From NCBI GenBank assembly GCA_007376385.1, contig VMGC01000005.1, positions 96,001 to 160,000 of the forward strand: a DNA stretch of 64,000 nt. The letters run 5' to 3'. Positions 1 to 64,000 of this stretch are shown here, piece by piece. The translations under genes and the position numbers were made by a program. The DNA comes from Parcubacteria group bacterium Gr01-1014_8 (GTDB lineage Bacteria > Patescibacteriota > Minisyncoccia > Phycocordibacterales > UBA2100). A model generated the notes under the pieces. The model was not told the origin of the DNA. It ran no database searches and worked only from the letters and a program-made list of their open reading frames with translations. Position 1 is the stretch's first letter, and each line of letters starts with the position of its first letter.

Positions 1-15
1 CCGGCAAATACAAAG

Positions 16-37
16 CCACCGGACCCCAGTCCGGTGG
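16..37. terminator. GC-rich hairpin (CCACCGGAC-ccca-GTCCGGTGG) at the window edge; possible bidirectional terminator
   Basis: 9-bp perfect stem read directly. The minus-strand side is U-rich (UUUGUAUUUG). It lies downstream of the small minus-strand ORF 66..254. Confidence 0.35.
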
Positions 38-65
38 TCGTTTACTAAAAAGAAAATAATCGGCG

Positions 66-254
66 CTACTTCATATTCTGTATCACACTCATCGCCGTGT
101 CGTGTCGCATTTTTGCGACAGTCGTGAGCGTCTGGTACAGCCTGTCTGCTGAAGCTCCTGAATGAGACGGCGTGTCGCATCGCGAAGAAGCACCAGCAAC
201 CGGCGCGACCGAGAGAACACTGATAAATATCATACCGGCAATTAATTTGTTCAT
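66..254 (-). CDS. small hypothetical protein with an N-terminal hydrophobic, signal-like segment (MNKLIAGMIFISVLSVAPVAGA...)
   Basis: ORF-track 66..311, trimmed to the internal Met that precedes a signal-peptide-like stretch. No family recognised. Confidence 0.3.
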   Translation of the reverse strand: MNKLIAGMIFISVLSVAPVAGASSRCDTPSHSGASADRLYQTLTTVAKMRHDTAMSVIQNMK

Positions 255-347
255 ACGGCAACTGTACACCCGCCGCTTGGGCGAATACGCGTGTGCAAGC
301 TTGTACGACACGTATATGTGCGGGCGTCAAATCGTGTTTAGAGCAGG

Positions 348-1415
348 TTGGCGGGTTATACTGCTGCCATGTCGGACCACACGATGGGTGTGTACTTCCT
401 CCTCCTTGTTCTCGCCGGGGCGCTCGTTCTTACCTTCTTTATATTCCAGCCATTCCTCGCTGCGCTCGTTCTCGCGGCGGTTTTTGCCGTTATTTTGCAG
501 CCAGCCTATCGCCGCATCCACAGCGAGATGCCGCGTTGGCCATCTTCTGCCGCATTTCTCACCGTTCTACTCACCGTCGTGTGTATTCTCGTGCCGCTTG
601 GATTTGTCGGGACGCAGATAGGGTATGAAGCCGCAAGTTTGTACACCTCGCTCGTCGAGGGCGATGGAAAGGCGCAAATCGCGCATTCCATCCGTGCCCT
701 CGAAGATATTGTGGGGGTGTACATACCTGGCGCAGACGATTTTTCAGACAGGCTCTCGGAAAATATTTCATCATACGCCAAAATGGGTCTGACCTGGCTC
801 CTTCAGCATCTAGGCTCGGCGTTCTCTGGCGTTGCGTCTATCTTTTTAAGTCTGTTCATTTTCTTCGTCACGCTCTACTATTTGCTCCGTGATGGTCTCA
901 AGCTGAAGCAGGCGCTCATCGAATATAGTCCGCTTCGCGATTCGTACGATGAGTCGGTATTTAACAAACTAGAACTTGCAGTAAATTCCGTCATCAAAGG
1001 AAACTTGATGATTGCGCTCATTCAGGGCGTGCTCTCGGCCATCGGTTTTTCCATTTTCGGCGTACCGAATCCTGTCTTGTGGGGAACCGTGACCGCACTT
1101 GCAGCCTTGATCCCTGCAGTGGGAACCGGGCTCGTCTTTCTGCCGATAGTTTTATTTCTTTTTCTCACAGGCAATATGTTTGGTGGCATCGGACTTTCGA
1201 TCTGGGGCGCGCTTGCAGTCGGGCTCATTGATAACCTCCTCGGGCCGCGTCTCATCGGGAGCGGCATGAAGCTGCATCCGCTTCTCGTTCTCTTGTCTGT
1301 CCTCGGCGGCGTCACGTTCTTCGGTGCGCTTGGCATTTTCCTAGGACCCTTGTCGCTCAGCCTTCTTTTTGCTCTCCTTAGCATTTATCGAGATATTGCG
1401 AAGCAAGCCGTGTGA
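348..1415 (+). CDS. AI-2E family transporter (PerM/UPF0118-like) membrane protein
   Basis: 355 aa with multiple TM helices. Length and hydropathy pattern are typical of AI-2E/UPF0118 permeases. The start may be an internal Met (369). Confidence 0.7.
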   Translation: MAGYTAAMSDHTMGVYFLLLVLAGALVLTFFIFQPFLAALVLAAVFAVILQPAYRRIHSEMPRWPSSAAFLTVLLTVVCILVPLGFVGTQIGYEAASLYTSLVEGDGKAQIAHSIRALEDIVGVYIPGADDFSDRLSENISSYAKMGLTWLLQHLGSAFSGVASIFLSLFIFFVTLYYLLRDGLKLKQALIEYSPLRDSYDESVFNKLELAVNSVIKGNLMIALIQGVLSAIGFSIFGVPNPVLWGTVTALAALIPAVGTGLVFLPIVLFLFLTGNMFGGIGLSIWGALAVGLIDNLLGPRLIGSGMKLHPLLVLLSVLGGVTFFGALGIFLGPLSLSLLFALLSIYRDIAKQAV

Positions 1416-1427
1416 TAGGCTGACACA

Positions 1428-2471
1428 ATGCTTGTTGATGATGTCACCATAAAACTCTCTGGGGGCAACGGCGGTCCGGGCATCGTCGGCTTCAATCGCA
1501 CTAAAGGAAACACGGGTCCGACAGGCGGTAACGGGGGCCCTGGCGGCGATGTCATTCTTGAAGGCATTTCGGATATCAGCGCGCTTCTTCAATTCAGATT
1601 TAACAAAGATTTCAAAGGCGAAGATGGCAAGCAAGGCACAACGCGTCTGCGCGACGGCACGCGCGGTGAGGATTTGATATTGAAAATTCCGACGGGAACG
1701 GTCATCACGAATCTCGACACAGGCTGGACGCATGAACTGACGAAGGAGGGCGAGCACGTTATGGTCGCAAAAGGCGGCTATCGCGGCCGTGGAAATTTCC
1801 ACTTCCGCGCATCGACGAATACGACGCCGATGGAAGCCGAGACGGGCGAACTCGGAGAGAGTTTTACATTCCGCCTTGAACTCAAGATGATCGCCGACGT
1901 GGGTCTTATCGGTATTCCGAACGCAGGCAAATCGTCGCTTCTCAACGAACTGACCGGCGCGCACTCGAAGATAGGGAATTACGCGTTCACGACACTCGAG
2001 CCGCACCTCGGCGCATACTACGGGCTCATTCTTGCAGACGTGCCGGGTCTTATCGAAGGTTCGTCGGAAGGCAGGGGCTTGGGAGACAGATTCTTGCGCC
2101 ACATCGAACGCACGCGCGTCCTCTTTCATTTAGTGTCTGCGGAATCAGACGATGTCGTACGCGATTACAAAATAGTGCGGCAGGAATTGCAGGCCTATAA
2201 TCCTGCGCTCACAAAAAAAGAGGAGTATGTGTTTTTGACGAAGGTTGACCTCGTGGATGGTAAGGACGCGGAAGCAAAATTGAGGTTATTGAAGAAGATG
2301 AACAAGAATGCGCTCGCGCTCTCGGTCATCGAAGATAAGCGGATGAGGGCGGTGAAAGACATTCTCAACACGTTCCTAAAAGAAAAGAAGGTGGCTCCCC
2401 CTGGGACCACACTTGGATTTTCTGAAGCGGGAGTACCCGCTAAGAAAATCTCGGCGGTCGATGACAAATGA
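1428..2471 (+). CDS. obg: GTPase Obg/CgtA
   Basis: N-terminal Gly-rich Obg fold (GGNGGPGIVGF...GGNGGPGGDVIL). G domain with GIPNAGKSSL (G1) and DVPGLIEGS (G3). The C-terminal ~18 codons are encoded by repeat family B (see findings). Confidence 0.92.
   Translation: MLVDDVTIKLSGGNGGPGIVGFNRTKGNTGPTGGNGGPGGDVILEGISDISALLQFRFNKDFKGEDGKQGTTRLRDGTRGEDLILKIPTGTVITNLDTGWTHELTKEGEHVMVAKGGYRGRGNFHFRASTNTTPMEAETGELGESFTFRLELKMIADVGLIGIPNAGKSSLLNELTGAHSKIGNYAFTTLEPHLGAYYGLILADVPGLIEGSSEGRGLGDRFLRHIERTRVLFHLVSAESDDVVRDYKIVRQELQAYNPALTKKEEYVFLTKVDLVDGKDAEAKLRLLKKMNKNALALSVIEDKRMRAVKDILNTFLKEKKVAPPGTTLGFSEAGVPAKKISAVDDK
2404..2457 (+). repeat. Family B hairpin repeat, copy B1, embedded in the 3-prime end of the obg coding sequence
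   Basis: GGACCACACTTGGATTTTCTGAAGCGGGAGTACCCGCTAAGAAAATCTCGGCGG. Near-identical copies sit at 20463..20518 (same orientation) and 20936..20988 (reverse complement). Internal dyad GCGGG-agta-CCCGC. Confidence 0.8.
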
Positions 2472-3159
2472 ACCGACAGTGATTTTTGAGAACGACGATT
2501 TTCTCGTCATCAATAAACCGGCCGGGCTCATCGTGCACTCGGACGGAAGGACGATAGAGCCGTCGCTCGCCGACTGGCTCATCGCGCGCTCCCCCGCGCT
2601 ACAAGAGGTCGGCGAGCCATGGGTGTCGCCGCAAGGAGAAAAAATTGCGTGCCCTGGTCTTGTGCATCGTTTGGATAGAACAACATCGGGTGTGATGGTT
2701 GTGGCGAAAACACAGGCGATGTGGAAATACCTGCGCGCAGAATTTAAAGAGCGGCGTGTCGAAAAGAAATATCACGCATTTGTCTACAGTCATGTGGAGG
2801 GGAGTTCTGGTCGGATTGTTTCTGAAATCATGAGGTCGTCTACGCCTCCTAAAAAATGGTATGCACGGCCATGCGACGAAAGCCACAAGCGAGCAGCCAT
2901 AACGGATTGGACGCTTTTGAAAAAGCTCGAAGATAACGGCGAGCTCATTTCGTATCTCGAAGTTCAGCCTCGTACCGGCCGCACGCATCAGATACGCGTG
3001 CATCTTGCATCTATCGGGTATCCTATAGTCGCGGACCATCTGTACTCCGACAAGAAGCCACTTTTAGGATTCACGCGCCCGGCGCTTCATGCACACAGTA
3101 TTTCATTCATGCTGCCGTCAGTAGAAAACCGGGAATTTATTTGCGAGCGTTGCGAGTGA
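2461..3159 (+). CDS. RluA-family 23S rRNA/tRNA pseudouridine synthase
   Basis: Catalytic motif HRLDRTTSGVMVVAKT and RTGRTHQIRVHLA. The chosen start, MTNEPTVIFENDDFLVINKPAGL, overlaps the obg stop by 11 nt. The last 6 codons (ICERCE*) are encoded by repeat C1. Confidence 0.88.
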   Translation: MTNEPTVIFENDDFLVINKPAGLIVHSDGRTIEPSLADWLIARSPALQEVGEPWVSPQGEKIACPGLVHRLDRTTSGVMVVAKTQAMWKYLRAEFKERRVEKKYHAFVYSHVEGSSGRIVSEIMRSSTPPKKWYARPCDESHKRAAITDWTLLKKLEDNGELISYLEVQPRTGRTHQIRVHLASIGYPIVADHLYSDKKPLLGFTRPALHAHSISFMLPSVENREFICERCE

Positions 3160-3220
3160 AATGCAAAAGAGCACTTTTGTATTTCCGAGTCGAGGAGCAA
3201 ACACAGGTTCAATACCTCGG
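3137..3220 (+). repeat. Family C dyad-symmetric repeat, copy C1
   Basis: TTTGCGAGCGTTGCGAGTGAAATGCAAAAG-agca-CTTTTGTATTTCCGAGTCGAGGAGC...GGTTCAATACCTCGG. Homologous to 27115..27203 and, in reverse complement, to 61726..61813. Confidence 0.75.
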
Positions 3221-3275
3221 AGCTTGCTCCGAAGAACCTTTATAGCGCCACCACCGAAGGATTTTCGCTGATGTT

Positions 3276-3785
3276 TCAGTTTCTCTTTATTGTTTGGTCG
3301 ATCATTTGTTTTGCTGTCCGCAGTGCTGTTTCTGCTTTCAGCGCAAGTCCAGGGTCATCGATAGTGCCGATTGCGGCATTTGCCGCGTCCCGCAAACTAG
3401 AAATATATGGCACTACAGCCTCCCTTTCTTTATCCGCATTTTGCTCCCTGAATGGGACAAGTCCATTCTCGATCAAGAGGGGGATGACGACCGATATTAG
3501 GTGCGCCCGAACCGTGTCAGGTGACACTTCTTTGTCCCACCGGTCGTATATTATCTTTCGCAATTCGTTTTCAGACACATCGTGCACCTCGTCAAAAAAA
3601 TCCCTATCTTTTCCCGTTAGTTCCATCTTGTTGGCCAATTCGGCGCCTATGTCTGAAATGAGCGAGCATATTCCTGTGAGCATGTCTTCGACGTCATCGC
3701 CTTCGGTTATTTCTGCGACGTCGTTCTTTATCTTGTCGTCGAACGGAAACACGCCGACGTTTCTAATTCCTCCTCTGTCCGTCAT
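3276..3785 (-). CDS. hypothetical acidic cytoplasmic protein
   Basis: 169-aa ORF with balanced composition. The overlapping + strand ORF 3271..3897 is Ser-rich low-complexity and was judged an antisense artefact. No family recognised. Confidence 0.5.
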   Translation of the reverse strand: MTDRGGIRNVGVFPFDDKIKNDVAEITEGDDVEDMLTGICSLISDIGAELANKMELTGKDRDFFDEVHDVSENELRKIIYDRWDKEVSPDTVRAHLISVVIPLLIENGLVPFREQNADKEREAVVPYISSLRDAANAAIGTIDDPGLALKAETALRTAKQMIDQTIKRN

Positions 3786-3811
3786 ATTGCAATTCTACAG
3801 TACAATGCGCC

Positions 3812-4264
3812 ATGATGGATCCGGATATCTCACCACAGGCAGAACCGGAAGCGACACCCGAAATCTCTGCAGAGGTCGCACCTGCGCCGGGTTCTGAACA
3901 AGTAATTCAAGAGACACAGTCTGCCCAGTCAGGGCCGGCGGAACCGGCTCCGCCGCCGCCGGCATCTGCATCTCCCGCACCCGAGACTCCTCTATCCGCC
4001 TCACTTCCGCTCATGCTCGGGCCTGCTCTCGCTATCAAAAACCTCGCACAGCAGGCGCTCGAAAAATTGCAATTCCGCAAAAAGGGCCGCCTCGACAAAA
4101 TCATCGAGCTTGCGAGAAGGAAGGGGAGCATCGTCAATAATGATGTGGAGATGCTCCTCAAAGTCTCGGACGCGACAGCCAGCCGCTATCTTGCAGAGCT
4201 CGTCAAACAGGGCACATTACGGCAAAAGGGTGTCCGCGCAGGCACGACCTACGAACCAGCGTGA
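3812..4264 (+). CDS. hypothetical protein with a Pro/Ala/Glu-rich N-terminus and a C-terminal winged-helix-like DNA-binding segment
   Basis: C-terminus ...VSDATASRYLAELVKQGTLRQKG resembles an HTH recognition helix. The N-terminus is low-complexity (PAPGSEQ...APPPPASASPAPETP). Confidence 0.5.
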   Translation: MMDPDISPQAEPEATPEISAEVAPAPGSEQVIQETQSAQSGPAEPAPPPPASASPAPETPLSASLPLMLGPALAIKNLAQQALEKLQFRKKGRLDKIIELARRKGSIVNNDVEMLLKVSDATASRYLAELVKQGTLRQKGVRAGTTYEPA

Positions 4265-4367
4265 GCGACCAATTTCTCTTCGCGATATTCCGCGTTAGAG
4301 AAATGTGAGTGCCCGTGCGGTGCCAAGCCTTGGCTCAAACGGCGCCATTTGAGCCAAACGCCGGAAG

Positions 4368-5012
4368 GTGTATCCTATGGCAACTATGACAAAAATTCTC
4401 ATCGCTGGCGTCGTTGTTGTTCTTGTAGCGATCGCAGGCTTATTTCTTTGGCAGACATACTTGAAAAAGCCAGAAGCCGCGCCAGTTACGCTTCCTGAAG
4501 AAGTGAAGCCAGTCCAAACAACCGATACATATGCATCCTCGACGCTCGGCATTTCAATAACCTATCCCAAGGGCTACACGGTGAACGAAGCATACGCGTA
4601 CGACCAGGTCAGCCCGACGAAGCTCATTCACGGCGTGAAGTTCGTTGTCCCGGAAACTGCGTTTGCCGGCACGAATCTCTCCGTAAGCGATACAGGTGTT
4701 TCAATCGAATGGCTTCCGCGGGCAAAAAAATGCACAGGAGATATCTATCTACCCGGCAACGTTGTCGCGCTCTCATTTGCGGATGGCGGCACAGCGTACT
4801 CGGTTGCAACATCGTCCGGCGCTGCTGCGGGGAATTTCTACGAGGAGAAGGTGTATGCAATCGCTTCAAGCTCGCCCTGCACCGCAGTGCGTTATTTCCT
4901 GCACTCGTCAAACATCGGTAACTACGCGACTGGCACCGCCCACGAATTCGACCGCGCGGCACTCCTCAGCGATTTCGACAAAATCCGCCAGTCACTCAAG
5001 ATCTCGAGGTAG
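4368..5012 (+). CDS. membrane-anchored/secreted hypothetical protein
   Basis: N-terminal TM/signal segment (KILIAGVVVVLVAIAGLFLW) followed by a Cys-containing soluble domain. No family recognised. Confidence 0.5.
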   Translation: MYPMATMTKILIAGVVVVLVAIAGLFLWQTYLKKPEAAPVTLPEEVKPVQTTDTYASSTLGISITYPKGYTVNEAYAYDQVSPTKLIHGVKFVVPETAFAGTNLSVSDTGVSIEWLPRAKKCTGDIYLPGNVVALSFADGGTAYSVATSSGAAAGNFYEEKVYAIASSSPCTAVRYFLHSSNIGNYATGTAHEFDRAALLSDFDKIRQSLKISR

Positions 5013-5053
5013 GGAAGTCAGGCCTGGATTGAACCAAAACGGTAATCGCCTAC

Positions 5054-6136
5054 CTACAGTAATCCGCTCAGCGCATCCTGATACGTCTGCACGCATTGCT
5101 TTTTCAGAGTTTCTTTGAATCTTGGTATCTGCGTCGCGAGTTCCGGGTAGTACACGAGCAGCTTGTCAGCAAATATTTCCAGTGAGTGCAGGGCACTCTC
5201 GTGGTCGAAGAGAAGTATTTCCGGTGGAATTGCGCCCGGTCCGAATTCTTGTGCGGTGTCGTGGTCCACAATACTGCAATCCAACGTGACGTTGTGGGTC
5301 GAGAGAGTCTTGTGCGCAATTCCCGCGCGATGCATTTTCCCGACACCCTGTCCCAGTTCTTCAGCGAACCATTGCGCGTACTCTCGGACATTTGTCACGG
5401 TCTCGTTCTCCATATTGATAAAATCGATCGCATCCTCGATATCTTCCCTGCCTTCAATGTCTTGCACGCGCGTCTTTATGCCATAGGCGCGTATTTCCAG
5501 GGCCGGCTCGAAGTTTTCAGGCAATATCCCATGCTTTCGGATTTGCGTATCGCCCCTTGGTATCTCGTCAACAGGCACAAGCTTCATACTTCCATCTTCC
5601 TGTCGTATTCCCACTTCTTTCAGCTGCAGGACGCCAAGACATCGGTGCGTACGTATGCCCAGCTCAGCAAACTTTTCTGCCATGTTGGCGTCGTACTCTG
5701 CCCACTTTTTATCAAGCAGGCCATCAACATCTTGAACGTCGCTTCCAGCCCGTGCTTCCCAGGGGAGTATGTCGCCGGTGCGGCGCGAAAGATGCACAAG
5801 TCCTTTGATATCGATGTCGCGATAGATGCGTCCCGTGCTGTCGGTGATGTATGCCTCGCCCACATCGCCGCTTCTCCTGTGACGTTCGCGTTTGCCGACG
5901 CGAAGACCAGGCAGCGTTTCGCCGTGCATTGTCTCTGCAAACTTTACGATGATTCCCAGCGGACTTCGCTCGCCCTTTTTGACGGGAAGGGGAGAATTCA
6001 TTTTGCTCGGGTCCGGTTCCCACGTACATTCATTGTCTGCCTGCACTGTCTGCATCTCAATTCGTCGGTCCCTCATGCCGGTGAGAATAAGCGCTCCGCC
6101 TGTGGTTTGTTGTTTATGTGGGTTCGGCTCTGTCAT
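5054..6136 (-). CDS. hypothetical protein with a degenerate protein-kinase-like (APH/Kdo-kinase-like) signature
   Basis: 360 aa. The segment HRAGIAHKTLSTHNVTLDCSIVDHDTA resembles the kinase catalytic loop H-x-D-x4-N followed by a DxD/DFG-like region, but the catalytic Asp position is Lys/Thr. Assignment is weak. Confidence 0.45.
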   Translation of the reverse strand: MTEPNPHKQQTTGGALILTGMRDRRIEMQTVQADNECTWEPDPSKMNSPLPVKKGERSPLGIIVKFAETMHGETLPGLRVGKRERHRRSGDVGEAYITDSTGRIYRDIDIKGLVHLSRRTGDILPWEARAGSDVQDVDGLLDKKWAEYDANMAEKFAELGIRTHRCLGVLQLKEVGIRQEDGSMKLVPVDEIPRGDTQIRKHGILPENFEPALEIRAYGIKTRVQDIEGREDIEDAIDFINMENETVTNVREYAQWFAEELGQGVGKMHRAGIAHKTLSTHNVTLDCSIVDHDTAQEFGPGAIPPEILLFDHESALHSLEIFADKLLVYYPELATQIPRFKETLKKQCVQTYQDALSGLL

Positions 6137-6379
6137 GTGCCTCTAGTATCGCGCTTTTTCATGAGGCATCCAAGGTGTATTCTGTGCAAATGGATCTCGC
6201 CGAAGTACTCCGAACAATACTCGCATTCCTACTTCAACTTGCAGAGTTGATCGTCACGTTCATTATCGCCGCCCTCCGTCTATTCCTCGATTTCTTCGGG
6301 ACGTTAGTCGGGTCGGTGTAGTGGAATTGACTTGCTAGCAGGTACGTCTTGCTCCGTTTTGAGACTGGGCGTAGTCTGA

Positions 6380-7237
6380 ATGGATATGAAAACAGCACTT
6401 ATTGTTAGTATTGCACTATTCACGCTATCAATTGGGGGAATCGCGCAAGCGCAATCGTCCACAGCGTTGGAAGTTAGTGCGCAGGTGTCGGCAACGACGT
6501 CGGACAATGGCAAGGGCAAGGGCGCTGAAATGAGCGCGGGGGCTTCGGCAAACGCATCCGCGACAGGGACGGCTCACAAAGCAGACCCTGAAGAAAAAAA
6601 GGGCGAGGAAGGGCGTGGCGATGAGATGCGCTCGGCGACAGCAACGGCAATGACAGCGGAAAAAGGCGGCAGGGAAGACGACGATGACAGCGGACAGGAA
6701 AAAGATAAAGATGATTCTCCCGATCCCATGAAGGGCGGCGTGCATGTCGCTGCGGGCGATGTTGATGGTCTCACCGAAGACGAGAAGGAGGCATTCCTCG
6801 CACGCGTTAAAACGCACGCACAGGTAAAATCAGGTCAGGACTTGGAGAACTTTGCGAAGGGAATCCTCATTAAAGATGACAACGTCGAAGAACTTTCCTC
6901 GGACGAAGACAGCGTCGAGGTGCGCTACCGCGTGCCGGCGAAATTCCTCGGGCTTTTCGAGACGACGCTTCCTATCGAAGTAGTGGCAGAAAAAGCGCAG
7001 GGCGAGCTTGGCGGTGGCGTAAAAGTGAAATTCCCGTGGTTCCGCTTCCTCTTTGGCATTCCAGACGATGTCTCGCAGTCGTCGCTTGAAACGTCGGTTG
7101 GTGCAGCGGTCATCGGCGATTTGGATCGCGATGGCGTTCTTGATGTCGCCCTCACTGCGCGCCTCTACAACGCGATATCCAACATCCTCAAGACCAAGCA
7201 CGATACTGCAAAGAATTCGATTGGGAACATCCGCTAG
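6380..7237 (+). CDS. secreted hypothetical protein with an acidic low-complexity region
   Basis: Signal peptide MKTALIVSIALFTLSIGGIAQAQ. Asp/Glu/Lys-rich stretch (GREDDDDSGQEKDKDDSPD). Confidence 0.5.
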   Translation: MDMKTALIVSIALFTLSIGGIAQAQSSTALEVSAQVSATTSDNGKGKGAEMSAGASANASATGTAHKADPEEKKGEEGRGDEMRSATATAMTAEKGGREDDDDSGQEKDKDDSPDPMKGGVHVAAGDVDGLTEDEKEAFLARVKTHAQVKSGQDLENFAKGILIKDDNVEELSSDEDSVEVRYRVPAKFLGLFETTLPIEVVAEKAQGELGGGVKVKFPWFRFLFGIPDDVSQSSLETSVGAAVIGDLDRDGVLDVALTARLYNAISNILKTKHDTAKNSIGNIR

Positions 7238-7291
7238 TTCCCCTGCCGAGTCGGTGTAATTGCACGGCTTTCTAGGTGCTATAATCTCGGC

Positions 7292-7804
7292 ATGAGCGGA
7301 CCAGATGACATGCAAGGAGCCGTGACGCGCCGAAATGTGCTGAAAGCGGCTGCAGCGCTTGGCGCGATGGCAGCAGCACCGCTGCTGTTTGCCACAATCG
7401 CCGACGCGCGCGATTGCGAAGGGAAGCGGTGCGGGAATTGGCATATGAAGCCTTCTCCCGAACGTCGCGAAAATCCGGAGGAGGTCAAAAAGTTCAAAGA
7501 GGACATGAATACCGTTGTGAGCGAATACAAGAATATCCAGGAACTGCTAAACGACATACTGACGCATCACAAACTTGACCCAAAGCGCTTCACAATAACG
7601 ATGTCGCCGCCTGGTCGCGCAATTGAGATAGCTATATCGGAAAACGGCAAATCCGTCGGCAGTTTCGGCTTGAGTACCATGCAGCTAAGGAGCGCATACG
7701 GCGTTGATTCCGGTATCCCACCTGAACAACTCATCAACAAGAAAGGATTTCAGACGCTATTTTTCAAGCATTTACAGGAGCTCCGTCTCATGGAGAGTAA
7801 ATAG
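7292..7804 (+). CDS. hypothetical exported protein with a twin-arginine (Tat) signal
   Basis: TRRNVLKAAAALGAMAAAPLLFATIADA matches the S/T-RRxFLK Tat consensus followed by a hydrophobic h-region. Confidence 0.55.
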   Translation: MSGPDDMQGAVTRRNVLKAAAALGAMAAAPLLFATIADARDCEGKRCGNWHMKPSPERRENPEEVKKFKEDMNTVVSEYKNIQELLNDILTHHKLDPKRFTITMSPPGRAIEIAISENGKSVGSFGLSTMQLRSAYGVDSGIPPEQLINKKGFQTLFFKHLQELRLMESK

Positions 7805-7856
7805 AGCACTCAGTCGGACAGTCATTGTGGCGTGGTATTCTAGTCATATTATCGAT

Positions 7857-8960
7857 ATGGATTCAGGCAACCAGACTCCGCCGCACAAGCACATACCCTG
7901 GCTGACGCTTGCGCTCGCCCTGCTCGCGGTCATCTCATACATCTATATGTCGGCGTATCCGCGCGTCATGATGCAGAACTACGCGGTCTCAAGTTCCGAA
8001 GCGGTCATCCCGAAAGGCATTCAAGTTGGCGGCGCTCCGGGTGTCCCCGATGCGCCTGCGATGATGGAATCAGTTGACATGATGCAATCAGGCGGCACAA
8101 GTGCCCAAAACGCCGTGATGCGTGCACCGGATTACTATCCGTATCCCAAGCCGTATTACCCCGGGACGCCGGACATTACCGACACGCGGGAATTTCTAAA
8201 GAAGGACTACGGCGCAGAAATGAAGACGCGTGACGTGTTGGAATTGACCAAGCGCGTGGAAACAACGGTCCGCGGCTATGACGGCCGGGTGGATCAGATA
8301 TCGAGCTCGCCCAAATACGGTTCGGTAAGCTTTGTCATCCCGGCGTCGAAATTTGATGCATTTCGCGACGAGATAGAAACTCTTGTCGGTCCGAAATTTC
8401 TTACCGTAAATATTCACTCTGAAAACCTTCTCTCGCAGAAGCAGGGAATCGAAGGACAGCAGAAACAAGTCGAGACTTCTCTTGCAGACCTGGAGAGCAA
8501 CCGGGCCAAGCTTGTTGCGGCTCACAAGAGTACGCTCGCATTCCTGAACTCCGAACTCGACGATGTCGAGACGGAAATCACCGCGCTCGAAAACATGCCG
8601 CCAATGGGTACCGAACAATGGATGCAAGTTAGTGCGCGTCTGCAGGTGTTACGGGCCGAGCAGAGCTCGTTGAATACTCGTATTGCGAATGAAAACAGTT
8701 CATACAAGTATCAGCTTGATACGGTAGATGCGCAGATAAAATATGCGAAGCAAAATCTGGATTCAGTGAAGGAACAGGACCAGAACTTGCTCGACAACGT
8801 TGCGACGGTCAGCGGGAACATCTCCGTAGTCTGGATAAGCGCGGCGGACATCGTGCAGCTCTTTTTCCCCGGAAACACGATCCCTGGCTTCTTGATCTTC
8901 TTGGCGGCGCTCTCATTCCTCTGGCATCATTTCCGCCCGCGAAAGGCGATACAGCACTAA
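7857..8960 (+). CDS. DUF4349-like membrane protein with a central coiled coil
   Basis: N-terminal TM (PWLTLALALLAVISYIYM), a long Q/E/L-rich coiled-coil region and a C-terminal TM (IPGFLIFLAALSFLW). The start was trimmed to the Met after the upstream ORF stop. The DUF4349 call is from recalled family architecture. Confidence 0.5.
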   Translation: MDSGNQTPPHKHIPWLTLALALLAVISYIYMSAYPRVMMQNYAVSSSEAVIPKGIQVGGAPGVPDAPAMMESVDMMQSGGTSAQNAVMRAPDYYPYPKPYYPGTPDITDTREFLKKDYGAEMKTRDVLELTKRVETTVRGYDGRVDQISSSPKYGSVSFVIPASKFDAFRDEIETLVGPKFLTVNIHSENLLSQKQGIEGQQKQVETSLADLESNRAKLVAAHKSTLAFLNSELDDVETEITALENMPPMGTEQWMQVSARLQVLRAEQSSLNTRIANENSSYKYQLDTVDAQIKYAKQNLDSVKEQDQNLLDNVATVSGNISVVWISAADIVQLFFPGNTIPGFLIFLAALSFLWHHFRPRKAIQH

Positions 8961-9049
8961 GCCGCTTTCTCGAGTTCTTCCCTTCAAAGGGGACCGGGCA
9001 AACACCGAAGCTGAAGGCTAACTCTGCCCGAATTTCCAAAAAGAAGGAT

Positions 9050-10861
9050 TTGTGGGATGATGCGCTGATGGATTTTGGTCGCAAGTCAATAGGGGACATG
9101 CTAAACGGGATGGCTCGGTACCGAGTCCCAAAATACCAGCGCTCCTTTACCTGGGGTACAAACCAAGTCTCAGATTTTTGGAGAGACCTTTGTGAAGCAG
9201 ATGAGAGAGAAGGATTCTTTCTCGGGACCATGATATTGCATAAGGATAGAGAGGGGGTAGAGGTGGAAAATCTCAAGAATATTGTTGATGGACAACAGAG
9301 AATGACCGCCGCAAGTTTATTATTGCTCGCATGCAGGAATCACTCGTCAAGAAGGAACCGAGACAGGGCTGCTGCACTTGATCAAACTCTGATGTTTCGT
9401 GATATCGCTACTGGAAGAGCGGAAACGCTCAGACTTGAGGTCGCTCCAGACATTCTAGATGCTTTTCGTCACATGGTGACTGCTAGGCAGTGGGATGAAC
9501 AAACTTTTCCAGACGAAGTAGATGGCCGAGTCGCCAGACGAATAAAGTCTATTTATAAGTATTTCAAGCAGCAGGTAGACGAACTATCAGATGCAGAGCT
9601 CTCGTCCTTACTTAATAAATTGTTGAATTCATACTTTCTTGTGATAGAAATTGAAGATATCACACAGGCTTTTGAGCTTTTTGAACGAACAAATGCGCGA
9701 GGAACTCCGCTGAATGCAGGAGAGTTGCTCAAGAACAGACTGTTTGCAGAGGCGCAGGAGAAAGAAATTGTAGAAGGCGAATGGGAGGAGATTGTTTCTA
9801 ACTCTAATGGGATGCTACTGCGAATGTTGAAGTATTTTGCAGCTCTTAAGCACGGGCAAGAAACGGGTCGGACGGTTTTGTATCGACATCTGCGTGGTCA
9901 AGTTGAATCGGACACACCGAGCCAGTTCATCCACGATTTGAGCGCTTTCTCTTCATATTTTGGAAAGTTCTTGGACAACAAACTTCAAGCCGCACCATTT
10001 ATTGATCGAAATTCTGATAAGTCATTCGAATTTCTCTTCATTGATGAGATTGCTTTTAAAAAGTTTGGTCGCAGCATGAGTGCGATATCTCTTTTTGGTG
10101 TCTACATTGTCCTTCCCGTTGTTTTCGCTGGCCTAAAAGGGCTATCGAAATTGAAAGACAAAAGCGGATTTAGACCCGCGTTGAAAGATTTTCTAAATCT
10201 TCTAGGTACGATGGAGTGTTTCCATTTTATCAATAATCAGATATGTACACGTCCCTCGAATCGTGCCGAGTCACTATATGCAAGTAAAACAAATGTGTTG
10301 GCGACAGCGGAGACATGCGCACAGTTCAGAGAGGTAATAAAGCAGATATCAAAAGGACTCAAGGAGATAAAGGTCGCTAATAAGGAAGAGTTCCTACTTA
10401 ATTTTACTGGACTTTCATATACGAGTCCTGCAAGCGATAAGCCTCTCTTTGCATACGTCTTTGATAGATTTGAATCCTCTCCATTCGCGTCAGCAGCACC
10501 TGTAACCATATTTGATCCGTCAGCTAATTACAGCCTGAACCGCGTATTCGAAGTTGAACACATTACCCCTCGAGCAATGTGGGGCAATTTATATCCGGAA
10601 GATGATTTGGTCAACAATATCGGTAATTTACTCATCCTAACGCAGGAGACTAATAGGCTTGTAGATACCAAACCATTGCCGGATAAGATTCGAATAATGA
10701 AGGAACGAGGCTACGACAATTTAAGTACCGTTCAACAATTTTCTAAAAAGTTCGAGGATAAGGAACTCAAGTGGTTACGTCCGACAGACATAACAGAGCG
10801 ATCTGTCGCAATGGCAGCTCAAGGCTACAGTGATATTTGGGATCCATGGCCGAATGATTGA
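9050..10861 (+). CDS. GmrSD-family type IV (modification-dependent) restriction endonuclease, DUF262 + DUF1524
   Basis: N-terminal DUF262/ParB-like NTPase motifs (KYQRSFTW ... VDGQQRMTA). C-terminal DUF1524 HNH-like motifs (EVEHITPRA ... GNLLILTQETN). The gene looks AT-rich relative to its flanks by eye. Confidence 0.8.
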   Translation: MWDDALMDFGRKSIGDMLNGMARYRVPKYQRSFTWGTNQVSDFWRDLCEADEREGFFLGTMILHKDREGVEVENLKNIVDGQQRMTAASLLLLACRNHSSRRNRDRAAALDQTLMFRDIATGRAETLRLEVAPDILDAFRHMVTARQWDEQTFPDEVDGRVARRIKSIYKYFKQQVDELSDAELSSLLNKLLNSYFLVIEIEDITQAFELFERTNARGTPLNAGELLKNRLFAEAQEKEIVEGEWEEIVSNSNGMLLRMLKYFAALKHGQETGRTVLYRHLRGQVESDTPSQFIHDLSAFSSYFGKFLDNKLQAAPFIDRNSDKSFEFLFIDEIAFKKFGRSMSAISLFGVYIVLPVVFAGLKGLSKLKDKSGFRPALKDFLNLLGTMECFHFINNQICTRPSNRAESLYASKTNVLATAETCAQFREVIKQISKGLKEIKVANKEEFLLNFTGLSYTSPASDKPLFAYVFDRFESSPFASAAPVTIFDPSANYSLNRVFEVEHITPRAMWGNLYPEDDLVNNIGNLLILTQETNRLVDTKPLPDKIRIMKERGYDNLSTVQQFSKKFEDKELKWLRPTDITERSVAMAAQGYSDIWDPWPND

Positions 10862-11321
10862 TGCAGCATTAATCAAACAGAAGACAAGGTACTTACGGGA
10901 CGGCCGGGCCCCGATTCCGAAAAGTGAAAAAATCTCTCGCACGATGAGTGCGATAAGAGCAAAGAACACGAAGCCCGAGTTACTTGTTCGCAAGGTTTTC
11001 CGAAAAGTAGGAATACGCGGATATCGATTGCATTGGAATAAAGTAGCCGGACGACCGGATATTGTGTTCCCTAAGAAAAAAGTCGCTGTGTTTGTTCACG
11101 GCTGTTACTGGCACGGATGTCCACATTGCAAACTTACACTCCCGAAAACGCATCGAGCATTTTGGCGTGCAAAGTTCAAGAGAAACAAGGAAAGAGACGC
11201 TCATAAGACAAAAGACCTGCGGAAATTAGGATGGCGTGTACTTACCGTGTGGGAGCACCAAATAAAGAAAGATGCGGATCAAATCGCTGCACGCGTCGTG
11301 AAGGCTCTTCGTGACGCTTGA
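10854..11321 (+). CDS. vsr: very-short-patch-repair endonuclease Vsr
   Basis: MSAIRAKNTKPELLVRK...GRPDIVFPKKKVAVFVHGCYWHGCPHC matches the Vsr hallmark (FVDGCFWHGH). The start overlaps the GmrSD stop by 8 nt in another frame. The 3-prime end overlaps the convergent MTase gene by 80 nt. Confidence 0.85.
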   Translation: MIDAALIKQKTRYLRDGRAPIPKSEKISRTMSAIRAKNTKPELLVRKVFRKVGIRGYRLHWNKVAGRPDIVFPKKKVAVFVHGCYWHGCPHCKLTLPKTHRAFWRAKFKRNKERDAHKTKDLRKLGWRVLTVWEHQIKKDADQIAARVVKALRDA

Positions 11322-12648
11322 TGCTCTGCAAAAGTGCACGGCCTATTTCTTCAATGATTCCGACGACAAGTGCGTTACCCATGAAGAACGCTCGTTTTAC
11401 GTCGGAAATGTCGTCATATGCGGTATGGCGAGCAGGGAATTGGCATAATAACTCTAACTCTGTTGGGGTAAGTCGGCGGTATTTTCCGGACTTTGTTTTT
11501 ACAACATGCTTGAATCGCGAGGGTGCGGGCCCTCCCTCTCCTGTAATTATCGTGCGGGAAGGTTTATCCAAAGCATCCGGAAAAGTCATTGGACCCTCTG
11601 CGTAGTGATAAGTGAATCCATCTGTCCCATGGCGCTCTTCCTTTTTAGCACCCTTGAGATATTTCCACTCTTTTAGTGAGCCGTTGATAAAATATTCTTC
11701 GGCGACTTTGTGTTCCGGAAGTAGAATATCACCGAGAGTAATGAAAGGGCCACCGTATTTTGGAGTTACGCGAGCGGTTGTGATCCGACCGTCACTCATG
11801 ACCCCAGCATTCGCAAAATCTATATCGTCCGGGAACAATTGTTCAAAGTCTCTCGTTATTCTGACGGGATCATCAGCGACATCGTGTCTCGCGAATCTTG
11901 AAATTTCATCTTCGACTGCGAGTCGTTGCGCGAAAACTCCTTCTTTTGTCAGCCAATTGATCGCGTCAGTCGAACGTAGCGCATTTGCAATACCGGTTCC
12001 ATTCTTGAACGCGAGAATAAAGATCCGGCGCCTGCGCTGTGGTTTTCCGTAATCAGCTGCATTGATAACGCGCCATTCGACGACATATCCGAGGTTTGCG
12101 AGCGAAGCGAGCATGATCGCAAAATCACGACCGCGGGCAGATGCTGGGGACTTTAATAATCGGTCAACGTTCTCTAGGAACACATAGGGAGCAGAGTCCT
12201 TGTGTCCTTTTTCTTGAAGAATGCGATAGATCTGCCACCAGAGAACGCCTTTCTTTCCCTGGAGTCCCGCAGCTTGGCTCAACGTTCGTGCAACCGAATA
12301 ATCCTGACAAGGAAATCCTCCGACAAGAACATGATGGTCCGGGATGTCACCTGTTGCGACGGTCGCGATATCTTGATTACTGTGTCCTTTGCTGCCAAAA
12401 CGTGCCCGGTACACCTCGGATGCGTGCTGGCGTTTCGTTGATGGCTCCCACTGATTACTCCAGATGGTCTCGAATTTCAGACCTGCTCTCGCCGCTTCCT
12501 TTTTTGATGCTTGGTCGAGTCCGAGACGAAATCCTCCCACCCCTGCGAACAATTCAATGACCTTAAGTGGCACCGCTTGTCGATCGTCTTTTTTGAGCGT
12601 ATGTTTGGCTAGTTTCCCCATAGCTAAATCGTACCAAGGAATATCCAT
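11242..12648 (-). CDS. dcm: DNA (cytosine-5)-methyltransferase (Dcm-like, type II m5C MTase)
   Basis: Motif I ELFAGVGGFRLGL, motif IV GGFPCQDYS, motif VI VFLENVDRLL, motif VIII QRRRRIFILAF. The partner of the adjacent vsr. Confidence 0.9.
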   Translation of the reverse strand: MDIPWYDLAMGKLAKHTLKKDDRQAVPLKVIELFAGVGGFRLGLDQASKKEAARAGLKFETIWSNQWEPSTKRQHASEVYRARFGSKGHSNQDIATVATGDIPDHHVLVGGFPCQDYSVARTLSQAAGLQGKKGVLWWQIYRILQEKGHKDSAPYVFLENVDRLLKSPASARGRDFAIMLASLANLGYVVEWRVINAADYGKPQRRRRIFILAFKNGTGIANALRSTDAINWLTKEGVFAQRLAVEDEISRFARHDVADDPVRITRDFEQLFPDDIDFANAGVMSDGRITTARVTPKYGGPFITLGDILLPEHKVAEEYFINGSLKEWKYLKGAKKEERHGTDGFTYHYAEGPMTFPDALDKPSRTIITGEGGPAPSRFKHVVKTKSGKYRRLTPTELELLCQFPARHTAYDDISDVKRAFFMGNALVVGIIEEIGRALLQSIKRHEEPSRRVQRFDPHLSLFGAPTR

Positions 12649-13452
12649 TTGATCAAGATCGAGTTATCCACTGTCTGCCATATGCATAAAAAGTTCATCG
12701 AACTACTGAATATACCCGATCCAAAGATCCTGGAACCCAAAAAAGTGGGACCTAAACGCCTACAGATGGTCAACTTTGCACGAACGCTTTCTAGAGGAAC
12801 CTTAGAAAGCCCGCATGAACACAAGATTTGGAAAGTCAGGGCTTATTGGATTGGATTCCAAAAACCAGGAATTGAGACTGCTGCGGACGCGGAAACCAAT
12901 TACAAAGATGGTACTGTCGCTCCTAATCCTGACGACATGAAGCCCACTATATGGAAGTCGAATAAGATCATTAAAGCACCAGCGTCATTTGAAGAGATTT
13001 TTCACGTTTTTGAAAGACTTTTACGAAATGATGAAGAAAATGTTTTGGAGCTGCTTGCCGCCATCCTTTATAGAGATGCTTATTTGTTGGATTACGAGAT
13101 CAGTGATCAGCCGAACGCTGTCCCCGAATATAGGTTATCCCAAGATATACTTCAGGAACTTGAGAAACCGCTCTTCAGTGTTACTGGATTACCAGCTGAG
13201 GTTTATTTGAAATATTTGCAAATGATCGCATGGAATGAGGACGTCAAATATAACGCCTTAGGTTATAATATTGCGAAAGAGAAGACGGGCAGGCAGGGAA
13301 ATCTATTAACCTACACCCACTTGATTGCTGTGCTGTTAGGTAGGGCGCGATTAGCAAATTTTTGCTACGCATTTGCTCGAAGTGGAGGAGTAGCACCTAT
13401 AACGGGAATTGCTACCTGGGCAGCATTTCCTTGGCTTAGAAATGAGAAGTAA
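12649..13452 (+). CDS. hypothetical protein divergent from the m5C MTase; candidate cognate restriction endonuclease (inference only)
   Basis: 267 aa with no recognisable motif. It is transcribed divergently, with start codons abutting the MTase start, and lies inside the AT-rich defence island. REase function is inferred from the classic R/M/V arrangement. Confidence 0.45.
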   Translation: MIKIELSTVCHMHKKFIELLNIPDPKILEPKKVGPKRLQMVNFARTLSRGTLESPHEHKIWKVRAYWIGFQKPGIETAADAETNYKDGTVAPNPDDMKPTIWKSNKIIKAPASFEEIFHVFERLLRNDEENVLELLAAILYRDAYLLDYEISDQPNAVPEYRLSQDILQELEKPLFSVTGLPAEVYLKYLQMIAWNEDVKYNALGYNIAKEKTGRQGNLLTYTHLIAVLLGRARLANFCYAFARSGGVAPITGIATWAAFPWLRNEK

Positions 13453-13499
13453 TAATTTCTACCTTGCGAACGGATCCGCATCATTGGTACACTTCTTGA

Positions 13500-13760
13500 A
13501 TGAAAAAACTTCCATCTTCGGCGCATCATTTGGTAATGCCGTTCGTACTCTCGCTCCTAATGACAGCGATAGTGTCCGGAATATCTAGTGTACACGTTGC
13601 AGGATTTGCCGGTGCGCGCGAGGTATGGTTCGGCGCGTGGCTGTGGTCGTGGGCAGTAGCGTTTCCGGCGCTTCTCCTTGTGATGCCGATCGTCCGGAGG
13701 ATAGTTGCCTATATCGTGGAAGCGCCAGGTCAGCAGGAGTCGGACAAGAAGATGCAATAG
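13500..13760 (+). CDS. small two-TM membrane protein (DUF2798-like)
   Basis: 86 aa with two hydrophobic helices separated by a short loop. Family assignment is from memory of the DUF2798 architecture. Confidence 0.45.
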   Translation: MKKLPSSAHHLVMPFVLSLLMTAIVSGISSVHVAGFAGAREVWFGAWLWSWAVAFPALLLVMPIVRRIVAYIVEAPGQQESDKKMQ

Positions 13761-13769
13761 AGAACTCCG

Positions 13770-14072
13770 ATGAATGCGCAGCAGCTTAAAGAAAAAATGC
13801 AAAAGGGAGATGAGATGCTCCTTTTCGATATCCGAGAGAGTGAAGAGCTGGTGGATGTGCCGCCGATCGCGGGCTCGATCCATATGCCGATGGGCAGAAT
13901 GTTAGAGGAGGCGAATAGCGGGACGCTCCCCAATGATAAAAAGATGATCGCTATCTGCAGAACAGGCCGACGGAGCGATATCGTAGCTCGAGAACTTACC
14001 GAGAAGAGCTACGATATCGAGTCGCTGGAAGGGGGTGTAGTCGCGTGGCTGGAGGAAAAGAAAGCGGTATAA
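13770..14072 (+). CDS. single-domain rhodanese-like sulfurtransferase
   Basis: Active-site loop CRTGRRS (Cys-x-x-Gly-x-Arg) in a ~100-aa rhodanese fold. Confidence 0.8.
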   Translation: MNAQQLKEKMQKGDEMLLFDIRESEELVDVPPIAGSIHMPMGRMLEEANSGTLPNDKKMIAICRTGRRSDIVARELTEKSYDIESLEGGVVAWLEEKKAV

Positions 14073-14083
14073 TCCCACAGGAT

Positions 14084-14509
14084 ATGAAAACACAGTACAA
14101 ATTTGCATTCGTAGCGGTGCCGCTCGCGATCATCGCGTTTGCGCTGAGCCGTGTCATCTGGCCGGACCCAGCGGGCATGGCGGGGCCCAGCTCTTCGCTT
14201 ATTCCGCACTTCATTTTCCTCGGAGCTCTTGAGTCTCTTTCCTTCGGTCTCGGCGTCGCGTTTCTCATTTTCGGCTGGTCACGCGTGGTCGCCGCACTTC
14301 CTGAGAACAACGCGCTTGCGACAGCGTCGTTTGTAGCTATAGCGTGGATGCTCATTTCGTGGTGGCCGCACGACAACATGCACCGTGTAAACGGCATGGA
14401 GGATTTTGCAGGCCTCTTGCGCATCGAATACATTTTTCATTTCACGCTCATGATCTCTGCCTTTATCGTCGTGCTGTACCTGTGGAAATCCCTCGGCAAC
14501 CGCTCGTAA
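14084..14509 (+). CDS. hypothetical polytopic membrane protein
   Basis: Four predicted TM helices. The start was trimmed to the Met downstream of the rhodanese stop. No family recognised. Confidence 0.5.
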   Translation: MKTQYKFAFVAVPLAIIAFALSRVIWPDPAGMAGPSSSLIPHFIFLGALESLSFGLGVAFLIFGWSRVVAALPENNALATASFVAIAWMLISWWPHDNMHRVNGMEDFAGLLRIEYIFHFTLMISAFIVVLYLWKSLGNRS

Positions 14510-14561
14510 TCATCTGAAATTTGCAGTTGTGCCTCCCGCGGGTGGGGTATAGAGTTCTCGC

Positions 14562-15449
14562 ATGAGGACCATCGTCAGCGTCCTGATCTCTATCATCGTC
14601 TTTTCTCCATTTGTTGTAAGTGCGAATTGGATAGATCCTGTGCGCGACGACCAGCTTTTGTACGAGGATTGCAAGACTTACCTGCCTACGGTTGGCAGTC
14701 TTCTTGGAGGAGCTGCGGGGGCGGCGTTTGCCGCCGGGACGGGTGGTCTTGGATCAGTTGCCGCGTTGTCGTTCGGGGTGGCAGGGACCGCTGCCGGCGT
14801 CGTGTTTTGCGACGCGTTCCATAAAAAGTCAGACTCATCGACCATCGGCGATGCAGGCATCCGCATTTTGTCGAACCCGACCTACTACATTCGCGCGCTT
14901 GATACTGATCAGTCAATAAATCCCGGTTACCTTCTTCCGTATACCGGATTCAAAATGTTGCTGGGAGCGGCCGATGTCTTTACGCGCGAGATTCCACCGA
15001 CGAAGCCGAAAGTGGAGGAAAGTCCGGTAGAGGTCGTGGTGGTGGTCGAAGAGAAAACGAGCGACGCCATCCCCGTGTCTCAACAAATCCAGGAGGAGAG
15101 TGCGCCGCCGGAGCAGGCGACGAAAAAAAACGGCGATCTGCATGGGAAATGGAGTGCGGCGTGGCGCGCATATGATGGGCAGTCGGGAACATCGGAAATG
15201 GAAATACAGCATCATGCGGACTCGGCTCAATTTTCCGGCACGGGGACGCAATTGTTCAAGGGAGTGACAACCGCATTTACCATTGAGGGCACAGTGCAGA
15301 GCAGCCATGTGACGGTGACCATGGAATTTCCGACGATACCGGACACGGTGATATACGAGGGAGCCCTCAACCGCAACTATGGAAGCGGGAAATGGACGAA
15401 CACACTTCAGAATTCTGGCACATGGTCGATGACCAGAGACAGTAGGTAG
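14562..15449 (+). CDS. secreted hypothetical protein
   Basis: Signal peptide MRTIVSVLISIIVFSPFVVSA. Gly/Ala-rich segment, then an acidic linker and a globular C-terminus. Confidence 0.5.
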   Translation: MRTIVSVLISIIVFSPFVVSANWIDPVRDDQLLYEDCKTYLPTVGSLLGGAAGAAFAAGTGGLGSVAALSFGVAGTAAGVVFCDAFHKKSDSSTIGDAGIRILSNPTYYIRALDTDQSINPGYLLPYTGFKMLLGAADVFTREIPPTKPKVEESPVEVVVVVEEKTSDAIPVSQQIQEESAPPEQATKKNGDLHGKWSAAWRAYDGQSGTSEMEIQHHADSAQFSGTGTQLFKGVTTAFTIEGTVQSSHVTVTMEFPTIPDTVIYEGALNRNYGSGKWTNTLQNSGTWSMTRDSR

Positions 15450-15483
15450 CTCTTTATTTACTATTCATGACGAACATAACAGT

Positions 15484-15816
15484 ATGATGAGCAAAGCATT
15501 GATAGGAATTACAGTGTTGGTGGTTGCAGTGTTGGCAGTTTTCTATGTAGGTAATCAGGTCGTCCAGACGACACCTCTTAGCAGTGCGGACGGTCCGTTT
15601 CAGTACGAAATAATGGATCCGCCGCTTGAGTGTTTACAACAGGCAATGGAAGCATCAAAAAGCATTACTGATCTGGGGCAGAGGTTGATAGCGGAGCAAC
15701 GTGCGCAAAGTGACTGCGTCGTTCAAAAACTGAACGAAAAAGGCGCCCTCGGCTGGGAGCTTGTTCTCGTTCGAGAAACCCAACCCATCCCGACATACAT
15801 CTTCAAGAAGAGATAA
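15484..15816 (+). CDS. small membrane-anchored hypothetical protein
   Basis: N-terminal TM segment (ALIGITVLVVAVLAVFYV) followed by a ~80-aa soluble domain. Confidence 0.45.
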   Translation: MMSKALIGITVLVVAVLAVFYVGNQVVQTTPLSSADGPFQYEIMDPPLECLQQAMEASKSITDLGQRLIAEQRAQSDCVVQKLNEKGALGWELVLVRETQPIPTYIFKKR

Positions 15817-15829
15817 TATTTGCATCAAG

Positions 15830-16033
15830 TCATCGCTTTTGACGCATAAGATAGAGTATGAGTGCAACGAGAAAACAGGCGCCTGCGAGAATAACAGCAA
15901 ATCCGATATAGATGGGAAACACAATGACCTCCACGACCCTAGGCGGGTCAGTTATTACCTGCAAAAACAAATAGCTCGCACCGCCGAGCGCAAGAATTCC
16001 AAAGATGAAGAAGGTTTTGCTCGCTGCAATCAT
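15830..16033 (-). CDS. small two-TM membrane protein
   Basis: 67 aa containing two hydrophobic helices. Confidence 0.4.
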   Translation of the reverse strand: MIAASKTFFIFGILALGGASYLFLQVITDPPRVVEVIVFPIYIGFAVILAGACFLVALILYLMRQKR

Positions 16034-16265
16034 GCCTTCAATACTACAATGTTTTGCGGAGTCGAGAACAAGCCAGCCTAGCCGCTTCGTCTTTGAGAAG
16101 AGCCGCCTCGGTTCTTGTTGACTCGATACTGTGGAATGGGCGGCCGCCTCCCTTTACCCGCCTGGTCGTTTTGACGTTTCCACTTTTCTTCTTTCATGCA
16201 CGCCAGTGTATCATGGCCTCCTTCAAACGTTGGTATACTTCACAGATAGCAGCTAACTTTTTTAT

Positions 16266-16529
16266 ATGCATACAAATGCTTCAAAAGCAGGGCAAGTGGG
16301 CGCGATATTTTTAGGAGGAGTGCACGTATTGTGGTCGGCTCTCGTCCTTCTCGGATGGGCGCAGCCGCTGGTGAACTTCTCGATGTGGGCACACATGGTA
16401 GAGAAGGGTATTACCATCAAGCCGTTTGAATTTGGCGCAGCGATCACCGTCATCATTGTTGCAAGCTGTGTTGGATATTGCGTCGGATACGCACTCTCCA
16501 CGATCTGGAACAAAGTGCACCGCGCATAG
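16266..16529 (+). CDS. small membrane protein
   Basis: 87 aa containing two hydrophobic helices. Confidence 0.4.
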   Translation: MHTNASKAGQVGAIFLGGVHVLWSALVLLGWAQPLVNFSMWAHMVEKGITIKPFEFGAAITVIIVASCVGYCVGYALSTIWNKVHRA

Positions 16530-16721
16530 ATCTTCTAGGTGCGGCCTCCCAAAATACCAAACTGACCGAGGGACCTGCATGCGCGTGTCCTTTGTTTTGT
16601 TACTTGCGCAGAATACCCCGTAGCTCTGCTGCGGGGATAAATGCGCAAGAGCGGAGGGGGTCGGGGAACCGCGTTCGGTTCCCCGTGGAGGAGAGCAGAG
16701 CCGCACCTAACATTTTTTGAT

Positions 16722-17231
16722 ATGGCGACGACAAAACAACGACGAGCAGCAAAGAGGAATATCAAGCGCGCGCAGAAGGCGTGGAAGGGAATGACGAAGC
16801 GACAGCACACGCTCGCGCAACCGCAGGGACGCATCAGAAAAAAGCCGGGTTCGACAGGAAGGGGGCGTTTCTATCGCGTCATGGTGCGGCCTAAGGGCGA
16901 GTTCGTTTCATTCCGCGTGCAGGATGTGGGAAAGAAGGGCGGGCTGGAACGTCTGGCGGGAAGGCGCTCGAGCGGGAGCTGGGACACGGTGTCGTGGCTC
17001 GTTGGCAAGAATGCGGCGCGTGTTACATCAAATGGTCAGCTGAAGATCACGGGAAAGAAAGAGAAAACCGCACTCAAACAGATACGCGGTCCCATCGTGC
17101 ATGTGAAGGGTGACATTTTCCGCGCGCATCCGGCGCGCAATGTGCCGGAGGGCGAGAAGCCCACGGCCGCGATGCGCCGTGCACAGAGAAAAAATATCAA
17201 AAAGGCGCAGAGAGCGAGGAGGCGAGGATAG
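16722..17231 (+). CDS. highly basic hypothetical protein with a repeated KRNIK(R/K)AQ(K/R)A motif at both termini
   Basis: Starts MATTKQRRAAKRNIKRAQKA and ends AAMRRAQRKNIKKAQRARRRG. Lys/Arg-rich, so a nucleic-acid-binding role is plausible. No family recognised. Confidence 0.5.
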   Translation: MATTKQRRAAKRNIKRAQKAWKGMTKRQHTLAQPQGRIRKKPGSTGRGRFYRVMVRPKGEFVSFRVQDVGKKGGLERLAGRRSSGSWDTVSWLVGKNAARVTSNGQLKITGKKEKTALKQIRGPIVHVKGDIFRAHPARNVPEGEKPTAAMRRAQRKNIKKAQRARRRG

Positions 17232-17249
17232 CCTGTTACAATACGCCCT

Positions 17250-18566
17250 GTGGAATCGGTTGTCGTACTCGTTGACGCGCTCACGGAACTCTTTCACAGG
17301 GCGATAGAGACTGCGCTGCTCGTCGTCAGTATTTCTCCTTTGATCGCGGTAGCGGGAGTGCTGCTTTTTCTACTGGTGATCGCTGCGTACTTAGCGCTGA
17401 GCGCTCGGTGGACTGCAGAGCAGCATGTTGCAGATCTTGTGCATAAGATAGATGCCGTATCTGAAAAACTGAGCGAAGCCGAAAAGATAGGAAAGTTTGG
17501 GAGTTTTACCTGGGACATTGAAGATCCCTCTGAATCGTTCTGGTCGGAGGAAATGTACGCGCTCACGGGACTTTTTCAGAGAGATAAACCTCCCGCTATT
17601 GAGGCGATGGTAGAGGTGGCGCATAAAGCAGATAAAGAAGCAGTACGAACGGCATGGAAAAGCGCAATGATGCGAGCTGGTCCATTCACATTTACTTATC
17701 GTATCGTTCTCGGATCAGAACAGATACGGCACGTGCGCGTACATGGAGTGACCAGCGTGACCAGTGTGGGCAGCGAGAAGCGCCTGCTTCGTATTACCGG
17801 CGTCATGCACGACATCACGAAAGAAATGGAGATAGATAAAGCGAAATCAGAATTCGTTTCGCTTGCGTCGCATCAATTAAAGACGCCGCTCACGTCTATT
17901 CGATGGCTTTCCGAGGCTCTCCTCGGGGGAAAAGCCGGGGAACTTGTCGAAAAGGAGAAGGAATATGTGAGCCAAATACTCGACGCGAACCGGCGGATGG
18001 TGGAAATGGTGAACGAACTTCTGAATGTATCCAAGATCGAGCTCGGAACGTTCGCAACGGATCTTGAAGAGTTTGATGTGTGTGACCTTCTTGCGCGTGT
18101 GGTTGAAGAGCAAAAGCACATGGTTGATGCGAAGAGCATCGCGCTTCGATGTATCTGTGCGTCGGATGTGCCGCATCTTCAGGGGGACAAGGCGATGGTG
18201 AGGATGATCCTCCAAAATCTTGTTTCCAACGCTATTAAATACACCCTGGCCAAGGGTTCTGTTGAATGCGAGATAACGACGGGCGGCGCAAGGCAAGACA
18301 TGCTTTTTATTCGCGTCTCCGACACCGGTATCGGCATTCCGAAAGCGGAGCAGGGCAGAGTGTTCGAGAAATTGCACCGTGCATCGAACGCGGCAGAACT
18401 CGTGCCGGATGGTACCGGTCTTGGATTGTACGTCGTCAAATCTATTGCTGAGAAGACAGGCGGAAATGCAACGTTTGATTCCATCGAAGGCAAGGGCACG
18501 ACGTTTCGTGTTTCGGTGCCGCTTGTATGGAAGGAAAATTATGAGAAGAAATCGGTCGAAATGTAG
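17250..18566 (+). CDS. sensor histidine kinase (TM + PAS-like + HisKA + HATPase_c)
   Basis: H-box FVSLASHQLKTPLTSIRWLSE. N box LQNLVSNAIKYT. G1 DTGIGIP. G2 GTGLGLYVVKSIAEKTGG. N-terminal TM helix. Confidence 0.88.
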   Translation: MESVVVLVDALTELFHRAIETALLVVSISPLIAVAGVLLFLLVIAAYLALSARWTAEQHVADLVHKIDAVSEKLSEAEKIGKFGSFTWDIEDPSESFWSEEMYALTGLFQRDKPPAIEAMVEVAHKADKEAVRTAWKSAMMRAGPFTFTYRIVLGSEQIRHVRVHGVTSVTSVGSEKRLLRITGVMHDITKEMEIDKAKSEFVSLASHQLKTPLTSIRWLSEALLGGKAGELVEKEKEYVSQILDANRRMVEMVNELLNVSKIELGTFATDLEEFDVCDLLARVVEEQKHMVDAKSIALRCICASDVPHLQGDKAMVRMILQNLVSNAIKYTLAKGSVECEITTGGARQDMLFIRVSDTGIGIPKAEQGRVFEKLHRASNAAELVPDGTGLGLYVVKSIAEKTGGNATFDSIEGKGTTFRVSVPLVWKENYEKKSVEM

Positions 18567-18587
18567 AGTGCTACACTAAAGAGAAAT

Positions 18588-18974
18588 ATGAGCGAAAAGA
18601 AACAGACCGTTCTTCTCGTCGAAGATGAGGCGCCAGCTGCACTTGTCCTTTTCGCCGCGCTCGAAAGTGAAGGATATATGGTTCTGAAGGCGACAGACGG
18701 CAAAGAGGGCCTCGCGCTAGCGCTCGCTAACCATCCGGATGTCATTCTTGCAGACCTAAAAATGCCGAAGATGGGCGGCATGGAGATGATCCACGAGATA
18801 CGGCAGGACTCCTGGGGGAAGAAAGCAGAAATAATCATTCTGACGAATGTGACGGATGAAAAGAGCCTGGAAGAAGCGATGAGCGAGGGGACGTTCCACT
18901 ACATGGTGAAGGGGGATTCGAGCGTAGCCGATATCGTCGCAAAGGTTCGCTCGCGGCTCTCTCCGACACAGTAG
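18588..18974 (+). CDS. single-domain response regulator (CheY-like receiver)
   Basis: LLVEDE ... DVILADLKMPKMGG (phospho-acceptor Asp) ... K at the expected position. 128 aa with no output domain. Confidence 0.85.
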   Translation: MSEKKQTVLLVEDEAPAALVLFAALESEGYMVLKATDGKEGLALALANHPDVILADLKMPKMGGMEMIHEIRQDSWGKKAEIIILTNVTDEKSLEEAMSEGTFHYMVKGDSSVADIVAKVRSRLSPTQ

Positions 18975-19026
18975 CGTTTTCCACTCTTGGATACCTTTCA
19001 TATCAAAGAATGTGTAGAATAGCCGC

Positions 19027-19554
19027 ATGGAATACACCATCAAGCGTTCGCGGCGCGCAAAGTATATGCGCCTTCGCGTGCATCCCGGCGGCGTTGTGAT
19101 CTTGACGGTGCCATACGCGAGCGAGGCAACTGCAATTCAGCAATTTGTATCGAGGCAGGCCGAGTGGCTGAAGTGGGCCGTGCGCAAAATGATGCAGTAT
19201 AAGGCCTTGCCGGTCTCCGGGAGGAGGGATTATTTGAAATTCAAGGAAGATGCGAGGAGTTTTCTGCACGAGCGCGTTGCGTATTGGAATGCACACTACA
19301 ACTTTTCATTCCGGCGCATCGCAATAAAGAATACTAGCCGCACATGGGGAAGTTGTTCGAAGAAGGGGAATTTGAACTTCTCTTTTTCACTTCTTTTTCT
19401 TCCGAAAGAACTTGCCGACTACGTTGTTGTGCATGAACTCAGTCACTTGGCGCATCCGAACCATTCCCGCTCGTTTTGGGCGGAGATAGCAAAGACCATC
19501 CCAGATTTTCAGGCGCGCCGACAAGAATTGAAGCGGTACATGCCGCGCAGTTAG
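19027..19554 (+). CDS. YgjP-like metal-dependent hydrolase (DUF45, M48-like HExxH)
   Basis: VVVHELSHLAHPNHSRSFW contains the HExxH motif in the characteristic DUF45 context. Length 175 aa. Confidence 0.78.
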   Translation: MEYTIKRSRRAKYMRLRVHPGGVVILTVPYASEATAIQQFVSRQAEWLKWAVRKMMQYKALPVSGRRDYLKFKEDARSFLHERVAYWNAHYNFSFRRIAIKNTSRTWGSCSKKGNLNFSFSLLFLPKELADYVVVHELSHLAHPNHSRSFWAEIAKTIPDFQARRQELKRYMPRS

Positions 19555-19569
19555 AACACAGAAAGCAAA

Positions 19570-19599
19570 AAGCGCCCCGCCTAAAGAGGCGGGGCGCTT
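19570..19599. terminator. bidirectional rho-independent terminator hairpin (AAGCGCCCCGCC-taaaga-GGCGGGGCGCTT)
   Basis: 12-bp perfect GC-rich stem. The minus-strand side has a U-tract (UUUUGCUUUCU). It sits between the convergent genes 19027..19554 (+) and 19612..20283 (-). Confidence 0.8.
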
Positions 19600-19611
19600 C
19601 GTTTGAGATGA

Positions 19612-20283
19612 TTAAAGACCGATCTCTACTTCTGTCGAACCTTCCATCTTCGTTTTACTTCCTGCTTCTGCACTCGAACCTCCTTCTGCATGCGCCGATG
19701 TCTCGCTTTTGACGGTGGCCGGACCGACGTGAATGTCAGCTGTTCCGTCGCCGTTCACGTCGCCCGCTGTGACATTGATGTCAGCGGTACCATCGCCGCT
19801 GACGTCCCCTGCGGCGACACCTGCGCGAGCCCGGATGTTCTGGATGATGTTCTTGAGGCTTGTGTGGGCTTCTGCTGAAGCACTGCCTTTCACGTTCGTT
19901 TCGACATTGCTGAATGCGTTGATAGCAGTGTTGATGCGCGTAAGGACCGATACCGCAGCTTCCGTCTTGCCGGACGTGCTAAGTTCGTTGGCTGCTTGAA
20001 GCGCGGCTTCTGCATGCGACGAAAATTCTGCTCCCAATTCTGCAGCAACGTCAGCATCCAATTCGCCGCGGGCGCTAAGTTCTGCGGCTTCTTGCAAGCG
20101 GCGTTCGGTAACGCGTGCTTGCCAGTTCGCTTCTGCTTCGCTCGAAACCGTAAGTGCAGCACGGACGTTTTCGTTCACCGACGTTTTCATGCCGTAGAGG
20201 ACGTCTCCCGGGACAGCATTTTCGGCGGCAAAAGAGGCTCCGCCTCCAAGTGCCAAGATCACTACTAGAATGATTGCAATCAT
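19612..20283 (-). CDS. secreted/membrane-anchored Ala/Glu-rich protein (DUF5667-like)
   Basis: N-terminal TM helix followed by AVPGDVLYGMK, typical of DUF5667 N-termini as I recall them. The rest is Ala/Glu/Ser-rich repetitive sequence (GDVSGDGTADINVTAGDVNGDGTADIHV). Confidence 0.5.
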   Translation of the reverse strand: MIAIILVVILALGGGASFAAENAVPGDVLYGMKTSVNENVRAALTVSSEAEANWQARVTERRLQEAAELSARGELDADVAAELGAEFSSHAEAALQAANELSTSGKTEAAVSVLTRINTAINAFSNVETNVKGSASAEAHTSLKNIIQNIRARAGVAAGDVSGDGTADINVTAGDVNGDGTADIHVGPATVKSETSAHAEGGSSAEAGSKTKMEGSTEVEIGL

Positions 20284-20401
20284 ATTGACTAATTAACTTG
20301 TGTTACGTGTAATGACCGCCACGCGGGCGGACGAATATTGAGACGATATACGTCATTAAGTCTTACACGGTCTGTCAAGCCTATTCGGAGGGGCAAAAAG
20401 A

Positions 20402-20431
20402 AAGCGCCCCGCCTCTTTAGGCGGGGCGCTT
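20402..20431. terminator. rho-independent terminator hairpin; inverted copy of the 19570 hairpin
   Basis: AAGCGCCCCGCC-tcttta-GGCGGGGCGCTT followed by CUUUCUU on + and UUUCUUUUUG on -. Downstream of the minus-strand csp. Confidence 0.8.
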
Positions 20432-20462
20432 CTTTCTTGACCGGCACGTGGCTCGCTTACGC

Positions 20463-20518
20463 GGCCACACTTGGATTTTCTAAAGCCGGCATACGCCCGC
20501 TTTAGAAGATCTCGGCGT
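20463..20518 (+). repeat. Family B hairpin repeat, copy B2 (abuts the csp stop codon)
   Basis: GGCCACACTTGGATTTTCTAAAGCCGGCATACGCCCGCTTTAGAAGATCTCGGCG. Inner dyad TCTAAAGC...GCTTTAGA. Confidence 0.8.
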
Positions 20519-20736
20519 TATGCCATCGGCTGAGCAACTGCTCGGCTGACCTGAGTCGCGTTCGGACCTTTCGGAGAGTCCACGACTTCAAACGTCAATT
20601 TGTCACCTTCTCGAAGCTCGTCGAATGTAACGCCGACAAGCTCTTTGGAGTGGAAGAAGACATCCTTCTCCTGCCCCTCGATCTTGATGAACCCAAATCC
20701 TTTATCAGTGATTCGGGCGATTGTTCCTGTTTGCAT
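20518..20736 (-). CDS. cspA: cold-shock protein (CspA family)
   Basis: MQTGTIARITDKGFGFIKIEGQEKDVFFHSKEL carries the RNP1 (KGFGFI) and RNP2 (VFFHS) motifs. The ORF-track N-terminal extension (MRACFYQFYFHFI) was rejected as non-coding. Confidence 0.9.
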   Translation of the reverse strand: MQTGTIARITDKGFGFIKIEGQEKDVFFHSKELVGVTFDELREGDKLTFEVVDSPKGPNATQVSRAVAQPMA

Positions 20737-20935
20737 AATGAAATGAAAATAGAATTGGTAAAAACATGCTCGCAACGCGCTATAGAGTTTAATCCAAGTG
20801 GTCGCAGGTAAGTATCAAAAGCAGTGTGCTGGGAGTTGTAGGTCGATCCCTCTTCTCTGGATCAGCCCTGAAATTGATGCCCGAAGGGTATCACACGCTT
20901 TCTCGCTTGTCCAGTCCTAAAAGAGGGGTATACTG

Positions 20936-20988
20936 CGCCGAGATTTTCTTAGCGGGTACGCCCGCTTTAGAAAATCCAAGTGTGGTCG
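20936..20988 (-). repeat. Family B hairpin repeat, copy B3 (reverse complement), ~200 nt upstream of the csp start
   Basis: The reverse complement reads CGCGACCACACTTGGATTTTCTAAAGCGGGCGTACCCGCTAAGAAAATCTCGGCG, near-identical to B1. Confidence 0.8.
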
Positions 20989-21010
20989 CGAAGCGAGCCA
21001 CCGCCCTGTT

Positions 21011-21484
21011 ATGAAGATAAAGATGAACAAGACAGTACTCATTGCGGGCTCCCTCGCCATTCTGGCTATTGTTGCGCTCTCCGCCTACTTTTTACTATCC
21101 GGCGGGCGCACAGGAGAAGGAGTCCTAGGCGGTTTTGTTTCGGGGCCAGGCCCCGATGAGAGACCGAGATCTATGTTGCTGACCATATGGAGGAGCACGG
21201 GCAGCATCAAGTACACCCGAGAATTCAAGGCAAACGGCAGTCTTATTGATTCATACGACAGCGCTCCGGCTGCTCCGCTCGGAGGCAGATGGATGATAGT
21301 CAATCCACTCCTCGAAACAGCGCTTCCCGTACCAGCAGAGAGCCTCGACTCGACCGTAATAAAGATAATGTTTGATACAGGTGACGTGTTTTATTTTGGT
21401 GTTGATGCTCTATCTGAAACAGAACTGAGGCTAAAGAACTTAAGCGGCAATGGGAACACATTGCGCTACAGCAAGATGAAGTAA
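21011..21484 (+). CDS. membrane-anchored hypothetical protein
   Basis: N-terminal TM helix (VLIAGSLAILAIVALSAYFLL) followed by a soluble domain. No family recognised. Confidence 0.45.
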   Translation: MKIKMNKTVLIAGSLAILAIVALSAYFLLSGGRTGEGVLGGFVSGPGPDERPRSMLLTIWRSTGSIKYTREFKANGSLIDSYDSAPAAPLGGRWMIVNPLLETALPVPAESLDSTVIKIMFDTGDVFYFGVDALSETELRLKNLSGNGNTLRYSKMK

Positions 21485-21508
21485 GAGATTCTGTGCAAGA
21501 TCACAAGA

Positions 21509-21787
21509 TCAGATGCCGAGCAGTTTGCCGAACGTAACGATAGCAGTTCCGACGAAACGTATAGGGTCAACTTTTGCGCGAGACGTGCGAGAGCTCGTGT
21601 TCGCGTACGTACCCGGATAGAGGTACATCTCTACATATGAATCTCTTGCAGCCATTCTGTTCGTTATCTGTGTCGTATCGGGGCTGGCGACGGGACCGAA
21701 TGCCAGATAGTACCCGCCGGCGATAATGACAACGACGCTGACCACAATTGTCGCAAGAGGGGAGACAGGACTCATATTTTGTTGCAT
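21509..21787 (-). CDS. small membrane-anchored hypothetical protein
   Basis: 92 aa with an N-terminal TM helix (LATIVVSVVVIIAGGYYLAF). Confidence 0.4.
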   Translation of the reverse strand: MQQNMSPVSPLATIVVSVVVIIAGGYYLAFGPVASPDTTQITNRMAARDSYVEMYLYPGTYANTSSRTSRAKVDPIRFVGTAIVTFGKLLGI

Positions 21788-21925
21788 AAAATGTTCAGCA
21801 CTTACGTTAGATACTGTAATTATACGAGTTATTTGGATACTTTAGGTACCTCCTGTGAATAGCATCACAACACCAGATTTTCTCCATGTGTGCAAGTGTG
21901 AGGGCATGATATAACGCGAGCCCAT

Positions 21926-22450
21926 ATGAATAGGGCTTCTATACAGCTTTCCTGCCTCGCATCCATGATGGCAGCCGTGTTTATGATCGTACCCGTAACT
22001 GCGGATGCGCAATATTATGACGACTATGGCTCCCAAATAGCGTATGAGGAAGTGTACGACTTTGGTTATGGATACGATTACAGTGATTTCTACGATACCT
22101 ACGATTATTACGATTACGGATATGACGACTACTCGCAGTACCAGTGGGTGAGTTACGGGGGAAACTATGGAGGCGGATACAATTCTCCCTACCAGTCTGC
22201 GTATCCATATCAAGCAGCGTTTCCGGTCTCATACGGCCAGCAGCAATATGGCCAACCGTACGCGCAGTACACTTTTTCCGCATACCAATTCAATTCTCCG
22301 TATCAATACACGTACAATGCATCGCCTACCGGCGATTACATTCCATACGTGAACGAGCCGCTGTGCGACTACCCGGGCTATGGCCGCTATTCGTGCAGTT
22401 ATCATCCAAGCCAGCCGATATACGACTACTGGACAGGTACCTGGTACTAG
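21926..22450 (+). CDS. secreted Tyr/Asp/Gly-rich low-complexity protein
   Basis: Signal peptide, then repetitive Tyr-rich sequence (YDYSDFYDTYDYYDYGYDDYSQYQW...GGNYGGGYNSPYQSAYPYQ). Roughly one residue in five is Tyr. Confidence 0.55.
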   Translation: MNRASIQLSCLASMMAAVFMIVPVTADAQYYDDYGSQIAYEEVYDFGYGYDYSDFYDTYDYYDYGYDDYSQYQWVSYGGNYGGGYNSPYQSAYPYQAAFPVSYGQQQYGQPYAQYTFSAYQFNSPYQYTYNASPTGDYIPYVNEPLCDYPGYGRYSCSYHPSQPIYDYWTGTWY

Positions 22451-22597
22451 AGAGGTGTTTGCTCGGCATGTGTTTGCAGCCGCTGGTGTCCGGCGCTGCA
22501 CATTCGGTCTGTTGCTCTTAGTACTTCCTACATTCAGCCTACTGGCTTCAGTATTTCCTCGTTCTTCACTTGGTCATCGCTCTGCGCTCGGCAGGCT

Positions 22598-22637
22598 GCA
22601 TACCTTAGTGGTGCCGACCGGCACCACTAAGGTATGC
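22598..22637. repeat. Family A palindromic element, copy A1
   Basis: GCATACCTTAGTGGTGCCGACCGGCACCACTAAGGTATGC is a perfect 40-nt palindrome. It lies just upstream of the Rpf-like gene. Confidence 0.8.
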
Positions 22638-22696
22638 GTTCTTTGCGGGGATATCTTTCTTGTTTGGGGCATCGTACGCCTGCTACTGTTACTGGG

Positions 22697-23677
22697 ATGA
22701 TGTTAAGAATTAAGAGTGCAGCAGGCTTCGTTCTACTCTTGCTGCTTTTGCCGCCTCTCGTAGGCGCACAAGGGCTGCCTGAGTCGCCAGCGTCCCCCAA
22801 TAAAGACGTTGAGGCGCTCGTTCGCGCGGAATTTGCAGACATACCGCTCATGATATCCATCGCACAGTGCGAATCAGAAATGAGGCAGTATGGCCCGCCC
22901 GGCAAGGGCGCAAACGGGGCCCTGCACGGAGGCGCAGGCGGCGCGATGGTAGGAGTCTTTCAGATCCATGAAGGAGTTCACCGCGCGGCAGCCAAAGCAA
23001 AGGGCATGGATATTGATACGCTCGAAGGAAATATCGCCTACGCGCGCTACCTATTTCAAACAGAAGGTACGAATCCGTGGCTCTCATCAGCGTCGTGTTG
23101 GCAGAGTACAGCGATGACGATTTCCTCCGTTGTTGATCCTGGTTCGATTGTTGTACCCGGCGATGTTGCGGAGCATAAGATATACACGTTTAATTCGCGC
23201 ACGCTCACCGCCGCATTGAAAATCGGCGACACGAAGCCAGAGGTCATCACGCTGCAAAAGATGCTGAACGGATCAGGTTTTGTGCTTGCTGAGTCCGGCC
23301 CAGGCTCGCCGGGCAATGAGACATCTACCTTCGGCCCCTTAACACGCGCGGCAGTGCGAACCCTGCAGTGTCATTCAAAGATAATTTGCTCCGGCGACGA
23401 AAAAACGACTGGCTTTGGATTCGTCGGTCCGCGCACGCGTGCAGCCCTCATGCAATTTGCAAAGGATAACGTGTACGTTCAGCCAGAGCCGATAATTGTG
23501 ACTGTGCCCCTGGACGGGCAGGCCGGCAGCTCTTCAACGTCTACAGCGTCGACTACACCACCAGGTTCTTCCGGCTCACCGACTTCCATGACGCCAGAAA
23601 AAGCTGCTCAAATAGATCTCTTGCAAGCACAGATACATGAGTTGCAACATCGAATTGCCGAACTAATGGATACGTGA
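22697..23677 (+). CDS. secreted lysozyme-like/Rpf-like transglycosylase domain protein with two peptidoglycan-binding (PG_binding_1) repeats and a C-terminal coiled coil
   Basis: Signal peptide (MMLRIKSAAGFVLLLLLLPPLVGA). IAQCES...GVFQIHEG...NIAYARYL...W resembles the transglycosylase-like/SLT lysozyme fold. TLQKMLNGSGF...FGPLTRAAVRTLQ and GFVGPRTRAALMQF are PG_binding_1-like. Confidence 0.65.
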   Translation: MMLRIKSAAGFVLLLLLLPPLVGAQGLPESPASPNKDVEALVRAEFADIPLMISIAQCESEMRQYGPPGKGANGALHGGAGGAMVGVFQIHEGVHRAAAKAKGMDIDTLEGNIAYARYLFQTEGTNPWLSSASCWQSTAMTISSVVDPGSIVVPGDVAEHKIYTFNSRTLTAALKIGDTKPEVITLQKMLNGSGFVLAESGPGSPGNETSTFGPLTRAAVRTLQCHSKIICSGDEKTTGFGFVGPRTRAALMQFAKDNVYVQPEPIIVTVPLDGQAGSSSTSTASTTPPGSSGSPTSMTPEKAAQIDLLQAQIHELQHRIAELMDT

Positions 23678-23895
23678 GCACAAGAACCTGATATCGACCG
23701 GATATGGTGCCGTAGACCCCCGAACTCGCGCGGCGATAGCGGCTGTGTGCAGCTTTTGAATAGAATGTTAGTCAGCAGAATTGCCGAAGCTGTAGATACG
23801 TGAGCTAATATTTTGGGGTCAGTTTTCCACTGGCACATTGCCGGACGGCCTGCTATTCTGCAGCCAATGACTCACCCCGGAACGGCCGTCATGAT

Positions 23896-26421
23896 GTGTA
23901 TATGAAAAAACACATCCGACCGAGCGGCGTGCGACAACCGAGTGGCGAACGAGGACGTGGTGAGGACAGCAGTCCGAATCCAGGAAGTGCTGAGGCCAGC
24001 AGAGCGAACGTGGTCTGGATGGAGGAGGTCGGGATGAACGATGTCGCGAGCGTGGGGGGAAAGAACGCCTCGCTGGGCGAGCTTCTCGGTTCTGTCGGAA
24101 AAAAAGGAGTTCGAGTGCCGAGCGGTTTCATCGTCACTGCAGCAGCGTACGAGTACATATTGAAGAAAAATAATCTGAATGCATTTATTAAAGAGACTCT
24201 TAGTGGCATCCAGGTCCGCAACATCAAGGAACTTGCACGCCGCGCAAAGAAGATACGCGACAAGATAATCGCCTCAAAACTCCCGCCAGACCTGGCGGGA
24301 GAAATCGTTAAAGGGTATCGGGAGATGGAAAGGCAATACGGTAAAAATGTGGATGTTGCGGTCCGCTCCAGCGCGACTGCAGAAGACTTGCCGGATGCGA
24401 GTTTTGCAGGGCAACAGGAGACATACCTCGGCATCCGCGGAGAAGCAGCAGTCCTGAAAGCGGTGATGTGGACCATAGCGTCGCTCTTCAACGATAGAGC
24501 AATCGTATATCGCGCCGAAAAAGGATATTCCCATACACACATCGCACTTTCCGTCGGTGTTCAGAAAATGGTGCGGGCAGGGGAGGGCTCATCGGGCGTC
24601 ATGTTTACGCTCGACACCGAATCCGGATTCAAAGATGTGGTGCTGATCACCGCCTCGCTGGGGCTAGGCGAGCTTATCGTCCAAGGCCGCGTTTCTCCCG
24701 ATGAGTACATCGTATTCAAGCCGACGCTCGGCAAGTTTCCGAAACCAATCATCTCAAAGGCAATGGGCCAGAAGGAAGGCAAGATGGTGTACTCCAAGCA
24801 AAACGAATCAGTGGATATTTCGCGCGTAAAAGAAATTAAGACAAGTGAAAAAGAACGAAGCACGTTCTGTCTCTCGGACAAAGATATTCTTACGCTCGCA
24901 AAATGGGCGACGATGATAGAGGACCACTATACGAGGCGCCGCGGTTCATGGTCGCCGATGGACATCGAGTGGGCGAAAGATGGCGACGGGAAACTGTATA
25001 TCTTGCAGGCGCGGCCGGAGACCGTGCAAGTGAAGCGTGACGTCACGGTCTTTCGAGAATATTTGCTTCGCGGCAAACCGCGCAAACTTCTTGCGAAGGG
25101 TATATCAGTGGGGCACAGCATCGTCTCTGGACGTGCACGCGTTATCCATCACCCCAAGGAAGCAGAACAATTCAAGAAAGGCGAAATTCTCATCACGAAA
25201 ATGACAGACCCTGACTGGGGCCCGATCATGAAAATGGCAACCGCCATCGTAACGGATAGTGGCGGCAGGACCTCGCACGCGGCAATCGTCTCTCGCGAAC
25301 TTGGCATTCCGGCCATCGTCGGCGCTCATGACGCGACAAAAAAGATAAGGACGGGAGACATCATCACCATAGATGTCGCAGGCTCGGAAGGCAGGATTTA
25401 TCCGGGCAAGGTCTCCTTCACGATGACCGAACAGAACATCAAGGCGCTCCCGAAAACAAAAACGAAGCTCATGCTGAACCTCGCGTCGCCCGACATGGCA
25501 TTCGGCTATTCGCACTTGCCGGTGCAGGGCGTGGGCCTCGCGCGCGAAGAATTCATCATCGCGTCCTACATCGGCATCCATCCATCGGCGGTTCTCAATT
25601 TCAAAACGTTGCCCCCGGACATAAAGAAAAAAGTCGCGAACCGTACGCGCGGTTGGAGCGACCCGAGACAATTCTACATAGACAAGCTTGCCTTCGGTAT
25701 CGCCAAGATCGCGGCCGCATTCTATCCGAAGCAGGTCATCGTCCGTTTTTCTGATTTCAAGTCGAACGAGTATGCAGGCCTCATAGGCGGTGACTTGTAC
25801 GAGCCTAAAGAAGAAAACCCGATGATAGGGTGGCGTGGTGCGTCCCGCTACTACGCGCCGGCATTCCGCAAAGCGTTCGAGCTGGAAATAAAGGCGTTCT
25901 TGAAAGTGCGCAACGATATGGGGCTTAAGAACGTGATACCCATGGTGCCGTTCTGCCGCACTATTGAAGAGGCGAAAAAGGTTCTTGCGTTGATGGCGGA
26001 GGACGGACTTGTCCCGCGCTCGCTCGCGAAGAAGAAGAGCGAAGGAGTCGAAACCATCATGATGTGCGAGATACCGTCAAACGTCGTCCTTGCTGATGAA
26101 TTTCTCAACTACTTCGACGGTTTTTCCATCGGCTCGAACGACTTAACCCAGCTTGCGCTCGGACTCGACAGAGATTCTGGCACTATCGCCAAGGTGGGCA
26201 ACGAGAACGACCCGGCTATCCGAAAACTCATCAGTGGCGCAATAGATGCCTGCAAGAGGCGAAAGAAATATTCAGGCATCTGCGGCCAGGGTCCGTCGGA
26301 TCTTCCTGATTTTGGCGACTTTCTGGTGCGGAAGGGAATTGGGAGCATGTCGCTGAACCCCGACACGGTCGTCAAAACGCTGGTGCGGATCGCGAAGCTG
26401 GAGAAAAAGTTGAAGTTCTAA
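23896..26421 (+). CDS. ppsA: phosphoenolpyruvate synthase (pyruvate, water dikinase)
   Basis: N-terminus VVWMEEVGMNDVASVGGKNASLGELL aligns with E. coli PpsA (LWYNQLGMNDVDRVGGKNASLGEM). The central phosphohistidine domain (GGRTSHAAIVSRELGIPAIVG) and C-terminal PEP-utilising TIM barrel are present. 841 aa. Confidence 0.92.
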   Translation: MYMKKHIRPSGVRQPSGERGRGEDSSPNPGSAEASRANVVWMEEVGMNDVASVGGKNASLGELLGSVGKKGVRVPSGFIVTAAAYEYILKKNNLNAFIKETLSGIQVRNIKELARRAKKIRDKIIASKLPPDLAGEIVKGYREMERQYGKNVDVAVRSSATAEDLPDASFAGQQETYLGIRGEAAVLKAVMWTIASLFNDRAIVYRAEKGYSHTHIALSVGVQKMVRAGEGSSGVMFTLDTESGFKDVVLITASLGLGELIVQGRVSPDEYIVFKPTLGKFPKPIISKAMGQKEGKMVYSKQNESVDISRVKEIKTSEKERSTFCLSDKDILTLAKWATMIEDHYTRRRGSWSPMDIEWAKDGDGKLYILQARPETVQVKRDVTVFREYLLRGKPRKLLAKGISVGHSIVSGRARVIHHPKEAEQFKKGEILITKMTDPDWGPIMKMATAIVTDSGGRTSHAAIVSRELGIPAIVGAHDATKKIRTGDIITIDVAGSEGRIYPGKVSFTMTEQNIKALPKTKTKLMLNLASPDMAFGYSHLPVQGVGLAREEFIIASYIGIHPSAVLNFKTLPPDIKKKVANRTRGWSDPRQFYIDKLAFGIAKIAAAFYPKQVIVRFSDFKSNEYAGLIGGDLYEPKEENPMIGWRGASRYYAPAFRKAFELEIKAFLKVRNDMGLKNVIPMVPFCRTIEEAKKVLALMAEDGLVPRSLAKKKSEGVETIMMCEIPSNVVLADEFLNYFDGFSIGSNDLTQLALGLDRDSGTIAKVGNENDPAIRKLISGAIDACKRRKKYSGICGQGPSDLPDFGDFLVRKGIGSMSLNPDTVVKTLVRIAKLEKKLKF

Positions 26422-26451
26422 TCAAGAGTCTCTGCATAGAGCTCAAATCCA

Positions 26452-26491
26452 AAATACCATAATGGTGCCGGTCGGCACCATTATGGTATTT
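26452..26491. repeat. Family A palindromic element, copy A2; likely bidirectional terminator after ppsA
   Basis: AAATACCATAATGGTGCCGGTCGGCACCATTATGGTATTT is a perfect 40-nt palindrome, followed by CGTTTTTC. Confidence 0.8.
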
Positions 26492-26512
26492 CGTTTTTCA
26501 TGGTGAGAAGCG

Positions 26513-27043
26513 TCAACCTGCGCTCTCTCGCTCGATAACGTCCTGTATCTCGCGAATATCTTTTACGTTCTCCATCCATCTGAGTTCTCTGTCTGTTTTC
26601 GAAATACCGAGGTGATGGTGCAAGGCATCATGCATACGCAATATTTTCGTTATTTCTGCTTCCGCACGCACGTCTATTTCGAAATCCATCTGTTGGCGTA
26701 GGTCCGCAATTTTGCTCTGTCTGTTCTGGCTGATGAGGACGACGATGGCGAGACCGATTGCTTCAAGCGAGACTACCATCGTAAGGAGCCCGAATGGGAA
26801 CGGGTCAAATATAGGGAGTCCTAGCCATCCCAGATTCCACTCTATCCAGCCGATGAAGAACCCCGCATGCCAGATCAGGAACCAGACAGTGCCGAACTGT
26901 ACGGTCATGAAATCGGCGACTTTATCGGTCCAGTGCCGCTCAAACTTGAGCTGGGACTTGAACATTTCAGCCTTATGCTTCGCCTTCTTTTTGTGCTCCT
27001 CTTTTACTTCAAGGGTATGTTTTATTGGCTCCATCTCCGGCAT
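26513..27043 (-). CDS. DUF1003-like membrane protein
   Basis: Architecture of Lys-rich N-terminus, two TM helices (FGTVWFLIWHAGFFIGW..., LLTMVVSLEAIGLAIVVLISQ) and a C-terminal coiled coil matches the DUF1003 layout as I recall it. Confidence 0.55.
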   Translation of the reverse strand: MPEMEPIKHTLEVKEEHKKKAKHKAEMFKSQLKFERHWTDKVADFMTVQFGTVWFLIWHAGFFIGWIEWNLGWLGLPIFDPFPFGLLTMVVSLEAIGLAIVVLISQNRQSKIADLRQQMDFEIDVRAEAEITKILRMHDALHHHLGISKTDRELRWMENVKDIREIQDVIERESAG

Positions 27044-27114
27044 CCTACCCCCGGCTCGACTTCTCCTCAACTGGCGTCTCGCGTTGGGCTCTCAAGCATG
27101 CCGATTGCGGAGGC

Positions 27115-27203
27115 CTTTATTGGCGAGCGTTGCGAGCGAAGCGAAAATGTATTCATTTTCATTTTCGAGCCGAGGAGCCAACATAGGGTCGAATACCCCG
27201 CGG
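27115..27203 (+). repeat. Family C dyad-symmetric repeat, copy C2
   Basis: CTTTATTGGCGAGCGTTGCGAGCGAAGCGAAAATG-tattc-ATTTTCATTTTCGAGCCGAGGAGCCAACATAGGGTCGAATACCCCGCGG. Intergenic, between two minus-strand genes. Confidence 0.8.
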
Positions 27204-27215
27204 TATGAATACCCT

Positions 27216-27581
27216 TTATTTTAAGAGCCTGTCGATAGCATCAATGATGCCTTGTGCTGATTCATCTGATTTCACTACGTAGCCGCGGATACCGAGCGCC
27301 ATTCCTTCCGCGATGTTATCCATTGAAGACACGTTGGAGGTAATGAGTACAGGCGTTTTACCCTCGCCGTATTTTTTGTTCAGTTCCTTCAGGAATTGGA
27401 GGCCGTCCATTCCAGGCATCTTGATATCAAGAAGGATGCCGTCGGGCTGTGATTCGCTCATTTTTTGCAGCCCCTCGCTTCCGTCACTCGCACATACCAC
27501 TTCGTACTCTGCGCTGTCCAGCTCTCCTTTCATGAGACTCTTGAAAGTCTCGTCATCATCGATAATAAGTATTTTCTTCAT
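27216..27581 (-). CDS. single-domain response regulator (CheY-like receiver)
   Basis: ILIIDDDE ... GILLDIKMPGMDG ... receiver fold. 121 aa. No cognate kinase is adjacent. Confidence 0.82.
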   Translation of the reverse strand: MKKILIIDDDETFKSLMKGELDSAEYEVVCASDGSEGLQKMSESQPDGILLDIKMPGMDGLQFLKELNKKYGEGKTPVLITSNVSSMDNIAEGMALGIRGYVVKSDESAQGIIDAIDRLLK

Positions 27582-27801
27582 GGACTAGTTGTTTCTTTTT
27601 GCGCCACCGGGAGGGTGAAATAAAATGTACTTCCGACCCCAACTTTGGTCACAACGCCGGTAATACCTCCGTGCCCCTATTATACCCTTGGCGATGGCGA
27701 GCCCAAGGCCTGATCCTCGCATTCTCGGGATTGCCTTGTTATCGAAAACCAAAACGCCCAGCGATAGCGCGGGGCGTTCTCCACTCCTTTGTTAGAAGAA
27801 G

Positions 27802-29136
27802 TTACGGTTGGACGAATGACTGGGTCGAACTCGTTGCCGTGTTGTTCGCTGCGTCCGTCGTCTCTATAGCGTAGTAGTACGTTGTACTTGCCGTAAGCCC
27901 AGAGAGTCCGAGCAGGTGGTTTGTTACGAGCGTGCTATTAAACGCGTTCAAGGTCGGACTCGCCAGCGTGACAGGCGTTGTTGTGCCGTACCATACTTTA
28001 CTCGAGGCGTTTTCGTTCGTCGCCCATATCACGTTTGCTGCCGTTGCAGAGGTAGACGATGCGTTTAGACCCGAGATAATTGGTGCGGTTGTGTCAGGCG
28101 TTCCTGTCGTGAACGTCGAATCTCCCGAAGTTGCACTGTTGCCCGCAGCATCTTTCGAGATAACGCGGAAGTGGTACAGCGTTCCGTTGGTGAGACCCGT
28201 AATCGCGACGCTGTGACTTGTCACAAGCGTTGCATTAAGCGTTGTCGTTGCCCCGTAGGAAGTTGTTGTTCCGTATTCGACTTGGGATGTTGCGCCTTCG
28301 TTGGTGTTCCACTGGATCGTTGCTCCTGCAGTTGTGATGCTTGTCGCAGCAATGTTGCTGAACGTCGGAGCAGTTGTGTCGGTTGGTGTCCCGCCCCCTG
28401 CACATACGCCGACAGAGTCGCCGTGAGCGAGGTGGGCTCCGAGAGCCGGAATTGCGATGACGAGTGTTTGCGGAGACGCACCGGCTGGCTTGTGGCACAG
28501 AGTCACAAATCCTTGTCCCGGCGTCGTCGAGCTGATCTCAAGTCCAAGTCTCTTGATGATGCCGAACGGAAGTTCTCGGCCGATGAAGAGCGAAAGGATT
28601 TTAGCCTGCGTCTTTGGGCCAAAGATACCGATGGAATCAATGCCGTGCTTTTTCTGGAACAGGCGCAGCGCTGCTTCGGTTCTCGGGCCAAAGAATCCAG
28701 TTATGAATTCCGGCGAGAAGAGCGAAGGATCCTGTGCAAGAAGTTCCTGCAAGTCGCGCACGTCATCGCCTGACATGCCGCGTGAGAGCGAGCGAAGGAA
28801 TTTCAGGTCCTTTCTCACATCCTTTATATCGGATTTTGTTTCTTTTATCTCGACTTTGAGCGCTGCTCGCGCTGCGTCGTTCGAATCGTCGTTGCTCAAG
28901 GCCTTCTTGTCCGCCTTCAGCTTTGCGAGCTCTTCTTGCAGAATCTTAATCTGCTGCATGAGCGCATCGGTGGTTGTGCCAAGTGCTCCGAAGTTGAACA
29001 CCCACGACTTGTTGCCGTTGTTACTCTTTCCCGACTTTCCATGTTCGCCGTCATTATCGTTGTCTGCATATGCGAGCGGTGCCATAGCGAGGCCCATGAA
29101 CATTGCAGAGATTATTCCTACTCGTAATAGATACAT
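27802..29136 (-). CDS. secreted protein with a coiled coil, a PG_binding_1 domain and two fibronectin type III-like domains
   Basis: Signal peptide MYLLRVGIISAMFMGLAMAPLAYA. SGDDVRDLQELLAQD...FGPRTEAALRLFQKKHG is PG_binding_1-like. The two Thr/Ser-rich ~90-aa repeats (...VEYGTT...LTNGTLYHFRV...; ...VWYGTT...LTASTTYYYAI...) are Fn3-like. Confidence 0.7.
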   Translation of the reverse strand: MYLLRVGIISAMFMGLAMAPLAYADNDNDGEHGKSGKSNNGNKSWVFNFGALGTTTDALMQQIKILQEELAKLKADKKALSNDDSNDAARAALKVEIKETKSDIKDVRKDLKFLRSLSRGMSGDDVRDLQELLAQDPSLFSPEFITGFFGPRTEAALRLFQKKHGIDSIGIFGPKTQAKILSLFIGRELPFGIIKRLGLEISSTTPGQGFVTLCHKPAGASPQTLVIAIPALGAHLAHGDSVGVCAGGGTPTDTTAPTFSNIAATSITTAGATIQWNTNEGATSQVEYGTTTSYGATTTLNATLVTSHSVAITGLTNGTLYHFRVISKDAAGNSATSGDSTFTTGTPDTTAPIISGLNASSTSATAANVIWATNENASSKVWYGTTTPVTLASPTLNAFNSTLVTNHLLGLSGLTASTTYYYAIETTDAANNTATSSTQSFVQP

Positions 29137-29433
29137 ATTTGCTATTGCTTTATTACTAAGTTTATAAGCCGCACGAATGTGGATTATACACCCGTACTTG
29201 TAGGTAGGACGGTGGGGGAGTGCGCTTCTTGCGGTTGCCCAGATTAGCACACGTTTACAGCGTACTTGTCAATTTTCGGCAGTCCCAACCAATCATCAAG
29301 CACTGACGATAGTCTTGAATCCACCGTACGCCATCTTTTTCGTTCTTCCCGGCCAGCAAATAGGGCAGGGACCGCTTCCGCGAAACTTGTGACCGCGGTT
29401 GCAAGTTCTCCATGGAGATTTCTTTTTCATTGT

Positions 29434-29700
29434 TCAATCTTCGTTGTCGTGAATGTTATCGATTGGGACCCACCATTTTGTTGGCACCCCGTTAACAGCA
29501 ATCATAACCTCTCCTTCAGGCTGACCCTGAAAGTTTTCTCTGACGCGTGTTAATTTATATTCTCCATGAGGACCGGGTTCCTTTACTCCCGTCCAATCAA
29601 CACTTACACGAAGTCCTATTTTGCCGCGAAGTTTTGGGTACTTCCAAAGCAGTCTCGCGTCGTTTTCTTCTTGAGGTGGAGTAATATTTTCCGGACTCAT
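29434..29700 (-). CDS. small hypothetical protein
   Basis: 88 aa with balanced composition. A 4-nt overlap with a further 60-aa ORF (29255..29437) suggests a small operon. No family recognised. Confidence 0.35.
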   Translation of the reverse strand: MSPENITPPQEENDARLLWKYPKLRGKIGLRVSVDWTGVKEPGPHGEYKLTRVRENFQGQPEGEVMIAVNGVPTKWWVPIDNIHDNED

Positions 29701-30101
29701 ACCACTGGAATTGCAGGTTGTGTATTACGCATGCGCAATTTTCCGCCGAGCCACACGAGAGGGAATGCAGTGACCGCAAGCAGGGTGGGGTACCAATGTT
29801 GAGAGAGATTCCATCCTGCAACCACGCCGGCTATCCCGCCGATGACTCCCAAAACCGCGAGAATTTTTACATGTCGCATTTGTTCGTCCGGTGCGAGCAT
29901 AGCGGTCACATATCCGCCTACGATTGCGTACAGACTGCGGTACAGAAAGGCCACAACGAGCATCCATGTGACAAATAATCCTTGGTCAGACACGGGAGGG
30001 AAAATGCCCACTTGTTCGAGCACCCAATCAGTGCCCATTGATAAAACAACAACGGTGATAAGACCTGCAAGAACTGCACCAATGCTTTTAAGGATTGTCA
30101 T
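29697..30101 (-). CDS. hypothetical four-TM membrane protein
   Basis: Hydropathy only. The start was trimmed to MTILKSIGAVLAGL. Confidence 0.45.
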   Translation of the reverse strand: MTILKSIGAVLAGLITVVVLSMGTDWVLEQVGIFPPVSDQGLFVTWMLVVAFLYRSLYAIVGGYVTAMLAPDEQMRHVKILAVLGVIGGIAGVVAGWNLSQHWYPTLLAVTAFPLVWLGGKLRMRNTQPAIPVV

Positions 30102-30223
30102 GCGGTAATTATTTACCCTCAAATGCTTTCTGCAAAGTCGCGATGTACGATGAATGAGATGGCCTCGCTGACTTTTGTGAGGGCACGGGGGAGATCATAT
30201 CAAATCGAGGCTGGATTGAGTGT

Positions 30224-30796
30224 CTACTGCACAAGACAGTATGAGGGGTAGTATCCGCACATGAAGCCCCGAAGTTGTATCCTGTTGGCTTCTGTCTGCC
30301 TTTCGGTAAATTCATTGAACTGTCGCCACGCCTCTTGTTCGTCGATACTTCCGCTACGCAGTCTTCTTTCAATAGCGCCAAGCCCTTCAGCGATGAGGAG
30401 ACCGGGATATGAGCGAGTCCCGTTTGCTTCGTATGCGCGTAATGCCATGCCGTATTCACGGGAGAACCGGGTAAGATTTTCCACCAACTTTCCTAACGCT
30501 GGCTGTCCCGTTTTGTTATACACGGCGGAGTCGTAATTCATGCGCGCGATTTGCATACGCTCTTGGGCGTCATCGACTGCTTCATCGAACGGTCCGAACG
30601 GAGGATCTCCCGGGCGCCATCTCGGTACAGGCCGCAATTCGGCAGGAAGTTCATCAGGATTTTCCTGTGCGAATGCCGGTCCGAACATCATCACTCCGGC
30701 CGCTACTCCTGCCGCTTCTCCTGTCATTCGCAGAAAGTCTCTTCTGCTTGGAAGATTATTTGGAAGCGGTAGTTTTTCCTTGCCGTCCATTGTCAC
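30224..30796 (-). CDS. hypothetical Tat-exported protein
   Basis: SRRDFLRMTGEAAGVAAGVMMFGPAFA is a twin-arginine signal with an AxA cleavage site. No family recognised. Confidence 0.55.
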   Translation of the reverse strand: MTMDGKEKLPLPNNLPSRRDFLRMTGEAAGVAAGVMMFGPAFAQENPDELPAELRPVPRWRPGDPPFGPFDEAVDDAQERMQIARMNYDSAVYNKTGQPALGKLVENLTRFSREYGMALRAYEANGTRSYPGLLIAEGLGAIERRLRSGSIDEQEAWRQFNEFTERQTEANRIQLRGFMCGYYPSYCLVQ

Positions 30797-30867
30797 ACGT
30801 TAACTATACTCTCCTCGACAACCTTTCAAAATGGCGGGGATGCCACCGTCCTGCGAAAAACCGTGTT

Positions 30868-31269
30868 TTACATTTCTTTTGGCTGTATCACGCCAACACG
30901 GTTGCCTTCGGTGTCGAGAATGCTCACGTAGAGTCCAATGCCCGGAATGTCGTCGGGAACGCCGGGCTTTTGTCCGCCCAAGACCGTGCCTCCCGCGTCG
31001 GCCACTTTCTTCATCGCCTCTCGAATATCTTTGACCGCTATGACGACATTCGGGTATTGGTCGGATTTTGTTCTCTTAAATATTCCGCCGTTTATTCTGC
31101 CTGGCTTTGTCGGCATTCTGTCTTTATCCATTTCCGTTGTGTGAATGACAGTATAATTTGCCATTTCCGGTCCGAGGTGCTGTGCGTGCCAGCCGAACGC
31201 CTTTCCATAAAAATCTGCGGCGCGCTTCTGGTCGTCCGCAGGCATCTCAAAGTGAACTACAGGGTCCAT
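30868..31269 (-). CDS. VOC (glyoxalase/bleomycin-resistance) family protein
   Basis: 133 aa. VVHFEMPADD...FYGKAFGW...GG...LDTEGNRVGV is the typical paired beta-alpha-beta-beta-beta VOC fold signature. Confidence 0.7.
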   Translation of the reverse strand: MDPVVHFEMPADDQKRAADFYGKAFGWHAQHLGPEMANYTVIHTTEMDKDRMPTKPGRINGGIFKRTKSDQYPNVVIAVKDIREAMKKVADAGGTVLGGQKPGVPDDIPGIGLYVSILDTEGNRVGVIQPKEM

Positions 31270-31442
31270 AGTGTGTGCTCATTATGATGATAATTATTAG
31301 GAACCCAGTATAGCAAAATCACCTTTTCAGAAGACTTGAAACAAATTGCCTGTCCGCAGCGTACTAGGGGCAATGCGGGGTAGGTTTATCCGTGCATTAA
31401 GCGCTGTAAGACGCCAGCAATCGTTTGCGTCTGTATACACAT

Positions 31443-32174
31443 ATGAATCAGATCTTATTTGGGGTTATTGCATTATTTATGTTCACAATTACCGGTATAG
31501 GTATTGCGGAAGTAAAGACGCAAATGTTTACCAACGCAAACGGCGAGACTAACTCGGAGGTCATCTCTGACGACTCAGGGGCTGCGCGCGTCACATCTCA
31601 ATCGCAAGTTTCAGCAGCGGCCGCTGCCTCTCCTAAGAATAGCGGCGGGGTTTCGGCGAGTGTAGGCGTAAACGCGAAGGCCGCCACCACTGTTCCGGAA
31701 GTTTTGGCGGCGGTTGCCCGCGAGGTTGAGGGCGCACTATTTAGCGGCTGGAGCGATGACGGTGAGGACGAAAATGAGCACGAATATGGGGACGACGATG
31801 AGGACGATGAGGATAATCGCTCGTCGAATCGCACGTCTCAAACGAACACGGCTCCCGCGCCAACGCCAGCTCCTGCTCCAGCACCGACAGCATCATCGAA
31901 CACAAGTACAAACACAAGCACTTCCGTGAGCACCGTTGCGACATTTACAATGTCCGATGTTGCAGCGCACAATTCATCAGCAAGTTGCTATTCGGCAATT
32001 GGCGGGTCAGTCTACGATCTCTCCTCGTTCGTGACAAAACATCCGGGCGGACAGGCGGCGATAAAATCCCTGTGCGGGGTAGACGGAACTGCGGCATATA
32101 ACGGCCAGCATGGCGGGCAAGGCACTCCCGCATCGGTACTCGCACAATACAAAATCGGCGTCGTTGCCAACTAG
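31443..32174 (+). CDS. membrane-anchored protein with a C-terminal cytochrome b5-like heme-binding domain
   Basis: N-terminal TM helix, then an acidic/Ala/Pro/Thr low-complexity linker. C-terminal ~75 aa with FVTKHPGG (the HPGG motif of cyt-b5 domains) plus a second His. Confidence 0.6.
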   Translation: MNQILFGVIALFMFTITGIGIAEVKTQMFTNANGETNSEVISDDSGAARVTSQSQVSAAAAASPKNSGGVSASVGVNAKAATTVPEVLAAVAREVEGALFSGWSDDGEDENEHEYGDDDEDDEDNRSSNRTSQTNTAPAPTPAPAPAPTASSNTSTNTSTSVSTVATFTMSDVAAHNSSASCYSAIGGSVYDLSSFVTKHPGGQAAIKSLCGVDGTAAYNGQHGGQGTPASVLAQYKIGVVAN

Positions 32175-32180
32175 ACGCAT

Positions 32181-32591
32181 ATGTTAGTGCTTCACATCCT
32201 TTCATTTGGGTTTGTTCTCGGTATAACCGCGATAGCCGATAAAGATGCGTTTCTGTGGCTCCGCGGAAAAAAGAGGGTGCTTGAGCGAAAAACGCTGCGG
32301 AACTACCATCTGATGATCTGGCTCGGTCTTATCTCGCTGACAATATCTGGATTCTATCTCTTCTATCCGATGCGGTTATTCTTGCTCTCGAATCTTCTCT
32401 TCGACGTGAAGTTGTTATTCGTCGCAATACTATTCGCGAACGCGATTCTCATCGGGCGTCTCATGAACCTTGCGCTTACGAGACCTTTTGCCGCCTTGAC
32501 GCGAAACGAGAAACTCTCGCTCGTATTGAGCGGTGCAATTTCCGCATTCAGCTGGTTCTGCGCCTCAGCGATTGCTCTTTGGATTTTTTAG
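32181..32591 (+). CDS. hypothetical four-TM membrane protein
   Basis: Hydropathy only. Immediately downstream of the cyt-b5-like gene (7-nt gap). Confidence 0.45.
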   Translation: MLVLHILSFGFVLGITAIADKDAFLWLRGKKRVLERKTLRNYHLMIWLGLISLTISGFYLFYPMRLFLLSNLLFDVKLLFVAILFANAILIGRLMNLALTRPFAALTRNEKLSLVLSGAISAFSWFCASAIALWIF

Positions 32592-34457
32592 AGATTCTGT
32601 TGTTAGGCCGAAGCCGCGCGGGAAAAGAGGCCGCGCACTAGCACTCGAATCTGTCCAGTCGAATGGAAGTTGCTTGATTGAGCGCGGCCAGTACATGGGA
32701 AGTTTTCCGCCAAAAGGGACGTTGCCGAAGAGCGCGTCAGCGACACCTTCTCCTTCGCTGCCGGGAAGCCATGAAGCAACGAGAGCGTCCCAGTTGGAAA
32801 TATCGTCGGTGATGATGAGCGGTCGCCCGGAGATAAGTATAACTATAAGATGCCGCGTCGAAGCGCGGAGCCGTTTGATTGCGGCCATGTCATCCGCACT
32901 CAGCGTCGGATTCGCCGCATCTCCCCATCCTTCAGCATATGGCTTTTCGCCGACGATCGCGATGCCGATGTCCGCGATATCTTTTTCAGCAAATGTGCCG
33001 TCTTTGTCATATTGCACGATCGCGTCTGGACCAGTTGCCTGGCGGATGCCGGCAAGGATCGATGTCGCGCCGGGAAGCCAATTGCCGTCAACGCCTTGCC
33101 ATTCCACGGTCCACGCACCTGATTGCATACCGATATTGTCCGCTGCGCTGCCCGCAATGCGTATCTTTTTTGAATGTATGGAAAGAGGGAGGATACTATC
33201 GTCATTTTTTAGAAGAACGAGAGATTTCCCAACGGCTTCGCGCGCGAGCGCTCGATGCAGCTCCGAGCCGATGACAGAAAGGTCCACAGCAGCATCATCT
33301 GCATCAAAGAGCCCGAGAGCAAATTTCGCTCGGAGGATCCGTCTCGCCGCATCATCGATGCGACTCTCGGAGATTGCGCCTCGCCCTACTGCTTTTTTAA
33401 CGTCGGAAATGAATTGCACATAGTCATAGGGGAGCATCACCATATCAACACCGGCGTTGATGGCAGTAACGGTCGAATCATACGTACCAGGAGCTATCTC
33501 ATATATCCCGTACCAATCGGAAACGACGAACCCATTGAAATGAAGTTCATTTTTCAAGACGTCGGTCAGTAAGTAGCGGCTTGCCGACACTTTCGTATCG
33601 CCCCATGCATTGAGGCCCGTCATGATGCTGAGCGCATTTGCTTCGATTGCGCGCTGGAATGGAGGAAGATATGCGTCTCTCAGCGTTTTTTCGTCAGGCG
33701 GAGTGATTCCTTGATCGATAAAAAAATCTTTGTTGCTGGAAGTCTGCCATGCCATGCTCCCCGCGCCGATATAATGTTTCGCAGCTGCCGCAACCGCAGG
33801 CGTAAATTCTTGAAGACCGCGGATATACGCGGCGCCAAGCTCTCCAGCAAGTTCTGGGTCATCTGAAAAGGCTTCGTAGATGCGACCCCATCGTATATCT
33901 GTTGGCAGATCAAGAGAAGGTGAGAAATTCCACTGTGCGCCTGTTGCAAGCGATTCTTCCGCAGTTGCGCGCGCTATATGTTCAACAAGTTCAGGATCTC
34001 GCGTTGCGCCGAGTCCCAGTGCGTGCGGAAAAATAGTTGCGTCCGGTACGTTTCCGTTTCCGTGGTTTGCATCGACTCCGTAGAGAATCGGAATGCCGAT
34101 GCGTGACGAGCGGGATGCGTTCGTGAATTGTCCTATCATCGCGCGCCAGCCTTCGGGGGTATTGTTCTCCGGCTTGCCGCCAGCGCCGCTGAGAATCGCA
34201 CCGAGGCCGTATGTTGCAACGTCATCAAGTTCGTGCACGCTGTTTTTTTCGACGAGCGCCATCTGACCTATTTTCTCTTCGAGCGTCATATGAACGAGCA
34301 GGTCGTTGACGCGCGCATCGATGGGGAGCGTTTCATCCCCATATATCGCACCATTCAGTGAGGGTGGCATGTTCCGCGGCGATGCCACCAATACGAGGGC
34401 GACGATGCCTGCGGCAATGAAGAGTAGATGTATTACATGAGAAGGAGAAATCTGCAT
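32565..34457 (-). CDS. glycoside hydrolase family 3 (beta-glucosidase/beta-hexosaminidase-like, BglX-type)
   Basis: GH3 N-terminal domain with the catalytic nucleophile context GFVVSDW and KHYIGAG. C-terminal alpha/beta sandwich. N-terminal signal/TM segment. 630 aa. Confidence 0.85.
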   Translation of the reverse strand: MQISPSHVIHLLFIAAGIVALVLVASPRNMPPSLNGAIYGDETLPIDARVNDLLVHMTLEEKIGQMALVEKNSVHELDDVATYGLGAILSGAGGKPENNTPEGWRAMIGQFTNASRSSRIGIPILYGVDANHGNGNVPDATIFPHALGLGATRDPELVEHIARATAEESLATGAQWNFSPSLDLPTDIRWGRIYEAFSDDPELAGELGAAYIRGLQEFTPAVAAAAKHYIGAGSMAWQTSSNKDFFIDQGITPPDEKTLRDAYLPPFQRAIEANALSIMTGLNAWGDTKVSASRYLLTDVLKNELHFNGFVVSDWYGIYEIAPGTYDSTVTAINAGVDMVMLPYDYVQFISDVKKAVGRGAISESRIDDAARRILRAKFALGLFDADDAAVDLSVIGSELHRALAREAVGKSLVLLKNDDSILPLSIHSKKIRIAGSAADNIGMQSGAWTVEWQGVDGNWLPGATSILAGIRQATGPDAIVQYDKDGTFAEKDIADIGIAIVGEKPYAEGWGDAANPTLSADDMAAIKRLRASTRHLIVILISGRPLIITDDISNWDALVASWLPGSEGEGVADALFGNVPFGGKLPMYWPRSIKQLPFDWTDSSASARPLFPRGFGLTTESLKNPKSNR

Positions 34458-34526
34458 TGCGTAAGTATACCGTTTCCAGAAACAGCTGCTCAGAATACAG
34501 AGTGGTCGCGCTATTCTTCTTGAATT

Positions 34527-35249
34527 CTATATTCCTGCGACTCCGAACAATTTTCCTATCCCGAATGTTACGGCCATCGCAAGCGCGCCGCCGAGGACGA
34601 CTCGCATTGTGGCTTGCGTCTTGTTTGCCTCGCCTGCATACGCGCTCAACGTTCCCGTTATAGCGAGCGCGAAAACGACAGAAATAAACGTCACGGGTAT
34701 GCGCATGGATGGTGTGGGAAGAGTAATGGCAAGCATCGGAATAACAGCACCCGCAAAGAATGATGCAGCGGATGCATATGCCGCATGCCACGGATTCGTG
34801 AGTGCATTAGGGTCAATGTGAAGCTCTGCGTCCAGGTGAGCGGCAAATGCGTCGCGCGCGGTCAATTCATTCGCAACAGTGCGCGCGGTGTCGCGAGAGA
34901 GTCCCTTTGCCTCGTACAGCGTTACGAGTTCTTCTAATTCGTGTTCGGGTTCTTCTTCAAGTTCACGTTTCTCTTTTCCGATGAGAGCTCGTTCAGTATC
35001 GCGTTGGGCGCTGACCGATACATATTCTCCGACTGCCATGGAGAGCGCTCCGGAAAGAACGCCGGCGATACCGGCGGTAAGAATAAAACTTGCGGAATCT
35101 GTCGCTCCCGCAACGCCGACGACAAGTGCGGCAACGGATACGATGCCGTCGTTAGCTCCAAGAACGGAAGCCCGCAGCCAATTCAACATGGAGCCCGACC
35201 CGCCTGAATGCGGTTCTCTGTGTACTGCTGCGCTCGGAAGCGCGTTCAT
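34527..35249 (-). CDS. VIT1/CCC1-family iron/manganese transporter
   Basis: WLRASVLGANDGIVSVAALVVGVAGA matches the VIT-family signature (LRAAVLGANDGLVS). Five TM helices. Confidence 0.8.
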   Translation of the reverse strand: MNALPSAAVHREPHSGGSGSMLNWLRASVLGANDGIVSVAALVVGVAGATDSASFILTAGIAGVLSGALSMAVGEYVSVSAQRDTERALIGKEKRELEEEPEHELEELVTLYEAKGLSRDTARTVANELTARDAFAAHLDAELHIDPNALTNPWHAAYASAASFFAGAVIPMLAITLPTPSMRIPVTFISVVFALAITGTLSAYAGEANKTQATMRVVLGGALAMAVTFGIGKLFGVAGI

Positions 35250-35371
35250 GTGCGGAGTATACCAAACGGTCCTCATGTTCCGGATTGAAACAAACCGCAT
35301 TTGTGCTGTGTAGTACGGGAAGGAGCAGGAGGACGCTCATGTTCCGAATTAAAAAGTTAGAAGAATATAGT

Positions 35372-35782
35372 ATGACAAAATTGCAGAAAGTAACCTCGAT
35401 ACCCTTGCTTGCGGCGTTGCTGTTCGCAGGAGGCGGAATTGCAGGATATGCGGGAATGGCCGCAGCGCAGGGGGCCGACACGGGCTCTGACGTAGAGCAG
35501 AGCGAATCTGCGGGGAGCTTCGACCGCACGAAGGGCGGGCATGTCGGCAAGAACGGTTCGAAAGAAGAACTGCTTACCGGCGAGACGGCAGCGAAAGTAA
35601 CTGCAGCCGCAGAGGCAGCTGTTCCTGGCGCTACTATCGACCGCGTCGAGACCGACGCCGAAGGCGCGGCCTACGAAGCACACATCACGAAAGCGGACGG
35701 CTCGCACGCTACGGTGAAGTTTGATACCGACTTCAACGTGACAATGACCGAAGATGGTCCACGCGGCCGCATGGGTCGCTAA
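35372..35782 (+). CDS. secreted PepSY-like domain protein
   Basis: Signal peptide, then IDRVETDAEGAAYEAHITKADGSHATVKFDTDFNV resembles a PepSY beta-hairpin module. Confidence 0.55.
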   Translation: MTKLQKVTSIPLLAALLFAGGGIAGYAGMAAAQGADTGSDVEQSESAGSFDRTKGGHVGKNGSKEELLTGETAAKVTAAAEAAVPGATIDRVETDAEGAAYEAHITKADGSHATVKFDTDFNVTMTEDGPRGRMGR

Positions 35783-35850
35783 GTCTTTCCGCTCGCGCAC
35801 GCAAGCCCGCATAAAGCGGGCTTGCGTCGTGAAAGAAAAATACGAAAACT

Positions 35851-36417
35851 GTGTACTATATGCATGTGGAGCAGACTGAATCAGATGAAGAGATCGCATG
35901 TCGCGTGCAGGGCGGCGACATTGACGCTTTCGGAATACTGGTTGATAGGTACGAGCAGAAACTTGCTCGCTACGGACGCCGATTCGTTGCCCGCGACGAA
36001 GATATTCAGGACATTGTTCAAGACGTATTCGTCAGTGCATACCAGAATATCCAAGGTTTTGACGCGACGCTTCGTTTTAGCCCGTGGATATATCGCATCG
36101 CGCATAATGCATGTGTCAACGCTCTTCGAAAGAGCGGACGAACTGCTTTTAGTTACGATTTTGATGCACTTGTGTCTCACCATGTATATGAGGACCCTGC
36201 AGAAAGCGAGCGTGATGTAAAAGACATGCGCCTGTTACTAGACAGGGGGCTCGACAAGATGCAGGCAAAATACCGCGAAATCCTCATTCTCCATTACTAT
36301 GAGGACATGCAATACAGGGATATTGCCGACATCCTTCAAATTCCTATCGGCACGGTGAGCATACGAATGAAGCGGGCAAAGGAAGCGCTTCGCGAGAACA
36401 TCAAAAACGAACTATGA
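35851..36417 (+). CDS. ECF (sigma-70 family, group 4) RNA polymerase sigma factor
   Basis: Region 2 (DIVQDVFVSAYQNIQGFD ... FSPWIYRIAHNACVNALRK) and region 4 HTH (YREILILHYYEDMQYRDIADILQIPIGTVSIRMKRAKEALRE). Confidence 0.88.
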   Translation: MYYMHVEQTESDEEIACRVQGGDIDAFGILVDRYEQKLARYGRRFVARDEDIQDIVQDVFVSAYQNIQGFDATLRFSPWIYRIAHNACVNALRKSGRTAFSYDFDALVSHHVYEDPAESERDVKDMRLLLDRGLDKMQAKYREILILHYYEDMQYRDIADILQIPIGTVSIRMKRAKEALRENIKNEL

Positions 36418-37157
36418 ATAATTTAAGGGACAAATTGCTTGGGGATATCCGCTCGGGAAAAGTGGCAATGACGCCGCGCGCCTATTTTGTTGCAAAGATA
36501 GTGGCGCTTCTTGCTGTGTCGCTCGGCATCGTGTTCGTAACGATATTCATATTCAACTTCATATTCTTCAGCTTGCGTATCAATGGACACGAAACGCTGC
36601 TCGGCTTCGGACCTCGCGGCATGCAAGCATTCGTGTATTTCTTTCCATGGTATCTCTTGGTTCTGGATGTCGCACTTGTCGGGCTCCTCCAGTGGCTGCT
36701 TAGAAACTTCCGGCTTGGGTATCAGATACCGGTTCTCTATCTAGTCGCGGGTCTCCTCCTCGGGGCATTTGCCTTTGGTTTTGCCTTGGACCGCGGCACT
36801 CCTTTGAACGATGTTTTGCATGAGGGAAGGGAACATCTGCCCCGGCCGATTGGCGGGTTTTACGAAGGAGCCCAAAGATCGCCGACTGCGGGAAGCGGCA
36901 TGTGTCATTGCGTTATCCTTGCGATTGATGGCAGCACGCTCACTGTTCGGGACACACGGGACTCCGGAGGGGAAGGGGGGGATGTTTCTACATTGCGTAT
37001 CACGCTCCCGCCAAATGACCGTCACGCAACGACGAGCGGTCTGAAGGTTGGAGACGTCATATTCATCGCCGGCGATGAGAGCGAGGGCGTGATTGAAGCC
37101 TTCGGGATCCGCAGGGAAGATGATTCGCATTCTTTTTTCAAGCCTGCGCGGCAGTAA
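36414..37157 (+). CDS. membrane protein co-transcribed with the ECF sigma factor; putative anti-sigma factor
   Basis: ATGA start/stop overlap with the sigma gene. Short cytoplasmic N-terminus, several TM helices, extracytoplasmic C-terminus. The anti-sigma role is inferred from position only. Confidence 0.5.
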   Translation: MNNLRDKLLGDIRSGKVAMTPRAYFVAKIVALLAVSLGIVFVTIFIFNFIFFSLRINGHETLLGFGPRGMQAFVYFFPWYLLVLDVALVGLLQWLLRNFRLGYQIPVLYLVAGLLLGAFAFGFALDRGTPLNDVLHEGREHLPRPIGGFYEGAQRSPTAGSGMCHCVILAIDGSTLTVRDTRDSGGEGGDVSTLRITLPPNDRHATTSGLKVGDVIFIAGDESEGVIEAFGIRREDDSHSFFKPARQ

Positions 37158-37235
37158 CAGACGTGCTCTATATTGTCTTGAAGCGATGTCCAGCATAGCT
37201 TGTCGAAAAAACACAAACGGGTATAGTAGCGAGAT

Positions 37236-37517
37236 ATGAAAATCAAAAGAATCACGCCTAAGTCGCTCGCAAAAATGTCAGGGCTTCTGTACGCCATATT
37301 TGGTTTTATTGCAGGATTGTTTTTTCTCGCCGCGTCGCTTATTGCCGGTGTGCAGTCGCAAACAGCTGGTGTCGGTGCAATTATGTTTGGCATCGGTGCG
37401 CCGATACTTTTGCCGCTTTTTTATGGCGCCATGGGCGTCGTGTTCGGTGCTGTTACGGCCTGGCTATATAATTTTGTTGCAAAACGAGTAGGGGGAATTG
37501 AGTTCGAGACGGAATAG
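37236..37517 (+). CDS. small Gly/Ala-rich two-TM membrane protein
   Basis: 93 aa with two long hydrophobic helices. Confidence 0.45.
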   Translation: MKIKRITPKSLAKMSGLLYAIFGFIAGLFFLAASLIAGVQSQTAGVGAIMFGIGAPILLPLFYGAMGVVFGAVTAWLYNFVAKRVGGIEFETE

Positions 37518-37518
37518 T

Positions 37519-37529
37519 GGGGGGGGGGG
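37519..37529. repeat. homopolymeric G(11) tract
   Basis: agtGGGGGGGGGGGacaatg read directly. It sits 1 nt after the stop of 37236..37517. Confidence 0.9.
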
Positions 37530-37741
37530 ACAATGCTGGCTATTTGTCTTTCTTTTCTGTCCCATGTTTTCCGTCAGTGCAATTGCATTCGGTGAGAGGA
37601 TGCTTGTGTTTTGGACAGCCTTCCGCTTGGCATACACCCGGTCTATCCGACACGCCCTTGCATCCTCCTGTACAAATATAGTGTGTCATATCGTTTGATA
37701 GTAGCACTCGAGAACGGTGTTAACGAGCGAATGTCGATTGC

Positions 37742-38383
37742 CTATGAAGAGAAGTGGGGAAGTATCTCCCGCACATTCGTAAGTATCGTATCCGCCGCTG
37801 AAAAATCATTTGTGTGGGAGAATTCTGTGGGGCATGCAAAGCAGGTGAGGCCAGCCGCTTTTGCCGCAGTGAGTCCATGCTCAGTATCTTCAATAGCAAG
37901 ACAGTCCTCTTTTTCAAACCCGCTTTGCTCCCATGCTCGTAGATACGCTTCAGGGTTTGGCTTGATGTTCGTTACGTCGTCGGCGCAAATTGAGAAATCA
38001 AAATATTTTCCTAGTCCGGTGGTTTTCATTATCTGCTCAAAATGCATACGTAAGGCGGCTGTCACGATTCCCATAGGTACTTTTTTATGCAACCTGTCGA
38101 GAGTTTGAATGACGCCATCATTAACAGGTACGTATTTTTTCAGCAGCTCTAAATAGTCGCCATTACGAATAGTCCGCAAGCGTTGAACTTCTGCTTCTGG
38201 AATACCCTGTGATAGTGCGTATGCCATCGAACTTGCGCCTTTTTTGAGCATTTCGTTCACATACCACTCCCTGGTGATGTGTACTCCCGCAGACGCAAGA
38301 ACCGACTTCGTGCTCTCGAAGTATAGATATTCGGTATTAACGAGCGTCCCGTCGCAGTCCCAAAATATGGTCTTAAACTGCAT
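37742..38383 (-). CDS. HAD-superfamily hydrolase, subfamily IA (beta-phosphoglucomutase-like)
   Basis: Motif I FWDCDGTLVNTE (DxDGT). Later conserved K and DD motifs. 213 aa. Confidence 0.8.
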   Translation of the reverse strand: MQFKTIFWDCDGTLVNTEYLYFESTKSVLASAGVHITREWYVNEMLKKGASSMAYALSQGIPEAEVQRLRTIRNGDYLELLKKYVPVNDGVIQTLDRLHKKVPMGIVTAALRMHFEQIMKTTGLGKYFDFSICADDVTNIKPNPEAYLRAWEQSGFEKEDCLAIEDTEHGLTAAKAAGLTCFACPTEFSHTNDFSAADTILTNVREILPHFSS

Positions 38384-39210
38384 TATTGTTGCGGGTACCA
38401 ATTTGCGAGGATGACTTCAATGCTTGGGTCGCCAGCATTCACCAGTTCCTTAAAACGGCCTACGTCGCTTAAGCCTCCCTGGCCTCGGTAGTGGTACGGG
38501 TACACTTGTTTTGGTTTGAACTCGAGCACAGCATTAGCCGCCTCGTCCACATCCATCGTGTAGGGAAGATTCATCGGTACGAGAGCAATATCAATGTCAG
38601 TGAGCGCACGCATTTCTGGAATGCCCGCGGTGTCACCTGCAATGTAAACGCGGAACCCATCTATTTCAATTAAATAGCCATTGCCTCGGCCTTTCGTATG
38701 ATATTTCTCGTTTGATGAACCGGGAAGGTTGTACATTGGTATCGCAGTGATGGAGAGGCCGGGAGAGTCCAATGATTCTCCGTTCTTGAGTACTGTTGCA
38801 TGTGCTGCAAGCTTCGGAGGAAGTTGATCTTTGACCGCTTGAGGAACGATAAGCCCGGTAACAGGCATTACGACCACTGATTCGAGTGTCGAGGGACTGA
38901 AATGGTCGTCGTGGATGTCGGTTACCAAAACTTCATCGGCTGCGGGCAAACCCGCAAACGCCGACGGATCACCGACAGGGTCAAGGTAAAAGGTCGTATT
39001 GTGTGTTTGTGCCTGCCAATGTATGACAGCTGTCGCATGCTCGATCGGAAATATTTCAACGGGTGAGTCTGATGAATTTTGCATAGGTGTATTTTGAGCT
39101 TCTCCTCCTGACCGGACAGGTTGCTTCTCATTATATATGTAGCTATTAAGGGCATAAAACCCACCCGCCAAGATGATGACGATTCCGACAAGCCAGTGGA
39201 GTGTTTTCAT
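38383..39210 (-). CDS. MBL-fold metallo-hydrolase with an N-terminal membrane anchor/signal
   Basis: TDIHDDH is a metallo-beta-lactamase-type His motif. YIAGDTAG and later His/Asp ligands are present. The start was trimmed to MKTLHWLVGIVIILAGG. Confidence 0.6.
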   Translation of the reverse strand: MKTLHWLVGIVIILAGGFYALNSYIYNEKQPVRSGGEAQNTPMQNSSDSPVEIFPIEHATAVIHWQAQTHNTTFYLDPVGDPSAFAGLPAADEVLVTDIHDDHFSPSTLESVVVMPVTGLIVPQAVKDQLPPKLAAHATVLKNGESLDSPGLSITAIPMYNLPGSSNEKYHTKGRGNGYLIEIDGFRVYIAGDTAGIPEMRALTDIDIALVPMNLPYTMDVDEAANAVLEFKPKQVYPYHYRGQGGLSDVGRFKELVNAGDPSIEVILANWYPQQ

Positions 39211-39251
39211 ATGTCTGTATTTTACCGCATGTTTTGTTATACACTTAGACA

Positions 39252-41273
39252 ATGGATCATTCTGCCCACCACGGACACTATCAACACGAAGACAAGGCAC
39301 ATGTTTCAGGCGGCGTTGCAGCGGACAGGCATGAAGGTCATCACGCTGAAGATTTTCTAAAGAAATTCTGGGTAACACTTGCCCTAACAATACCCATCGT
39401 TCTTTATTCCGATCTGCCGGACACGTTCTTTTCCTTGACAGCGCCGGTATTCCCCGGCTCGGCATATCTTCCGCTTTTCTTAGGTTCGATTATTTTTTTT
39501 TACGGCGGATGGGTTTTCATCAAGGGTGCACTGCGCGAACTTCAGGCTCGACTGCCTGGCATGATGACGCTCATCGCGCTTGCTATCACCGCTGCGTATC
39601 TTTACAGCGCAGGAGCAGTTCTCTTTGGGAACGGCATGACCTTGTTTTGGGAACTCTCAACGCTTATCGCTGTCATGCTCATTGGGCACTGGATAGAAAT
39701 GAAGGCTGTGCAAAGTGCAAAGGGAGCCTTGCGCGAATTGGCAAAACTTCTGCCAGATACGGCAGAGGTCATGCGGGATGGCAAACTGGCGACTGTTGCT
39801 CTCTCTGAATTGCGTGAAGGTGATAACGTACTCGTCCGCCCCGGCGGCAAAGTGCCTGCAGACGGAATTGTCATTGAAGGGGAGTCCGAAGTGGATGAGT
39901 CACTCATAACCGGCGAATCAAGACCTGTTCTCAAAAAAAAGGGTGCAGAAGTCATCGCGGGAGCAACAAACGGAGATGGAAGTTTGCAGATACGTCTTCT
40001 GAAGCTCGGTGAACACACATTCTTGGCGGGTGTTATGCGGCTTGTTGCTGAAGCCGAACGCTCGAAATCCCGTCTTCAGTTGCTCTCTGACAAAGCTGCC
40101 TTTTATCTTACTGTTCTCGCGGTGGTTGCTGGCGCCATCACGTTCGTCGCATGGCTTGCAGTCGGGGAAAGCTTCGGATTTTCCGTTGAGCGGCTTGTCG
40201 CAGTGCTTGTTATCGCATGTCCGCATGCGCTTGGGCTTGCGATCCCGCTTGTCGCATCCATTTCGACGACGATGGCGTCAAAAAATGGTTTTTTTGTAAA
40301 ACGGCGTCTCGCGCTTGAGGCAGCTCGGAACATTACAACCGTATTGTTCGACAAGACAGGGACACTCACCAAAGGTTCTTTCGGAGTAGTGTCTGTTGTT
40401 GGTGCGGAAGAGACTCTCCAACTTGCCGCAGCAGCTGATCTAAAGTCGGAGCATCCGCTCGCGCGGGCAATTGTAGCGCATGCACAGGAACACAACATCA
40501 AAATTCCGGCAGTTTCTTCGTTCAAGAATACACGTGGAATGGGTGTTGCCGTTGAAGTGAACGGGAGGCGAGTTTTTGTCGGGTCTTCACGATTGTTGGA
40601 GGAGCAAGGGGCAACAATATCTGCTGAGATCGAAAAACTCATTCGCGCGCACGAACGTGATGGGAAGACGGTCATTCATGTTGTGCGCGAAAAAGAGTGG
40701 GTCGGTGCGGTGGCTCTTGCGGATGTTATCCGTGAAGAATCGCGTGAAGCTGTTCGCGCGCTCCGCGCTATGGGTATCAAGGTGGCGATGATAACAGGGG
40801 ACGCTGAAGATGTTGCTGCGTGGGTTTCGAAAGAACTATCAATAGACGAGTATTTTGCGCACGTCCTGCCGGGGCAAAAAGCTGACGCTGTTAAAGATCT
40901 TCAAGCACGTGGCGAACGAGTCGCGATGGTGGGCGACGGCGTAAATGATGCCCCGGCGCTTACGCAGGCGGACCTTGGTATCGCGATCGGGGCGGGTACA
41001 AATGTCGCGATAGAATCTGCGGGTATCATCCTCGTAAAAAATGACCCCGGCGACATTCCTAAAATAATCAAACTCTCTCGGCTCACGTACTCGAAAATGA
41101 TCCAAAATCTTTTCTGGGCGAGCGGGTACAACATCATCGCGCTCCCGATCGCAGCAGGAGCTCTTGCGGTCTACGGCATTATGCTTCAGCCCGCAGTTGC
41201 CGCCGTATTTATGTCGCTCTCTACGGTTATCGTAGCGGTGAATGCGTCGCTTCTTCGAAGCACGAACATATAG
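39252..41273 (+). CDS. copB: heavy-metal (copper) translocating P1B-type ATPase, CPH-motif, His-rich N-terminus (CopB-like)
   Basis: N-terminus MDHSAHHGHYQHEDKAHVSGG...HEGHHAED. TM6 motif ACPHALGLAIP (CPH). DKTGTLT phosphorylation site. GDGVNDAPAL hinge. The metal specificity itself cannot be read from the sequence. Confidence 0.88.
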   Translation: MDHSAHHGHYQHEDKAHVSGGVAADRHEGHHAEDFLKKFWVTLALTIPIVLYSDLPDTFFSLTAPVFPGSAYLPLFLGSIIFFYGGWVFIKGALRELQARLPGMMTLIALAITAAYLYSAGAVLFGNGMTLFWELSTLIAVMLIGHWIEMKAVQSAKGALRELAKLLPDTAEVMRDGKLATVALSELREGDNVLVRPGGKVPADGIVIEGESEVDESLITGESRPVLKKKGAEVIAGATNGDGSLQIRLLKLGEHTFLAGVMRLVAEAERSKSRLQLLSDKAAFYLTVLAVVAGAITFVAWLAVGESFGFSVERLVAVLVIACPHALGLAIPLVASISTTMASKNGFFVKRRLALEAARNITTVLFDKTGTLTKGSFGVVSVVGAEETLQLAAAADLKSEHPLARAIVAHAQEHNIKIPAVSSFKNTRGMGVAVEVNGRRVFVGSSRLLEEQGATISAEIEKLIRAHERDGKTVIHVVREKEWVGAVALADVIREESREAVRALRAMGIKVAMITGDAEDVAAWVSKELSIDEYFAHVLPGQKADAVKDLQARGERVAMVGDGVNDAPALTQADLGIAIGAGTNVAIESAGIILVKNDPGDIPKIIKLSRLTYSKMIQNLFWASGYNIIALPIAAGALAVYGIMLQPAVAAVFMSLSTVIVAVNASLLRSTNI

Positions 41274-41312
41274 AACCAGCTCTCAACCTGGTTGGGCATC
41301 GCCGGTACGATC

Positions 41313-41615
41313 TTATGCGTAGAGAAAATGCCAGACAAAAAACGCAAAGATAACGATGCCTGCCGCAATCGCACTCAGCGAGAGAAGTATCGCGCTCGAG
41401 AGCACGGACGTTGATTTTCCTATGCGACTGAACAGCGTATAGAAGATAACAAATGCGGCAAAAGAAAGAATGCTTTTTGCTGTCCAGTGCTGGCCTGCGA
41501 GCGACGTGAGGAACGATTTGAGAGGGGCGGAAAGTTCCGTGCCGATGGCGAGTGCTGCGATGAGCCAGATCGTCAGCGCTCCTGCTCTTAACGTTGCAAC
41601 GGTGTTGAGGTTCAT
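41313..41615 (-). CDS. hypothetical three-TM membrane protein
   Basis: Hydropathy only. 4-nt overlap with the upstream membrane-protein gene. Confidence 0.45.
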   Translation of the reverse strand: MNLNTVATLRAGALTIWLIAALAIGTELSAPLKSFLTSLAGQHWTAKSILSFAAFVIFYTLFSRIGKSTSVLSSAILLSLSAIAAGIVIFAFFVWHFLYA

Positions 41616-42082
41616 AGTGCTTTCGACTCAAGTGCGCTTCTGAATCCGCTGGAGATCATGAATCCCATACCCGCTATGGAGAACGCCATAAGGACGATGA
41701 GGGCCGATACGATGATAGCGGCAGCCGCAGTCCTGCGATTTTGCATCATTTCGCTGCCGTGCCGTTTGAGGATGCTCCATGCTCCGAGGGCGAGAAATGG
41801 CAGGAAAAGGAATACATGCTCCTTTGTTTCAGTGATGACCGAATGTGTCCAAGGAAGCGGTCCTGCTTTTATCACCGGCTTTACGATGCTTTGGTATTCT
41901 GTGAGGTAATAATACCCCCCGACGATCCAAGCGAGAAAAAGAAAAAGGACGCCGATGCCAGCGATGCGAGTCGCCCGACGCACGCGCGATTCTGATGGAG
42001 ACAAAAGTTCAACGAGCACCCACAAAAAAGCGAGTGCGCCGGCTTCTCCGAGAAAGGCGTGAATGCCGATAAGGGCGTGCAT
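41612..42082 (-). CDS. hypothetical four-TM membrane protein
   Basis: Hydropathy only. Confidence 0.45.
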   Translation of the reverse strand: MHALIGIHAFLGEAGALAFLWVLVELLSPSESRVRRATRIAGIGVLFLFLAWIVGGYYYLTEYQSIVKPVIKAGPLPWTHSVITETKEHVFLFLPFLALGAWSILKRHGSEMMQNRRTAAAAIIVSALIVLMAFSIAGMGFMISSGFRSALESKAL

Positions 42083-42419
42083 ACCTGGTTAACTTTACCA
42101 CAAATTTTCTCACGCAATCAAATATCCGCGCGTACATATGAGCGGCCAAAAACATGCATACACGTACACCTTACGCACCGATCAACGTTGCGAACGACAA
42201 ACCGGTGCTACGATTAACGTGATTGAAGCACGGTACCATTAAAGCGAGTCGAATCGAAGTTAACATTATGAATACCAAACTGAAGCACTATGAAAAGACG
42301 GCTCTCATTCCTGCATCCGCTGAGGAGTTCTTCGCGTATGTAGACGATCACACGCGTTTTTCTTCTCATATGAGCAGTTCATGGATGATAGGAGGTGCTC
42401 AGAATCAATCCAAATAACC

Positions 42420-43049
42420 ATGTGTTTTTCCGCTGCAGCAAGTTTTGTCGCGGGAGGAGCCTTGAGTGCAGTCGGAGTCATTACCGTTTCGCAAGCAAAG
42501 ACAAAGAGGGAATTGCCGTTCGCAATGGTGCCGATTCTGTTCGGCGTTCAGCAACTGACAGAGGGATTTGTATGGTTTTCGCTCAGCTCCCACGCGGCGA
42601 CCCTCAATCTGGTCGCAACATATATCTTTTCATTGTTTGCCTTTGTGGTGTGGCCGATCTATGTGCCATTCGTTGTAGGATTGTTGGAGACAGTGCAGTG
42701 GCGGAAGAAAGCACTCTATATTTTTCAGGCTGCGGGTCTCGCTGTTGGAGTGTACCTGCTCTACTCGCATACGCTAAGTTATGTCACTTCGGAAATTGTA
42801 ACTAGGCATGTTGTCTACAATAATTCGCATTTTTACGGGCTTACGGTAATGCTGCTGTATTTTGGAGCGACGATCGTTAGCTGCCTTTTTTCAAGCAAGA
42901 GAGTGATCAATACGTTCGGGATCCTGACTTTTCTGTTCGCGATGATCGCATATTTGTTTTACACAAATGCCTTTGTGTCGGTCTGGTGCTTCTTCGCGGC
43001 GATATTAAGTGTGCTTGTATACGTGCATTTCGCGCACCGGGCGGCATAG
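42420..43049 (+). CDS. hypothetical six-TM membrane protein
   Basis: Start trimmed to MCFSAAASFVAGGAL. Hydropathy only. Confidence 0.5.
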   Translation: MCFSAAASFVAGGALSAVGVITVSQAKTKRELPFAMVPILFGVQQLTEGFVWFSLSSHAATLNLVATYIFSLFAFVVWPIYVPFVVGLLETVQWRKKALYIFQAAGLAVGVYLLYSHTLSYVTSEIVTRHVVYNNSHFYGLTVMLLYFGATIVSCLFSSKRVINTFGILTFLFAMIAYLFYTNAFVSVWCFFAAILSVLVYVHFAHRAA

Positions 43050-43123
43050 GGTGTCGGAATGGAGTGCTACGATTGAGGAGGTCGATGCATATTAACAGCC
43101 TCATTCATGGCAAAACTAAAACT

Positions 43124-43324
43124 ATGACTCAAAATCTCGGACGTCTTGATAGGATACTGCGTTTCGCGCTCGCATTCTGGTGGCTTGGTCCATGGGCGCC
43201 ATCGTACGGCATCCCCTTCGTTGACTGGGCAATTTTCCTTGTGGCGTGGATAGCGCTTATCGAGAGTTTCTCGGCGTGGTGTCTGTTGCATACGTGGTTT
43301 GGCATTGATAACAAGGATCAGTGA
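43124..43324 (+). CDS. small inner-membrane protein, DUF2892 (YgaP C-terminal-like)
   Basis: LGRLDRILRFALAFWWLG matches the DUF2892 G-x-x-DR-x-x-R core followed by two short TM helices. Confidence 0.5.
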   Translation: MTQNLGRLDRILRFALAFWWLGPWAPSYGIPFVDWAIFLVAWIALIESFSAWCLLHTWFGIDNKDQ

Positions 43325-43351
43325 GTTTTAACAGGTTAGAAAAAAGTTCCT

Positions 43352-43618
43352 GTGGAAAACACATCTCGTATTTCGGGAGTTGCTGCCGGGGCAGGGGTTG
43401 CAGCGGCACTTGTTGTTGCTTTCGTACTGTGTGCGATAGTGCAGGCCGTTGCACCGAGTATTCAGGCAACACATATGTGGGTAAGCCTTTTCACTTCGTC
43501 GCCGATCGGGTCCGCAGGTGCGTGGATAAGCGGTATCGCGAGCAGCGCTGTCGCGGGGTTTGTTTCTGGATGGATATTTGCGAGGGTTTATAATCTCATA
43601 TCTTCACGCAAGGCGTGA
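43352..43618 (+). CDS. small Ala/Gly-rich membrane protein
   Basis: 88 aa with two to three hydrophobic segments. 4-nt overlap with the downstream ATPase gene. Confidence 0.4.
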   Translation: MENTSRISGVAAGAGVAAALVVAFVLCAIVQAVAPSIQATHMWVSLFTSSPIGSAGAWISGIASSAVAGFVSGWIFARVYNLISSRKA

Positions 43619-44157
43619 ACGGGGCAATGCGGGCGAATACACAGTGGTACGTTGTCACCGGAGGTCCCAGCTCCGGCAAAACGACGACGGTAAATATATT
43701 GAAAGAGCGCGGATACAAGACGACCATTGAGCACGCGCGCCATTACATAGACACGAAGCGCGTCACAGGGAAGACCACGGATGAGATACGCGCGAATCAG
43801 GTAGCATTTCAACAAGGCGTTCTCGATATGCAAATACGAGAGGAGAAGGCCCTCTCAAGGGACGAGGTAGTTTTTCTTGACCGGGCAGTTCCCGATGCGC
43901 TCGCATATTACCGTTTTCAATCTCTGCCAGAAGATGAGAAGCTGCAAAACGCTCTCCGGAGTGCGTCGTATAAAAAGGTATTCATTCTGGATCCACTCCC
44001 GCTTGCTCCTGATTATGCCCGCACTGAAGATGAGACAGCGCAGAAACGATTACACGAGTTGCTCACCGAAGTATATGAGTCTCTCGGTTTTCCGGTTGTT
44101 CATGTTTCTGTTCTTCCACCGAAAGAGCGTGTGGATTTTATTTTGAAGAATCTATAG
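43615..44157 (+). CDS. P-loop NTPase (AAA_28/NadR-C-like small ATPase)
   Basis: Walker A VVTGGPSSGKTT and Walker B VVFLDR in a 180-aa protein. Confidence 0.65.
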   Translation: MNGAMRANTQWYVVTGGPSSGKTTTVNILKERGYKTTIEHARHYIDTKRVTGKTTDEIRANQVAFQQGVLDMQIREEKALSRDEVVFLDRAVPDALAYYRFQSLPEDEKLQNALRSASYKKVFILDPLPLAPDYARTEDETAQKRLHELLTEVYESLGFPVVHVSVLPPKERVDFILKNL

Positions 44158-44211
44158 CAAAAGTCCGTCCGCCAAATTGGCGAGCGGGCTTTGCAGTGAA
44201 GAGCTAAAATT

Positions 44212-44334
44212 CTATTTTTTCGATATCTGTTGCCACAACCAGATGCCAACGAGAACCAGGTCCACAAGCACTATGATCACAAAGAGAGAGCCAAAAATGC
44301 CTGCTCCGCCCATCATTCCGTATCCACCCATCAT
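44212..44334 (-). CDS. 40-aa Gly/Met-rich single-TM peptide (MMGGYGMMGGAGIFGSLFVIIVLVDLVLVGIWLWQQISKK)
   Basis: Translated by hand from the minus strand; it is below the ORF-track size cut-off. Similar MGG-repeat micro-proteins often precede metal-resistance genes, but that link is inference. Confidence 0.3.
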   Translation of the reverse strand: MMGGYGMMGGAGIFGSLFVIIVLVDLVLVGIWLWQQISKK

Positions 44335-44527
44335 ATGAGAAATAGTTTTACTGCTAGTAAGGCGACCTCCGGCTAGTATACCCCATGAGATGAATCATTC
44401 ATCGTAAATTGGAGACATAATTTTAGGGTAAAAAGTCCCATTTGATGTCTGAAACTGTACGTTTTTCTATCTCACGGGGTATACCCTGGTATCTTGCGTT
44501 CATTTTGTCTAGGTATAGAGTGGGGAT

Positions 44528-44905
44528 GTGGACATGCGAGCATATACACCTTTGTTTCTCGCTATCGTCGTTATGGCGGCGGTTTTCGGGATGCCATTAT
44601 TGCTCTCCGGCCCGATGCACCATGAAATGGGCTGTCCGTTTGATCAAGGAGAGGCAGCAATGTGCGCGATGAGCGTACTTGAACACATGAAGTATTGGCA
44701 GCTCGCGTTTGCAAGCATCGTTCTTGAATTGCTTGCAGTTGCTGCGCTGACGTTTATTGCATATGGAAAGTGGAAAGGCATTGCACCTCGAACGCCGGGC
44801 TTCGGGAGAATACTCGCACACAGTCATGTACCAGCGAGACCGACCTTGTTCCAGGAACTTTTTTCGCGAGGAATACTTAATCGTAAAGAATCCTACATTT
44901 TCTAG
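44528..44905 (+). CDS. hypothetical membrane protein with a Met/His/Cys-rich loop
   Basis: Two TM helices flanking GPMHHEMGCPFDQGEAAMCAMSVLEHM, a possible metal-binding loop. Confidence 0.45.
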   Translation: MDMRAYTPLFLAIVVMAAVFGMPLLLSGPMHHEMGCPFDQGEAAMCAMSVLEHMKYWQLAFASIVLELLAVAALTFIAYGKWKGIAPRTPGFGRILAHSHVPARPTLFQELFSRGILNRKESYIF

Positions 44906-45192
44906 TTTTTGCTTTAGCAGTTAACTAGAAAATGTATGGAACATACAAGCGCAATTTTTGTAACAGTACTTACGATCGGTCTCTTTGGGCTTATCATAGG
45001 TTTAGCTTCTGGCTACAACTTGGGTCTGCACAGGCTTGGCGCGCCGTCTATCGGCAACCACATCATGTCTAATGGTTACATCATGAAAGATGGTTCTATG
45101 GGCATGTAAAAGTGCGAGCCGCTTGCTTGGCATCCGCCAAGCAAGCGGCCTCCCGCACCTCTCAAACAATTAAACGGATAAATAGTACACTC

Positions 45193-45606
45193 ATGAAAAC
45201 AATACTTATCGGCGGCATCGTCATATTGCTTCTCATCGGCGGGGCATGGTGGACGAAGAGCCTTCAAAAGAGCGATCCGGATGTCGTATCAAGAAACGGC
45301 CTACACTGGCATCCGACGCTTGCCATATATGTGAAGGGTGAAAAACAGGACATACCGAAGGGTATAGGACTTGGGGCAACGCATCTTCCGATGCACACGC
45401 ACGATGACCTTCCTATTATTCACCTCGAATTCGGCAGCGTTGTCAGAAAGGAAGACTTGATGCTCGGACAATTCTTCAAGAATTGGGGAAAAGACATGCA
45501 CTCGTTCGGAACAAATGTACACATGACGGTCAACGGGGAAACGAATACTGAGTTCGAGAACTACAGCATGCACGATAAAGACGTAATAGAATTGCACTAT
45601 GACTAA
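45193..45606 (+). CDS. membrane-anchored periplasmic protein with His/Met-rich motifs
   Basis: N-terminal TM, then LHWHP...HLPMHTHDD...MHSFGTNVHMT. Overlaps the MCO start by 8 nt, so an operon is likely. Confidence 0.5.
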   Translation: MKTILIGGIVILLLIGGAWWTKSLQKSDPDVVSRNGLHWHPTLAIYVKGEKQDIPKGIGLGATHLPMHTHDDLPIIHLEFGSVVRKEDLMLGQFFKNWGKDMHSFGTNVHMTVNGETNTEFENYSMHDKDVIELHYD

Positions 45607-47140
45607 GGCACAACTATTCAGTATTTTTCTCGCCATAGCGGTTCTAGGGATCGCTATGTATACGACTCAAGGGTATCTCTGGCCCGCGTCTCCTGTTGTG
45701 GCGAGTCAGGTGGTAGAGCTTGCGGACGGCGCCACATACGAGCTCACTGCGAGCGCAGTTGAAAAGGAAATAGGCGGTAGGACGTATCGCATGCTCGCGT
45801 ACAACGGTTCCATACCCGGTCCGCTCATTAAAGTTGCACAAGGTTCAGAAGTGACCATTAACTTTACGAACGATACCGGCATGAAGACGCTGCTCCATTC
45901 GCACGGAGTCCGCATGGACAACGCGTTCGACGGCTCGCAGACATCGCAAAAAGAAATGGAGCCTGGCGAGACATTCTCGTATACGCTTACGTTTCCCGAT
46001 GCGGGCATGTACTGGTACCACCCGCATGTACGGGAGGATTATCAGCAGGAGCTTGGGCTCTATGGTAACTTCCTTGTCGTTTCAGTAGACGCGAACTATT
46101 GGTCGCCGGTAAACCGCGAAATACCGCTCTTCCTCGATGACCTTCTCATCGAAGGCGGGAATATCGAGTTAAGCACGCGCGGCGCAGATAGAACGCTCAT
46201 GGGCCGATTCGGCAACGTCATGTTGATAAACGGCGACGACAATTACACGCTTTTAGCTAAGAAAGGGGAAGTCATCCGATTCTACGTAACGAATTCAGCC
46301 AATGTACGACCGTTCAACTTTGCGATCGACGGCGCGCGGCTCAAGCTGGTTGGCGCGGACAACGGCGCGTACGAACACGATGCGTGGAAGGATTCGGTTC
46401 TTATCGGACCGTCGGAACGAGCGATAGTAGAAGTCTTGTTCGACAAAAGCGGTTCTTTCTCCCCGCAGAACCGAACGCCTAATAGAACGTACACATTGGG
46501 GCGCATAGATGTGTCAGCCGAAACCATTGGGGTCTCGTACGCTAATGAATTTGCAGAGTTGCGGACACACGAGGCGACGGTGCGAAGCATTGATGCGCTC
46601 CGTCCGTTATTCGCAAAGGTCCCGGACAAGCGCATTTCGCTTTCTATCGACATGATGGGGGGAATGATGGGTGGAGGCGGTCAGCACAGGATGTCGGACG
46701 GCTCGATGATGGACAACGGCATGACGATGGGAATTCCTGAAGGTGGCATAGAGTGGGAGGACGATATGCAGATGATGAATGCGATGTCGGATGCAGATTC
46801 AGCAAAATGGAAAATAGTCGACGAGGATACTCGAAAAGAGAATATGGATATTGATTGGTCGTTCAAGCACGGCGAGCCTGTGAAGATCCGCATATTCAAC
46901 GACCCGAGATCCATGCATCCCATGCAGCATCCGATACACTTTCACGGTCAGCGATTTCTCGTCGTGGCGCGTGACGGCGTCCCACAGACAAATCTCGTAT
47001 GGAAAGATACGGTACTCGTAAAAGCCGGTGAGACGGTTGATATTGTGCTCGACACATCAAATCCAGGGAAATGGATGGCCCACTGCCATATCGCGGAACA
47101 CCTTGAAGCGGGGATGATGTTCACCTTCAAGGTCGAATAG
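45599..47140 (+). CDS. multicopper oxidase (three-cupredoxin-domain, CueO/laccase-like)
   Basis: Copper ligand motifs HSHG, WYHPHV, HPIHFHG and C-terminal HCHIAEHLEAGMM (type-1 Cu Cys plus type-3 His). Met-rich insert (MMGGMMGGGG...MMDNGMTMG) as in CueO. Confidence 0.9.
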   Translation: MTKAQLFSIFLAIAVLGIAMYTTQGYLWPASPVVASQVVELADGATYELTASAVEKEIGGRTYRMLAYNGSIPGPLIKVAQGSEVTINFTNDTGMKTLLHSHGVRMDNAFDGSQTSQKEMEPGETFSYTLTFPDAGMYWYHPHVREDYQQELGLYGNFLVVSVDANYWSPVNREIPLFLDDLLIEGGNIELSTRGADRTLMGRFGNVMLINGDDNYTLLAKKGEVIRFYVTNSANVRPFNFAIDGARLKLVGADNGAYEHDAWKDSVLIGPSERAIVEVLFDKSGSFSPQNRTPNRTYTLGRIDVSAETIGVSYANEFAELRTHEATVRSIDALRPLFAKVPDKRISLSIDMMGGMMGGGGQHRMSDGSMMDNGMTMGIPEGGIEWEDDMQMMNAMSDADSAKWKIVDEDTRKENMDIDWSFKHGEPVKIRIFNDPRSMHPMQHPIHFHGQRFLVVARDGVPQTNLVWKDTVLVKAGETVDIVLDTSNPGKWMAHCHIAEHLEAGMMFTFKVE

Positions 47141-47190
47141 CCGGAGTGATGGTGTACTATTCAGAGACTAGCAGTAATGTATCAAGACAT

Positions 47191-47364
47191 ATGTCATGTA
47201 AAACATGCGGCGGCGCAACAGAAGGTTATAAGTGCGATGTCTGTGGCACCGAGGCGAAAGAGCACGATGACAAGCATTCGTGCGGAGGGCAGCACTGCAT
47301 GCAGAAGTGCGCGATGTGCAATGAGGCGGAAACGAAATGCAGCTGCAGTTCAGTCGAGAGGTAA
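47191..47364 (+). CDS. 57-aa Cys-rich metal-binding protein (metallothionein-like)
   Basis: MSCKTCGGATEGYKCDVCGTEAKEHDDKHSCGGQHCMQKCAMCNEAETKCSCSSVER has 10 Cys arranged as CxxC/CxC pairs. It lies immediately downstream of the MCO. Confidence 0.5.
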   Translation: MSCKTCGGATEGYKCDVCGTEAKEHDDKHSCGGQHCMQKCAMCNEAETKCSCSSVER

Positions 47365-47471
47365 CATGCTGCCTAGGCGCGAGACTGGCGCGGACAATGG
47401 GCGGGAGGGCAGATAGAGAAAAAAGGACGGCTCTGCCGTCCTTTTCTTGCGGCTTTCGAGCTGCTCAAAGC

Positions 47472-47711
47472 TCAAATTTTAATGAGACTCAATTTCTTTT
47501 TTCGGGACCATTGTTTTATCTCAAACTCGCGCTTAAGTGCTGAACTTCTATTCCTCTTTTTTTCCGAATACAATACTCTTACAACGCCTCTGCTTCGTGT
47601 GTAATTACCACCGAGTCCTTTCTGGTGTTCCTTGAAACGACGTCGTATATCCATCGTGATGCCCGTATATATAGAGCTATCTTTGCACTCTATGATGTAT
47701 ACCCAGTACAT
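47472..47711 (-). CDS. small GIY-YIG nuclease-domain protein
   Basis: MYWVYIIECKDSSIYTGITMDIRRRFKEH matches the GIY-x10-YIG motif plus the conserved Arg and Glu. Confidence 0.8.
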   Translation of the reverse strand: MYWVYIIECKDSSIYTGITMDIRRRFKEHQKGLGGNYTRSRGVVRVLYSEKKRNRSSALKREFEIKQWSRKKKLSLIKI

Positions 47712-47881
47712 TATGTCCGTCGCTTCTTGCGTGTCTCAATTTTACTTTCTATAAGTTTCGTCCAACCTAAGATCTCTATCGCGCTTAATACAGCCTCCTT
47801 TTCTTCTTCATTCAAGATATTTTTGTGCAGCAACACAGTCAAAATATCTATTGCTTTCTTGTCTTCCATAGGTTTCTTCAT
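47711..47881 (-). CDS. 56-aa small protein translationally coupled to the GIY-YIG gene
   Basis: Hand-translated: MKKPMEDKKAIDILTVLLHKNILNEEEKEAVLSAIEILGWTKLIESKIETRKKRRT. Its stop overlaps the GIY-YIG start (TAATG). Confidence 0.3.
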   Translation of the reverse strand: MKKPMEDKKAIDILTVLLHKNILNEEEKEAVLSAIEILGWTKLIESKIETRKKRRT

Positions 47882-47954
47882 AGTATCGCATTACAGCGTG
47901 GAAGATCTGTCTCTCTGCCGGGCAGATCCAGAGCGATCGATGAGAGGAAAATCG

Positions 47955-48332
47955 CTAAAGAGCTGGAGGCGGCAAAGTCTGTTTTCGCAGTTTCCACCAC
48001 CCGACGACAATCGGGAGGAAAAACGTGAGGGCGTAGTATAAATACACATCTAATTTGTAGTAGCCGTCCGCCGGTTGGAAGGCTTTGTACAGGAAGAAGT
48101 AATCGCAGACGATGGCGATCAGCACCCAGGCAGCGCCGACGAGTGCGTAGTATTGCACCGTACTCCCGTTAATTTTCTTCAAGAGCACCCACGTCGTGAT
48201 GACAATCCCGATTGGTGTGATGATCCATCCAATTGCCGCAGAGGACACAAGCGTAAACAGGATGATGCCAAGCGCATACCCGATAAGCCAGAGCAGGAGT
48301 CCCCACCCGATTGTGTCTTTCAGAAGCTGCAT
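47955..48332 (-). CDS. four-TM membrane protein, paralog of 55064..55444
   Basis: Shares ...IGWI(I/L)TPIGV(V/L)IT(T/L)WVL(L/F)KKI...FKPADGYYKLDVYLYYALT...VGWW/YK... with the second copy. Confidence 0.55.
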   Translation of the reverse strand: MQLLKDTIGWGLLLWLIGYALGIILFTLVSSAAIGWIITPIGIVITTWVLLKKINGSTVQYYALVGAAWVLIAIVCDYFFLYKAFQPADGYYKLDVYLYYALTFFLPIVVGWWKLRKQTLPPPAL

Positions 48333-48358
48333 GTTCACGCGTTGATTATATCTCATTT

Positions 48359-48904
48359 TTAAAACAGCCTTATTTTCGCGTACGAAGATCCGTCTCCTAT
48401 TCGTCCCTTGCCAATGTTTGTAAGACGTACCTGGCCTTGCGGATTAAATGCGCAAAATGTTGTCTTTCTCCCTTCCGGTCCGACAAGCATCCGGACGCGG
48501 CGTTCGTACAGCGGCAGCTTGTGAAGTTCCGCACGAAGGATGTCCATAGTATTCGTATCTCGTACTATCCATCCTACGTGCCAAGTATCGATATCGGGCT
48601 CCACTTCGAGTACCACATAATTTCTCCATCCGCCAATAAGCGGAATATGAAATAGGGGACCTGCACCGCTCTTTATTGATGATGCATCATCACCCTCGAT
48701 CACCACGCATTTTTTTAAGTCTATAGATGCTATTTCATCGTCATTGAATTTCTGAGCGTGCCATGCATGCGACTCTTGCGGCCGCTCGAATAGAGCCATC
48801 GACATAAGCCGCATGAATGGAGACATCGCGTAATCAATCAACTGCCACGACATGTGCAGGGACCTCGGCTTCATGGTTCTAGTGTAGCAAGTACCCAACT
48901 TCAA
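48359..48904 (-). CDS. hypothetical cytoplasmic protein
   Basis: 181-aa ORF with balanced composition. No family recognised. Confidence 0.45.
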   Translation of the reverse strand: MKLGTCYTRTMKPRSLHMSWQLIDYAMSPFMRLMSMALFERPQESHAWHAQKFNDDEIASIDLKKCVVIEGDDASSIKSGAGPLFHIPLIGGWRNYVVLEVEPDIDTWHVGWIVRDTNTMDILRAELHKLPLYERRVRMLVGPEGRKTTFCAFNPQGQVRLTNIGKGRIGDGSSYAKIRLF

Positions 48905-48917
48905 ATCATTCCCCCTG

Positions 48918-49616
48918 CTATGAAATCGCTGGTGGTGGCCACGTATGCGAGATCATCACAAGCGCCACATAAAACGTTAGGTGGATCATGTAGTTGTATA
49001 CGAAACCGCTCGGAACACGCAGGATCAAGTAGGGAAATATGAATGCGGAAGCAACGGCGCCGAGTGTCATGACCATCGTATATGGCGTGGGCGCGCCGCC
49101 GATTGCAAAGAGCAGAATGTGCACGCCGCCGAAACATACTGCGTATACAATGGATGTTTTTTTAACCGAACGAAATGTTGTAGCGAGTGCCAAGATGAGT
49201 GCAGCTATCAATACTTGCTGGATCAAAATATCAAGCGCTTTCGGGAGAAAGTACCACGGTGTTGCGAATATAATATCGGTATATTGCGCGATGCGAGGTA
49301 CCTGCGGAATCGGAAGCTGTGAAAGGACGAAGAGCATAAAGAAAATGAATGCGCCATACGCTCCACAGAGTAGTCCATATACCCAGACACGATTTTCGGT
49401 CGGGAGCCATTTGGAGAAAATATCCCAAAAAACATACACGCTGATCAAAAGCCACACCACATAGTAGAGCGTGATCGCAACCGGGGTATTGTTGTAACTG
49501 AGATCAACTCCGAGAATGGGGAGGAACGTGTAGAAGCCGATGTTTACGGCGGCCCATAACGCCGCTATCTTACCAAGCGTTTTGTAGAGGGGGACGCGTA
49601 AATGTTCGATGGCCAT
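48918..49616 (-). CDS. hypothetical seven-TM membrane protein
   Basis: Hydropathy. Its C-terminal ~75 aa are duplicated, inverted, at 49774..50004. Confidence 0.55.
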   Translation of the reverse strand: MAIEHLRVPLYKTLGKIAALWAAVNIGFYTFLPILGVDLSYNNTPVAITLYYVVWLLISVYVFWDIFSKWLPTENRVWVYGLLCGAYGAFIFFMLFVLSQLPIPQVPRIAQYTDIIFATPWYFLPKALDILIQQVLIAALILALATTFRSVKKTSIVYAVCFGGVHILLFAIGGAPTPYTMVMTLGAVASAFIFPYLILRVPSGFVYNYMIHLTFYVALVMISHTWPPPAIS

Positions 49617-49773
49617 GATTGTGCGAGTGCGCGTAATTGTACACGAATATGGCTACGAAGGTCGTAGCCACGCTGAATTGTATGTCGTTATTTTTTGATG
49701 AGCCCTAAGCACATCACCGAATATATGCGGTCGGATTTTCAAATGACCAGTTTCCTCCCTGGCATATGCCATC

Positions 49774-50004
49774 TTGGTGCTCTACCTTGAGTTCGGTGCC
49801 GCACATGTGCTTTTACTGCTGGCGGTGTCTCCGACTCAATATGCCGCAATCATGACAATCGGCGCGCTGGTCTCAACACTCATATTTCCGTACTTGATGT
49901 TGCGTATACGCGGAGGTTTTGTTATTTCGTATACCATCCATCTTGTCTTTTACATCATTTTGGCGACACTGTTGCACACGTGGCCGCCGGATCACACGGG
50001 ATAA
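49774..50004 (+). pseudogene. inverted partial duplicate (C-terminal fragment) of the 48918..49616 membrane protein
   Basis: MVLYLEFGAAHVLLLLAVSPTQYAAIMTIGALVSTLIFPYLMLRIRGGFVISYTIHLVFYIILATLLHTWPP aligns with VCFGGVHILLFAIGGAPTPYTMVMTLGAVASAFIFPYLILRVPSGFVYNYMIHLTFYVALVMISHTWPP. Confidence 0.45.
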
Positions 50005-50058
50005 AAACTTTCAGACGAACAGTCCCGAAATCTGCGCAGGACGTGGTGATGACCCCGC

Positions 50059-50475
50059 TTACTTTGTCTCTAGTCGGATGCTTGTTCCTGCTTTATTGGT
50101 GCGGTAAATATATGTTTCTCCTTTCGCGAGCATTTCGACGGTAAATCCTGGTACTAATGCCTGAAGGCAGCTCTCCGCTGGTCCACCAAGTCCGAGACAG
50201 CCGTCGGTCCACGTGGTCTCCGTTATCTGCATAATTACTATGCTTTTCTCCTCAACAGAAAGCTTTGAGGCAAGGTCTTTGCGAGCTACGGCTGCCGCGG
50301 GCTCTACGGGGAGGTCGTGAACTATGCTGCCTTGTTGAGGATTCTCGCCAGAGGTAACAGTCATCTGGTTCGTGACAGATGATTCTGTCGTTGGTTGATC
50401 CGCAAAAATCAAATACGCACCTGCTCCAAGAATTAGGACGCCAATAATTGCGAACAATGTTGTGTTGGTGTTCAT
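50059..50475 (-). CDS. secreted hypothetical protein
   Basis: Signal/TM segment (LFAIIGVLILGAGAYLIFA) then a soluble domain containing two Cys. Confidence 0.5.
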   Translation of the reverse strand: MNTNTTLFAIIGVLILGAGAYLIFADQPTTESSVTNQMTVTSGENPQQGSIVHDLPVEPAAAVARKDLASKLSVEEKSIVIMQITETTWTDGCLGLGGPAESCLQALVPGFTVEMLAKGETYIYRTNKAGTSIRLETK

Positions 50476-50617
50476 ATGAATAGTATAGACGATGATTCCA
50501 AAATAATCTTACGCACTAGCGTGATGCGATAATCGTACTCCGAACATCACAAAAAGACTGACTGTGTGGGTTGGCGTTGTCGCGCTCATACTGCTGGATC
50601 GTCACTTTATCTTGCGA

Positions 50618-50692
50618 GGATAGCGAGAGAAATGCGAGTGCTTGCACTCGCATTTCCGAGCGACGCAGCAAGCAAAGGTTTGAAACCTTTCA
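50618..50692 (-). repeat. Family C-prime dyad-symmetric repeat, copy 1 (overlaps the stop codon of 50690..51226)
   Basis: CTTGCGAGGATAGCGAGAGAAATGCGAGTGC-ttg-CACTCGCATTTCCGAGCGACGCAGCAAGCAAAGGTTTGAAACCTTTCA. Perfect 13-bp inner hairpin. Confidence 0.8.
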
Positions 50693-51226
50693 TAGTTCCA
50701 CCAAAACGCTCGTTTTTATGCTGCCGTCTTTTGAAGACTCGTCATAGCGCTCGATGCGGAATCCACCTTTCTGGATAAATGCGGCGAATCTGGTTCCAGT
50801 GAGTGCATCGTTGCAGTCCACTTTGCCGAGCATTATCTTGTGATCCTCGATCTCATTCATTTCTTTGCCGGTGCAGCCCATCGCGGTACCAAGATCGTAG
50901 CGCTTCGTTGTGCCGTCCAAAGTGGACACGTCGGCCGCAATCGTCTGTTCGTTGATGCGGTAATCGTCCTCACTCTTGATCTGGGGATTCGCCTTCTCGA
51001 TGCTCCAGGTTACTTTCATGACTGTCGTTGCGTCAAGATTCCACAGTGGGAGGAGTGAACCGCCGGTGAGGAAGAAGCCGAGGTCTCCGACTATGCGGAT
51101 TGGAGGCGGTGCATCCTCCGCCGGTTGGACAGCGTTGTAATGGATGACCGAGCCAATGTAGCGGACGCCAAGAAAGAGCCCGACGATAATAATAACGATT
51201 GAAAACATTGTTAGATATCGATTCAT
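50690..51226 (-). CDS. membrane-anchored hypothetical protein
   Basis: Start trimmed to MNRYLTMFSIVIIIVGLFLGV, because the ORF-track N-terminal extension is just the translated C-prime repeat. The soluble domain contains two Cys. Confidence 0.5.
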   Translation of the reverse strand: MNRYLTMFSIVIIIVGLFLGVRYIGSVIHYNAVQPAEDAPPPIRIVGDLGFFLTGGSLLPLWNLDATTVMKVTWSIEKANPQIKSEDDYRINEQTIAADVSTLDGTTKRYDLGTAMGCTGKEMNEIEDHKIMLGKVDCNDALTGTRFAAFIQKGGFRIERYDESSKDGSIKTSVLVEL

Positions 51227-51237
51227 ATACTTATTTT

Positions 51238-51316
51238 TTGTCTTGCGAGGATAGCGAGTGAAGCGAAAGCACGCTTTCGCTTTCGAGCGTCGCAGCAAGT
51301 AAAGGTTTACCTTTCA
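51238..51316 (-). repeat. Family C-prime dyad-symmetric repeat, copy 2 (overlaps the stop codon of the XRE HTH gene)
   Basis: CTTGCGAGGATAGCGAGTGAAGCGAAAGC-acg-CTTTCGCTTTCGAGCGTCGCAGCAAGTAAAGGTTTACCTTTCA. Confidence 0.8.
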
Positions 51317-51507
51317 TATTCTAATAATTCTCCCGGCTGACAATCCAGCGCTTTGCAGATCGCCTCGAGGGTTGAAAACCGGATTGCCCGTGCTTTTCCG
51401 TTTTTTAATATAGAAATATTGGCCATCGTGATGCCTACCTTTTCCGTAAGCTCGGTAACGCTCATCTTCCGCTTGGCGAGCATGACATCTAAATTGACGA
51501 TTATCAT
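51307..51507 (-). CDS. XRE-family (Cro/C1-type, YozG-like) HTH transcriptional regulator
   Basis: 66 aa. MSVTELTEKVGITMANISILKNGKARAIRFSTLEAICKALDCQPGELLEY is a canonical HTH_XRE. Confidence 0.8.
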   Translation of the reverse strand: MIIVNLDVMLAKRKMSVTELTEKVGITMANISILKNGKARAIRFSTLEAICKALDCQPGELLEYER

Positions 51508-51965
51508 ACCGTTAGGTCGTTCTCTGATTTAATGTCGATAGCATTCTGCAGGAGCTTCTCCAGGACCGCCGCAAAAACGCCGGTGATGAGCGGAGCCATG
51601 ATAAAGACGAGTCCGATGGGTACGGCACCCGGCGCGTCGTCTTTGTCTGCGATATAGATGATGACTGGCATGCCGGCTGCATACAATGTGCTGATAGCAA
51701 ACGCACAATATTTAATAGTCTTGATGGCCTTCACTGATTCCTCCGAGAAAGCGGTGTTCTTGTCTATGTAGCGAAGCAAGAGCAAGCCCTGATAGAGCGC
51801 ATAGAAGAAGGGAATAGCCGCTGCACCCATAATGAGCAACAGGGGGAGATACATTCCCGCATTTCCCGAGAGACTCACCCCGGCGATGATGATGCATAGT
51901 CCGAGCACCGCGAGTCCTAGACAGTAGATAACTACTTTCAGAAATAGAGTCGAGCCCTTTTTCAT
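51504..51965 (-). CDS. DUF2975-family membrane protein (common partner of YozG-like HTH regulators)
   Basis: Four TM helices. 4-nt overlap with the downstream HTH gene, reproducing the DUF2975 + HTH_XRE pair that is widely conserved in Firmicutes and others. Confidence 0.65.
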   Translation of the reverse strand: MKKGSTLFLKVVIYCLGLAVLGLCIIIAGVSLSGNAGMYLPLLLIMGAAAIPFFYALYQGLLLLRYIDKNTAFSEESVKAIKTIKYCAFAISTLYAAGMPVIIYIADKDDAPGAVPIGLVFIMAPLITGVFAAVLEKLLQNAIDIKSENDLTV

Positions 51966-52092
51966 ACAATCAAGTCTATCCTGTCATTTATCGTTTGTCA
52001 ATATATTGTTATCGTTTATATGCTGTTGCCAGGATCTTTAGCAGACGTATAGTTTCGAAGGTGGAAGTAGTCTTGTTTTTGAAAAAGTCGAA

Positions 52093-52704
52093 TTGGTAGC
52101 TCTGTTGCCCATAATTGACGCTCTTAAGTTAAATTTGATGCTTGAATTTCTTAGTAATTACTCCGGCGCTCTAACTGGAGTCGCTGCGCTGATAGGTGCC
52201 TGCGTTGCTATCTACGGTATCAGTGAGTGGAAGCGCCAATTTAAATGGCGGATTGAATATGAAACCGCTCGGCGATATATCAGGGCTCTTTATGACGTGC
52301 GTGAAGCGATAAATCGGGACGTCAGAAACCCAACTATTTCTCATGCAGAAATGAAAGCTGCCGAGGAGGCAGCACAGTTTAAAGGCCTAGATGTTACTAG
52401 AGCAGATACACAATGGATTATTTACAATCGCCGATGGGAAAAAGTCTCAGTTGCAAGAACGAATTTGAGGGAAGCGCTGCTCGAAACGGAGGTACTCTGG
52501 GGAAACGAAATAAAAAATGCGCAATCTGCTTTAGACGCACTGATTGGGATTTTATATGGAAAAATATGGGCAATTTTTCACAATGTTCCGACGCCGGATG
52601 CTGACATATATTTGTATCATACGGACGGCAAAGATAGTTTTACTGCAGAAATAGACAATGTTATTGAGGGCGTCGCAAAACCACTCCGCTCCCACTTACG
52701 CTAG
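52093..52704 (+). CDS. hypothetical single-TM protein; AT-rich, and flanked by gene remnants
   Basis: 203 aa with an N-terminal TM helix (GALTGVAALIGACVAIYGI) and a Glu/Arg-rich cytoplasmic domain. No family recognised. Confidence 0.45.
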   Translation: MVALLPIIDALKLNLMLEFLSNYSGALTGVAALIGACVAIYGISEWKRQFKWRIEYETARRYIRALYDVREAINRDVRNPTISHAEMKAAEEAAQFKGLDVTRADTQWIIYNRRWEKVSVARTNLREALLETEVLWGNEIKNAQSALDALIGILYGKIWAIFHNVPTPDADIYLYHTDGKDSFTAEIDNVIEGVAKPLRSHLR

Positions 52705-52740
52705 CTTCACGATTGTTTAAGACTTTTGAAAATGCTAGGT

Positions 52741-52870
52741 TCTTGCGGTGATGTTGACCATCCATTCGATACCAAATTTTTCGGTGAGCATGCCGAACGT
52801 GTCACCCCGCGGTAGTTGAGGATGGGAGCCTGACTTCACCAATCCCGTCACCGACGCACAATCGGCTCAA
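52741..52870 (-). pseudogene. 3-prime remnant of a VOC/PhnB-like gene (paralog of 55595..56023)
   Basis: Minus-strand translation gives ...GDTFGMLTEKFGIEWMVNITAR*, aligning with the C-terminus ...GSYFGMFRDKYGIEWMVEFPAAK* of the intact gene. Upstream similarity decays quickly. Confidence 0.5.
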
Positions 52871-52933
52871 GCGCTAAAAGTACCTTTTCAAAAAGGCAAA
52901 TCGGTATCCAAAATATAGATTTGTAATTTAGAC

Positions 52934-53719
52934 TTATTTTCGAGTCGCATACAGAACCGCTACTGTACCGAATACTAAAAATGGCCATAACAGCCACGTT
53001 GCAAGAGGAATCCCAAGAAAAAGCGAATCTAAGATTGTGCTAGTCTGCCATGTATAGGCCCACTGCTTTGCCGCGATGTTTGGAAGTTCTTGGATAAGCA
53101 TGAAAACGTATGTCGCAGAGAGCGCCGCCACAAGTGTCGCGCGCCAATTCTGTAAAAAGTCTCGGACAAACGAACTGTGGGAACGTCGTTCTGAGATGAT
53201 AGAAAGCATTGCGCAGACAACAAGCAGAAACGAATATGAACCGAGCACAATAGAAAATCTTGAATGAAGGTTAGCAAAGAAATACAGCGTAAGAATTGTT
53301 GAGGCGATGCAAATGACTTTTGCGATGCGTACAGGATTTTGGCGCACTTCGGTCGCAGGAGTTTCCTTTGCGCCGAAAACTTTTCTCCCATACAAATATG
53401 ACAGCACTATTATGAATCCGCCTGCAGGGTATGCCCATGCAAACAAAAGAATATATTCAACAAGCGAATCGTAATTATAGTGCCATGCGTGCGCGAGACG
53501 CAGACCACTAAATTCAACCGCGAGCCCGCCCATAAGAAATACAACGTACAGAAGAATAATTTTCCCACGCGAGCGCAATTCTGCGGAGATCGTTGGAATG
53601 AGTAAAAGGAGAAGCCCCAACAGAAGAAATTCAAAGAAATGATTGTAATGAAAGGAATACGCAAGGCTGAGAGAGAGGAGTGTAATGAACCCCCCTGCCG
53701 CGACAAGAACCTTGGTCAT
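52934..53719 (-). CDS. hypothetical polytopic membrane protein (~8 TM)
   Basis: Start trimmed to MTKVLVAAGGFITLLSL. The ORF-track N-terminal extension runs through the second VOC remnant. Confidence 0.5.
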   Translation of the reverse strand: MTKVLVAAGGFITLLSLSLAYSFHYNHFFEFLLLGLLLLLIPTISAELRSRGKIILLYVVFLMGGLAVEFSGLRLAHAWHYNYDSLVEYILLFAWAYPAGGFIIVLSYLYGRKVFGAKETPATEVRQNPVRIAKVICIASTILTLYFFANLHSRFSIVLGSYSFLLVVCAMLSIISERRSHSSFVRDFLQNWRATLVAALSATYVFMLIQELPNIAAKQWAYTWQTSTILDSLFLGIPLATWLLWPFLVFGTVAVLYATRK

Positions 53720-53789
53720 GAAGAAAAGTATATCACCCCTACCGCCACACGAACGGCTGGCGTTTTCCTGCGCGACGAGCTCTAAATTA

Positions 53790-53860
53790 CGACTTTTTTG
53801 CGGTGATGTTGACCATCCGTTTCGTTCCGAATTTGTCGGTGAGCATGCCGAACGTGTCAC
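53790..53860 (-). pseudogene. second 3-prime remnant of a VOC/PhnB-like gene
   Basis: Minus-strand translation gives GDTFGMLTDKFGTKRMVNITAK, about 80% nucleotide identity to the 52741 remnant. Confidence 0.45.
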
Positions 53861-53932
53861 CCGCCGCGACTTATCCAAAGGGACGACAGGTGCGATGCCT
53901 GACGAGAGCTTGTGCTATAGTGTGGCCATCAT

Positions 53933-54148
53933 ATGTTGACAACGATATACAAGAAAGTTCGCTCCGGGTACGTTGCATGGGTTGAGGAAATCCCGGGTGT
54001 TAATACACAGGGGGCCACTAAAGCGGAGGCCAAGGCTAATCTTGCAGATGCGCTACGGGAGTTTGTGGCCGCTCGCCGAATGCTCACGAAGCGGGAATCT
54101 GCTCGTGGCGAGTCGCTTGTGCGCGAAAGCATCCCTGCCTTCCGCTAA
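53933..54148 (+). CDS. hicB: HicB-family antitoxin (UPF0150)
   Basis: 71 aa. YVAWVEEIPGVNTQGATKAEAKANLADALREF matches the HicB N-terminal RNase-H-like fold signature. The stop overlaps the hicA start (TAATG). Confidence 0.65.
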   Translation: MLTTIYKKVRSGYVAWVEEIPGVNTQGATKAEAKANLADALREFVAARRMLTKRESARGESLVRESIPAFR

Positions 54149-54342
54149 TGAAGCGAACAGAACTTGAACGGTATTTGCGTGCGCATTCGTGTTACCTGCT
54201 CCGAGAGGGCAGCAAACATTCGGTATTTCACAATACGAAGAATGGCTAGACCTCAACAGTTCCAAGGCATACTGAAATCTTTCCAACACTTGCGCGGAAA
54301 ATCTGCAACGACCTTGGAATTCCACCCATCAGGAAGAAATAG
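54148..54342 (+). pseudogene. hicA: HicA-family toxin gene interrupted by an in-frame TAG (amber) codon
   Basis: MKRTELERYLRAHSCYLLREGSKHSVFHNTKNG-*(TAG, 54247..54249)-TSTVPRHTEIFPTLARKICNDLGIPPIRKK*. Both halves are HicA-like (dsRBD-like fold, conserved GSH and K..L...I). Confidence 0.6.
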
Positions 54343-54355
54343 AAAAGTGTTCTTT

Positions 54356-54601
54356 TTACCGATGAATACAGCCGGCCCAGCAGCAGGGGCGGCGCATGCC
54401 GCTTTTCATCTTTGAAAGCGCCTTCTCGATACGGATATTTCTCGTTTCCGCTTTCTTACCGGAGATTACCCAGCAAATCCATTCATTGCGCGCGAGCGGC
54501 GTAATATCCTCCCACAATGCCCGTACCTTAGGCGTCTGGCTTATGGCATTTCGTAAATCCTCAGGTAGTTTATGTACCGTACCGTTGGCGAGCTTGGTCA
54601 T
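54356..54601 (-). CDS. YdeI/OmpD-associated (DUF1905-like) family protein
   Basis: 81 aa. ...LPEDLRNAISQTPKVRALWEDITPLARNEWICWV... resembles the YdeI C-terminal bacteriocin-protection domain as I recall it. Confidence 0.5.
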   Translation of the reverse strand: MTKLANGTVHKLPEDLRNAISQTPKVRALWEDITPLARNEWICWVISGKKAETRNIRIEKALSKMKSGMRRPCCWAGCIHR

Positions 54602-54646
54602 GGGATCATTCTATCAAATCTCTTACGCTGGGCTCGCAAAGTATAG

Positions 54647-54976
54647 TTATCTTTTGTCGTGCATGGTCACGGCTCTTGGCAAATGTGGTTTTATTTTTTC
54701 GTATTCTCTGTGGCGAGAAATAAGGTCGAAGAACGATTTGCCTGCGTTAGCCAAAATTACGTCATTGTTATAGGGCAACCCGGAGCCCGACAATTGATGC
54801 GTAATTCTTCCCCATACGCCCTGTACCCAGAGTTTTATTTCTTCGGGATTATTGAAATGCTTGACCGCGAGATTGCTATTCTCAATGTAATACTTATCGA
54901 TCCAGTCTATCACGACACTCTCGATCACGTCTCGTGTCGTTGCGTTGAGCTGACGAAATCCTTTGTCTTCTTTCAT
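54647..54976 (-). CDS. hypothetical protein
   Basis: 109-aa ORF, AT-rich. No family recognised. Confidence 0.4.
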   Translation of the reverse strand: MKEDKGFRQLNATTRDVIESVVIDWIDKYYIENSNLAVKHFNNPEEIKLWVQGVWGRITHQLSGSGLPYNNDVILANAGKSFFDLISRHREYEKIKPHLPRAVTMHDKR

Positions 54977-55063
54977 ATAGAAATAGGAAAAAGGCGAGGA
55001 AAAAGAAAAAGATGTCCGACACTTTTTTCTCTTTTTCCAACGACCGCATTCATAGTGTTTTAT

Positions 55064-55444
55064 TTATGTGCCCGAATCGATCATATTTTGAGTTCTGTTC
55101 TTATACCAACCGACTGCGAGGGGGAGAATGAGCGTCAAAGCGTAGTAGAGATATACATCTAACTTGTAGTATCCATCTGCCGGCTTGAATATCATCACGA
55201 GAAATATGTAGTCGAGAACTATCGCAATAAGTGTCCATGCGACCGCGAGGAGAGCATAGTGTTCAAATGATGCGCTTATTTTCTTGAACAGCACCCAAAG
55301 CGTGATCAGTACACCGATCGGCGTAAGGATCCACCCGATCATGGAGGGCGATACTACAAAGAAGAGTACGATGCCAAGCACATAGCCGATGAACCAAAGC
55401 GCAAAACCCCACAAAATCGCATTTTTGTAGAACGCCTTATTCAC
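55064..55444 (-). CDS. four-TM membrane protein, paralog of 47955..48332
   Basis: MNKAFYKNAILWGFALWFIGYVLGIVLF...FKPADGYYKLDVYLYYALTLILPLAVGWYKNR. Confidence 0.55.
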   Translation of the reverse strand: MNKAFYKNAILWGFALWFIGYVLGIVLFFVVSPSMIGWILTPIGVLITLWVLFKKISASFEHYALLAVAWTLIAIVLDYIFLVMIFKPADGYYKLDVYLYYALTLILPLAVGWYKNRTQNMIDSGT

Positions 55445-55594
55445 GCTCTGATTGTATCAGAAGTTCGAACGTCAACTGCCATCCAAAAAAGAATGGTTTT
55501 GTTAAGAGACAAAATCACGTGCTCCTCTGTGTCTCCAATCTTCGAACCTTCTTTACTGCCAATAGAGTGTTTGTACCTCTATAAGCCTATTAAG

Positions 55595-56023
55595 TTATTT
55601 AGCGGCTGGAAACTCAACCATCCACTCGATACCATATTTGTCTCGAAACATGCCGAAATAGGAACCCCAAGGGCTATTAGCCATAGGCATCTCTACAGTG
55701 CCACCTGCCGAAAGCCCGTTGAATATTAGTTCTGCTTCTTCCTTACTCTCTGTACTGACCAAAATTTTACTTCGATTTTCGTTTTCATTCACTTTACCCA
55801 TAAACGCAGGTACGTCATTGGCCATCAACACGTTACTTTTACCGATGGGTAAAGTGATGAGCATAATTTTCTCTGCCTCGGTGTCTGACACTGGAAATTC
55901 TGGACTCGCTAGATCTTTGAAACGAGTAATCTTTGTAAAATCACCCCCAAATATTGATTTATAAAATGTAAACGCTTCTTCAGCATTGCCGTTGAAGTTA
56001 ATCCAAGGATTTATCGTTGTCAC
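55595..56023 (-). CDS. VOC-family PhnB-like protein
   Basis: INPWINFNGNAEEAFTFYKSIFGG...ITLPIGKS...GTVEMPMANSPWGSYFGMFRDKYGIEWMV is the canonical PhnB/3-demethylubiquinone-methyltransferase-like VOC fold. Confidence 0.75.
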   Translation of the reverse strand: MTTINPWINFNGNAEEAFTFYKSIFGGDFTKITRFKDLASPEFPVSDTEAEKIMLITLPIGKSNVLMANDVPAFMGKVNENENRSKILVSTESKEEAELIFNGLSAGGTVEMPMANSPWGSYFGMFRDKYGIEWMVEFPAAK

Positions 56024-56046
56024 ATGATGAGTATATCAGAAGGGTC

Positions 56047-56118
56047 GAACTAATTTGCTCCCCGGGTAGGACTCGAACCTACAACCAACTCCTTAACAGG
56101 GAGCTGCGCTACCATTGC
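56047..56118 (-). tRNA. tRNA-Asn (anticodon GTT)
   Basis: Folded by hand. Acceptor TCCCCGG/CCGGGGA, D-arm GCGC-AATGGTA-GCGC, anticodon arm GCTCC-CTGTTAA-GGAGT (anticodon GTT), T-arm GTAGG-TTCGAGT-CCTAC, discriminator G. CCA is not encoded. Confidence 0.85.
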
Positions 56119-56191
56119 GCTACCGGGGAATGTCCGGCCCAGTATAGACGAATGTGTTAGAATTTCCAGCATAGTCAGTAACCGCATTTTT

Positions 56192-56518
56192 ATGATTGGA
56201 AAAGGCAGCGGATTTGGGATGAGGAATATACGACCACAATCGCAGGTTGAACGCGAACCGAGAGCATTGGTGGCCGATGAGTTAACGGCAGAGGGCGGCC
56301 TCTATCATACGAACGGTAAGATAAAGGAACTAGTTAATCGATGGGTAGAGATGCGGGATATGCGAGGTCAAGGAGCGGAACATGAAGACTCAAAGCAACG
56401 TGATCTTGTTTTCGCACAGATCAGTCAAGAGCTGGACGGCTTGTCCGCCAAGACTTCAATCTTTCGGCTGTTGAAGTTGTCGATAAGTCGAGAAGAATTG
56501 AACAAAGTACAGATATAA
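56192..56518 (+). CDS. hypothetical protein
   Basis: 108-aa ORF followed by a strong terminator. No family recognised. Confidence 0.4.
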   Translation: MIGKGSGFGMRNIRPQSQVEREPRALVADELTAEGGLYHTNGKIKELVNRWVEMRDMRGQGAEHEDSKQRDLVFAQISQELDGLSAKTSIFRLLKLSISREELNKVQI

Positions 56519-56521
56519 CAC

Positions 56522-56548
56522 AAAACCACCTCGCGAGAGGTGGTTTTG
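56522..56548. terminator. rho-independent terminator hairpin (AAAACCACCTC-gcga-GAGGTGGTTTT)
   Basis: 11-bp perfect stem whose A/U-rich arms give U-tracts on both strands. Confidence 0.8.
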
Positions 56549-56563
56549 ATTCAGTCTGCAGCG

Positions 56564-56695
56564 TTAGGCAAGAATTCCGATGGGGAAATGGGCGCCGGCC
56601 ATCACGAGAATCGTGATGAAGCTCCAGAGCGACACTTTTTTCTTGCCGGTACTCCGGCTTAGAAAAATGGAAGTACTCTTGTGGTGCTTCGACAT
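56564..56695 (-). CDS. 43-aa small membrane peptide
   Basis: Hand-translated: MSKHHKSTSIFLSRSTGKKKVSLWSFITILVMAGAHFPIGILA. One TM helix. Below the ORF-track cut-off. Confidence 0.25.
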   Translation of the reverse strand: MSKHHKSTSIFLSRSTGKKKVSLWSFITILVMAGAHFPIGILA

Positions 56696-56829
56696 CATAA
56701 ATGTTTTTGTTTGCGATCGTTAAATTAAGGTAGCAGACCAAGGTCTAACTTTCACAGAGGGTGAAAAACTCCTGGAGTACAGCCCTAACGCAGGCATGGT
56801 ACCACATAAGCAGTAACTAGTCAAGGTAC

Positions 56830-56856
56830 CAAAAAGCCGCCTTCAAGGCGGCTTTT
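56830..56856. terminator. rho-independent terminator hairpin (AAAAAGCCGCC-ttcaa-GGCGGCTTTTT), bidirectional
   Basis: 11-bp perfect stem with A/U arms. 20 nt downstream of the stop of the large minus-strand surface-protein gene. Confidence 0.85.
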
Positions 56857-56875
56857 TGACCCGTACGAAGGCGAA

Positions 56876-58978
56876 TTAAGGAAGCTCTGGCATCGGGATT
56901 TCTGTTCCCGGACACATAAGCATATTTATCATACGCTGTGTTGTCTTATAGACGTAGCCGGTCGGCATGTTTTGCTTGAGGCCGAACGGTATCCATGGAG
57001 CAAGAATTTCATCCGCATACTTTAATTGGAATGCTTTGACAGCACCCCTGGTAGCCGCGTCAAATTCTCCGTTCACTTCAAGAGCAAGCCCCATTTCCTT
57101 GTTTAGGAATTCCTGAAGAATCTTAACGTCATCAGCTGTTTCTTTTCCTTTACCAATGTAAGACGTGAGGAGAATGGCCGAGCACGATGCGCTCGCGACT
57201 TCGCCTGCCACCTCTTCAACAACCGCTTCGCCGATGTCAGACGTAGCAGGTTCTGCCGGCGTTTCAGGTGCGGACGGAGGACACGGAACGCCCCAGCAGA
57301 ATATGACCCCCTCATAAGGAGACGGATCTGTCGTGCCACCGTTGTCCGGTGTAGAAGTGCCCTGCGGCGTTTCTACAGTTTCTGCGCACGGAAGTTCCGT
57401 CTGTATTCCGTCTTCTGGGCAGAGATCGGTCTCTTCTTCCGATACTTCACTGCAATCCTCTTCGCTCAACTGAATGCCATCAGTATCAGGGCAGACATCA
57501 TCGCTTGAGCAGGGACCGATCAACTGGAAGTCAGGATCTTCAGGGCATGCATCCGGAAGGGGAATTTCTATGCACACCGGAGGAATGCCGATATATCCGG
57601 GCGGGCACGACTCGGGAGTTACTTCGTCGCAATCGTTGGTTTCAGAATTGTATACCTGACCTTCCGAGCATGTCGGAATTTCCTCGCAGGTGCTTCCGTT
57701 CCAGGATCCGGCGGGATCGAGTGCGAGGCACTCTTCTTCTGTATCAACAGGGTTTGGCGGGAACGGAGTGTCATCACATACATCACCAATACCGTCGCCA
57801 TCGCTGTCGAGTTGGTCTGCATTTGCGTCAACAGGACAATTGTCTTCCTCGTTTACGACTTCGTCGCCGTCTACATCATCGTCGCAGACATCTCCTATGC
57901 CGTCGCCGTCGCTATCAGCCTGATCGGCGTTCGCGGTAACAGGACAGTTATCCTCTTCATCAGTAATGCCGTCGCCATCCGCGTCAGTATCCGGTGCGGG
58001 AATTTCCACTTCAAATGAGAATACTGCGTCGCCGGACGATTCAGCGCCCGGAGGATTCTGGTGGTACAGCTTCACCGTCACCGTGTATGTGTCCGGTGTC
58101 GAGTAGGCGTGAGAGTTGGTCCAAGGGCCGGAGAATGTTTTGTTGCCGCTCGTCGAACCGTCCGGATCGACAAAATTGAGCGTCGAGAAATCGTCAACAT
58201 TTCCGTCGCCCCAATTTACCTGCACATCGTGCTGGCTGAACTGGCCTACGTAGGGGTCGGCCGAACCGGTACCCGTAAGAGTCAACATGAGGAGCTCAAT
58301 GTCTACAGGCTGGTCGACGGTGACTTGGTAGCCTCCTGTGTCCCCGACAACGTCACCCGTTATGGCAACGCCGTCGATGCGGAAATTCTCTGCGCTATGG
58401 TTTGCACTGTTTCGGAAGCGGATAAGGAAATCGCTATCAGATGATGCGGGCACAGCGACACTTTGCTGTGAGCTCCAGCTCGCAGAGTTTGCGTCCGTAT
58501 CATCGAGCTCGTGGGTCGCGAGCGTGTTCCAATCGGTGTCGCCGTCGCCACACTCATTTTCGTTGCCACTTTCGCTGTATTCTACAACGCCTTTTTCGCC
58601 GTCTTCGGCATCGATATCGCCTCTCCAGTAATAGTTGATGTTGAAGTTTGTGAAGCCGTTAACTCCAGCGTCGCCATCTATTTCGCGGCAAATCCACTCG
58701 CCGTTTGCTATCTTTGCAAAACGTGCGCCGTTTGGGCTCGCCACGTCTTCACCTGAAACCTGCGCGGCGCGTGCGAGCGTTGTGGAATCGTTATCGTTTC
58801 CTTCCTCATCCCAGTTGGAAATGTTGCTAGAATCTGTCACCCCAGTACCGAATGACTCCACGGAAAGAACCGTAGCGGCCATGACGCCCGTGGGGTAGAA
58901 GACCCCTGTGGTGACGAGAATAGTAATAAAGCTCAATACCTTGACCGAAATTGACCCTCTGATGTCGTGCTTAAACAT
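56876..58978 (-). CDS. large secreted surface protein with thrombospondin-type-3-like Ca-binding repeats, a PKD-like domain and a C-terminal PG_binding_1 domain
   Basis: Signal/TM SVKVLSFITILVTTGVFYPTGVMA. Tandem DTDADGDGITDEEDNCPVTANADQADSDGDGIGDVCDDDVDGDEVVNEEDNCPVDANADQLDSDGDGIGDVCDD (DxDxDG TSP3-type repeats). QVNWGDGNVDDF is PKD-like. C-terminus DDVKILQEFLNKEMGLALEVNGEFDAATRGAVKAFQLKY is PG_binding_1-like. Confidence 0.75.
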   Translation of the reverse strand: MFKHDIRGSISVKVLSFITILVTTGVFYPTGVMAATVLSVESFGTGVTDSSNISNWDEEGNDNDSTTLARAAQVSGEDVASPNGARFAKIANGEWICREIDGDAGVNGFTNFNINYYWRGDIDAEDGEKGVVEYSESGNENECGDGDTDWNTLATHELDDTDANSASWSSQQSVAVPASSDSDFLIRFRNSANHSAENFRIDGVAITGDVVGDTGGYQVTVDQPVDIELLMLTLTGTGSADPYVGQFSQHDVQVNWGDGNVDDFSTLNFVDPDGSTSGNKTFSGPWTNSHAYSTPDTYTVTVKLYHQNPPGAESSGDAVFSFEVEIPAPDTDADGDGITDEEDNCPVTANADQADSDGDGIGDVCDDDVDGDEVVNEEDNCPVDANADQLDSDGDGIGDVCDDTPFPPNPVDTEEECLALDPAGSWNGSTCEEIPTCSEGQVYNSETNDCDEVTPESCPPGYIGIPPVCIEIPLPDACPEDPDFQLIGPCSSDDVCPDTDGIQLSEEDCSEVSEEETDLCPEDGIQTELPCAETVETPQGTSTPDNGGTTDPSPYEGVIFCWGVPCPPSAPETPAEPATSDIGEAVVEEVAGEVASASCSAILLTSYIGKGKETADDVKILQEFLNKEMGLALEVNGEFDAATRGAVKAFQLKYADEILAPWIPFGLKQNMPTGYVYKTTQRMINMLMCPGTEIPMPELP

Positions 58979-59160
58979 ATAAAGGTGGCTAATTACTTGA
59001 TTAATTTAGGTCTTCAAATCAAAAACGCTTCTTGCTATGGAGCAAGAAACGCTTAACCTAGCGAACTTCGGACGGCGCATCTGTACCACAGGGACAAGGA
59101 CTGCGCAAGGGTCGGCCGTTTTTCCGCACATGTGGGGCAATTGGCGGTTATACTGGTCGT

Positions 59161-59391
59161 ATGCGCGTAAAAGTGCGTGTTACCGCAAAAGCACGAAGAG
59201 AACTCTTCGAGCAGACCGGCGAATTCGCTTTTTCAGTGTCAGTGAAGGAACCGCGAGAGAGAAATGAAGCAAACACGCGAGTACAACAGCTAATTGCAGA
59301 ACATTTCAATCTTCCAGTGACGTCCATTCGATTTATCACCGGCATGCGTTCTAAAAATAAGGTTTTTGAGGTGGTCCGCCCCGTGAGATAG
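59161..59391 (+). CDS. DUF167 (YggU/UPF0235) family protein
   Basis: MRVKVRVTAKARRE...SVKEPRERNEANTRVQQLIAEHFNLPVTSIRFITGMRSKNKVFEV matches the YggU fold signature. Confidence 0.65.
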   Translation: MRVKVRVTAKARRELFEQTGEFAFSVSVKEPRERNEANTRVQQLIAEHFNLPVTSIRFITGMRSKNKVFEVVRPVR

Positions 59392-59516
59392 CACGACGGC
59401 ACTTCCTGCAAAAATAGGATAGTGTTTGAAGTCTGAATTTCGCAATTATTTCGAATGCATTATCTCATGGGGTACAATAGCTCCATATGGATACACGAAT
59501 AAAGTCGGACTTTACG

Positions 59517-59852
59517 ATGACGAGTGAGATAGCGAACTATCTCGACAGCAGGCTTAGTTCGCTGGAGAAGCAGATGGGCTCAGATACGAGTGGCGCGCGG
59601 TGTGAAGTAGAAATATCTCGCGCTGCAGGGAAGAAGCACAGCAGCGATTATATGTGGACTGCCGAAGTGAGAATAATCATTCTTGGTAAAAAAGCAGCGT
59701 ACGCGAAGAATTCCGCAGCAAGCGTGAATGCGGCCATCGATGATGTTAAGGAAGAGATAGAGCGGCAGCTGCGAAAAAGCAAAGGAAAGAGCACGAAAGA
59801 GTCGAGGCGAAAAGGAAAAAGATTCAAGGACGCAATTCGGGGTGGCAAATAA
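59517..59852 (+). CDS. hpf: ribosome hibernation-promoting factor (HPF/RaiA family, short form)
   Basis: ...YLDSRLSSLEKQMGSDTSGARCEVEISRAAG...MWTAEVRIIILGKKAAYAKNSAASVNAAIDDVKEEIERQLRKSKGK follows the HPF beta-alpha-beta-beta-beta-alpha pattern (cf. E. coli ...[37 protein letters not shown]). Start trimmed. Confidence 0.6.
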   Translation: MTSEIANYLDSRLSSLEKQMGSDTSGARCEVEISRAAGKKHSSDYMWTAEVRIIILGKKAAYAKNSAASVNAAIDDVKEEIERQLRKSKGKSTKESRRKGKRFKDAIRGGK

Positions 59853-59862
59853 TCCGTATACC

Positions 59863-59900
59863 GTATACCTTAATGGTGCCGGTCGGCACCCTTAAGGTAC
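59863..59900. repeat. Family A palindromic element, copy A3 (imperfect), after hpf
   Basis: GTATACCTTAATGGTGCCGGTCGGCACCCTTAAGGTAC. Confidence 0.75.
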
Positions 59901-60037
59901 GCGCGTTCCATTGATGCTTTGATGCTATCGATAGGGAAAGAGTTTCTCATTTTAATTGGCAGCAATGCCTGAGAAGCTCCCCTTACCGGAAATCGGCTCC
60001 GGTATGCGATTGACTATACATCCGTGTTAGAAAAGAA

Positions 60038-60940
60038 TTAGGCAGGTGTGTTGATATCAGGCCCTGAAGGAGCGATGATTGATGTACCTGGCACAGCAAA
60101 ATCGGCATATTTCATCTCCCTTTTGCCCTCGGGTTTAACCGTATCAATGACGATCTTCTTGTTTTCCATATGTGCATCCAATATTTTTACGCGCATCTTT
60201 TCCCCGTCCTTTTCAAAAAAAGTATACGTACCAGGCCAGCCGTCAAAGGCGCGGATTTTTAGCAGATTCGTATAGGGGTCGCCATTCACGAGGTCAAGTA
60301 AGCCGTCTTCTTTTTTGAACAGCGTTGAAATCGTTGCAACGTCGTGGTTCTGCTCGTGAGATTCAACATCTCCGGAAACCCAGTGAGGCAGGATTTCGGC
60401 AAGTAATTTCCCGCCCTGATGAGAGAGAAGGGCGTCAAGGTCGCGCCCGCGCGACGGCCAATCGGGAATAGAAACGGGCCGGCTCGCGATGATGGGCCCA
60501 TGGTCCATCTTAGAATCGACACGCATGATAGAGACGCCAGTTTTCTTTTCGTCGGTCAATATCGCGGAGCGTATCGGCGATGGGCCGCGAAGGCGCGGTA
60601 GCAGCGAGGGGTGCATGTTGATGACACCGCGCGCCGGTATGTCGAGCAGCGCTTTGGGAAGGAATTTTCCGTAGTCGACTACGACGTATACATCTGCTTT
60701 TGTCTTCGCTAGTTCATAAAAAAAATCTTGGTCTAATTTCTCTGGCTGTACTGTTTTGATCCCGTGCGCAACAGCCCAAACTTTTGCCGGCGGGGGAGTC
60801 ATAGTTCGACCCCGACCTGCAGGCCTATCAGGCACTGTTACCAAAAGGGATGGCATGAGGAGTGCTTTCTCGAGTTCTTCAAGCGCGCCCACTGCAATTT
60901 CGCCGGTTCCGAAGAAAACATACGGAATCATAGGCATCAT
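60038..60940 (-). CDS. fmt: methionyl-tRNA formyltransferase
   Basis: INMHPSLLPRLRGPSPI (the Fmt SLLP motif), an N-terminal Rossmann fold and a C-terminal Fmt domain. The start overlaps the def stop by 4 nt. Confidence 0.9.
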   Translation of the reverse strand: MMPMIPYVFFGTGEIAVGALEELEKALLMPSLLVTVPDRPAGRGRTMTPPPAKVWAVAHGIKTVQPEKLDQDFFYELAKTKADVYVVVDYGKFLPKALLDIPARGVINMHPSLLPRLRGPSPIRSAILTDEKKTGVSIMRVDSKMDHGPIIASRPVSIPDWPSRGRDLDALLSHQGGKLLAEILPHWVSGDVESHEQNHDVATISTLFKKEDGLLDLVNGDPYTNLLKIRAFDGWPGTYTFFEKDGEKMRVKILDAHMENKKIVIDTVKPEGKREMKYADFAVPGTSIIAPSGPDINTPA

Positions 60941-61512
60941 GCAGGCGCTCCGTTCACGTCTTTTTCCTCATCGTAGAGCTCTGTCGCCTTATCTATATAG
61001 AGGACGCCTTCTAGATGGTCGAGTTCATGCTGAAAGATGTGTGCTAGAAATCCGGATGCACCTCGTGTGAACCTTTCTCCCTTCTCGTTGTATGCGCGTA
61101 CGCTTGCCTTTTCCGCGCGCGGCACGATGCCCCATTTCCCGCGTACGGAGAGACAGCCTTCGTGCTTGCCGGTCTTTCCGCGCGACATCTTAACGAGTTC
61201 CGGGTTTATGTAGACAGCATCCTCAGGGGACAATCCGGAGAAGTCAGTATCGTCGGGCTCGCCTTCAGGTTTGTGAGCCTTTCGCTTTTTTTCAATAAGC
61301 GCTTTGCCGGCGACGACAAACAGACGAAGTGATTCGCCGACCTGCGGCGCTGCTATGGCGACTCCGTATTCTTCTTTAGAAAGGAGTGCTTTCATGTCAG
61401 CGATGAGAGATTGGATTTTTGTGCTTCGTATCTCATCAATAGGAATTATCTGCGCAGTCTCGCGCAGGATGGGGTCTCCTTTTTGCACAATAGTTCGCAT
61501 CGTAGCCATCAT
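60937..61512 (-). CDS. def: peptide deformylase
   Basis: Motif 1 GVAIAAPQVG, motif 2 HEGCLSVRG (EGCLS), motif 3 HIFQHELDHLEG (HExxH). Confidence 0.92.
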   Translation of the reverse strand: MMATMRTIVQKGDPILRETAQIIPIDEIRSTKIQSLIADMKALLSKEEYGVAIAAPQVGESLRLFVVAGKALIEKKRKAHKPEGEPDDTDFSGLSPEDAVYINPELVKMSRGKTGKHEGCLSVRGKWGIVPRAEKASVRAYNEKGERFTRGASGFLAHIFQHELDHLEGVLYIDKATELYDEEKDVNGAPA

Positions 61513-61725
61513 ACCGTGAGGCTATATTTATTCGAAGGCCGGTCTGGAGCGCGCGAAGCAATGCTGTGCGCTTGCACTCCGACCGGCCTTGCGCTCGCAA
61601 ACACCCTCCCAGGGTTTGCGCGCGATCCACTATGAGAAAGTATATAGCCAATAAAGGGTATACATACCGGCGGGGCAAACCCCGCCATGAGGAACGCGCT
61701 TCGCGCATCCTCCCTAGCCGGCAAG

Positions 61726-61813
61726 CCGCGGGGTATTCGACCCTATGTTGGTTCCTCGGCTCGGAAATGAACATGAGTACACGTTCATTTCACTCGCAAC
61801 GCTCGCCAATAAA
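61726..61813 (-). repeat. Family C dyad-symmetric repeat, copy C3 (reverse complement)
   Basis: The reverse complement reads TTTATTGGCGAGCGTTGCGAGTGAAATGAAC-gtgtactcat-GTTCATTTCCGAGCCGAGGAACCAACATAGGGTCGAATACCCCGCGG. It lies in the large intergenic region upstream of def. Confidence 0.8.
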
Positions 61814-61977
61814 CAGAGAACCATCGCAGAGCAGCAAGCGATGGTCCTCCCAGAGTCGCCCGTGGGGGCGCCACTGATCCGCTTGTCCCGGCGCGGGGGG
61901 CCGGGTGCGGAGTTCAATGTTCAAGACAGCCGGCATTCTACAATACATATGATTTTTGCGCACGTTATACTGCGGGT

Positions 61978-62253
61978 ATGAAGCACATTGGGGCACATTT
62001 AAAGACGCGCAAGCATATTCTTCGCGAGACGGAGCGGGGGGAATTGATGAAATTCTTTTGCGAGCGCCTGAATTCGACGCGCCGGTTTGACGGTCTGCCT
62101 CGTATAACGATGGCCCGCATGGGGAAAATACTTGAAGGCATTCCGACAAAGGACCTCTATTATCTAAAGCGGGTTTGTAATGATGCTGGCAATTTCTCCA
62201 AAAAATTCTGGTGGGAGGTAAATCCAAAAAAGCATCCTGACGCTAAGATCTGA
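61978..62253 (+). CDS. hypothetical basic protein
   Basis: 91-aa ORF followed by palindrome A4. No family recognised. Confidence 0.4.
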   Translation: MKHIGAHLKTRKHILRETERGELMKFFCERLNSTRRFDGLPRITMARMGKILEGIPTKDLYYLKRVCNDAGNFSKKFWWEVNPKKHPDAKI

Positions 62254-62262
62254 CCTCGATGC

Positions 62263-62306
62263 CTAAATACCTTAGTAGTGCCGGTCGGCACTACTAAGGT
62301 ATTTAG
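62263..62306. repeat. Family A palindromic element, copy A4
   Basis: CTAAATACCTTAGTAGTGCCGGTCGGCACTACTAAGGTATTTAG is a perfect 44-nt palindrome. Confidence 0.8.
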
Positions 62307-62537
62307 TGATGCGGGGAGGGGGATGCACGAAAGTAGCCGGGAGCAAAGAGCAGGGAGGAAAAGCGCTCTTCACGTCACCGGCTACCAGCCTGCGCAGCCT
62401 TCTTAGGGCGCGCAGTAACGTTGCTCGAACCTGGAGCTCAAGCAACGCGTTATCCATAGGCACAATACGTTTGTGTCCAAAGCGAGTCAACCATTTGCGG
62501 GAATGCCTTTCAAAGATACAATGCCACTCCAACCTCT

Positions 62538-63554
62538 ATGGCCTTTTCTTTCAGTCCAAAGCTCGGCATTGACCTCGGCACGACGACCGTTCTCGTCTTT
62601 GTGCCGGGTAAGGGCATCGTATTGAACGAGCCGTCGGTCGTGGCTGTCTCCCAAGAAGAAAACCGCATTCTCGCGGTAGGAAACGACGCGAAGGAAATGA
62701 TAGGCCGAACCCCCGAATCTATCGTCGCGTATCGTCCTATGAAGGACGGCGTGATCGCCAACTACCGCGTAACCGAAGCAATGCTTCGCTATTTCATACG
62801 GAAGGCCCTCGGACGGTGGAATTTGTTCCGTCCCGAAGTAATGGTCAGCGTGCCAGCCGGGGTTTCTTCAACAGAGAGGCGCGCCGTCGTCGAGGCGGCG
62901 ACAAAGGCGGGAGCGCGCCACGCATATGTGGTCAAAGAACCTATTCTTGCCGCGATAGGCGCTGGTATTCCTATCCACGAAGCGCGCGGACACATGATAG
63001 TGGACATCGGCGGAGGCACGACCGACGTTGCGGTTATCTCGCTCGGCGGTATCGTTGCGTCCACATCGGTAAAATGTGCGGGCAATCGTATTGACCATGC
63101 GATAGCGGACTACGTGAAAAAAACATTCAATCTTTCAATTGGCGACAAAATGGCGGAGGAAATAAAAATTCACATCGGCTCTGCCGTTCCCGTTGATGAG
63201 GAATTGACGATGACGGTTAAAGGGCGGGACCATCTTACGGGACTTCCGCGTTCGATAGAACTCGGAACGAACGAAGTCGTACGTGCGGTGAGCCGTGAGC
63301 TTCGCATGATGGTTGGAGCAATTCGCGATGTGTTGCAGGAGACACCGCCAGAGCTCGCATCTGACATCATAGATAACGGCATTACGATGACGGGAGGCTC
63401 TTCACAGCTTCGTAATCTGACGGAACTTGTATTTCGGCGCACAGGAGTGAAAGCGCGCGTAGCAAAAGATGCCCCATACTGCGTTGCAAAAGGCACTGGC
63501 GAAGCACTCAAACACTTGGACGTCTACAAAAAAGCGATTATCAGTAAACGATAA
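62538..63554 (+). CDS. mreB: rod-shape-determining protein MreB (actin homolog)
   Basis: Phosphate-1 LGIDLGTTTVLVF, phosphate-2 DIGGGTTDVAVISLGGIV and adenosine motif MTGGSSQL. 338 aa. Confidence 0.92.
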   Translation: MAFSFSPKLGIDLGTTTVLVFVPGKGIVLNEPSVVAVSQEENRILAVGNDAKEMIGRTPESIVAYRPMKDGVIANYRVTEAMLRYFIRKALGRWNLFRPEVMVSVPAGVSSTERRAVVEAATKAGARHAYVVKEPILAAIGAGIPIHEARGHMIVDIGGGTTDVAVISLGGIVASTSVKCAGNRIDHAIADYVKKTFNLSIGDKMAEEIKIHIGSAVPVDEELTMTVKGRDHLTGLPRSIELGTNEVVRAVSRELRMMVGAIRDVLQETPPELASDIIDNGITMTGGSSQLRNLTELVFRRTGVKARVAKDAPYCVAKGTGEALKHLDVYKKAIISKR

Positions 63555-63694
63555 CGTTGTTGGAGTTTGATGTGGCTCGCCCAGTTAGAGGCGAAGCTCT
63601 CTGATGGGGACAAGAAAGCCATCATTAGCAAACGATAGGGTATCCTACAGGTAGCATCGTGCCCTTTTAGCGAGGGCTATTTGCGGTGTTGCCG

Positions 63695-64000
63695 ATGGTC
63701 ATAGATACAAAACCTTTGGAGGGAAGCCAGGAAGCGCAACTTCAGGCCGCGAAGGCCGTCTTCGACGTACTCGTCGCCAAATTCGAGCAGCCCGATCCGG
63801 AGGATCCGAATGCGGATCATTCGTTGCGCGACTTAGCCGTGCTGAATCCTTCCGACGAGAAGGAAAAATCTCCCGTCGAGAAGCGCCTATCGACAGAGTA
63901 TGGTTACATGCCAGCAGAGATACAGTATGTCATTCGTAAGTTGTCCGAGATACGTGCGTTCGTCGATAATAATAAGAACTTCAGAACAAAACAAAATCCT
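63695..64000 (+). CDS. hypothetical protein, 3-prime partial (runs off the window)
   Basis: ORF opens at ATG 63695 (MVIDTKPLEGSQEAQLQAAKAV...) and has no stop before the window end. Not MreC-like. Confidence 0.3.
   Translation, partial: MVIDTKPLEGSQEAQLQAAKAVFDVLVAKFEQPDPEDPNADHSLRDLAVLNPSDEKEKSPVEKRLSTEYGYMPAEIQYVIRKLSEIRAFVDNNKNFRTKQNP

Follow-up and report, generated by a model that had tools for sequence, protein, structure and literature searches.

The closest described relative of the locus analysed here is the Sau3AI restriction-modification (R-M) system, which acts on GATC and pairs a cytosine-5 (m5C) DNA methyltransferase (MTase) with a MutH-like endonuclease. Sau3AI itself is modular: catalysis resides in the MutH-like N-domain, and the C-domain, a non-catalytic effector, binds a GATC site (bioRxiv 10.64898/2026.04.21.719898). 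Small BglII/BstYI-family endonucleases of 204–209 aa, which are PD-(D/E)xK enzymes (PF09195), stand head-to-head with the same MTase family on plasmids pMP21332_4 and pPB01. The DpnII/MboI family also acts on GATC, together with adenine MTases.

To our knowledge, type II restriction enzymes draw on only a handful of catalytic folds. R.PabI, a glycosylase that recognises GTAC, shows that a type II restriction enzyme can be built on a fold other than those of the four classical nuclease superfamilies.

The window, a 64,000-nucleotide stretch of a Parcubacteria contig, encodes a cassette of an ordinary kind, a type II R-M system with a Vsr endonuclease, whose endonuclease candidate comes from an undescribed family without a fold match in the PDB. 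As in the Sau3AI system, the MTase is of the same family (41–47% identity to plasmid MTases paired with Sau3AI-family enzymes) and GATC is the inferred site; some homologues of the candidate even carry the Sau3AI C-terminal effector domain. The candidate occupies the slot that BglII/BstYI-family enzymes fill elsewhere and is unrelated to them (hhalign 3%). It shares its presumed site with DpnII/MboI enzymes, and a distant branch of its family pairs with PF01555 N6/N4 MTases, but the DpnII Pfam model matched none of 66 family members. We conclude that the candidate is probably the restriction endonuclease of this cassette.

Gene content of the cassette

The candidate gene lies beside an MTase gene, a vsr gene and a type IV restriction gene. 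Coordinates refer to the window.

9050..10861, plus strand: GmrSD-type (DUF262/DUF1524) type IV restriction enzyme
10830..11321, plus strand: Vsr very-short-patch repair endonuclease (PF03852/TIGR00632)
11242..12621, minus strand: Sau3AI-type cytosine-5 DNA MTase (PF00145, E 3e-56; TIGR00675)
12622..12681, no strand: probable divergent intergenic/promoter region of ~60 bp, between the MTase start at 12621 and the candidate start at 12682
12628..12639, minus strand: second conserved element, family consensus ATC[CT]TA[TA]CA[AG]A
12651..12668, plus strand: conserved 18-nt element GATCAAGATCGAGTTATC, with two GATC sites (12651–12654 and 12657–12660)
12682..13452, plus strand: candidate restriction endonuclease gene, 256 aa plus stop, GenBank TSC85595.1 ('hypothetical protein', host Parcubacteria bacterium Gr01-1014_8)

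The MTase is of the Sau3AI type, matching PF00145 over its full length, variable region included, like the MTases paired with Sau3AI-family enzymes. The vsr and MTase genes converge, their 3' ends overlapping by 80 nt (11242–11321); convergent vsr/MTase overlaps of 9–126 nt recur in a dozen other loci. Directly upstream, the GmrSD ORF and the longest vsr ORF share 32 nt, and the region is thus a small defence island in which the GmrSD enzyme lies outside the R-M unit itself.

The likely start codons of the two divergent genes are set apart by a short intergenic region. A sequence-only reading of this DNA had described a 267-aa protein encoded at 12649–13452, head-to-head with the MTase and with the start codons abutting (12648/12649). 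The gene is indeed divergent from the m5C MTase, and the plus-strand ORF 12649..13452 exists, giving 267 aa when counted from a TTG at 12649. However, the alignment of all homologues begins at the ATG at 12682, and together with the GenBank annotation this makes a product of 256 aa the most likely one. On the MTase side, GenBank (TSC85594.1, 468 aa) places the start at 12648. Eleven MTase homologues have only 15–21 residues ahead of the PLRVVELFAGVGG motif, so the second Met (ATG 12621–12619, minus strand) fits better, and an alignment of divergent regions places 12622–12648 within conserved non-coding sequence. A start at 12621 is the likelier. The two likely starts are ~60 bp apart, and the apparent abutment arose because the longest ORF had been taken on both strands.

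Genes 10830–13452 would together form a type II R-M cassette with Vsr, most likely acting on GATC. The Sau3AI-like MTase would methylate the site to GAT(5mC), T:G mismatches resulting from 5mC deamination would be repaired by Vsr, and the 256-aa protein would cut unmethylated GATC in incoming DNA.

A widespread family tied to DNA methyltransferases

The candidate belongs to a large family without a name. A word-indexed search found 15 homologues, and an exhaustive profile search extended this to 467 cluster representatives at E<=1e-3 (132 of them at E<=1e-30), so that the family comprises at least 467 clusters at 50% identity. Homologues in such numbers, 15 close ones and 467 or more distant clusters, show that this is no chance ORF. 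Every named member is a 'hypothetical protein' in the databases. Literature searches covering Sau3AI, GATC avoidance, PbrTI and novel-fold enzymes turned up no account of the family, and tblastn of one member against annotated plasmids and phages gave no match. Scanning one genome per species yielded 51 loci with a family gene, spanning Patescibacteria, Bacteroidota, Nanoarchaeota, Methanosarcinales, Promethearchaeota, Gammaproteobacteria, Melainabacteria and others. Candidate-phyla-radiation bacteria, small archaea and Bacteroidales are among the hosts. Cultured human-gut Bacteroidaceae carry members too (WP_106484283.1, WP_204506856.1), which makes the family directly testable.

Family genes almost always adjoin an MTase gene. 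By HMM-based annotation, an m5C MTase gene from a single orthologous family adjoins the family gene at 35 of the 51 genome loci, head-to-head, convergently or in tandem. Ten more have an adjacent PF01555 N6/N4 MTase (a distant branch of eight, plus L039 and L051), five are cut by contig ends, and a single locus (L040) has no MTase. Vsr is encoded in ~17 loci in total. An exact-protein look-up found an adjacent m5C MTase in all five distinct loci, and family gene and MTase are paired likewise on 21 metagenome contigs. The sequence-only reading had named homologues commonly lacking an MTase neighbour as the outcome that would speak against it; an MTase neighbour is present at 45 of the 51 loci and lacking at one.

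Linkage to MTases of two chemistries argues against an accessory role specific to m5C, and such pairing is what restriction enzymes show. The site of the N6/N4 MTases could not be read from plasmid neighbours, among which only uninformative relatives at 26–29% identity were found.

GATC as the most likely target site

Four independent lines of evidence point to GATC as the site of the cassette: the relatives of its MTase, depletion of GATC in host DNA, GATC sites in the promoter region, and domain fusions. The plasmid relatives of the MTase align with it over ~90% of its length, variable region included. They adjoin Sau3AI/MutH-family enzymes in six of the 11 loci inspected, and small BglII/BstYI-family enzymes in two.

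Host DNA avoids GATC far more than any other palindromic 4-mer, judged by maximal-order Markov expectation across all of them. At m5C-linked loci (436 kb) the observed-to-expected ratio (O/E) is 0.48 (z = -21), and at N6/N4-linked loci it is 0.19; several 12-kb loci hold 0–2 GATC sites where 30–45 are expected. In the window, GATC is again the most avoided palindromic 4-mer (192 observed, 284 expected; O/E 0.68). Independently, 23 metagenome contigs bearing this MTase cassette gave an O/E of 0.57, compared with 0.92 in 57 control contigs, which are chance matches to the 18-nt element with the motif masked and with neither family gene nor MTase. Lineage could account for part of the depletion, given how many hosts belong to the candidate phyla radiation or to Bacteroidales, and so could further enzymes acting on GATC in those genomes.

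A longer site built on a GATC core would be one way for the candidate to restrict DNA differently from what we propose, and BglII/BstYI-type partners of the same MTase family do recognise such sites. Yet the depletion lies at the 4-mer level, and no GATC-containing 6-mer stands out. GATC itself remains our preferred site.

A conserved divergent element and an interchangeable slot

The region between the two genes contains an unusually well conserved element. Its core, GATCAAGATC[GA]A[GC]TTATC (12651–12668), does not vary among 15 aligned head-to-head loci, which encode proteins with only ~35% identity. The window has a single copy of the 18-nt element. One copy per locus is likewise present at 16 genome loci and on 22 metagenome contigs encoding this MTase family, always adjoining the MTase start and in distantly related hosts. 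GATC is concentrated here: 20 divergent intergenic regions hold 47 sites where 5.2 are expected.

The arrangement of the elements suggests a promoter for the MTase gene. On the minus strand, TTGATC of the 18-nt element is a plausible -35 hexamer; after 17 nt, the element at 12628–12639 would supply an extended -10 (TGnTACGAT/TGnTAGGAT), followed after about 7 nt by the second MTase ATG. Such spacing would imply a leaderless MTase mRNA. A consensus promoter scan of 12500–12800 found nothing at its thresholds, so we infer the promoter from the layout. With two GATC sites in the divergent element, expression of the MTase, and perhaps of the endonuclease, would probably be sensitive to methylation. 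A conserved element holding two copies of the system's own site is a candidate methylation-sensing switch.

The same element revealed that another endonuclease can take the candidate's place. A metagenome scan for the 18-nt motif returned 80 loci. At 21 of these the motif is flanked by a family gene and the MTase, 57 have neither gene (about the number estimated from chance), one is cut at a contig edge, and one, L144, pairs the same MTase, equally far from the same element, with a BglII/BstYI-family enzyme in the slot of the family gene.

L144 5479–6093: BglII/BstYI-family endonuclease, 204 aa (PF09195, 1.7e-14; PDB BstYI, 2e-4)

This enzyme faces the MTase across the GATC-containing element and shares 47% identity with the enzyme of Macrococcus plasmid pMP21332_4. 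Judged from gene content and sequence, L144 represents non-orthologous displacement, with a known restriction enzyme in the same slot.

Adjacency to a DNA MTase conserved across distant hosts, linkage independent of MTase chemistry, a slot interchangeable with that of a known endonuclease (L144) and depletion of host GATC in three sets (0.48, 0.19, and 0.57 against 0.92, lineage effects being possible) are all features of a type II restriction endonuclease. The sequence-only reading had offered a novel-fold restriction endonuclease or an MTase-associated effector, and the computational evidence supports that proposal through MTase linkage, slot replacement, GATC depletion and the fusions described below.

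Domain fusions, a coupled partner and a possible non-catalytic role

In some homologues the family domain holds the place of Sau3AI's catalytic domain. About nine representatives of ~460 aa join the family domain to a C-terminal domain whose matches are confined to the non-catalytic C-domain of Sau3AI.

L077 5001–6416 (P0096): Sau3AI-C fusion, in a cassette of only the fusion gene, vsr and an m5C MTase
P0074, P0079, P0098, P0101, P0104, P0119, P0149, P0151: other Sau3AI-C fusions

The fused domain aligns with positions 237–475 of NCBIfam NF040973 (E 1e-19 to 8e-22) and with residues 256–443 of PDB 2reu/7xm0/4pxg (E about 1e-7). By hhalign it scores 98.8% to Sau3AI residues 237–468, against 0.6% to the N-domain. 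Because catalysis in Sau3AI belongs to the N-domain and not to the C-domain, the family domain stands in these fusions where the catalytic domain would be. We also considered the fused domain as a relative of the coupled PD-(D/E)xK protein described next, and rejected this.

A large clade encodes a second protein with the family gene. Here the family gene is translationally coupled to a gene for a 200–212-aa protein with a PD-(D/E)xK fold (D38...D54-E-K56). Gut Bacteroidales belong to this clade, including Bacteroides sp. Marseille-P3684 (WP_106484283.1 with WP_106484282.1) and Phocaeicola plebeius. Homologues of the partner number 765 and none is annotated; on Psychrobacillus pPB01 a partner protein lies beside a BglII-like enzyme without a family gene. 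Assignment of the partner to the BglII/BstYI type failed (hhalign 0.2%, no NCBIfam match). The partner could serve as a second subunit, work as a separate enzyme or act as a Vsr-like repair nuclease.

The coupled partner raises the question of which protein cuts. The candidate could instead be a non-catalytic part of the system that binds GATC for specificity, as an effector or as a regulator such as a repressor, with cleavage left to another protein, for example the PD-(D/E)xK partner. Besides that coupling in one large clade, a single homologue, P0040 (L080 268–1449), is fused to a LexA-type S24 peptidase domain and stands head-to-head with an m5C MTase fragment. This LexA/CI-like architecture is typical of DNA-binding repressors and counts against reading the family as nucleases. 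The conserved element beside the gene looks like an operator, and no known nuclease fold was found in the family. Nevertheless, most loci, the window among them, have no other nuclease candidate next to the MTase and Vsr. L144 keeps the element next to a BglII-like enzyme and has no family protein, so the element does not need that protein. The Sau3AI-C fusions would have no catalytic part at all, since the domain they add is itself non-catalytic. Finally, it would be unusual for a regulator to keep ~20 polar residues near-invariant, among them a lysine and three acids that are invariant or nearly so. On this balance we regard a non-catalytic role as improbable and retain the endonuclease assignment.

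Conserved residues and a predicted fold without a PDB match

Sequence conservation in the family is concentrated in charged and polar residues. Across 128 diverse aligned members G63, D85 and E186 are invariant, followed by K189 (127/128), E65 (126) and K64 (125). R131, D137, N185, D187, Y190, R204, N206 and T210 are also near-invariant, as are K61, N82, P88, G203 and H138, the last of which is the only conserved His in the family and is replaced by Tyr in ten of the 128 members, the window copy among them. Acidic and basic residues conserved to this degree over such diverse proteins look typical of an enzyme. The putative active site would consist of E65, D85, E186 and K189, with K61/K64, D137, D187 and R204. 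Three or four acids with a lysine suggest metal-dependent phosphodiester hydrolysis, to judge from conservation.

Neither sequence nor structure comparison linked the candidate to a known family. It had been called unannotatable and free of visible PD-(D/E)xK, HNH or other nuclease motifs, and both statements hold: the protein and its profile had no meaningful match in Pfam, NCBIfam, PHROGs, PADLOC or PDB sequences, and 66 diverse family members gave no Pfam match at E<=0.01. A GH5 endoglucanase match (E 0.004) was weak and confined to one helix pair, and was discarded. An AlphaFold2 model built from 15 sequences (pLDDT 91.7, pTM 0.90) consists of N-terminal helices, a small four-stranded sheet (45–52, 55–61, 87–92, 95–97) and seven further helices that form a bundle. 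Structure prediction had been proposed as a check on fold novelty, and against the PDB the novelty holds: Foldseek returned nothing at E<=0.001 (best E-value 2.4), and the same method readily recognised a PD-(D/E)xK control protein.

The predicted fold is none of PD-(D/E)xK, HNH, GIY-YIG, PLD or half-pipe. The stretch D85...E186-D-V-K189 resembles a PD-(D/E)xK motif, but it spans 100 residues, its second part is helical and the predicted fold is a different one. When the candidate's profile was compared with those of BglII-like, Sau3AI-type, partner and Vsr alignments, no probability exceeded 3%, and against the MutH-like domain of the MutH/Sau3AI family hhalign gave 0.2%, with no NCBIfam or Pfam match. 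HNH (beta-beta-alpha-Me) enzymes had no Pfam match in the 66 members and no structural match to the model. D137-H138 was set aside as an HNH-like motif; the helix that follows has no conserved ligand, and position 138 interchanges His and Tyr. The folds and Pfam models of GIY-YIG, PLD and half-pipe restriction enzymes were not matched either.

A fold unlike any known nuclease also invites the idea that the candidate restricts DNA by another chemistry or mode, as a PabI-like glycosylase/lyase, as a strand-specific nickase of two subunits, or on the longer sites considered above. The alternation of His and Tyr at position 138 would suit such a departure, and the second nuclease coupled in some clades fits a heteromeric or nicking enzyme. 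However, we saw no structural similarity to R.PabI or to helix-hairpin-helix glycosylases, and nothing specific points to glycosylase chemistry. We give this group of alternatives little credence and continue to favour an endonuclease that cuts GATC.

A broader proposition, on which we are evenly balanced, is that the family represents a new restriction fold: a modular GATC-cleaving domain that would act alone, joined to the Sau3AI effector domain or together with a coupled PD-(D/E)xK protein, distributed over candidate-phyla-radiation bacteria, DPANN and Asgard archaea and human-gut Bacteroidales, and maybe operating without classical two-metal hydrolysis. If true, it would add a new scaffold for recognition and cleavage of a common 4-bp site, possibly a new reagent, and would account for some of the marked GATC avoidance in these lineages. 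The annotation of defence systems would also improve in candidate-phyla-radiation and DPANN genomes, where such cassettes look like orphan MTases.

State of the window copy

The copy in the window departs from its family at conserved positions. Codon 64 of the 256-aa protein (12871–12873) encodes Ile, a K64I change found in this copy alone among the 128 members. Two further changes, Tyr for His138 and Gly or Ser for Asn206, are common to its clade (Y138 and G206 in the window). K64I, H138Y and N206G together make the activity of this copy uncertain, and it may be weakened or inactive.

Taken further, the window copy could be a decaying or inactive remnant beside an MTase and Vsr that act as an orphan unit. 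The uniqueness of K64I, split or truncated copies elsewhere (L042, L048, L062) and the only moderate depletion of GATC in the window (O/E 0.68) are consistent with this. On the other hand, the ORF is full length, its other invariant residues are all intact, the promoter element is intact and no palindromic 4-mer in the window is avoided more than GATC. A remnant is therefore the less likely state of this copy, though one that carries some weight.

Other observations at family loci

The split or truncated copies lie beside MTase genes that have been kept (L042 5727–6513, L048 5777–6549 and L062 6037–6375); at L048 and L062 GATC is not depleted (O/E 0.88 and 0.91). In L004–L007, whose surroundings look phage-like, a small HTH_3 protein resembling a controller protein is encoded directly upstream of the homologue and its partner (L004 7704–7988).

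Follow-up and report, generated by a model that had tools for sequence, protein, structure and literature searches.

The tyrosine-rich open reading frame at 21926..22450 on the forward strand of the window (i.e., the whole stretch of 64,000 nucleotides that was analyzed, from Parcubacteria group bacterium Gr01-1014_8) is a real, conserved gene. Its product of 174 amino acids is predicted to consist of a signal peptide, a disordered tyrosine-rich region, and a folded C-terminal domain whose last ten residues resemble the designed mini-protein chignolin. Our tentative interpretation, to which we give somewhat less than an even chance, is that the product may be a non-enzymatic, self-associating protein of an extracellular matrix or an adhesive, capped by a disulfide-stapled beta mini-domain.

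A conserved gene of a lineage-restricted family

The translation of the frame 21926..22450 (174 codons plus the stop) is identical to the sequence quoted in the original prediction, with the same boundaries and length. The protein contains 39 Tyr (22.4%), 16 Ser, 15 Gln, 15 Gly, 14 Asp and 12 Pro, together with two Arg and no Lys. Its predicted mature chain (146 residues, following residue 28, with a single Arg) is 26.7% Tyr; Gly and Gln each contribute 10%, Asp and Ser 9% each, and Pro 7.5%. The Tyr content is as extreme as had been claimed: the median among the 144 mechanically called ORFs of at least 100 amino acids in the window is 2.6%, the runner-up reaches 8.3%, and base composition alone would lead one to expect 3.1%. 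In all six frames of the window, no other Tyr-dense stretch was found. Tandem Repeats Finder detected no tandem repeats in the DNA of the gene, which rules out a recent repeat expansion; the “YD/YG repeat” described originally therefore holds as a texture of the composition, and not as a true tandem array.

Several long ORFs overlap at the locus on both strands. In addition, neither a sigma-70 consensus in the 138-bp divergent intergenic region (21788..21925, presumed to hold the promoter) nor a strong Shine-Dalgarno sequence was found upstream of the gene. Both observations would suit a non-coding artefact, i.e., an ORF that arose by chance or one that shadows a gene on the opposite strand. 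However, about 35 homologs share the frame, the architecture and the stop position, and dN/dS in the frame of the gene is far below 1. For the C-terminal domain, the Nei-Gojobori method yields 0.04 and 0.03 in the two homolog pairs least affected by saturation; the corresponding values for the low-complexity part are 0.12 and 0.06. The minus-strand ORFs that overlap the gene (21842..22213 and 21981..22283) encode runs rich in V, I and R, lack homolog support, and are shadows of the TAC/TAT/GAC codons for Tyr and Asp. Given that the frame is kept in the homologs, that it is under purifying selection, and that the antisense ORFs are mere shadows, the artefact explanation is refuted by the conservation data, and we leave it practically no probability. 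Thus, neither an out-of-frame origin nor a lack of homologs, both of which would have spoken against the original prediction, is what was observed. Moreover, dN/dS values of 0.06 to 0.12 indicate that the low-complexity part is constrained and is not junk.

The protein has a 100% match in GenBank, “hypothetical protein G01um10148_997” of the same bacterium, which is annotated with 161 amino acids. It matched no Pfam model at E-values up to 0.1 and no NCBIfam model at E-values up to 1, and only noise was returned when the full-length sequence was searched against the PDB. Beside the GenBank entry, an indexed search returned six further homologs. A profile of the C-terminal domain, seeded by the window protein, was then applied in an exhaustive HMM search, which yielded 18 cluster representatives with E ≤ 1e-3 among 1.84 billion; a word-indexed search with the domain profile gave a single match. 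The figure of 18 measures how rare this family is, and does not extend to Tyr-rich proteins of bacteria at large. With the genome and metagenome scans included, these searches bring the family to about 35 distinct sequences. All full-length members present a signal peptide, a Tyr-rich low-complexity region and the C-terminal domain, and among the roughly 35 homologs this domain never occurs alone or fused to another architecture. The window protein belongs with them, as it carries the C-terminal motif at every invariant column, a signal peptide, and a region with at least 15% Tyr.

All named genomes with the family are CPR bacteria: the Parcubacteria group bacterium of the window, two Candidatus Kaiserbacteria, and a single MAG with a Saccharibacteria label, which is syntenic with the Kaiserbacteria loci. 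The recognizable names among the metagenome records refer to groundwater (Hainich, Rifle and Northern California). The family is restricted to a narrow CPR lineage (Parcubacteria/Kaiserbacteria). A literature search on Tyr-rich proteins in Parcubacteria, on prion-like domains in CPR and on the string WTGTWY retrieved nothing relevant. As judged from sequence comparison, this is a new family, with no curated entry, solved relative or literature, in which an apparently new C-terminal domain is set on a known type of protein, namely the secreted, Tyr-rich, low-complexity structural proteins. Neither the conserved C-terminal domain nor the narrow CPR distribution was part of the original prediction.

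Predicted export and the tyrosine-rich region

Residues 1-28 (21926..22009, +) read as a Sec signal peptide, with the charged start MNR, a hydrophobic core, and TADA|Q at its end, the predicted cleavage site being ADA|Q, after residue 28. In the AF2 model, residues 3-18 form a helix. Signal peptides were judged by eye and by simple rules, and not with SignalP; a hydrophobic core and an AxA site were recognized in this way in nearly all full-length homologs, a canonical example being MKSRLLLLGLAIVFAVPCIASA|WYDY. The 161-residue form in GenBank begins at Met13/14 (21962/21965), without the charged N-terminal region. We favor the start at 21926, since the 174-residue form has the more canonical signal peptide, as found in the homologs. 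Export, which the original prediction had proposed, is thus supported by canonical signal peptides across the family, and the protein is probably cleaved as well as exported.

No recognizable anchor (LPXTG, lipobox or TM segment) was identified in the window protein, which counts against the matrix or adhesive reading, since nothing in the sequence accounts for retention at the cell surface. Sorting signals of the LPXTG/sortase, PEP-CTERM, GlyGly-CTERM and PGF-CTERM kinds were considered and rejected: the C-terminus, ...PIYDYWTGTWY, has no hydrophobic segment or basic tail. A lipoprotein was likewise rejected. The lipobox pattern [LVI][ASTVI][GAS]C was sought at the end of the signal peptide, and the lone early cysteine, Cys10 (context Q-L-S-C), lies N-terminal to the hydrophobic core and has no conserved counterpart in the homologs.

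The region that follows is divided into two blocks by composition: an acidic Tyr/Asp(Glu)/Gly block at residues 29-69 (22010..22132, +; AF2 pLDDT below 50), and an uncharged Tyr/Gln/Gly/Ser/Pro block at residues 70-132 (22133..22321, +; pLDDT 33-44). The first half of the region contains 12 Asp and Glu and the second contains none, and the acidic block has no basic residues. This diblock layout is shared with many relatives without being universal; members P0011, P0013 and P0015-P0018 have only 0-1 acidic residues in the N-terminal half. The residues Q/N/G/S/Y/P make up 69% of the region in the window protein, with no Lys or Arg and 4% aliphatic residues. Across the family, the region spans 40-145 residues, with Q/N/G/S/Y/P at 52-90%, 0-4 Lys and Arg, and 1-16% aliphatic residues. 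Tyr accounts for 15-29% of every member and for 18-40% of the middle region. The sequence of the region cannot be aligned between subfamilies, yet its composition is conserved. The residues that accompany Tyr vary by lineage, with P0016, P0017 and L015 rich in Q/P, L013 and L019 in G/D, and P0022 and L018 in D/C. In an AF2 model of the full protein, pLDDT is below 50 for residues 34-142 and 53-66 at the C-terminus, so the Tyr-rich middle region is predicted to be disordered.

The arrangement of the tyrosines is not random. In comparison with composition-preserving shuffles, the family has far fewer adjacent YY pairs (80 observed vs 147 expected, z = -7.6) and more Tyr pairs at spacings of 2 (z = +2.9) and 4 (z = +6.0); spacings of 6 (z = -0.5) and 7 (z = -1.5) occur about as often as expected or slightly less. 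In the window protein, the aromatic residues are separated by gaps of up to 6. Tyr is therefore spread evenly, and not clustered. In a region that has polar spacers, is predicted to be disordered and is under selection, this patterning corresponds, by analogy, to the signature of a sticker-and-spacer associative polymer. Even aromatic patterning is reported to favor condensates in prion-like domains. Tyr has been described as the main sticker of such domains and the primary driver of their phase separation (PMC10888811).

The window protein and its family resemble prion-like, FUS-type domains in composition and patterning, as found from the AF2 disorder, the residue composition and the YY depletion. 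Predicted disorder, the dominance of Q/N/G/S/Y/P, the scarcity of charged and aliphatic residues, the even aromatics, and a composition conserved without sequence conservation are common to both. The composition and the predicted disorder also agree with the original description of D, G, Q, S and P as the partners of Tyr, and with the likeness to phase-separating low-complexity domains drawn from it. The family differs, however, in being bacterial and predicted to be extracellular, in having neither Arg partners nor an RNA-binding context, in the acidic block of many members, and in an aromatic fraction (22-45%) that is two to three times higher. Being far above that of characterized phase-separating domains, this aromatic content might lead to insoluble aggregation instead of a functional condensate.

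The C-terminal domain and its predicted chignolin-like hairpin

The conserved domain occupies residues 133-174 (22322..22447, +), with the sequence SPTGDYIPYVNEPLCDYPGYGRYSCSYHPSQPIYDYWTGTWY. Its motif, P-T-G-D-x6-8-C-x-[YFW]-x2-Y-G-R-x2-C-x3-P-x-Q-x-[IVL]-Y-D-x-W-T-G-[TS]-W-Y, is always the end of the protein. Among close members, 34 of 50 columns are invariant; over the whole family, 11 C-terminal columns are invariant, including that of the final Tyr, and seven more are nearly so. Both cysteines, Cys147 (22364-22366, +) and Cys157 (22394-22396, +), are invariant. When the C-terminal 50 residues were modelled alone by AF2, with an alignment of 21 sequences, the mean pLDDT was 78. The model has strands at 133-139, 144-149 and 153-156, the last two forming a hairpin flanked by Cys147 and Cys157, and beta-bridges at 166-167 and 172-173. 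The domain is accordingly predicted to be folded and all-beta, with a three-stranded sheet, and a Cys147-Cys157 disulfide probably staples the second hairpin.

Known families offered no counterpart. At permissive E-values, neither Pfam nor NCBIfam returned anything for the homologs or for the 21 C-terminal domains, and the Pfam models of known aromatic beta-hairpin modules (WW, the CW_binding_1 repeat, and the WXXGXW / YXWGXW repeat) were not matched. A class II bacteriocin or RiPP precursor was also rejected, given that the domain is anionic (in the window protein, four D/E vs one K/R), that the leader is of the Sec type, and that no immunity, transporter or modification genes recur across 17 loci.

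In the PDB, the C-terminal profile matched a single entry, the artificial 3wkn_E (AFFinger p17; E = 0.0067), through the chignolin segment YDPETGTWY grafted into it. Chignolin (GYDPETGTWG) and its stabilized form CLN025 (YYDPETGTWY) are designed hairpins of ten residues, and the chignolin fold is held by Tyr2-Trp9, a pi-turn from Asp3 to Thr8, a Thr6-Thr8 hydrogen bond, and Gly7 (PMC9054626). The corresponding part of the window protein is the terminal decapeptide IYDYWTGTWY (residues 165-174; 22418..22447, +), which is identical to CLN025 at seven of ten positions; in members that end in IYDPWTGTWY, the identity is eight of ten. The residues that define the fold (Y166, D167, T170, G171, T172, W173 and the final Tyr) are invariant or nearly so in the family, and the strand register in the AF2 model is Y2:W9 / D3:T8. 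The Tyr2/Trp9 pair, the Asp3-Thr8 turn and the register of a chignolin hairpin are therefore all present in the sequence and in the model. The family differs from the designed peptides in having Trp instead of Glu at position 5, in often lacking Pro at position 4, and in that its hairpin ends a larger domain of 42 residues. Since chignolin is artificial, the resemblance reflects convergence toward a hairpin of high stability instead of homology.

Genomic context, proposed function and alternatives

The divergent neighbor of the gene, across the intergenic region, is an ORF for a 92-residue membrane protein (21509..21787, minus strand). About 150 nt past the stop codon lies a perfect hairpin with a 19-bp stem, followed by TTCTTT (22597..22648, +; fold z = -4.2 for 22440-22700), which is likely to be the transcription terminator of the gene. 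The gene thus appears to be monocistronic, with a hairpin terminator of its own. The palindrome of this hairpin recurs behind other genes. Nothing credible was found around the gene with Rfam. Downstream in the window are a secreted PG_binding_1 protein and a PEP synthase, and upstream are a 157-residue membrane protein, a cold-shock gene, DUF5667, YgjP-like and two-component genes. One neighbor carries an “IAQCES” motif, which we took to resemble Rpf/transglycosylase-like domains; searches of Pfam, NCBIfam and the PDB gave this no support.

When 17 non-redundant loci were compared, no fixed operon partner emerged, nor did the neighborhood point to a specific functional partner in favor of the matrix or adhesive reading. 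A cold-shock gene on the opposite strand lies within 5 kb in nine loci, and a cluster of histidine-kinase/response-regulator-type ORFs is present in six; PG_binding_1, PEP synthase and DUF1003 recur in five each, and SWIB in four. As the order and orientation of these neighbors vary, the neighborhood looks like lineage synteny instead of an operon. No linked oxidase, peroxidase, transglutaminase, sortase or transporter was found in the 17 loci. At L003 alone, the divergent neighbor is a membrane-anchored protein with a cupredoxin domain. A second, unrelated family of Tyr-rich secreted proteins lies near L007, L018 and L020, and L004 contains envelope-anchored proteins with QY-rich stalks; given their presence at related loci, this lineage seems to use Tyr/Gln-rich sequence repeatedly as an extracellular material.

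According to our preferred reading, the Sec pathway would export a small, anionic, Lys-free and non-enzymatic protein, whose signal peptide would be cleaved to leave two modules. The first would comprise about 100 disordered residues, with Tyr stickers every 2-5 residues spaced by the small polar residues G/S/Q/N/P, plus D/E in the N-terminal acidic block. The second would be the all-beta mini-domain of 42 residues, with the chignolin-like hairpin at the free C-terminus. The action would be physical and not catalytic: multivalent self-association of the tyrosines may produce an extracellular coacervate, gel or amyloid-like solid, and the resulting sticky matrix or coat could promote adhesion of these ultra-small, probably host- or particle-attached bacteria, while the folded C-terminal domain might provide a specific docking or nucleating end. 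In support of a non-enzymatic character, none of the searches returned a domain with an enzymatic or known binding function. That the protein self-associates, acts as an adhesive or matrix, and docks through its C-terminus is what we infer beyond this, and the surface or attachment matrix component suggested originally is likewise a possible reading. A bolder form of this reading, which we hold to be unlikely, is that of a prion-like Tyr-sticker protein whose extracellular assembly is nucleated or capped by a natural “chignolin” domain. It would form a condensate or amyloid-like glue, built together with the second Tyr-rich family nearby, and serve as an attachment material specific to this CPR lineage.

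The tyrosines might instead be chemically reactive, in which case oxidative coupling within the region (dityrosine or Tyr-Cys) would yield a covalently cross-linked, insoluble envelope coat. The extreme Tyr content, the predicted extracellular location and the cupredoxin-domain neighbor at L003 fit such a coat, and there is precedent in the Tyr-rich proteins of the outer spore coat, which form high-mass assemblies in coats that contain dityrosine links (PMC7944565). The Bacillus proteins CotC, CotU and CotG are, like the window protein, small, very Tyr-rich, bacterial and located outside the cytoplasmic membrane, and they assemble into higher-order forms (PMC7944565). No sequence relationship to their families was detected with Pfam or NCBIfam. 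Bacillus coat proteins are Lys-rich, lack a signal peptide and are assembled in the mother cell, whereas the proteins of the CPR family carry a Sec signal peptide and a conserved C-terminal domain, are free of Lys, and occur in bacteria that do not sporulate. Mussel foot proteins, resilin and extensins are also low-complexity, Tyr-rich and secreted (as is predicted here), and have been proposed to undergo coacervation or cross-linking at surfaces. Nonetheless, mussel foot proteins are basic and the others rich in Pro/Hyp, and both rely on tyrosinase or peroxidase chemistry, whereas the family has neither linked enzymes of this kind nor homology to them. Among the window ORFs scanned from about 11.2 to 30.8 kb, no peroxidase, laccase, multicopper oxidase or tyrosinase was detected, no such enzyme is a recurrent neighbor in the 17 loci, and the cupredoxin occurs at one locus only. 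Moreover, coupling would not need the even Tyr spacing and the YY depletion, and the CPR carriers are generally regarded as anaerobic fermenters, which makes coupling dependent on H2O2 or O2 less likely. We consequently consider cross-linking improbable, and the original suggestion of dityrosine cross-linking or biomineral association gained no support, with no oxidase, peroxidase or laccase among the conserved neighbors.

The tightly conserved C-terminal domain could itself be the functional unit, e.g., a ligand, a lectin-like or peptidoglycan-binding module, a signalling peptide or an inhibitor, with the Tyr region reduced to a pro-region, spacer or solubility tag. Sequence conservation is indeed concentrated in the domain (34/50 columns; dN/dS 0.03-0.04), which always lies at the extreme C-terminus with its invariant final Tyr. 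Furthermore, small beta modules that are rich in aromatic residues and stapled by a disulfide are typical of sugar binding, and a PG_binding_1 neighbor is present in 5/17 loci, being adjacent to the gene in the window and in L004. Yet the domain is never found alone or in another fusion, purifying selection also acts on the low-complexity region, whose composition and patterning are conserved, and no similarity to known binding modules was found in fold or sequence. The anionic character of the domain and the lack of linked immunity, transporter or receptor genes argue against a bacteriocin- or RiPP-type peptide in particular. An active C-terminus is thus, in our estimate, a minor prospect. 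Smaller still is the probability of a metal or mineral binder, in which the acidic Asp/Tyr block would bind Ca2+, Fe3+ or aquifer mineral surfaces for attachment, nucleation or buffering. This would agree with the N-terminal block (about 41 residues, with 12 acidic, no basic and many Tyr), with the Asp/Tyr/Cys-dense blocks in P0022, L018 and L020, and with the groundwater origin of all sources with recognizable names. However, the acidic block is missing in many members, so it does not define the family, and no metal-handling genes are linked in the 17 loci. The probability that remains beyond the matrix or adhesive reading and these rivals falls to something else.

Should the protein turn out to act as a ligand in solution, or to fill the wall inertly, its interest would be modest. 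The near-copy of the most-studied designed mini-protein, occurring in nature, is of interest to work on protein folding, and the chignolin-like C-terminus is a diagnostic motif for finding further members. With its very high aromatic valence, the family also provides a natural test case, outside the cell, for sticker-and-spacer rules. The majority of the proteins that CPR bacteria secrete are unannotated, and little is known about how these cells attach to hosts or particles; with 146 mature residues, two modules, and no partner required so far, this family is a compact and testable candidate for an adhesive or a matrix outside the cell.

Genes surrounding the Tyr-rich gene

Three long ORFs overlap the Tyr-rich gene, at 21842-22213 (-), 21981-22283 (-) and 22144-22521 (+), all of them without homologue support. 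These ORFs, on both strands, are compositional shadows cast by the gene's codons for Tyr, Asp and Gly (e.g., VVVISVIVIIVGIVEITVIV).

A cold-shock-domain gene, located at 20518-20775 (-) in the window, is found less than 5 kb from the Tyr-rich gene in nine of the 17 non-redundant loci compared (the window and eight related loci), always on the opposite strand. In loci L012, L015 and L016 it directly adjoins the Tyr-rich gene, at a distance of 78-185 bp. This proximity is probably a case of conserved synteny.

Three related loci also encode a second secreted Tyr-rich family (23-28% Tyr), unrelated to the C-terminal-domain family to which the Tyr-rich gene belongs: L007 (236-574, +), L018 (2915-3244, +) and L020 (2836-3240, +). 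The genes of this second family are situated upstream of the C-terminal-domain family gene, at a distance of approximately 0.4-1.3 kb and separated from it by a SWIB-domain gene, and their proteins present the motif QYQLY.C..YYS..YSYSPC, YNYNYN runs, and a C-terminal end GWW or GYFWY. The window has no copy of this second family.

The MAG CAYJVW010000021.1, source of loci L003 and L005, carries the label "uncultured Candidatus Saccharibacteria". Its Tyr-rich gene and adjoining PEP synthase, however, have their closest relatives in the Kaiserbacteria/Parcubacteria loci, with which they are also syntenic; the label may be wrong. The divergent neighbour of the Tyr-rich gene in this MAG is a membrane-anchored cupredoxin-domain protein.

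A recurrent palindrome and the PG_binding_1 proteins

The palindrome ACCTTAGTGGTGCC-N4-GGCACCACTAAGGT occurs four times in the window (eight arm matches vs 0.19 expected). Three of the four copies are directly 3' of a + strand ORF, namely the Tyr-rich gene (22597-22638), the PEP synthase ORF with its stop at 26421 (26456-26487), and ORF 59487..59852 (59867-59898), while the remaining copy (62269-62300) is located between ORFs 61790..62227 (-) and 62538..63554 (+). The element has no counterpart in Rfam, and appears to represent a family of terminator or REP-like hairpins spread over the genome.

In the PG_binding_1 ORF (22634-23677, +), the mechanical ATG at 22634 falls within the hairpin stem of the first copy. 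The true start is more likely the ATG at 22697, which would give MMLRIKSAAGFVLLLLLLPPLVGAQG, a predicted canonical signal peptide. The N-terminal domain of this protein (IAQCESEMRQY...GVFQIHEG), which may resemble Rpf/transglycosylase-like domains, has no match in Pfam, NCBIfam or the PDB. A second secreted PG_binding_1 protein, at 27802-29250 (-), also contains fn3 and purple-acid-phosphatase N-terminal-like domains, which agrees with the original prediction's remark that the organism has many cell-wall-interacting proteins.

The FGKLLGI tail

Four proteins of unlike size have in common a hydrophobic C-terminal tail, ...[TL]FGKLLGI. Two are small divergent neighbours of the Tyr-rich gene, with 92 aa (window, 21509-21787, -) and 80 aa (L001, 5638-5880, -), and also have VDPIRF.G...VTFGKLLGI in common. 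The other two, with 682 aa (L004, 1571-3619, -) and 633 aa (L006, 3353-5254, -), are large secreted proteins with approximately 8-9 copies of the Cys-rich repeat PGPGGC.G..C..YC...H.EC..FA. The tail may serve as a C-terminal anchor or sorting signal specific to this lineage. The stalk ahead of it is Pro/Gly-rich in the L006 protein and QY-rich in the L004 protein (YREQYGEQYQKQFENQYREQYQQEYQQQYNQQYQEQYQQQYQQ), so Tyr/Gln-rich sequence is also present in putatively anchored envelope proteins of the lineage.

Follow-up and report, generated by a model that had tools for sequence, protein, structure and literature searches.

Genomic Setting of the Family A Palindromes

The window analyzed here is a 64,000-nt stretch of the genome of Parcubacteria group bacterium Gr01-1014_8, part of the 189,832-bp ENA contig k139_616945 (ERZ27284378); with 8.6 kb added on its left and 8.3 kb on its right, 81 kb of the source genome were covered. 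Within these 81 kb we found four copies of a short palindromic sequence, hereafter Family A, each of them a singlet (table 1). They occupy the four places where they had originally been predicted, with copy 2 extending to 26450-26493. Copy 1 lies 27-60 nt ahead of the start of a PG_binding gene and 147 nt past the nearest credible upstream stop codon (22450), that of a gene for a Tyr-rich secreted protein (21926-22450). Copy 2 takes up most of the 91 nt that separate the convergent ppsA and DUF1003 genes, 28 nt past the ppsA stop (26421) and 19 nt from the opposing DUF1003 stop (26513, minus strand). Copy 3 is located 10-13 nt past the hpf stop (59852), in the 185-nt spacer of the convergent hpf and fmt genes, and copy 4 follows the stop of a conserved 91-aa gene (61978-62253) by 9 nt, 231 nt ahead of mreB. 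The expected placement 5-20 nt after stop codons thus holds for copies 3 and 4 but not for copies 2 and 1, the distance to the upstream stop being 9-28 nt in three of the four. All four copies are intergenic, an outcome with a chance probability of ~3e-4 given that 13% of the DNA is intergenic by called genes, which shows that Family A is restricted to intergenic DNA. The copies form two pairs, with members 3.9 and 2.4 kb apart and 33 kb between the pairs; two pairs as close as these would arise by chance with a probability of ~0.025.

Table 1. Coordinates of Family A, of Palindromes and Transposase Genes in Related Loci, and of Other Repeats in the Window
Feature	Sequence	Coordinates	Strand	Description
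Family A copy 1	window	22598..22637	-	40-nt perfect palindrome GCATACCTTAGTGGTGCCG-AC-CGGCACCACTAAGGTATGC; plus-strand centre AC
Family A copy 2	window	26450..26493	+	44-nt palindrome, one mismatch, centre GT
Family A copy 3	window	59863..59900	+	34-38-nt palindrome, one T.C mismatch, centre GT
Family A copy 4	window	62263..62306	+	44-nt perfect palindrome, centre GT
L057 palindrome	L057	31-70 and 2092-2131		both gene-end sites
L086 palindromes	L086	3212-3261 and 5365-5420		both gene-end sites
Long perfect palindromes	L098	3372-3403, 5308-5346		at the two gene-end sites
Long perfect palindrome	L136	5363-5396		at the two gene-end sites
Long perfect palindrome	L137	1454-1485		at the two gene-end sites
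Long perfect palindrome	L143	2604-2645		at the two gene-end sites
IS200-type element, intact	L050	8002-8619		~570 bp before window position 1 to window position 46; TnpA 151 aa
IS200-type element, second copy	L120	5272-5889		another species
RAYT-like Y1 gene	L117	564-1244 (with flanking palindromes, 520-1270)		spacer of 91-aa gene/mreB; flanks CATTATGGCAGTCAGACTGCCATAATG and TATGGCAGTCTGACTGCCATAAT, centres flipped; ~226 aa; 23-29-nt perfect palindromes
RAYT-like Y1 gene	L142	302-991 (with flanking palindromes, 272-993)		flanked on both sides by ATGTGGGACATCCGATGTCCCACAT; third copy in frame within the gene; ~226 aa; 23-29-nt perfect palindromes
Twin terminators	window	19570-19599 and 20402-20431		30 nt, AAGCGCCCCGCCT-AAAG-AGGCGGGGCGCTT
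Second repeat	window	3136-3210, 27116-27220, 50607-50681, 61650-61675 + 61726-61813 (inverted)		~75-110 nt, intergenic
Second repeat, partial copies	window	12090-12115, 51237-51262
Third repeat	window	2390-2456, 20446-20511, 20936-21002 (inverted)		~67 nt, 90% identity

Copies 1 and 2 coincide with synteny differences from related genomes. Relative to the closest relative (L052), the region 22451-23895 holds an extra PG_binding-domain gene (22664-23677) together with copy 1, both inserted in the interval from the gene for the Tyr-rich secreted protein to ppsA. A response-regulator-type gene that lies downstream of ppsA in L052 and L055 is missing, and copy 2 stands in its place. We considered whether the palindromes could be rearrangement junctions or the bounds of a mobile cassette, and rejected this on the basis of the block from copy 3 to copy 4, which is syntenic in ~80 relatives. 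The window also contains a cluster of defence-type genes (9068-12648), namely GmrSD (PF03235/PF07510), a Vsr mismatch endonuclease and a C5 DNA methylase. The ~20-kb stretch from obg to ppsA that includes this cluster has no counterpart in the closest relative, where obg and ppsA are ~3.6 kb apart.

Another strain, represented by Logan run SRR8863434, is identical to the source genome over the stretches compared, and no presence/absence polymorphism of Family A was seen between the two. One Logan contig of this run (L056) corresponds to window positions 22606-26482, beginning within copy 1 and ending within copy 2. The palindromes therefore fragment short-read and k-mer assemblies, a point of practical consequence.

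Sequence Conservation and Compensatory Changes

Family A copies are palindromes of 36-44 bp in which a GC-rich centre is enclosed by AT-rich arms, the sole asymmetry being a central GT. The predicted size of 40-44 nt agrees with the dyads of copies 1, 2, and 4 (40, 44, and 44 nt) but not with that of copy 3 (34-38 nt). The core GTGCCGRYCGGCAC occurs four times in the window, on each occasion without mismatch. It had been described as GTGCCG(G/A)(T/C)CGGCAC; its invariance was borne out, but the two variable bases are a single GT flipped to AC in copy 1 rather than two substitutions. Copy 1 is, in effect, inverted relative to copies 2-4, with its central dinucleotide reverse-complemented (AC vs. 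GT), which shows that the copies can lie in either orientation.

The 16-nt half-site TACCTTAGTGGTGCCG, searched with up to three mismatches, gave eight matches, corresponding to the two arms of the four copies, against 0.34 matches in shuffled sequences (0/100 shuffles reached eight). The arms alone (TACCNTA..TANGGTA) likewise retrieve just the four Family A loci, where 0.03 are expected. A covariance model (R1) derived from the four copies and run over the window with filters off detected no further or degenerate copy, and Rfam 15 contains no match to Family A, whether judged by gathering scores or with E-values as high as 5.

For the analysis of covariation the copies were first oriented by their central dinucleotide. 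Twelve of the 21 stem pairs are invariant, and six are changed on both sides (nine cells) while none is changed on one side only, a covariation score matched by 0/500 shuffles. The invariant parts comprise the 14-bp palindromic core and the TACC, TA, and T of the arms. These results confirm that the copies diverged with their dyad symmetry kept and show that they are real repeats which maintain it through compensatory changes. The claim of exact mirroring in every copy needs correction for copy 3, in which one base is unmirrored, giving a T.C mismatch (left arm TTAATGG vs. TTAAGGG for the reverse complement of the right arm). Copies 1 and 4 are perfect, and the 44-nt dyad of copy 2 has one mismatch. 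In copy 3 the outer 7 nt of the left arm are also present in tandem (59856-59869, GTATACC GTATACC), and the right arm is shortened (GGTAC); this arm duplication has the appearance of slippage at the hairpin foot.

Hairpins and Transcript Ends

Each Family A copy is the sole strong hairpin of its spacer, with folding energies of -26 to -45 kcal/mol (z-scores -3.9 to -8.0). In several respects they recall bidirectional intrinsic (Rho-independent) terminators: the top of the stem is GC-rich, the AT-rich arms pair with each other, and the copies sit between convergent genes or after stops. Copy 2 has in addition U-rich tails on both strands, being flanked by A-rich sequence on one side and T-rich sequence on the other. 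In contrast to such terminators, the arms of Family A are of mixed sequence and not A- or T-tracts, and the same sequence recurs at unlinked sites. Ordinary terminators in the source genome consist of an A-tract, a GC stem, and a T-tract (e.g., CAAAAAGCCGCCTTCAAGGCGGCTTTTTG), with stems of 9-14 bp versus 18-21 bp in Family A. A U-rich tail is found on the plus strand only of copy 1 and is missing from copies 3 and 4, which makes canonical intrinsic termination doubtful at the latter two. It is plausible for copy 2, so that from its sequence only this copy looks like the bidirectional terminator that all four had been proposed to be. A pause site, a block to 3' exonucleases, or a processing hairpin are candidate roles that would fit all four copies.

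One of the canonical terminators in the window occurs twice (table 1), the two 30-nt sequences being exact reverse complements of each other, 830 bp apart, on either side of a gene on the minus strand (19612-20283). Ordinary terminators, too, are thus locally duplicated in the source genome.

Distribution in Other Genomes

A scan of 185,579 GTDB species genomes (ACC-N6-core-N6-GGT) returned 47 matches, all of them single, in coding sequence, and in other, mostly high-GC taxa; none of the 47 has mirrored arms, and Family A was thus not found among the GTDB species representatives. With the pattern TACC-N6-core-N6-GGTA, JGI metagenomes and IMG/VR gave zero matches. The Fmt protein of the window is identical to the one filed at NCBI under Parcubacteria group bacterium Gr01-1014_8. 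The nearest PpsA relatives are named Candidatus Kaiserbacteria and are at most 83% identical, so that this CPR genome, the Logan strain aside, is without a close sequenced relative. Our sample of ~530 kb from ~85 relatives comprised 58 kb at ppsA from three of them, a further three loci at fmt, and 469 kb in 80 JGI loci retrieved through the conserved 91-aa gene. No Family A copy was recovered from five related loci with the covariance model, nor from 80 further related loci whose long palindromes were inspected. Overall, Family A looks specific to the source species.

Gene-End Palindromes in Related Genomes

In ~80 relatives hpf is followed by fmt and def, both on the opposite strand, and these by the 91-aa gene and mreB, so the sites of copies 3 and 4 are directly comparable across them. 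In three genomes the two gene-end sites carry one and the same palindrome family. The most informative comparison comes from L057 (GCA_964373725.1), whose Fmt is 70% identical. A 38-nt palindrome, CCTAAGGTTAAACCTTAG-GT-CTAAGGTTTAACCTTAGG, is present there at both sites, embedded in 40 nt that do not differ between the two. At the 91-aa orthologue it overlaps the stop codon; at the other site it fills the 36-nt spacer of fmt and hpf and overlaps the fmt stop. Since this spacer measures 4 nt or less (genes abutting or overlapping) in 12 of 38 relatives, the L057 copy is best read as an insertion. The L057 palindrome and Family A have in common the arm ACCTTAG/CTAAGGT and the central GT, Family A corresponding to the L057 arm with TGGTGCCG-GT-CGGCACCA replacing that GT, which suggests that the two might be of common descent.

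Another genome (L086) has a third family at both sites, whose A- and T-tracts recall those of canonical bidirectional terminators. More generally, some relatives have a long perfect palindrome at one or both sites, and others have nothing there. Several of these site palindromes have arms made of short tandem units (CCTAAGG/CCTTAGG, or ACATTC..ACATTC), and in many of them, as in Family A, GTC stands at or beside the centre. A family of the form ACATTC..ATTCT|AGAAT..GAATGT is present in at least five contigs and displays compensatory changes. Palindromes repeated within the locus were found in L070, L096, L110, L117, L129, L130, L137, and L142, some with flipped centres or mirrored substitutions. 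A likeness between copy 2 (ATAATGG..GTC) and the L117 palindrome (ATTATGG..GTC) was dismissed as chance, since it concerns a variable arm position of one copy only.

These comparisons show that Family A sites are positions where other Kaiserbacteria bear different, lineage-specific palindromes, and so mark gene ends at which a hairpin is either tolerated or required. The sequence of that hairpin is lineage-specific, yet often uniform within a genome.

Y1 Transposases in the Source Genome and Its Relatives

The original prediction called for a search for a REP-associated tyrosine transposase (RAYT), and neither tblastn nor profile HMMs revealed a RAYT-like gene or remnant in the 81 kb of source genome. 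The sole Y1 transposase in this stretch is that of an intact IS200-type element at the left edge of the window, ~23 kb upstream of copy 1. The element immediately follows a terminator hairpin and possesses a 5' UTR hairpin; its TnpA scores 127 bits on the NCBI IS200 model and 35 on the RAYT model (cut-off 80). The end hairpins of the element, CTCCGGCGTTAGCCGGAG and TGCCGGCGTAGCCGGCA (also written CCGGCGT(T)AGCCGG and CCACCGGAC-loop-GTCCGGTGG), are unrelated to Family A, any likeness ending at a 5-bp TGCCG/CGGCA stem. A second copy, with 88% DNA and 93% protein identity, was found in another species (L120), where one of its ends overlaps the stop of the 91-aa gene, i.e., in the spacer that holds copy 4 in the source genome. 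The element therefore passes from one species to another and makes use of this spacer too, but nothing connects it with Family A.

What characterizes REP/RAYT systems is a Y1 gene with flipped palindrome copies on either side. This is the arrangement that we found in two relatives, L117 and L142 (table 1), so a system of the REP/RAYT kind exists in the clade. The L117 protein matches Pfam Y1_Tnp, and its sole NCBIfam match is the REP tyrosine transposase model, below cut-off. Against the PDB, the relatives' Y1 proteins give marginal matches (E ~0.005-0.01) to ISDra2 TnpA and Escherichia coli TnpA-REP alike, an equal distance by which this comparison cannot separate RAYT from IS200. A search with these proteins gave 5,663 homologues with E-values of 1e-5 or less, the named ones being from Patescibacteria, Paceibacterota, or Kaiserbacteria. 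Many of the homologues sit on very short contigs of 1-3 kb, for which assembly breakage by palindromes may be the reason.

Comparison with Known Palindromic Elements

The closest resemblance to be considered is with the REP and REPIN sequences that accompany RAYT genes in E. coli and Pseudomonas. Like these, Family A consists of short extragenic palindromes just after genes and in either orientation, with a lineage-specific sequence whose stem is kept by compensatory changes, and in the relatives L117 and L142 a single Y1/HUH gene lies between two flipped palindrome copies. There are nevertheless differences. Classical REPs are imperfect palindromes of 20-40 nt with a 5' GTAG, whereas those of Family A are perfect over 36-44 bp, with a 2-nt asymmetric centre and stems without bulges; a GTAG is seen in copy 4 only, as a by-product of a variable arm position. 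The copy number of REPs in a genome runs from tens into the hundreds, with doublets frequent, and Family A has four copies in 81 kb, all singlets and none forming a BIME or REPIN doublet. The 81 kb read contain no RAYT, the clade's Y1 proteins fall below the NCBI RAYT cut-off, and the host belongs to the CPR rather than to the proteobacteria. The earlier description of Family A as REP/BIME-like is therefore partly supported: the sequences may be called REP-like by architecture and context, but they have no BIME or REPIN doublet and no conserved GTAG. In the literature on REP/RAYT elements or intrinsic terminators in CPR/Patescibacteria we found nothing relevant.

Inverted DNA uptake sequences that double as terminators (the DUS of Neisseria and USS of Haemophilus) are also species-specific palindromes at gene ends, with different "dialects" at matching positions in related species. 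DUS and USS recur roughly every kb and are found within genes as well, whereas the Family A half-site is confined to the four palindromes, and nothing links Family A to DNA uptake. With MITEs and PATEs, the miniatures of IS200/IS605 elements, Family A shares a short, non-coding, palindromic sequence dispersed in intergenic DNA, yet it is much shorter than typical MITEs, has no distinct left and right ends, and is unlike the ends of the resident IS200. No target-site duplication was detected at copies 1-3, and a flanking direct repeat (GATGC) is present at copy 4 only. Integron attC, dif/Xer, and protelomerase sites were rejected on the basis of features which we take to be diagnostic of them: Family A has no R'/R'' cores, has housekeeping neighbours, and is a multi-copy site. 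A restriction-site reading, considered because the core contains RCCGGY, was set aside, with nothing in its support.

Origin and Role of Family A

From sequence and context we put forward, with an even balance of belief and doubt, that Family A is a small species-specific family of REP-like palindromes at gene ends, giving transcripts a 3' hairpin. Its main rival is an ordinary transcript-end hairpin or terminator that requires no transposase, the likeness between copies resulting from local duplication or gene conversion (concerted evolution) and the arms being kept by selection on RNA folding. We regard this as possible, although not probable. It would agree with the position of three of the four copies 9-28 nt past a stop, with the U-rich tails of copy 2 (both strands) and copy 1 (one), and with the two close pairs (3.9 and 2.4 kb; chance ~0.025), which suit local copying. 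Furthermore, the source genome has an identical terminator pair in opposite orientation (at 19570 and 20402), and the orthologous sites of relatives bear hairpins, including in L086 A-tract/T-tract bidirectional terminators that are alike at both sites. However, gene conversion requires homology in the recipient and cannot give the L057 palindrome, which fills a spacer of near-zero length in other genomes and overlaps stops; nor is the spread between pairs 33 kb apart explained. Copies 3 and 4 have no U-tract, and the 18-21-bp stems far exceed those of the canonical terminators of the genome. In addition, changes in the arms are Watson-Crick on both sides, without the one-sided G-U intermediates that selection at the RNA level would tolerate.

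Two further readings fit poorly. Family A might be the double-stranded DNA site of a dimeric protein, such as an operator serving a small regulon or a site of centromere or nucleoid type, in which the 14-bp core would be the recognition sequence. The palindromic and invariant core, the likewise invariant TACC, TA, and T of the arms, the low copy number, and the location of copy 1 27-60 nt ahead of a gene start would be expected of such a site. We find it very unlikely all the same: copies 2 and 3 lie between convergent genes with no promoter to regulate, uncontacted positions should vary independently whereas six covary and none changes on one side, and the core is missing from ~85 relatives with the same genes and synteny, which is unexpected for a conserved regulon. 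To our knowledge, the core has no match to the parS consensus either. The remaining reading, to which we attach hardly any credence, takes Family A as a footprint of the neighbouring IS200, either a miniature derivative (PATE-like MITE) or a preferred target hairpin. An intact element does lie just outside the window, its 93%-protein-identical copy in L120 occupies the spacer of copy 4, and the stem TGCCG/CGGCA is common to the right-end hairpin of the IS and the Family A core. Against this, the IS end hairpins are unlike Family A beyond these 5 bp, Family A has neither left-end/right-end asymmetry nor internal IS sequence, and no IS adjoins any of the four copies.

Returning to the reading of Family A as a REP-like family, we infer both its movement by a Y1 transposase and its effect on transcripts. 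New copies would arise by insertion of a single-stranded hairpin form, for which the likeliest agent would be a Y1 (HUH) transposase of the RAYT-like type common in Patescibacteria; in two relatives, Y1 genes of this type are flanked by flipped copies of their own palindromes. An inserted copy would be transcribed as the last part of the upstream gene or genes, and its 18-21-bp hairpin would insulate convergent or tandem genes from one another, whether by making RNA polymerase stop or pause or by holding off 3' exonucleases. Mirroring of the arms may be kept by selection for the hairpin or by hairpin-templated repair, and the copies would occupy the few permissive spacers at gene 3' ends.

CPR genomes are of ~1 Mb and usually described as poor in repeats and mobile DNA. 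Under this proposal Family A would extend a known kind of element, the REP-type repeats, to a tiny-genome CPR lineage. A broader scenario, which we offer tentatively and with more doubt than confidence, is that Kaiserbacteria, and perhaps Patescibacteria generally, harbour lineage-specific perfect-palindrome "mobile terminators" spread by a large RAYT-like Y1 clade. These would settle repeatedly, in one lineage after another, in the same few gene-end spacers, sometimes supplying the stop codon and replacing the local terminator, with Family A as the version of the source species. A REP-like system in a CPR lineage, particularly one with lineage turnover at fixed gene ends and a link to a widespread Y1 clade, would mean that hairpin repeats persist even in very reduced genomes, and its repeats would shape how CPR genomes end transcripts. 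As far as the present evidence goes, Family A itself is a modest example with four copies.

Other Repeats in the Window

Two further repeats were identified in the window (table 1). The second repeat, which has no match in Rfam, is intergenic and combines conserved flanks (TTTATTGGCGAGCGTTGCGAG ... CCGAG.CGAGGAGCCAACA) with an internal hairpin that covaries, seven pairs being changed on both sides. It is found upstream of the DUF1003 and 91-aa genes, both of which end in a Family A copy. The third repeat has two inverted copies that flank the gene of a cold-shock protein (20518-20775, minus strand).
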